A DNA stretch of 12,847 bases. It comes from Gemmatimonadota bacterium (GTDB taxonomy: Bacteria; Gemmatimonadota; Gemmatimonadetes; Gemmatimonadales; GWC2-71-9). Every line of letters starts with the position of its first letter. The first letter of the stretch is position 1. Positions 1 through 12,847 of this stretch are shown one piece after another. A model generated the notes under the pieces. It was given only the letters and a program-made list of their open reading frames with translations, searched no databases and had not been told where the DNA came from. The position numbers and the translations under genes are program-made. The stretch spans positions 1 to 12,847 of the forward strand of contig JBDHDE010000066.1 in NCBI GenBank assembly GCA_039591655.1. The letters run 5' to 3'.

Positions 1-980
1 CCCACGATCTGGCGTGTGATGAGCCGTAGAAAGCTCTGCATGCCGGAAACAGGTGCTCGGAGCTGGTGCACGGAGGTGCGTATGAATTCCGCTCGGCGCC
101 GGTCTGCGTCGCGCAGTCCTTCGTTTGCGGCCTCCAGCGCCTTTGTTGCGGTCTTGATCCTGCTCTCGAGCTCCCCGTTCCAGCGCGCGTGCTCGGCTGC
201 CGCCTTACGGAGCTGTGTGCTCATTGCGTTGAATGCGGAGCAAAGCTGCCCGATCTCGTCATGGCTGGAGACTGGAATCTCCACATCGAGGTCTCCACGC
301 GAGACGCGCTCCGTGCCGCGCAGCAAACGCGTGACAGGCGTCCTCACGAACCGCTGCATGACCAAGGCCACGGCCACCCATGCGAGGAGTACGGCAGCGC
401 TGCCGGAGAGGAGAGCTGCACGGCGGACACTGACGATGCTGGCGTCCACGGTGCGTAGCGAAAAGACCGCATCCAGTACTCCGAGCACCTGCTGGTCCCT
501 GTCATGGCAGTCGTAGCACGGAGGCGCGTTGTATATCGGCGTGATGATGGCAAGCCTGCGTGAGCCGTCGGGGGTGGCGAAGATTCTGCCTCGTTCCAGG
601 GGTGGGCGGAGGACCTGGGGTGGTCCGTCGGCGTGGCACTGGATGCACATCTCGTGTGTCATGTCGACAGTATCGTTTATCTCTGATCTGTCGGTCGAGA
701 GAACGATACTTCCGTCCTTGTCGAAGAGGCGGATCTTCTCGAGCCCGTCTTCTTGGGCATAACCATCGAAGACGCTGAGGATCTCAGCGCGTCTATGGGC
801 GAGCATCTGCGGGCGAATGCTGCGTGCGGCGATGTCGCTCATCCGGCCCGTGTGCAGCACGGCATGCGACAACAGCTGTCGTTCGTGGGTGCCGGCTGTG
901 TGTAACAGCAAGAGGGCGACAGCGGCGAGGAGGATGACCCCGACGACGAGCATGACCCTGAATAGCAGCGAGTGCAGCAC
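1..980 (-). CDS. Membrane sensor histidine kinase with diheme c-type (2x CxxCH) extracytoplasmic domain, HAMP and HisKA; runs off the left edge
   Basis: Translated by hand because it has no stop in the window and is missing from the track. Open from GTG at 980 (AGGT 7 nt upstream, in-frame TAG just before; alternative ATG at 953). TM1 VMLVVGVILLAAVALLLL, CIQCH (633-647), CYDCH (504-518), TM2 AALLSGSAAVLLAWVAVALVM, HAMP PVTRLLRGTERVSRGDLDVEIPVSSHDEIGQLCSAFNAM, coiled coil, H-box EFIRTSVHQLRAPVSGM (His codon 66-68). Confidence 0.9.
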   Translation of the reverse strand, partial: MLHSLLFRVMLVVGVILLAAVALLLLHTAGTHERQLLSHAVLHTGRMSDIAARSIRPQMLAHRRAEILSVFDGYAQEDGLEKIRLFDKDGSIVLSTDRSEINDTVDMTHEMCIQCHADGPPQVLRPPLERGRIFATPDGSRRLAIITPIYNAPPCYDCHDRDQQVLGVLDAVFSLRTVDASIVSVRRAALLSGSAAVLLAWVAVALVMQRFVRTPVTRLLRGTERVSRGDLDVEIPVSSHDEIGQLCSAFNAMSTQLRKAAAEHARWNGELESRIKTATKALEAANEGLRDADRRRAEFIRTSVHQLRAPVSGMQSFLRLITRQIV

Positions 981-1012
981 CTGGGATACCTATCGGCCAG
1001 TGAGGGCCGTTC

Positions 1013-1210
1013 TCAGCTCCCGTCCGTTACAACCTCAGTGACCGTGCGTCGAGTGTAGAGAGACGAGTGACCCTGTTCGTGCCAGAGCTGAACCTCGAAT
1101 CCGGCAGCGGCATACCGCTCCTGCGCCGCGCGTGCCTGTTCCTCGGTCTCGTGGTCCTCGCCATCCCACATGTACTTCTTGCCGTCGAAGAAGCGAACCT
1201 TCTCTGTCAT
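1013..1210 (-). CDS. Small hypothetical protein (65 aa)
   Basis: ATG start with AGGTG upstream; co-oriented and fills the mvhD-kinase gap; natural-looking acidic/aromatic sequence (RFFDGKKYMWDG...GFEVQL...LYTRR). Confidence 0.75.
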   Translation of the reverse strand: MTEKVRFFDGKKYMWDGEDHETEEQARAAQERYAAAGFEVQLWHEQGHSSLYTRRTVTEVVTDGS

Positions 1211-1289
1211 GTCGCACGCACCTGTGCAGTACTACTGTTGCCGGGTTGGCACCACGGCGACTGCCGGCGGCGGTGCAGTAGCAGGCCGC

Positions 1290-1706
1290 TCACACCCGGT
1301 AGGAGCTCGGGCCCAGCTCACGGACTGCCTCGCTCATGTCGCTGACCACCTGCGCGAAGCGAGGCGCCTCGGATGCGGAGATCCACTCGAGCCTGAATCG
1401 CTCTGGTTCGATGCCGAAGTCCTCGAGCATCAGCTCTATCGCCTCCTTGCGCTTCTCCGTCCGCAGATTGCCCTCGAGGTAGTGGCAGTCGCCGGGATGG
1501 CAGCCGCAAATGAGCACGCCGTCTGCTCCCTTGGTCAGGGCGTCAATCACCAGGTTGGGGTGGACCATTCCGGAGCACATGACGCGAATCACGCGCGGAT
1601 CCGGCGGATACTGCAGCCGGGAGACACCTGCGAGGTCCGCGCCGGCGTAGGAGCACCAGTTGCAGCAGAAGGCAATGATGATGGGCTCGAAGTCGTCGTT
1701 TGCCAT
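1290..1706 (-). CDS. mvhD: MvhD/FlpD-family [2Fe-2S] protein (HdrA-associated electron-transfer subunit)
   Basis: Motifs AFCCNWCSYAGADLAG, IRVMCSG, GADGVLICGCHPGDCHY.EGN, ERFRLEWISASE; directly follows hdrA; AGAGGA RBS upstream. Confidence 0.95.
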   Translation of the reverse strand: MANDDFEPIIIAFCCNWCSYAGADLAGVSRLQYPPDPRVIRVMCSGMVHPNLVIDALTKGADGVLICGCHPGDCHYLEGNLRTEKRKEAIELMLEDFGIEPERFRLEWISASEAPRFAQVVSDMSEAVRELGPSSYRV

Positions 1707-1724
1707 GTTCGGAATGATCCTCTA

Positions 1725-4700
1725 TCACGCTTCCTGCAACGCGGCATCGACCATCGCGCTCAACTGATCGAGCCGGAAGTTGCGGATGAATATCCCTTTC
1801 TTGGGACACGTGGCCTGACAGACCCCGCAGCCCTTGCACAAGGCCTCATCCCGCTCGACCGTCTTCTTGATGCTTCCCTTGTGCATGTACTCGATCAGTG
1901 TGAGTGCATTGTACGGGCAGGGGTCGATGCAGTACGCGCATCCATCGCAGTTGTCATCTACCAGTTCGGAGATGGTGGCGTCGAGTTCGATCTCGTCCTT
2001 GGACAGAATCGTAGCTGCTCTTGCGGCGGCAGCGTGGGCCTGTGCGATGCTCTCGTCCACAGACTTGGGCGAGTGTGCCAAGCCGCACATGAAGACCCCG
2101 TCGGTCGCGAAATCAACTGGACGCAGCTTCATGTGTGCCTCGAGGAAGAACCGATCCTGATTGAGAGGCACTTTGAAGAGCTTGCCTACTTCCTCGGCGT
2201 CATTCCTGGGCACGATGGCAGGAGCCAATACCAGTAGGTCGCAGTCGATACGGAGATTCAAGTTCAAGAGCGGGTCGAGGGTAGAGACCTGAAGCCTGCC
2301 GTTGGTCGCGGAGACCTCAGGCTTGCGCTGCTCGTCGTATCGTAGGAAGCGTACGCCCTTGCCTCGTGCATCGGTGTAGTACTGCTCCAGTACGCCGTAC
2401 GTACGGATGTCTCGATAGAGCACATGGACGGCTATGTCCGGGCTGATGCCCTTGAGCGCTATCGCGTTCTTCACCGCCTGCGAACAGCAGATCCGACTGC
2501 AATACGGCCGGGACTCGTCTCTCGAGCCAACGCACTGGATCATGACGACCGACTTGAGTTCGTGGAGCTCTGGTCGGCGCTGGGCGATCCACTCCTCCAG
2601 CTGGCGCTGCGTCAGGACGCGGGGGTGCACGCCGTACAGGTATTCGGTTGGCTCGTAGTGTGTCGCTCCCGTAGCCACGATTGCGACGCCGTGTGCCACT
2701 TGTCTGTCGACGCCGTTGTTTCGAATGGTGGACGTGAAGCTGCCGACGGATCCCTCGACGGCGGCGAGCGAGCTGCTTAGATGGAGCGTGATTCTGGGAT
2801 GATTGGTCACCCTGGCGATCGTCTCTGACAGGTTTTGCCGGGGGTCGCCGCCAGTGAGCAAGCTGTGGATGTGCCTGAGGTTGCCTCCCAAGTCCGGCTC
2901 CCGCTCGACGAGATGGACTGCGAAGCCCTGGTCGGCCAGGTTCAGCGCGGCGATCATGCCAGCCATGCCGCCGCCCAGCACGAGGGCGTCGTTGTTGACC
3001 TTCAAGGTGCCCTTGTCGAGGGGCTCGAGCAGCCTGAGCTTGGCGAGGGCCATTCTCACCAGGTCCTTTGCCTTGCGTGTAGCCTTCTCCGGTTCGTGCA
3101 TGTGTACCCACGTGCACTGGTCGCGGATATTGGCCATGTCGAACAGGTATTCGTTGAGGCCTGCCTCCCGGCACGTGTTGCGGAACAGCGGCTCGTGGGT
3201 GCGCGGGCTGCATGATGCGACCAGCACGCGGTTGAGGTCGTGCTCCGCGATCATCTGCTTGATCGCCTCCTGCGTGTCAGTTGAGCACGTATAGAGGTTG
3301 TCCTCCGCATACACGACGTTGGGCAGGGTCCTGGCGTACTCCACGACAGCCGGGACGTCCGCCACGCCACCGATGTTCTTGCCACAGTGGCAGACGAATA
3401 CCCCGATGCGCGGTTCCTCGCCCCGCACGTCCTTCTCAGGGGGGTACTCCTTCGCCCGGATGAGCGACCCCCGTCCGTCCTCGAGTAGTGCCATCGCCTT
3501 GGAGGCACTCGCCGAGGCCTCCATCACCGTCTCTGGGATATCCTTCGGTCCGGTAAACGGCCCACAGACGTACACCCCCGGGCGTGAGGTCTCGACCGAT
3601 CCTAGGCCCTGAGTTGCCGCAAAGCCATGCTCGTCCAGCTCGATGCCGAACGTGTCCGCCAGCTCGTGTGCCTCAACAGGCGGTGCCAGGCCGGTAGACA
3701 GCACGACCATGTGGAACTCCTCGGTCACGTGCCCAGCGCCGGCCGTCTGGTAGTCGAGGCGAAGATTGTTGTTGGCCGGGACTTCCTTGATCGATGATGG
3801 AGTGCAGCGGACGTACTTGATGCCTAACTCCTTGGCGCGGTTGTAGTAGGCGTCGAAGCCCTTGCCAAAGGCTCGAAGGTCGATGAAGAAGATGGTGCAA
3901 TCGATGTCCGGTTCGTGCTCCTTCGCGATGATGGCTTCTTTGGTCGCGTACATGCAGCAGACCGAGGAGCAGTAGTCCCGATCTGTCTCGCGTGAGCCGA
4001 CGCACTGAATCCACGCGATCTTCTTGGGAGGTGCCTGGTCGGATGGCCTGAGCACCTTCCCTAGGTAAGGTCCGCTTGCCGAGAGGATACGCTCGAACTG
4101 CAGACTGGAGATGACGTTGGGAAACCGTCCGTAGCCGAGTTCTTTCTTGGCGTGGGGGTCGAACTGCTGGAATCCGGGAGCCAGTACTGCGGCGCCGACC
4201 TCGATTCCTTGAATCTCGTCCTGTTGGTCGAAGTCAATGGCGTCGGCCTCACAGAAGCTCGCACACGCTTGGCACGTGCCTCTGAGCAAGTGCATGCACG
4301 TATCGGGGTCGATGGTGGCGACCTTGGGTATGGCTTGCGCGAACGGAAGGTAGATGGACGACCGCCGGGCGAGACCCATGTCGTAGTCCGACGGTATGGG
4401 TCTGGGTTCTAGCAGCGTGACCTTGGACAGATCGACGACGTCGACTGGGCACACTACTTGGCATGCGCCACATGCCATACAGATGGGCGAGTGCTTGTCG
4501 TACGGCGTGGTGATGTTGCGATCTGGACCGCGGTGGGCAAAGTTGATGGCGCCGACCCCCATCCTCTCTTGGCATACCCTGACACAGAGGCCGCACAGAA
4601 TGCAGTTGTCGTGTTTCTTGGGGAACCGGGTCTCGTCGATGCCGAGGTCGAGTGCAAGCTCCTTGACTGCGCGGGCTTCGGGGCACCGGGCGAGCAGCAA

Positions 4701-4970
4701 CTCCACCATCACCTTCCGTGTGCGACGGACCCTCTCGGTGTTGGTACTAACCACTAGTCCGTCCTGAGCCGGATAGACGCAGGAGGCCTCGATCCTCGAG
4801 CCACGTGACATCTCGACTTCCACGAGACATACACGACAGGCGCCGTACGGTGCTAAGGCCCGATGGTGGCAGAGCGTGGGGATCTTGACGCCTGCCTCTT
4901 CAGCAGCCTGTAAGACCGTCCTTCCGGGGTCGACATCGACCTCTATACCGTCAACCGTCAGTCTCGCCAT
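1725..4970 (-). CDS. hdrA: Fusion of a NuoG/HydA-type N-terminal Fe-S domain ([2Fe-2S] + 2x[4Fe-4S]) to a large double-module heterodisulfide reductase subunit A lacking its own first Rossmann motif
   Basis: N-terminus IPTLCHH...GACRVCLVEV...ASC, CILCGLCVRVC, CMACGACQVVCP. HdrA motifs follow: YDMGLARRSSIYLPFAQAIP, GYGRFPNVISSLQFERILSASGP, IQCVGSR..YCSSVCCMYATK, GPKDIPETV, FVCHCGKNIGG, CSPRTHE, NIRDQCTWVH, second Rossmann VLGGGMAG, second IQCVGSR..YCSRICCSQAVK, FLEAHMKLRPVD, C-terminal CDGCAYCIDPCP/CKGCGVCQATCP. ATG 4970 preferred; in-frame GTGs at 4973 and 4979 are possible. Confidence 0.93.
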   Translation of the reverse strand: MARLTVDGIEVDVDPGRTVLQAAEEAGVKIPTLCHHRALAPYGACRVCLVEVEMSRGSRIEASCVYPAQDGLVVSTNTERVRRTRKVMVELLLARCPEARAVKELALDLGIDETRFPKKHDNCILCGLCVRVCQERMGVGAINFAHRGPDRNITTPYDKHSPICMACGACQVVCPVDVVDLSKVTLLEPRPIPSDYDMGLARRSSIYLPFAQAIPKVATIDPDTCMHLLRGTCQACASFCEADAIDFDQQDEIQGIEVGAAVLAPGFQQFDPHAKKELGYGRFPNVISSLQFERILSASGPYLGKVLRPSDQAPPKKIAWIQCVGSRETDRDYCSSVCCMYATKEAIIAKEHEPDIDCTIFFIDLRAFGKGFDAYYNRAKELGIKYVRCTPSSIKEVPANNNLRLDYQTAGAGHVTEEFHMVVLSTGLAPPVEAHELADTFGIELDEHGFAATQGLGSVETSRPGVYVCGPFTGPKDIPETVMEASASASKAMALLEDGRGSLIRAKEYPPEKDVRGEEPRIGVFVCHCGKNIGGVADVPAVVEYARTLPNVVYAEDNLYTCSTDTQEAIKQMIAEHDLNRVLVASCSPRTHEPLFRNTCREAGLNEYLFDMANIRDQCTWVHMHEPEKATRKAKDLVRMALAKLRLLEPLDKGTLKVNNDALVLGGGMAGMIAALNLADQGFAVHLVEREPDLGGNLRHIHSLLTGGDPRQNLSETIARVTNHPRITLHLSSSLAAVEGSVGSFTSTIRNNGVDRQVAHGVAIVATGATHYEPTEYLYGVHPRVLTQRQLEEWIAQRRPELHELKSVVMIQCVGSRDESRPYCSRICCSQAVKNAIALKGISPDIAVHVLYRDIRTYGVLEQYYTDARGKGVRFLRYDEQRKPEVSATNGRLQVSTLDPLLNLNLRIDCDLLVLAPAIVPRNDAEEVGKLFKVPLNQDRFFLEAHMKLRPVDFATDGVFMCGLAHSPKSVDESIAQAHAAAARAATILSKDEIELDATISELVDDNCDGCAYCIDPCPYNALTLIEYMHKGSIKKTVERDEALCKGCGVCQATCPKKGIFIRNFRLDQLSAMVDAALQEA

Positions 4971-5023
4971 CACCCGCACCCTGTGAAAAGCGATGCTCAG
5001 AGCCCGAACGCGCAGCTCGCGGC

Positions 5024-5494
5024 CTATCCCCCCGCCCCTCCGTTCTCCACATCTGTCGTGTCGAAGCGGTACACCTCGTCATCGATCCTGTGCTCGTAAT
5101 GCAGTGCCAGATCCGGTCGCCCCACGAGTATCGTCCGCACAGTTTCACCGATATCACCCACCGGCCTGCAATCCGGATGGCTGCGACGAAAGGATGCCTT
5201 GACAATCGTTCCCTTTCCGCGCCGCGATGTGATCTCAAAGCTCCCTTCGGCCTCCCTGGCGGCCTGCGCCAGCAGTGGCAGCCCCAAACCGACCCGCCGC
5301 GTTGTCCTCGTTGTGAAGAAGGGATCCAGCGCCCTCCTCTTCGTTTCCGCATCCATGCCCTTGCCGTCGTCCTTGATCTCGATTGAGAGCAGGTCCTGCC
5401 TGGTGTCATCCACGATCAGGATCGCGACTCTCCTTGCGGACGCCGCAATGGAATTCTCCACTATATCCAGAATGTGAAGAGCGAGATCTTGCAT
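5024..5494 (-). CDS. Stand-alone HATPase_c (GHKL) protein of the type found in [FeFe]-hydrogenase operons
   Basis: N-box LHILDIVENSIAA, G1 DDGKGMD, F-box DPFFTTR, G2 VGLGLPL, GKGT; no HisKA or sensor domain; ATG abuts the PHP stop (TGAATG). Confidence 0.9.
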   Translation of the reverse strand: MQDLALHILDIVENSIAASARRVAILIVDDTRQDLLSIEIKDDGKGMDAETKRRALDPFFTTRTTRRVGLGLPLLAQAAREAEGSFEITSRRGKGTIVKASFRRSHPDCRPVGDIGETVRTILVGRPDLALHYEHRIDDEVYRFDTTDVENGGAGG

Positions 5495-6211
5495 TCACTG
5501 CTTCACTATTGTGCGACCGTCGGCGTGTCTCAGCGCCTTGGTGATCTCATCGAGCGTAGCCTCCTCGAGCAGAAAACAGGTGAAGCTCCTGCCGATGTCA
5601 TTCAAGGAATGAGCATCGGAGAAGCGGACGACCGGGAAAGGATTCCAGCTGGTGACGGAGGAACGCGGTGATACTTCTACCGCGTCCAGCGGGAGGCCGT
5701 CGGGAATGAAGCCGAGCTGGCCAACGAGTCCGAAGCGCTCGCGGTCGATGTGAGATGCGATCGCCAAGCCTCCGCAGTCGTGGATGGCGTTCACGGTCTG
5801 TTCCAAAGTGAAGCTGGTGGCTCCGATCAAGAGCTTCGCAGTGGAACCCAGTGCGTTGTCGTATTGATCGACCACCGTCTGCGAGCCGAATACATCCTCG
5901 TCGTTCTCCCCAGGGAGGTTGTCGTAGACGAGGTCCTGCATGCACTGCAGCTGGTCCTGGTCCTGGAACAGACCCAGAATGTGGACTTCCTCGCGCGACG
6001 TGATCTCCATCCCCGGTATGATGGGGAGGTTCTGTCGCCGGCCGGCCTGGAGGACGGCACTGACGTTCTCCGCGGAGTTGTGGTCGCAGATGCCGATGAT
6101 ATCGAGGCCCATCTGTTTGGCCTTCTGGATGATCGCAGTCGGCACCATCTCCGGCTCCCCGCAGGGGGAGAGGCAGGTGTGCAAGTGCAAGTCAGCTCGC
6201 ATTTCCCTCAT
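5495..6211 (-). CDS. PHP-domain metal-dependent phosphoesterase
   Basis: ADLHLHTCLSPCG, ICDHNSAEN, GMEITSREEVHIL, ASHIDR, SDAH motifs; ATGA overlap with the upstream DRTGG gene at 6208-6211. Confidence 0.92.
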   Translation of the reverse strand: MREMRADLHLHTCLSPCGEPEMVPTAIIQKAKQMGLDIIGICDHNSAENVSAVLQAGRRQNLPIIPGMEITSREEVHILGLFQDQDQLQCMQDLVYDNLPGENDEDVFGSQTVVDQYDNALGSTAKLLIGATSFTLEQTVNAIHDCGGLAIASHIDRERFGLVGQLGFIPDGLPLDAVEVSPRSSVTSWNPFPVVRFSDAHSLNDIGRSFTCFLLEEATLDEITKALRHADGRTIVKQ

Positions 6212-6585
6212 GAGGCGTGCGCGGGCGATGCTGCGCCCTTGTTGGGCATTCCCCTGATGCCGAGTTTGTAGAGCCGTCCGGCGAGCTCAAATGTGGGGAG
6301 CTCCGATACCATGATCGGTATGTGTTCGACCTGCGCCTTTGCGAGCGTGTCCTCGTCCGGCTCCCTGCCATTGACCAGTATGATCCCCGCAAGATCGTTC
6401 AGGCTCGCCACCGCAACGATGTTCTGATGGCCCTGGAGGGTGATCCAAAGGTCCCCCTTCCTGGCGTGAGCCATGACATCGCTCATCAGGTCACTGGAGT
6501 ATCCGCCGGTGACCTCAGCATCCAGATGATCACTGCCCGTGCGGATCCCCAGAGCGAGTTTGTCAACTACCTCAGCCAGTTTCAC
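6208..6585 (-). CDS. DRTGG-domain (HPr kinase N-terminal-like) protein
   Basis: VTGGYSSDLMSDVMA..KGDLWITLQGHQNIVAVASL, PTFELAGRLY; GTG start with GGAGG RBS, overlapping the end of the upstream kinase gene. Confidence 0.88.
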   Translation of the reverse strand: MKLAEVVDKLALGIRTGSDHLDAEVTGGYSSDLMSDVMAHARKGDLWITLQGHQNIVAVASLNDLAGIILVNGREPDEDTLAKAQVEHIPIMVSELPTFELAGRLYKLGIRGMPNKGAASPAHAS

Positions 6586-7501
6586 GGTGCCCTCCGGTCA
6601 TGATCGAAATCTTGAGGTGCGTGCCTCTGCCTGGTGCGGAGTCGAGTTCCATGCTGTCCGCGCACCTCTGAATGTTGTTGAGTCCCATCCCGGCACCGAA
6701 GCCGAGTTCGCGGACCCACTGCGGCGCGGTGGAATAGCCCGGTCGCAGAGCCTTCTCGACATCGGCGATTCCGGGCCCTGAATCATCCACCTCGACCCTG
6801 ATCTCGCCCGGTCCGACCTGCGCGACGATTGATCCCCCCTTTGTGAACACGATCAGGTTCATCTCCGCCTCGTACGTGGCTATCGCCACTCGGCGAACCG
6901 TGGCGGGATCCAGACCGAGCCGTCGTAGGGTCTGCTTGAGTCGGCTGGAGCTCTCTCCCCCTCGCGCGAAGTCCTGGCCTACCACGCTGTACTCGAACAC
7001 GAGTTTCGTTCGGTCAGCGATGATGTCGTCGAATATGTGACTTGCTCGGTAGTGATGGATCTCCTCTTCGTGATAGTCGATCTCTAGCTTCTTCAGCAGT
7101 CCTGCTATGATGTCGCCCTTCGTGATCACACCGATCAACCGGCCGGAATGTCGGTCAGTCACCGCGAAGCGGCCGAAGCCAGTCTTGTCGAATCTGCTGA
7201 CAGCTTGGACGAGCGGTTCGTCATCGCAGAGAGTCTCAACGTGCTTCGTCATCTTCGCTTCGATGACGGAGTTCTGCTCCTTGCCATAGAGCCACTTGAT
7301 GAAGTCCTCGAGGCTGATGATTCCCACGAGTTTTCCGCCATCGACCACCGGTGCGCCGGAGATTCGTTGCTGCTGGAAGAGCTCCCGCAACTGGCTCATG
7401 GGGGTGTCCGGCCGCACCGTGATCACATCCGTAGTCATCACCTCGCGGACCTTCATCTCGTAAACCAGCTCCTGCACTCTGGTGATTGGTCGGTCCTGCA
7501 C
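6572..7501 (-). CDS. CBS-pair domain fused to an RsbT/RsbW-like anti-sigma-type Ser/Thr kinase (HATPase_c)
   Basis: CBS repeats VREVMTTDVITV...ISGAPVVDGGKLVGIISLEDF and MTKHVETL...LIGVITKGDII; kinase motifs ATYEAEMNLIVF, DDSGPGIADVEKALRPGYST, GAGMGLNNI, GRGT. Exact start (GTG 7501) uncertain. Confidence 0.9.
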   Translation of the reverse strand: MQDRPITRVQELVYEMKVREVMTTDVITVRPDTPMSQLRELFQQQRISGAPVVDGGKLVGIISLEDFIKWLYGKEQNSVIEAKMTKHVETLCDDEPLVQAVSRFDKTGFGRFAVTDRHSGRLIGVITKGDIIAGLLKKLEIDYHEEEIHHYRASHIFDDIIADRTKLVFEYSVVGQDFARGGESSSRLKQTLRRLGLDPATVRRVAIATYEAEMNLIVFTKGGSIVAQVGPGEIRVEVDDSGPGIADVEKALRPGYSTAPQWVRELGFGAGMGLNNIQRCADSMELDSAPGRGTHLKISIMTGGHRETG

Positions 7502-7508
7502 CAGATCT

Positions 7509-7865
7509 CTATTCCCGGAAGTCAGAGACGCCTAGGAGACCGCTCTTGTACAAACGGCCGCAGCTCTCGAACATCGGCAACGTGGTTCTCAGCAAGGGCA
7601 ACCCCTGGACGTCGGCCATTGTCACGGTGTCGTCATCGGGCCTTTTGCCGCGGACGAAGCAGATGGCCACGATGTCGGCCATCTCGGCCGTGCGTACGAC
7701 CTGGGGGTTGGTCAGCCCTGTCAGCAACAGAGAGCCAGGCTTACCGTAGGCGAGGACGTCGCTCATCAAGTCCGCGCCACAGCCCATTGTGAGCTCTCTG
7801 GCGAGCCCGTCCTCGCCGGCTATCACCTCTGCGTCGAGGATCTCCCTAACATCATCGAGTGTCAT
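7509..7865 (-). CDS. DRTGG-domain protein
   Basis: GCGADLMSDVLAY, LLLTGLTNPQVVRTAEMADI..ICFVRGKRP, PMFESCGRLY; AGGAG upstream of the ATG. Confidence 0.9.
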   Translation of the reverse strand: MTLDDVREILDAEVIAGEDGLARELTMGCGADLMSDVLAYGKPGSLLLTGLTNPQVVRTAEMADIVAICFVRGKRPDDDTVTMADVQGLPLLRTTLPMFESCGRLYKSGLLGVSDFRE

Positions 7866-7891
7866 CGTTCTATGAGCGCTCCTCCCTCGCC

Positions 7892-10800
7892 TCAGTCCTC
7901 TGCTTCCCTATCGCACCGTATGCAGCGTTTGGCCTCTGCCACGGCCATCTCCCGGTTGAAGCCCAGTTGGACCTGTTTGAAGGCTCCGGCGCGTTCCGCG
8001 ATTGGCAGCAGAGGCATTTGGGGCTTGTGGAGCTTCTCGATCTCCTCGTCCGTCAGCTCGACCGCCGCGACGTCCAGCGCCGGTCGGGTCACACGGTATT
8101 GTCGAGTGACGGGGTGGCCCTCGATGTAGTTGTGGATCATCTGGGCGGCGATCTTGCCGTGCGCCATGGCGTCCACGACGGTCGAAGGTCCGCTGACGAC
8201 GTCCCCGCCGGCGAAGAGCCCCTCGATTCCCGTATGGAAGGTCTCTGGATCGGCCTCTATCGTGCTCCAGCGGGTGATGTTTAGCCCGTTGCCATCTGCC
8301 AAGGGCCGCACGTCGGGTTCCTGGCCAATGGCCGGGATCAGGGTGTCGATCTCTACTGTGAACTCAGATCCGGCGATTGGAACGGGCCTTCGTCTGCCGC
8401 TCTTGTCGATGTCTCCCAGCTCCATCCTGATGCACTCCAGGCGCGTCAGTCTTCCATCGTCTGACAGCGCCCGTACCGGTGCTACCAGTACCTGAAGGTC
8501 GATGCCCTCCCGGTCGAGCTCCTCGACCTCCTCCTTGGCCGCCGGCATCTCTGCCCTGGTTCGCCTGTAGAGTATCCTGACCTCCTTGCCGAGGCGGCTG
8601 GCCACTCTAGCTGCGTCGACGGCGGCATCCCCTCCGCCAATCACGGCTACCTTCTGCCCGATCGTGATCTCGTGTCCGAGATTCACCGCACGCAGGAAAT
8701 CCACCGCATCGATGACCTGTGGGGAGTCCTCCCCGTCGATATTGAGTCTCAGACCCTTGTGGGCTCCTATGGCGATGAATACCGCGCGATACTGCTCCCT
8801 CAACTCGGACAGTTGGACGTCCCTGCCGACGGTAGTGTTGGTACGGATCTCCACGCCGACGTTGCGGATGGCGTCGATGTCATAGCGGAGGATGTCCTTG
8901 GGCAGCCTGTAGTCCGGGATGCCGGTGGCCAGCATGCCACCTGCGACCGGAAGCGACTCGAAGATGGTCACGCCATATCCTTCGAGGGCCAGATAGTAGG
9001 CGCACGTCAATCCGGCCGGCCCGGAGCCTACGATCGCGACGCTTGCGTCTCTCGGTGGCTTCGGCGGCGGTGTGAGCTGGAGGGCCTGCTCGCGCTCATG
9101 GTCGGCCAGAAACCGCTTGAGCGCCCTGATGGAGATTGCCTCTCCACCTCCTGCGCCGGACCGGCACTTGTCCTCACAAGGTGCCGTACAGACCCTGCCG
9201 CAGATAGCGGGGAGCGGGTTTTCTCGCCTGACGAGCTCCGCGGCCTCGTCGAACCGTCCCTGCGCGATCAGCCCGATGTAGCACGGCACGTCCTGGCCGA
9301 TGGGGCATGTGTGTTGGCACGGAGAGGAGATGATCCCCTTGCAGACAGCCGCCGGACATCTCTTGTGCTCTATGTGTGCCTCATACTCCTCTCTGAAGTG
9401 ACGCAGGGTGCTGAGCACGGGGTTCGGGAGGGTCTGTCCCAGTCCACACATGGAGGCGTCTCTTACGGCCTCTCCCAACTCCTCGAGGAGCGTCAGGTCC
9501 GTCTCTTCCCCTTCTCCGGCAGAGATCTTGTTGAGCAGCCCGAGCAGGACCTCCGAGCCTTCTCGGCAGGCAGTGCACTTGCCACACGATTCGTCATTGG
9601 TGAATTCGAGGAAGTACTTGGCGATATCGACTATGCAGGTATCGTCATCCATGACGACCATACCGCCCGAACCCATGATGGCGCCAACCTCGCTCAGACG
9701 CTCATAGTCGACGGGCATGTCGAGCAGGTGACCCGGAATGAAGCCGCCGGAGGGCCCCCCGGTCTGCACCGCCTTCAACCTCTTCCCGTGAGGGATGCCC
9801 CCGCCGATGTCGTAGATGATCTCCCGCAGGGTGATGCCCATCGGCACCTCGACCAGACCGGCGTTGTGGACGTTGCCTGCCAGGGAGAAGACCTTAGTCC
9901 CTTTTGAAGTATCGGTGCCGAGGGCCGAGAACCACTCGACCCCCCAGTTGATGATGGCCGGGACATTCGCCCAGGTCTCAACGTTGTTGATGCTCGTGGG
10001 GCTGCCCCAGAGGCCGGACTGGACGGGGAACGGAGGACGTACGCGCGGCTCAGGTGCTCTGCCTTCGATGGAAGCGATGAGCGACGTCTCCTCGCCACAT
10101 ACGAAGGCTCCGGCTCCCTGGAAGATCTCCAGGTCGAAGCCGAAGCCGGTACCGAGGATGTCCTCTCCCAGCAATCCGTATTCATACGCCTGTCTGGCAG
10201 CACCCTCCAGCCGCTCAATGGCCAGTGGGTACTCGATCCTCACGTAGACGTATCCCCTGGATGCTCCCATGGCGTATGCGCCGATTGCCATGCCCTCGAG
10301 GACGGAGTGGGGGTCGGCCTCGATGATGCTACGGTCCATGAAGGCTCCGGGGTCGCCCTCGTCGGCATTGCAGATGACGTATTTTGGTGCGCCTTCGGAG
10401 CCCCGGCACAGCTCCCATTTCAAGCCCGTCGGGAATCCGGCGCCGCCTCTGCCCCGGAGACCGGATCGCTTTACCGCTGCGATGACCTCCTCCGGTGTCA
10501 TGGAGGTCAGAGCCTTGGCCAGCGCCTTGTAGCCGTCCCTCGCGATGTACTCCTCGACCTTATCCGGATCGATCATGCCGCGATTCCGTAGAGCGACGAG
10601 TCTCTGATCCTTGAAGAACGGAATCGCCCGCAGTTCCGGGATCGGCGCCTCCTCCCCAGGAAGCGCGTACATCAGCGATGTGACCGGTCTTCCCTTCAGG
10701 AGGTGCTCCTCTACCAAGTGGGGGATGTCTTCCCTCTTGAGACGCTGGTAGAAGATCCCGTCAGGCTGGACTACCAGGATCGGACCTCTCACGCAGAGAC

Positions 10801-10945
10801 CGCTGGCTCCGGTGGGTACTACCAGGACATCGTCCTGCAAGCCGCGCCGGAGTATCTCGGCTTCCAGGGCGTTTTTGATCTGCAAGGAGCCGTTCGAGAT
10901 GCAGTTCGTGCAGGTGCATATCATCGCGTTGGCTCTATATGGCAT
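7892..10945 (-). CDS. NuoF/HydB-like NADH:FMN subunit fused to a GltD/NfnB-like FAD/NAD(P)H oxidoreductase domain
   Basis: N-terminal thioredoxin-like domain; [72 protein letters not shown]...[17 protein letters not shown]; then [78 protein letters not shown], terminal [17 protein letters not shown]. Confidence 0.93.
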
Positions 10946-10959
10946 CGCGCTACGTCTCC

Positions 10960-11346
10960 TTACAGGCTTCTCTCGCTGCCTGCTGCCAGCGCGTATTCCG
11001 CAACGATCTTGCCGCCAAGGACGTGCTCCACCAGAATTCTCCTGGCCTTCTCGGGAGTCAGGTCCACGTACTTCACTGCCGGCTCATCCTGCAACTCGAC
11101 TGTAATCATGGGCTCCCGGCTACAAAGACCGGCGCAACTGGAGATCGTCAGGACGACGTCCTCGGTCTTCCTGTCCTCTAGCTCGTCCATTAGCGCCTTC
11201 ATTACGGTCCTGGCGCCCGCGGCTATACCGCAGGTGCCCATGTGGACGACGACCTTGGCTCGTGCGACGCCTCCTTCCCGCATGAGCATCGTTCGCTTGA
11301 TCTTCTCGCCAATCCTGTCCAAGTCGCCAGGTTGGATCTTTGGCAT
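10960..11346 (-). CDS. Thioredoxin-like (2Fe-2S) ferredoxin-family subunit, HydD/HndB-like
   Basis: VVVHMGTCGIAAGAR...SSCAGLCSREP...YVDLTPEKARRILVEHVLGGKIV; lies between nuoE- and nuoF-like genes as in tetrameric hyd/hnd operons; GGAG RBS. Confidence 0.9.
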   Translation of the reverse strand: MPKIQPGDLDRIGEKIKRTMLMREGGVARAKVVVHMGTCGIAAGARTVMKALMDELEDRKTEDVVLTISSCAGLCSREPMITVELQDEPAVKYVDLTPEKARRILVEHVLGGKIVAEYALAAGSERSL

Positions 11347-11361
11347 CGTGCCACTCCGTGC

Positions 11362-12240
11362 CTATCTGTAGTCTCTGAGGAGCTCCGGAACCCCGGTCTC
11401 CCTCATATATCCGAAGACGTCCTCGTCGACCGTTACAACCGGTGACTGACCGCAGCAGCCCAAGCAGTTGACTAGCTCCAGGCCGAACTGCATGTCATTG
11501 GTTACTCCACCGACGTCGATGTTCAGGTGCTTTCGAGACGCCCTCAGGATCCTCTTTCCGCCCTTGACATAGCATGCCGTTCCCATGCAGACGCGGAGGA
11601 GATGCTTGCCCTTCGGAGTGAGGCTGAAGGCGTTGTAGAAGGTGGCCAACCGGTATGCCAGGCTGAGAGGAATGTCCAGCTCTTCCGAGAGATACCGGAC
11701 AGCGGCCTCCGGCAGGTAGTTGTAGAGCTCTTGTGCCTCCTGGAGGACAGGTACAATCGCTCCCCTGCGACCCCGGTACTTGTCTACGATCTGTCGGAGG
11801 CTGCCCAGTTCCTCTGGCAGCGGTTCAGCGGCGGGCCTTCCGGCCGGTTCGAGATAGGGCCTATTCCTGACGAGGCAGTGTTGGACACACTCTGCACATC
11901 CCGTGCACTTGTCTGGATCGACGAAGCGTGCCTTCTTCCTCACCCGCACCTTGAAGCCGCCGGCTGCTCCTTCGATGGACTCAACCTCGGAGTAGGTGAG
12001 CTTCTCGATATTGAGGTGGCCACCGCAGTCGACCATGCGCGGGGCGAGGGTGCACATGGCGCAGTCATTCGTCGGGAAGGTCTTGTCGAGCTGGGCCATG
12101 ACACCGCCGATCGAGGGGCCCTTCTCGACGAGATAGACCTTGTAGCCGGACTCGGCGAGGTCGATGGACGCCTGCATACCTCCCACTCCGCCGCCGACCA
12201 CTAGTACGGCGCCGATTTTCTGGCCGTTGTCGTTAGCCAT
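11362..12240 (-). CDS. Fusion of an HdrA N-terminal fragment (Rossmann FAD motif, DKTFPTNDCAMC, one [4Fe-4S] motif) to a NuoE/HydC [2Fe-2S] subunit, 292 aa
   Basis: ATG at 12240 with GGAGGA RBS, overlapping the hdrB end by 8 nt. AVLVVGGGVGGMQASIDLAESGYKVYLVEK, QLDKTFPTNDCAMC, RFVDPDKCTGCAECVQHC, Pro/Ala linker, then IVPVLQEAQELYNYLP, ATFYNAFSLTPKGKH, VCMGTACYVKG, VNCLGCCGQSP. Confidence 0.93.
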   Translation of the reverse strand: MANDNGQKIGAVLVVGGGVGGMQASIDLAESGYKVYLVEKGPSIGGVMAQLDKTFPTNDCAMCTLAPRMVDCGGHLNIEKLTYSEVESIEGAAGGFKVRVRKKARFVDPDKCTGCAECVQHCLVRNRPYLEPAGRPAAEPLPEELGSLRQIVDKYRGRRGAIVPVLQEAQELYNYLPEAAVRYLSEELDIPLSLAYRLATFYNAFSLTPKGKHLLRVCMGTACYVKGGKRILRASRKHLNIDVGGVTNDMQFGLELVNCLGCCGQSPVVTVDEDVFGYMRETGVPELLRDYR

Positions 12241-12847
12241 TGACCCGTCCTCCGACCTGCCACCCTCCGGCGGCGACGCCCGAGAGCAACTCGTCGGCAC
12301 TCACGAAGTGCCGTTGTATTCCCAGCCGGTCAGGTGGTATCCCGAGAGCCAGCCCAATGAGCTGGGTGAAGTGGAACACCGGCATGTGGTACTGTGACTC
12401 GTACCTCACCTCGATCTCTGCTTGCCGCGTGTCGAGATTCGCGTGACACAGCGGGCAGGCTGCGGCGATCGCGTTTGCACCGACTGCCTTGGCGTTTTCC
12501 AGGATGTCGTGCGTCAGCTTGAGCACCACGTCGGTCTCGGTGAGAGCAAACGCTCCGCCGCAGCACTCGGTCTTGTAGGACCAGTCCAGCGTTGCGATGC
12601 CCAGCGCCTGAAGCAGGCGATCCATGCTCATTGGGTACTCGCACTCGTCGAACTGCATGACCTCGGGTGGCCTCGTGAGCAGGCAGCCGTAATAGCAGAC
12701 GACCTTCAATTCGGGAAGCGCGGTGGTCACGGCGGTCCCCACATCCGACGTGTCGAAGATCTCCAGCGGGTGCAGCACCCTGACTTCGGTCGGGAGGGGA
12801 GCGTCGATGACCTGGGTGAGTTGGTTCCCGAGCTCGGGATCCGCAGC
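12233..12847 (-). CDS. hdrB: Heterodisulfide reductase subunit B (CCG-domain protein), 5'-truncated by the window edge
   Basis: Frame open from the right edge (AADPELGNQLTQVIDAPSPTEVRVLHPLE...). Motifs VVCYYGCLLTRP, DWSYKTECCGG, AACPLCHANLDTRQ, PVFHFTQLIGLALG. Confidence 0.92.
   Translation of the reverse strand, partial: AADPELGNQLTQVIDAPLPTEVRVLHPLEIFDTSDVGTAVTTALPELKVVCYYGCLLTRPPEVMQFDECEYPMSMDRLLQALGIATLDWSYKTECCGGAFALTETDVVLKLTHDILENAKAVGANAIAAACPLCHANLDTRQAEIEVRYESQYHMPVFHFTQLIGLALGIPPDRLGIQRHFVSADELLSGVAAGGWQVGGRVNG

Follow-up and report, generated by a model that had tools for sequence, protein, structure and literature searches.

A split HdrA fused to a Bfu module in a Gemmatimonadota operon that continues into mvhG and mvhA: a candidate H2-oxidizing complex

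The window analyzed here is a stretch of 12,847 nucleotides from a Gemmatimonadota bacterium and is the entire contig C66. As an earlier note on this DNA had described, hdrB, the NuoE/F/G-like and GltD/NfnB-like modules, two HdrA modules, and mvhD were all found in one co-directional run on the minus strand, with intergenic gaps of −14 to 79 bp and with hdrB cut by the contig end. Scans for promoters and terminators yielded no signal stronger than in shuffled sequences. The features are listed from high to low coordinates.

12233..12847, minus: hdrB, 3' part at the contig end; second CCG motif intact
11362..12240, minus: chain 1 (292 aa), N-terminal piece of HdrA module 1 fused to NuoE/HydC/BfuC
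10960..11346, minus: thioredoxin-like [2Fe-2S] ferredoxin subunit
7892..10945, minus: BfuB/HydB-type FMN subunit (residues ~1-540) with GltD/NfnB-type FAD/NADP domain (residues ~540-1017)
7509..7865, minus: DRTGG-domain protein, accessory
6572..7501, minus: CBS-pair and HATPase (anti-sigma-factor-like) protein, accessory
6208..6585, minus: second DRTGG-domain protein, accessory
5495..6211, minus: PHP-domain protein, accessory
5024..5494, minus: stand-alone HATPase_c protein, accessory
1725..4979, minus: chain 2 (1084 aa), NuoG/BfuA N-terminus, remainder of HdrA module 1, HdrA module 2
1290..1706, minus: mvhD (FlpD family)
1013..1210, minus: 65-aa conserved protein of no known family
1..980, minus: sensor histidine kinase, continuing off the contig into contig C22, followed there by a response regulator, mvhG, mvhA, and a protease

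The five accessory genes and the thioredoxin-like ferredoxin had been overlooked by the earlier note. The ferredoxin is presumably the subunit named HydD/HndB-like. The 65-aa protein was present in 17 of the 95 loci compared; all 17 have tandem hdrA/mvhD, and most have mvhGA. In the ESM Atlas it matched unnamed clusters only.

The position-1 end of C66 has an exact 114-bp overlap with the start of C22, the sole overlap found for this contig end. This is the usual join length of the assembly, and the 114-mer is present solely at the ends of C66 and C22. The join is bridged by a 2100-bp contig of an independent assembly (run X1), covering window positions 1-1854 and C22 positions 1-360. In the same-genus genome G010, the full run from hdrC to the protease lies on a single contig. 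The C22 genes mvhG (1041-1997), mvhA (2010-3449), and the maturation protease gene (3582-4103) begin 2.2 kb beyond mvhD, in the direction of the window operon. The genome is 95% complete and contains hypD. The absence of mvhAG beside mvhD thus holds for the immediate neighbors, a 65-aa ORF and a histidine kinase, but not for the adjoining contig, and the description of the complex as hydrogenase-free had to be given up. A catalytic subunit nearby, which the earlier note had named as evidence against its own model, is encoded at the genomic level, downstream rather than upstream.

The tetranucleotide profile of C66 is the most deviant among 94 contigs, and the region is a low-GC island. Misbinning was rejected, since C66 joins C22, where the GC content of 0.61 becomes host-like (0.66-0.70) beyond 4 kb, and since the fusion occurs in two of ten same-genus genomes. 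A [FeFe]-family match on C11 was rejected as a partner, as the FeFe-like domain is fused to GGDEF. The full-length fusion was not found in a plasmid search. The single RNA run gave a small share, in short pieces.

The earlier description of a two-module HdrA was right as to the two modules, but module 1 is split across two genes. The cut lies inside the inserted ferredoxin domain, with one half fused to NuoE/BfuC and the other to NuoG/BfuA. The HdrA part of chain 1 contains the GxGxxG FAD motif, C60/C63, and the first CxxCxxCxxxC of the inserted ferredoxin domain. The BfuA part of chain 2 has [2Fe-2S] and 2[4Fe-4S] sites and no His-ligated A3 motif. It is followed by the remainder of module 1, with the second ferredoxin motif, E296, and K347, and by module 2 with N-terminal and C-terminal Fe-S domains. 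Domain content confirmed the absence of a catalytic domain after the NuoG-like domain, and the placing of HdrA in the slot of HydA's catalytic domain was borne out. In alignment with 5odc_A, chain 1 covered residues 146-258 and chain 2 picked up at 246-497.

The four ferredoxin motifs at the junction (16 Cys) were invariant in 20 chain-1 and 22 chain-2 sequences. K347, aligned with the bifurcating-FAD ligand Lys409 of 5odc_A, and the cysteines of the TrxR-domain [4Fe-4S] motif (C326, C337, C341, and C342) were invariant in 22 sequences. The split point and all ligands were kept across many phyla. At E <= 1e-60, chain 1 was matched by 2693 protein clusters; among the 120 listed, coverage of chain 1 was 77-100%. 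In 12 loci the N-piece stays a separate gene and has TGA in frame at the position of the second DCAMC Cys. The fusion of the two HdrA halves to NuoE and NuoG makes it very likely that the Hdr and Nuo-like parts belong to a single complex.

The FMN, SLBB, and [4Fe-4S] B1 domains of BfuB and the BfuC [2Fe-2S] domain are present. The C-terminal B3/B4 domain of BfuB (2[4Fe-4S], ferredoxin-binding) is absent, and an NADP-type GltD/NfnB domain stands in its place. This swap was found in the window, G009, G010, L014, and L015; the other BfuB tails compared kept B3/B4. Four of the five B2 ligands (C438, C476 or Thr, H525, C531, and C536) are retained, with Ser at the C476 position. In the window's subclade, Ala replaces the third Cys of B5, and there is an additional Cys on the N-terminal side. 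BfuB carries bifurcating-type signature residues (A/E..M, Phe for Tyr, GGPSG), and the published Phe/Tyr site probably corresponds to GAFVCGEE. Two NuoF paralogues in the genome lack the first two of these three motifs (the third being GGPSG). The best match of BfuB was 7t2r_B, and the best matches of the GltD part were the NADP-binding domains of Nfn-Bfu/Stn. No NfnA-like gene was found within the operon.

The domains were consistent with the four predicted flavin sites, one FMN and three FAD. The second HdrA FAD is likely non-bifurcating, by analogy with BamE. With this, the lack of NfnA, and the affinity of the GltD part to Nfn-Bfu/Stn, the suggestion that three bifurcation families are combined here was weakened. 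The same applies to free ferredoxin as a substrate: Bfu B3/B4 is absent, and the inserted ferredoxin domain of HdrA module 1 is taken up by fusion to BfuA and BfuC.

The 318-aa MvhG had its best match in MvhG of 5odc (E 1.9e-57), above the 179-aa HydS of 7t2r. MvhA retains both CxxC nickel motifs and scored equally well against HydL of A. mobile, whose docking partner is a Bfu module. A gene for MvhG was present in all 10 close metagenome loci that reach past mvhD. An HdrA tree was built with FastTree (midpoint root, SH-like support) and is not used here to order events. In the 32-row clade that includes the window (support 98), 29 rows had a close mvhG or mvhA nearby, some of them without any Bfu module, compared with 0 of 41 rows outside the clade, within the part of each locus that was read. 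Since close mvhGA tracks the HdrA clade, including rows without Bfu, Mvh likely docks on HdrA/MvhD and not on Bfu. Among close relatives, the corresponding site in the inserted domain of HdrA holds nothing, GltD (HdrL), or Bfu, with MvhGA unchanged.

The gene hdrC, whose presence the earlier note had left to be checked, and the 5' part of hdrB were not found in this assembly. Both precede the hdrB position in G010, where HdrB has both CCG motifs. The sole DsrC-family protein of the 95% complete genome has a single C-terminal Cys, and no dsrA was found there. A BamB/AOR partner, likewise proposed for checking, found no support, with 0 matches to PF01314 in this genome.

With the operon continuing on C22 into mvhG, mvhA, and the protease gene, and with HdrA module 1 in two pieces, the products likely form one soluble MvhAGD-HdrA(split)-HdrCB-BfuABC complex that would oxidize H2 and reduce a disulfide, NAD+, and NADP+. 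This reading was given an even chance. H2 would enter via MvhAGD, and HdrA would bifurcate the electrons to HdrCB and to NAD+/NADP+. The net reaction would be 4 H2 + 2 RSSR + NAD+ + NADP+ -> 4 RSH + NADH + NADPH. By our own arithmetic, H2 at 10 Pa has a potential of about −296 mV; the published potentials are −380 mV for NADP and −140 mV for the acceptor. The value of −296 mV is too high for NADP alone and sufficient when paired with the −140 mV acceptor. If the proposal is true, NADPH would be made from trace H2, which itself is unable to reduce NADP+ directly. A more tentative extension, possible at best, regards the inserted domain of tandem HdrA, the ferredoxin one, as an exchangeable socket. 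The complex would then be a closed, ferredoxin-free, double-bifurcating hydrogenase, in which electrons pass from HdrA through two [4Fe-4S] clusters shared between the chains to a Bfu site and are divided there between NAD+ and NADP+, in a series order opposite to that of class II benzoyl-CoA reductase.

The same complex might run in reverse, although this was considered unlikely. The Bfu arm would confurcate NADH and NADPH into the HdrA inserted domain for H2 evolution (MvhD-MvhAG) and HdrCB, as an electron sink of fermentation. NAD(P)H entry has been proposed for HdrL-type proteins, where GltD is inserted in the same domain, and the Bfu module is the electron input in class II benzoyl-CoA reductase. 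The MvhD side can be an output, given the MetVF, Flx-like, or Fdh genes there in other split-type loci, and the genome has five POR-family matches. However, structures assign low-potential output to the inserted domain and input to MvhD, the opposite of what this reading requires, and the NADH/NADPH mean of about −330 mV makes a poor donor for a low-potential port.

It is also improbable, on balance, that in one complex coupling works at a single site or not at all. The Bfu-GltD arm would then be a plain NAD(P)H dehydrogenase/transhydrogenase within a soluble NAD(P)-reducing hydrogenase to which Hdr adds a side branch. The Bfu core is atypical in lacking B3/B4 and in having Ser at the C476 position and Ala for the third B5 Cys, so that its bifurcation may be lost. 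Moreover, 60 of 80 metagenome loci had the NuoF-GltD fusion but no split HdrA, and Hox-like hydrogenase genes lie beside many of these. Against this, the bifurcating-type signature residues and the B2 His/Cys ligands are retained, and Ser at C476 was also found in BfuB sequences that keep B3/B4; Thr is common at this position.

The earlier model, in which a hydrogenase-free complex couples NADH, NADPH, ferredoxin, and a disulfide and the nearby MvhGA is separate, was judged very improbable. A two-component system (kinase and regulator) does separate mvhD from mvhG, mvhGA in L015 lies on the opposite strand 8-11 kb away, and split-HdrA loci outside the window's clade lack close mvhGA. However, MvhD is the adaptor of MvhAG, and mvhGA, whose occurrence tracks the HdrA clade, follows in all close homologues readable that far. 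Most loci that lack Mvh encode a different catalytic partner after mvhD, and both usual ferredoxin sites are lost or occupied. A broken hdrA, whose pieces never reassemble after insertion of a hydrogenase cassette, would fit the insertion-like interruption of the frame by the cassette and accessory genes in a low-GC island, but is scarcely credible given the conserved split point and ligands, the many chain-1 clusters, and the loci with a separate N-piece.

No published description of the HdrA split or the DRTGG block was found in a literature search, and neither was described in passages of PMC7325909, PMC5736913, PMC11237513, PMC12142623, and 10.1101/2024.09.26.615249. The locus is also a trap for annotation: databases label the HdrA halves NuoE or HdrA, and an operon of this kind that is interrupted by a contig break can appear catalyst-free.

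The proposed H2-oxidizing complex resembles methanogenic HdrABC-MvhAGD (5ODC) in the equivalents of HdrA Lys409/Glu356, HdrB, HdrC (G010), MvhD, an MvhG of three-cluster size, and MvhA. The host is bacterial, unlike that of the methanogenic complex. HdrA is a homodimer in 5ODC and a split tandem pseudo-dimer in the window; the inserted domain reduces free ferredoxin in 5ODC, whereas that of the window is predicted to be hard-wired to the Bfu/NAD(P) arm. HdrL and ANME-1 HdrA9-11 (PMC2702500; PMC9012536) also have a nicotinamide-binding module within the inserted ferredoxin domain, beside mvhD. HdrL, however, remains one chain with one GltD/NfnB domain inserted in frame, ~35 residues deeper in the ferredoxin domain, whereas a multi-gene Bfu cassette splits hdrA in the window. 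Nfn-Bfu/Stn (9BOV, 9N5U, and 8OH5) shares the BfuBC core with a GltD-type NADP domain, but there the domain is on BfuA, in the mid-potential arm, and B3/B4 is kept; in the window it is on BfuB, replacing B3/B4, and BfuA is fused to HdrA. NiFe-Bfu HydABCSL (7T2R) has a short HydS and no Hdr, whereas MvhG on C22 is longer and Hdr is present in the window.

The earlier note was right to compare the locus with class II benzoyl-CoA reductase, Bam[(BC)2DEFGHI]2 of Geobacter metallireducens (10.64898/2026.04.10.717634; Bam-Bfu, PMC9304861). Two distinct bifurcation modules in one complex were described there as previously unreported (10.64898/2026.04.10.717634). Both systems combine Bfu and a fused-dimer HdrA with an MvhD-type adaptor and a high-potential branch of HdrBC type, and share a CxxC near residue 60 of HdrA module 1 and a BfuA without the A3 cluster. 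Unlike in the reductase, HdrB of G010 keeps both CCG motifs, and BfuB of the window carries GltD in place of B3/B4. The locus would represent a second way, and a widespread one, of arranging these two modules, held together by gene fusion, with reverse wiring and H2 as a convenient substrate. It would allow tests of the electron exit from the HdrA inserted domain, of Bfu bifurcation without a ferredoxin domain, and of the substrate of a non-methanogen HdrB. In the reductase, Bfu is a module of its own that supplies the input side (C-terminal ferredoxin domain, BamF), and tungsten BamBC is supplied by the inserted domain. In the operon studied here, Bfu is joined by fusion to the inserted domain of a split HdrA, MvhGA is on the MvhD side, and the genome has no AOR-family gene. 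Judged from the genes, the Hdr/Bfu coupling in the window is likely an uncharacterized arrangement, wired opposite to class II benzoyl-CoA reductase.

The operon lay on the minus strand of the window, which is all of contig C66 in a 3.3 Mb genome of 149 contigs, with intergenic gaps of -14 to 79 bp. In operon order, it contained:

hdrB, minus strand, cut by the contig end
292-aa ORF (chain 1, HdrA N-piece/NuoE fusion), minus strand
thioredoxin-like ferredoxin, minus strand
NuoF-GltD fusion (BfuB), 1017 aa, minus strand
5024-7865, minus strand, five accessory genes: DRTGG, CBS-HATPase, DRTGG, PHP, HATPase
NuoG-HdrA fusion, 1084 aa (chain 2), minus strand
mvhD, minus strand
1013-1210, minus strand, 65-aa ORF
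histidine kinase, minus strand, at the position-1 end of the window

This gene and domain reading upheld the modules listed in the earlier note and was consistent with its four flavin sites. The region was low in GC, and the split fusion was present in only 2 of 10 same-genus genomes and in none of 50 other related ones; this rarity and the low GC suggest an acquired island. The 65-aa protein belonged to no known family. It was kept beside tandem hdrA/mvhD, mostly with mvhGA, at any HdrA insert type, and is a candidate subunit or assembly factor. The accessory block stands within the Bfu cassette in the window and adjoins mvhGA and a protease in the genome of locus L015 (L177:6647-13433). It likely regulates H2 metabolism, and a literature search found no published description of it. 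Elsewhere in the genome, class I benzoyl-CoA-reductase-like genes, one exceeding the bzdQ cut-off, surrounded a NuoG-N/GltD oxidoreductase (L095:381-7564, contig C87); the host may degrade aromatics anaerobically. A [FeFe]-hydrogenase-like domain was joined to a GGDEF domain (L093:5781-7697, contig C11), possibly as a sensor.

The operon had been described as hydrogenase-free. This description failed, since mvhG, mvhA and a maturation protease were found on the joined contig C22. The C66 reverse complement overlapped the C22 start by exactly 114 bp, its only such overlap among 58 end-to-end overlaps (mostly 114 bp) between the 149 contigs. The 114-mer occurred at those two contig ends only, and the kinase reading frame stayed open through it. 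Past the join, the order was response regulator, mvhG, mvhA and maturation protease, with 2215 bp from the mvhD stop to the mvhG start. A 2100 bp contig from read run X1 of an independent assembly covered window 1-1854 and C22 1-360. In the same genus, genome G010 carried hdrC through protease on one single contig, and the G009 locus extended as far as mvhG. Eighty metagenome loci were retrieved with the NuoF-GltD protein, 20 being close homologues (at least 67%); mvhG was present in all 10 close homologues extending past mvhD. The top match of MvhG was MvhG of 5odc, the HdrABC-MvhAGD structure. MvhA retained both CxxC motifs and scored alike against VhuA, HydL and MvhA; hypD was located on contig C68.

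MvhA (L096:2010-3449, on C22) had TSICGVC instead of the PRICGVC of relatives, a variant seen in 10 of 21 close MvhA sequences compared. The kinase was fused in frame to the response regulator in this assembly (L096:2-1009). This fusion is a deletion or misassembly, because contigs of runs X1 and X3 carried 98 additional bases at C22:535/536 and the genes are separate in G010.

The split of HdrA across two chains is the strongest sequence evidence for a putative single Hdr-Bfu complex. Chain 1 aligned to 5odc HdrA 146-258, then to HydC/NuoE; chain 2 opened with a BfuA-type domain (top match 9mqx_A), after which HdrA resumed. In every split locus compared, the inserted ferredoxin domain was broken at an identical position, past its first CxxCxxCxxxC. 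Of the four ferredoxin motifs around this break, chain 1 carried one and chain 2 the other three, and all 16 cysteines were invariant (20 chain-1 and 22 chain-2 sequences). On the simplest reading, the BfuA domain would consist of the middle pair of motifs, with the outer pair rebuilding the HdrA domain across the chains. The FAD site is predicted to be shared: GxGxxG and C60/C63 were on chain 1, and chain 2 held K347, corresponding to HdrA Lys409, and E296, which we take to correspond to Glu356.

Among 79 genome loci, chain 1 was fused in 19; in 12, the HdrA piece was a separate gene with an in-frame TGA, probably encoding selenocysteine. These split-HdrA loci ranged over Spirochaetota, Planctomycetota, Ignavibacteriota, Bacillota, Cloacimonadota, Acidobacteriota, Desulfobacterales and one archaeon. 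Chain 1 matched 2693 of 7999 scored clusters at E <= 1e-60; its closest named match, among the matches listed, was a Gemmatimonadales MAG (84%).

BfuB residues 3-540 had A. mobile HydB as top match. B3/B4 was replaced by a GltD domain that most resembled the NADP domains of Nfn-Bfu and Stn; the YRR motif of this GltD domain presumably fits NADP. Counting against an intact Bfu core, Ser occupied the C476 position and Ala replaced one B5 cysteine. BfuB had the bifurcating-type residues given in PMC7311640, at which two in-genome paralogues differed. B3/B4 belongs to the Bfu family definition in PMC9304861. NuoF-GltD fusions of about 45% identity also occurred in loci L119-L176 with no split HdrA, often in the order nuoE, nuoF-gltD, NuoG-like, small and large hydrogenase subunits. 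These loci possibly encode an NADP-linked Hox-type hydrogenase.

The inserted domain of tandem HdrA was of four types: (a) empty, (b) in-frame GltD insert (HdrL type), (c) Bfu cassette, and (d) Bfu cassette with GltD on BfuB, as in the window. The types were interspersed in a tree of the 73 HdrA rows that had a complete second module (19 changes vs 40 shuffled); the starred branches of this tree required at least 3 changes for type d and 7-8 for the others. The inserted-domain site appears to act as a socket. Close mvhG or mvhA (at least 55%) lay nearby in 29 of 32 rows of the window's clade, the exceptions being L011 and L081, where the locus ended, and L014, whose mvhDGA was more distant. 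Within the DNA examined, none of the 41 rows outside had close copies, and six had distant ones. In types a and b, MvhGA is present although Bfu is absent, which makes MvhD/HdrA the likely docking site of the hydrogenase. The clade association does not test this independently, since related rows share features. At other split loci, mvhD was followed by MetVF (L028), Flx-like (L040, L048) or Fdh-type (L037, L021) genes.

In class II benzoyl-CoA reductase (BCRII), according to bioRxiv 10.64898/2026.04.10.717634, only the first of the two BamE FADs bifurcates; Bfu delivers electrons to the input side, and BamBC is supplied through the inserted domain. Applying this scheme to the split-HdrA operon gave the best model, to which we assign an even chance. 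H2 would be the electron input, and HdrA would bifurcate its electrons, one branch reducing a disulfide at HdrB and the other reducing NAD+ plus NADP+ at the Bfu-GltD arm. Use of the same complex in reverse is unlikely, and an NAD(P) arm with no part in coupling slightly more so. The hydrogenase-free model is improbable with mvhGA beyond the join, and a dead split HdrA, with its invariant cysteines, is very improbable.

For the disulfide branch of the H2-driven model, dsrA was not found in the genome (95% complete), and its one DsrC-family protein was single-Cys, inside a sulfur-relay-like cluster. At C19:5806-8009, this DsrC/TusE-family protein lay between ORFs that we take to be a flavoprotein and DsrE-like; the cluster is possibly a sulfane-sulfur relay and candidate HdrB partner. 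At L013:8845-9996 and L014:8770-9981, a 4Fe-4S protein of ~390 aa occupied the hdrCB position. By our reading its size and start are QmoC-like, which would make the membrane a possible destination of the high-potential branch at these loci.

A literature search, with many subscription papers outside its reach, found no earlier account of the HdrA split, the MvhAG-Hdr-Bfu combination or a GltD domain in the B3/B4 place. Every single module of the operon is already known. BCRII is a precedent for combining HdrA with Bfu, and PMC2702500 describes GltD inserts within the inserted ferredoxin domain of HdrA.

Follow-up and report, generated by a model that had tools for sequence, protein, structure and literature searches.

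The window, a 12,847-nt stretch of DNA from a Gemmatimonadota bacterium, encodes a double-module HdrA that is cut within its inserted ferredoxin domain, with a Bfu module fused in at the cut. We give a probability of roughly 60% to this reading as a whole, in which the two halves likely form one complex with HdrCB, MvhD, and MvhAG, and low-potential electrons would pass directly to the Bfu module. Gene order, the complementarity of the halves, invariant ligands on both of them, their co-divergence, and a downstream hydrogenase are observed directly; that the two chains physically assemble is something we infer from sequence.

Table 1. Genes of the split-HdrA operon in the window (positions in the whole stretch) and on contig C22, where it continues
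Feature	Position	Strand	Remark
hdrB, 3' part, cut by contig end	12233..12847	-	second CCG domain intact (C, CC, CxxC)
HdrA(N)-BfuC/NuoE fusion, 292 aa	11362..12240	-	ATG at 12240
Thioredoxin-like [2Fe-2S] ferredoxin	10960..11346	-	product presumably HydD/HndB-like
BfuB/HydB-type subunit fused to GltD/NfnB-like domain	7892..10945	-	
DRTGG-domain protein	7509..7865	-	optional regulator block
CBS-pair and anti-sigma-type HATPase (Ser/Thr kinase-like) protein	6572..7501	-	optional regulator block
Second DRTGG-domain protein	6208..6585	-	optional regulator block
PHP-family phosphoesterase	5495..6211	-	optional regulator block
Stand-alone HATPase_c protein	5024..5494	-	in-frame fusion to next gene in some homologues
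BfuA(N)-HdrA(C) fusion, 1081 aa	1725..4970	-	
mvhD, 138 aa	1290..1706	-	standard length
Conserved 65-aa ORF, no Pfam match	1013..1210	-	in 38/180 loci, near mvhD/mvhAG/HdrL
HAMP hybrid sensor kinase, 5' part	1..980	-	rest on contig C22
mvhG	C22:1041-1997		after sensor kinase
mvhA	C22:2010-3449		
Hydrogenase maturation protease	C22:3582-4103		

An initial annotation had proposed that hdrA is split into two complementary halves with essentially nothing missing, and three alignments agree with it. In profile NF040770, residues 11-125 of the 292-aa protein correspond to positions 141-256 and residues 189-500 of the 1081-aa protein to positions 254-564. Residues 12-124 of the small protein match residues 146-258 of the solved HdrA (PDB 5ODC) without a gap, and the intact 1003-aa double HdrA of L140 is matched over residues 3-122 by residues 8-127 of the small protein (68%) and over residues ~122-1000 by the large one (58%), with no gap between the halves. 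The halves overlap only in the NuoG domain's last Cys motif, which occupies the place of the first HdrA ferredoxin motif. No other HdrA was found in the genome of the window.

Both fusions are composed as the annotation described. HdrA makes up residues 1-124 of the 292-aa protein, with the FAD Rossmann motif GGGVGG, DKTFPTNDCAMC, and CTGCAECVQHC, whose last Cys is C122 (nt 11877-11875); a HydC/NuoE region follows from residue 145 (PF01257 at 149-292), its [2Fe-2S] ligands (C1) C218, C223, C259, and C263 are invariant, and the best fold matches of the predicted model are the BfuC chains 9MQX_C, 7P5H_C, and 7Q4V_C. The 1081-aa protein begins with a NuoG/HydA N-terminal domain (residues 1-180; [2Fe-2S] plus 2x[4Fe-4S], no His-ligated A3 motif) that is a Type-2-like BfuA with A1, A2, and A4 only (best PDB match, 9MQX_A). 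HdrA resumes after CMACGACQVVCP at residues 164-175 (nt 4481-4446), which is followed by IPSDYDMGLARRSSIYLPFAQAIP. Residues ~189-500 hold the second half of the inserted ferredoxin (C225, C233, C236, C240) and the rest of TrxR1 (E293, C323, C334, C338, C339, K344), and these are followed by the HA3 domain (518-655), TrxR2 (656-1000), and the C-terminal ferredoxin (1005-1060).

All motifs of the inserted 2x[4Fe-4S] ferredoxin, the HA3 domain, and the C-terminal ferredoxin are thus present, with the inserted ferredoxin divided 4+4 Cys (C112, C115, C118, and C122 on the small chain). The earlier claim that FAD-site ligands lie on two chains stands, but the cut divides more than that site: two genes also share the inserted ferredoxin and cluster HA3, through its Cys197 ligand, so that three Fe-S clusters draw ligands from both halves. 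Unlike in a double-module HdrA as defined, TrxR1 is not one polypeptide, being encoded by two genes ~7.5 kb apart. The inserted ferredoxin is the low-potential exit of HdrA, and Cys197 ligates HA3 across subunits, according to the consulted portions of PMC9012536 and bioRxiv 10.64898/2026.04.10.717634; C63 of the small chain, which also carries C60, aligns with Cys197 of 5ODC, and the two belong to the DCxxC motif of TrxR1 (Cys194/197 in HdrA). The BamE residues at the bifurcating FAD include Lys280 and Cys59/Cys62 (bioRxiv 10.64898/2026.04.10.717634, in part). The Lys matching K344 sits at 268-305 in intact doubles of ~1000-1050 aa, and its match to BamE Lys280 is by position only.

The inserted genes form a HydC-HydD-HydB-HydA(N) (Bfu-type) module. 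The annotation had called the block a diaphorase; it is NADH-linked, but the B2 His/Cys ligands and the HydB/BfuB thioredoxin domain set it apart from a plain diaphorase. Residues 1-536 of BfuB comprise a Trx domain, an FMN/NADH site, and a B2 site (best PDB match 7T2R_B, E 1e-229), with C437/S475/H524/C530/C535 aligned to C438/C476/H525/C531/C536 of 7T2R_B. The FMN site, B1 cluster, and B2 site with its conserved His that define Bfu proteins (PMC9304861) are all present, and the His is retained in 63/63 NuoF rows. The B5 motif of the N-terminal thioredoxin domain is altered, with Cys48 (the third Cys) replaced by Ala and a new Cys12 (7/63 rows). At residues 537-1017, a GltD/NfnB-like 2x[4Fe-4S]-FAD-NADPH domain, which the annotation had omitted, replaces the B3/B4 ferredoxin domain; this replacement occurs in the window and 10 other loci, and B3/B4 is kept in 46/57 split-locus BfuB rows. 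Judged by its motifs, the module works like a Bfu core but, having no B3/B4, is not a strict member. Because B3/B4 is missing and B5 is altered, the FMN module may not bifurcate at all.

The operon runs on, through an exact 114-nt overlap, into an MvhAG [NiFe]-hydrogenase on contig C22, a continuation that the annotation had also left out. Its mvhG and mvhA products match VhuG/VhuA best among NCBIfam models, below the archaeal cut-offs, and the hydrogenase has an identical order in the same-genus genome G010. There, marR-hdrC-hdrB order supplies the hdrC that was not found in the assembly of the window, so that mvhD, mvhG, mvhA, and hdrABC, the genes that define MvhADG-HdrABC, occur in one cluster. 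The MvhD partner differs by lineage (MvhAG, FlxABC plus DsrC, MetVF, or FrhB-like), and H2 is therefore not a universal donor. The sole DsrC-family gene of the genome has one C-terminal Cys and lies within a sulfur-relay-like cluster.

The electron path that we propose is modeled on solved HdrA and BamE structures. Electrons from H2 would pass via MvhAG, MvhD, and the ferredoxin at the C terminus to the TrxR1 FAD, to whose binding the 292-aa chain would contribute its Rossmann motif and C60/C63, and the 1081-aa chain K344/E293. This FAD would split each pair, sending one electron via HA4 and HdrCB to a disulfide- or persulfide-type acceptor and the other to the HA5/HA6 ferredoxin built from two chains, by way of HA3, whose fourth ligand would be C63 of the small chain. 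No free ferredoxin would meet the HA5/HA6 domain, which is tied to the last BfuA cluster by a ~14-residue linker and to BfuC, predicted to pack on BfuA, by a ~22-residue linker. In class II benzoyl-CoA reductase (bioRxiv 10.64898/2026.04.10.717634, in part), BamI is engaged by the N-terminal bundle of BamG, an arrangement that would bring both ends of the insert together. Electrons would then travel on to FMN and NADH. Most homologues would use the second Bfu branch (B3/B4) for ferredoxin reduction; in the window variant this branch ends in a GltD-type FAD that would reduce NADP+ to NADPH, for a predicted net reaction of 4 H2 + 2 R-S-S-R + NAD+ + NADP+ -> 4 R-SH + NADH + NADPH + 2 H+. If the complex works as proposed, it likely converts hydrogen to NADH and NADPH without free ferredoxin.

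The net reaction would be reversible, and so H2 evolution is possible. We consider it unlikely that the same complex and wiring operate in confurcation, as a fermentative or syntrophic sink in which NADH and NADPH (or reduced ferredoxin) enter Bfu, join thiol electrons at the HdrA FAD, and exit as H2 via MvhAG. Both module types are reversible (PMC9304861, in part), and the genome encodes Rnf/Nqr-type membrane proteins as well as another [NiFe]-hydrogenase, group-1-like, with a possible role in uptake. Nevertheless, thiol electrons, at ~-140 mV for CoM-S-S-CoB, pooled with electrons at ~-330 to -400 mV would by a Nernst estimate suffice for H2 only up to a few Pa, and the characterized MvhADG-HdrABC runs in the H2-oxidizing direction (both from the consulted portions of PMC5861303, the estimate being our own).

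Rather improbable, too, is the idea that the fusions serve as a tether only, with the halves reassembling, Bfu supplying mid-potential electrons in the manner of class II benzoyl-CoA reductase (BCRII) or Moorella HdrA, and low-potential output leaving elsewhere (the MvhD side or free ferredoxin). In the BCRII structure, as far as the consulted part of bioRxiv 10.64898/2026.04.10.717634 describes it, electrons from the Bfu module reach HdrA at its opposite side, by way of the C-terminal ferredoxin and BamF (BamI I3 to BamE E1/E2 to BamF to FAD), and the covalent tie thus need not mark the electron path. A MetFV-HdrABC-MvhD complex takes NADH as donor (PMC5861303, in part), and split locus L018 adjoins metVF. 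Against a tether, the 138-aa MvhD is without the extra >100 residues with which BamF binds BamI, the operon includes its hydrogenase partner, and the last BfuA cluster motif stands only ~14 residues before the resumed ferredoxin domain in 25/25 C halves viewed.

Very improbable is a first HdrA module that is structural or incomplete, with the last BfuA Cys motif pairing in cis with the second half-motif, the N half a leftover NuoE tag, and TrxR2 doing the chemistry. BfuA CMACGACQVVCP does align exactly with the first HdrA ferredoxin motif, the clade of the window has lost the Pro that follows the fourth Cys (Leu in 106/113), and K834 of the second TrxR module is kept in 75/76 C halves where BamE has Gln768, so that sequence alone does not settle which FAD is catalytic. 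Yet neither a DCxxC motif nor an inserted ferredoxin was found in the second TrxR module of the 1081-aa protein, and cis pairing would orphan the invariant 123-133 motif of BfuA; unless one ferredoxin is assembled in trans, the four CxxCxxCxxxC motifs do not add up to two complete ones. C60/C63 and the four half-ferredoxin Cys are invariant in 113/113 N-half fusions, and the eight BfuA cubane Cys, the four Cys of the second half-motif, E293, K344, and the HA4/E4 ligands C323, C334, C338, and C339 in 76/76 C-half fusions, in homologue sets whose selection by likeness to the proteins of the window inflates conservation. The N half also persists as a free gene: wherever a stop falls at the C63 position its codon is TGA (27/27 loci), and in 25 of these the N half ends 66-76 residues further on, giving a ~125-aa free-standing gene. 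The TGA at this conserved Cys likely encodes selenocysteine, and a protein of ~125 aa is hardly able to act alone.

An assembly chimera or decaying insertion, which might be suspected since the window is an entire 12.8-kb MAG contig and no single contig examined spans it, deserves practically no credence and is refuted by independent assemblies: both fusions recur full-length (at least 91% of the 292-aa fusion is covered by 117/120, and the C junction by 120/120, among the matches listed), and an identical 11-gene order recurs in G009, G010, and four metagenome loci. In public run X1, possibly the source sample, a 971-nt contig bridges the C junction (3946-4916, 0 differences), and the N junction is covered by another, whose variant at 11851 lies 120 nt inside the contig end. 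GC is flat (0.56-0.65) over both junctions. The junctions are not chimeric, and the annotation's view that both ORFs are intact, not decayed, is borne out.

The split layout is widespread and recurs in many uncultured anaerobes. Among 77 N-half loci, the C half is visible in 46, and the remaining 31 stop at a locus edge, at most 147 nt from the last cassette gene; no C half without an N half was seen among 159 loci, all fetched by their N half. Both halves belong to one HdrA lineage: in 34/41 split loci they have a top-5 unsplit neighbor in common, and N-half and C-half distances correlate (rho 0.70; 0/2000 permutations as high), compared with 0.48 for the same type of correlation in 86 intact genes. 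The ferredoxin location of the insertion is confirmed, but one single event is not, as in both half-trees the split forms are mixed in among HdrL and intact ones, though a single clade of split forms is not rejected (AU p=0.058).

No description of this split-HdrA/Bfu layout was found in the literature searched, one key HdrA review lying outside its coverage, and sections 5-6 of PMC9304861 contain no Hdr-fused class. The nearest known system is the class II benzoyl-CoA reductase of Geobacter metallireducens, Bam[(BC)2DEFGHI]2 ("Bam-Bfu"), which has both modules, unsplit and wired otherwise. As the consulted portions of bioRxiv 10.64898/2026.04.10.717634 and PMC9304861 describe it, it shares with the window a double HdrA (BamE) whose N-terminal TrxR holds the bifurcating FAD, as well as an adaptor of MvhD type, a unit resembling HdrBC, and a module of HydBC type that has a short BfuA, all in one complex in Bam. 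BamE is one polypeptide and BamG/H/I are separate, whereas in the window HdrA is split and Bfu is fused at the inserted ferredoxin; in Bam-Bfu, the Bfu module feeds the C-terminal ferredoxin by way of a long BamF, and a tungsten enzyme receives the output of the inserted ferredoxin, whereas the window pairs a short MvhD with MvhAG, has no BamB-like operon gene, and has a BfuB ending in a GltD domain. The window was rejected as a benzoyl-CoA reductase on its MvhD of 138 aa and the absence of BamB/BamC tungsten genes and an elongated BamF from the window, the first 14 kb of C22, and the upstream region in G010.

Other relatives share parts of the design, again as far as the cited sources were available. 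HdrL and ANME-1 HdrA9-11 (PMC2702500; PMC9012536) likewise have an NAD(P)H-linked flavin module inserted in this ferredoxin domain of their double HdrA, with mvhD following, but HdrL is one chain of ~1480 aa with one insert of ~480 aa, whereas the window-type insert comprises 3-9 genes and breaks the chain. Assignment to HdrL was rejected: GltD is on BfuB, the HdrL insert lies ~30 residues further on, after a PQAxP motif, and the BfuB GltD domains group in a clade of their own (11 rows, 100% SH-like support), distinct from 49 HdrL inserts. Methanogen MvhADG-HdrABC (PDB 5ODC; PMC5861303) resembles the window in hdrCB, HdrA cofactor ligands, mvhD, mvhG, mvhA, and a maturation protease, present or inferred, and differs from it in the window's bacterial host, permuted double-module HdrA, and two-chain ferredoxin exit capped by Bfu. 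The Bfu family (HydABC, NiFe-Bfu 7T2R, Wor-Bfu 9MQX, and Nfn-Bfu/Stn; PMC9304861) has the same BfuC, BfuB, and Type-2-like BfuA, but Nfn-Bfu carries GltD on BfuA, whereas in the window it is on BfuB, replacing B3/B4.

Tentatively, and with less than even confidence, we speculate that the ferredoxin exit of HdrA serves as an interchangeable docking point, at which a Bfu heterotrimer (having an NADPH domain or lacking one), a single GltD, or nothing is exchanged between backbones, and that the window links as many as three flavins of the bifurcation family (HdrA FAD, Bfu FMN, and NfnB-like FAD) into a ferredoxin-free NADH and NADPH machine running on trace H2 in marine-sediment bacteria. An FAD site spread over two genes would offer a natural on/off handle for testing the HdrA Cys-disulfide and ferredoxin exit.

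Finally, the annotation's nuoE-trx-nuoF-regulators-nuoG block holds for its Bfu genes, but the regulators are not core: they lie inside the cassette in 13/46 paired loci and upstream of it in L116. The CBS/kinase/phosphatase block likely exerts optional posttranslational control.

Translation of both ORFs and a check of their domains bore out the coordinates and motifs that the initial annotation had assigned to the two fusions (see the table). A linker of ~22 residues joins the C122 motif of the 292-aa protein to HydC/NuoE, and the NuoG/HydA N-domain of the 1081-aa protein closes with CMACGACQVVCP at residues 164-175. An HdrA2 HMM places the small chain on profile positions 141-256 and the large chain on 254-564. 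The claim that the halves are complementary also held. The intact double HdrA of locus L140 (1003 aa) is, among the rows compared, the closest unsplit relative of each half; the small chain corresponds to its residues 3-122 at 68% and the large chain to the remainder, up to residue 1000, at 58%. A search of the genome yielded no second HdrA; the window is an entire contig. Promoter and terminator scans gave no excess over shuffles (0 vs 2.3 and 6 vs 5.4, respectively).

Features of the split HdrA-Bfu locus and of comparison loci
Feature	Sequence	Position	Strand	Description
HdrA(N)-HydC/NuoE fusion	window	12240-11362	-	292 aa; HdrA N-terminus up to first ferredoxin motif, C122 at nt 11875
B5 motif of BfuB	window	10945-10790	-	CTCTNC...TGASGLC; one Cys ligand gone, one new
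NuoG/HydA(N)-HdrA fusion	window	4970-1725	-	1081 aa; NuoG/HydA N-domain first, HdrA after
65-aa ORF	window	1013-1210	-	after mvhD; without Pfam match
C22 continuation	C22			remainder of hybrid sensor kinase, mvhG, mvhA, maturation protease
~385-400-aa ORF	L003	8845-9996		directly 5' of N fusion
~385-400-aa ORF	L004	8770-9981		directly 5' of N fusion
~385-400-aa ORF	L013	8821-9987		directly 5' of N fusion
~385-400-aa ORF	L014	8836-9981		before N fusion
~385-400-aa ORF	L015	8821-9984		before N fusion
TGA-type cluster	L030	16589-19954		split core, mvhD, FlxC/B/A-like genes
TGA-type cluster	L031	7051-10506		split core, mvhD, FlxC/B/A-like genes
TGA-type cluster	L157			split core, mvhD, FlxC/B/A-like genes
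Split single-module HdrA	L128	6538-11600		HA3 domain first
Unsplit cluster	L140	2482-16057		hdrC-hdrB-trx-nuoE-nuoF-nuoG(N)-partial hdrA-long mvhD-intact double hdrA-mvhD-small ORF-mvhG-mvhA
DsrC/TusE cluster	L189 (contig C19)	5806-8009		one-Cys DsrC/TusE-family gene

In all split loci viewed, the cut comes after one CxxCxxCxxxC motif, the first in the inserted ferredoxin domain. This domain is the low-potential exit of HdrA according to PMC9012536 and a preprint on class II benzoyl-CoA reductase (BCRII; bioRxiv 10.64898/2026.04.10.717634). Found on the small chain, and invariant in 113/113 rows, are the Rossmann motif, C60/C63, and half of the eight ferredoxin cysteines; the large chain contributes the other four, together with E293, K344, and the HA4 ligands, none of which varies in 76/76 rows. 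C63 aligns to Cys197 of the solved HdrA 5ODC, a cross-subunit ligand of cluster HA3 (PMC9012536), and the HA3 domain lies on the large chain. Because this ligand and its domain reside on different chains, and the FAD and ferredoxin ligands are likewise divided, two polypeptides would together form the sites for one FAD and three Fe-S clusters. We put the probability that the two halves assemble in trans at about 0.9. With the DCxxC motif and one half of the exit ferredoxin on a small chain of their own, the natural split offers a direct test of an open step in HdrA catalysis. An AlphaFold single-chain model of the 292-aa protein (mean pLDDT, 73.6; pTM, 0.44; low confidence at 44-59, 105-109, and 119-140) fits an incomplete domain and carries no evidential weight.

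The same paired fusions, sought in other genomes as the initial annotation had proposed, recur widely. The N fusion retrieved at least 79 genome and at least 80 metagenome loci; the N half precedes nuoE in at least 77 of the loci listed, and 46 of 77 N-half loci listed also contain the C half. The 31 without a visible C half end no more than 147 nt past the final gene of the cassette; among the loci listed, all of which were fetched via the N fusion, a C half never occurred without an N half. At the protein level, 117 of the 120 best-listed proteins match the 292-aa fusion over 91% or more of its length (60-94% identity), and when residues 1-300 of the large fusion are the query, all 120 listed matches span the C junction at 62-82% identity. 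The fusions are therefore not an assembly artifact. Contigs of a public sequencing run also bridge both junctions, but that run may be the source sample. Distribution is patchy, since the fusion is present in 3/11 genomes of the window's genus and 7/301 of a phylum sample match at E<=1e-60. By record name, carriers belong to Gemmatimonadota, Planctomycetota, Acidobacteriota, Desulfobacterota, Bacillota, Spirochaetota, Cloacimonadota, Ignavibacteriota, Fibrobacterota, TA06, and Bipolaricaulota, plus one archaeon; the named split loci are all from MAGs, with no cultured carrier among them. The layout is real and conserved, and apparently an undescribed arrangement of known modules. Databases label its genes NuoE, "FAD-dependent oxidoreductase," or plain HdrA, and through such mislabeling the system is overlooked in metabolic reconstructions of sediment anaerobes.

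BCRII, a catalyst of aromatic ring reduction, is the sole enzyme in which coupling of two different bifurcating modules is known, according to its preprint (bioRxiv 10.64898/2026.04.10.717634). It has both Hdr and Bfu modules, but there they are unsplit and wired via BamF, whereas here HdrA is split and the wiring differs. The comparison suggests a second coupling of two bifurcating modules, differently wired and more widespread than BCRII. The ferredoxin domain that is cut here holds a single-domain insert in HdrL (HdrA with a GltD-type insert) and in ANME HdrA9-11. The unsplit L140 cluster resembles a Bam-type Bfu-Hdr cluster, with hydrogenase instead of BamBC. No description of a split HdrA with Nuo/Bfu fusions was found in the portions of the literature searched; the HdrA classification of Appel et al. 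2021 (PMID 33460586), the BCRII preprint supplements, and PMC9304861 Supplementary Table 1 (1558 BfuB clusters) fall outside that scope and could mention the layout.

The 1017-aa NuoF/HydB-type subunit finds its best matches in bifurcating HydB/BfuB chains (7T2R_B, E 1e-229 over 3-540) and, like 63/63 rows, keeps the B2-site His and Cys by which Schut et al. divide Bfu from nonbifurcating NuoF (PMC9304861). The BfuA part, for which 9MQX_A is the best match, has A1, A2, and A4 only. Unlike the Bfu family, with its standard B5 motif and C-terminal B3/B4 ferredoxin domain, this BfuB has an altered B5 motif, recurring in 7/63 rows, and a GltD/NfnB-like domain in place of B3/B4. That domain carries GGGDAA and YRR motifs, which we take to be NADP type. 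This GltD variant was seen in the window, in genomes G009 and G010, and in 8 of 46 paired loci listed, and homologues of ~1020 aa are numerous. In trees, the GltD domains on BfuB form one clade separate from HdrL inserts, and the BfuB cores bearing them fall in three places. The variant is a test of whether the Bfu core requires B3/B4 for bifurcation.

The Bfu module probably sits at the low-potential exit of HdrA, and the working direction would be H2 oxidation. Schut Table 1 (PMC9304861) gives potentials of -414 mV for H2, about -280 for NADH, about -380 for NADPH, and about -500 for ferredoxin. By our own estimate, H2 at 1-10 Pa lies at about -270 to -300 mV, so that direct reduction of NADP+ is impossible. 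It would become feasible at 1-10 Pa if half of the electrons passed to a putative disulfide-like acceptor, and this need for electron splitting would give the GltD variant a clear use.

How the split arose was approached through separate trees for each half (FastTree; the N half offers only 116 columns, and kin among pairs are nonindependent). N and C distances correlate across 41 split pairs (rho, 0.70; 0/2000 permutations as high), compared with 0.48 for 86 intact genes, and both halves share a top-5 unsplit neighbor in 34/41 pairs. Split forms, HdrL, and intact doubles intermingle in the trees; for instance, Acidobacterial HdrL lies within split forms, and L007 adjoins Delongbacterial HdrL whichever half is used. 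Unconstrained trees require 8-10 label changes. Repeated swapping or loss at the inserted ferredoxin domain would be the simplest reading of these topologies. A single split clade was not rejected by an AU test (p=0.058; log-likelihood 127 lower) on 44 chosen C halves, with a constrained clade of 19 rows that left out L128. Derivation of HdrL from the split form by deletion of Nuo genes is ruled out by differing insertion points and separate GltD clades. Locus L128 holds a single-module HdrA split by the same insert at the same position; its two halves cluster with short HdrA forms.

The regulators, which the initial annotation placed in the inserted block, do not belong to the core of the insert. 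The DRTGG/CBS-kinase/DRTGG/PHP/HATPase block lies within the cassette in 13/46 paired loci listed and upstream in L116. The block has a putative link to hyd operons; a paper linking it with hydrogenases was not found in the literature searched. Two homologues of window 1725-5494, P0131 and P0133 (1231-1235 aa), join the HATPase and BfuA-HdrA(C) genes in a single reading frame, and fused and unfused forms occur inside one 90% cluster, hinting that the ATPase may act on this subunit.

Another group among the loci listed, mostly Desulfobacterales-like, has TGA as the C63 codon in 27/27 loci, likely encoding selenocysteine. For sulfate reducers, PMC2702500 and PMC5109826 report Sec in proteins of the HdrA type. 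In 25 of the 27, a stop follows 66-76 residues later, so that the N half is a free gene of ~125 aa; the other 2 read through into NuoE. L145 has a free-standing N half of the Cys type. The window's genome encodes tRNA-Sec, but both MvhD and the HdrA N half of the window have Cys. FlxC/B/A-like genes beside the split core in three TGA-type loci (see the table), one of which (L030) also has DsrC beyond them, would mean two NADH-linked modules on one HdrA.

Finally, of 206 neighbor ORFs and C22 genes, 70 were scanned, picked for adjoining the cassette. The left end of the window shares exactly 114 nt with C22, a contig of the same genome, and G010 has the gene order of the window plus C22, with marR-hdrC-hdrB upstream. 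MvhD-side partners elsewhere are MvhAG, FlxABC-type genes with DsrC, MetVF, or FrhB-like genes. DsrC as an HdrB substrate here is unsupported, as the genome's own family member (L189) is of the one-Cys type; with its presumed partners by motifs, an Sqr-like flavoprotein and a DsrE-like gene, it may form a persulfide carrier system. Five loci have, at the expected hdrCB place, an ORF of ~385-400 aa with weak HdrC likeness and no Pfam match at E<=1e-8, a candidate alternative high-potential outlet. The 65-aa ORF is matched by tblastn in 38/180 comparison loci, near mvhD, mvhAG, or HdrL, and may be an unrecognized accessory protein or small subunit of the Mvh-Hdr complexes of bacteria.
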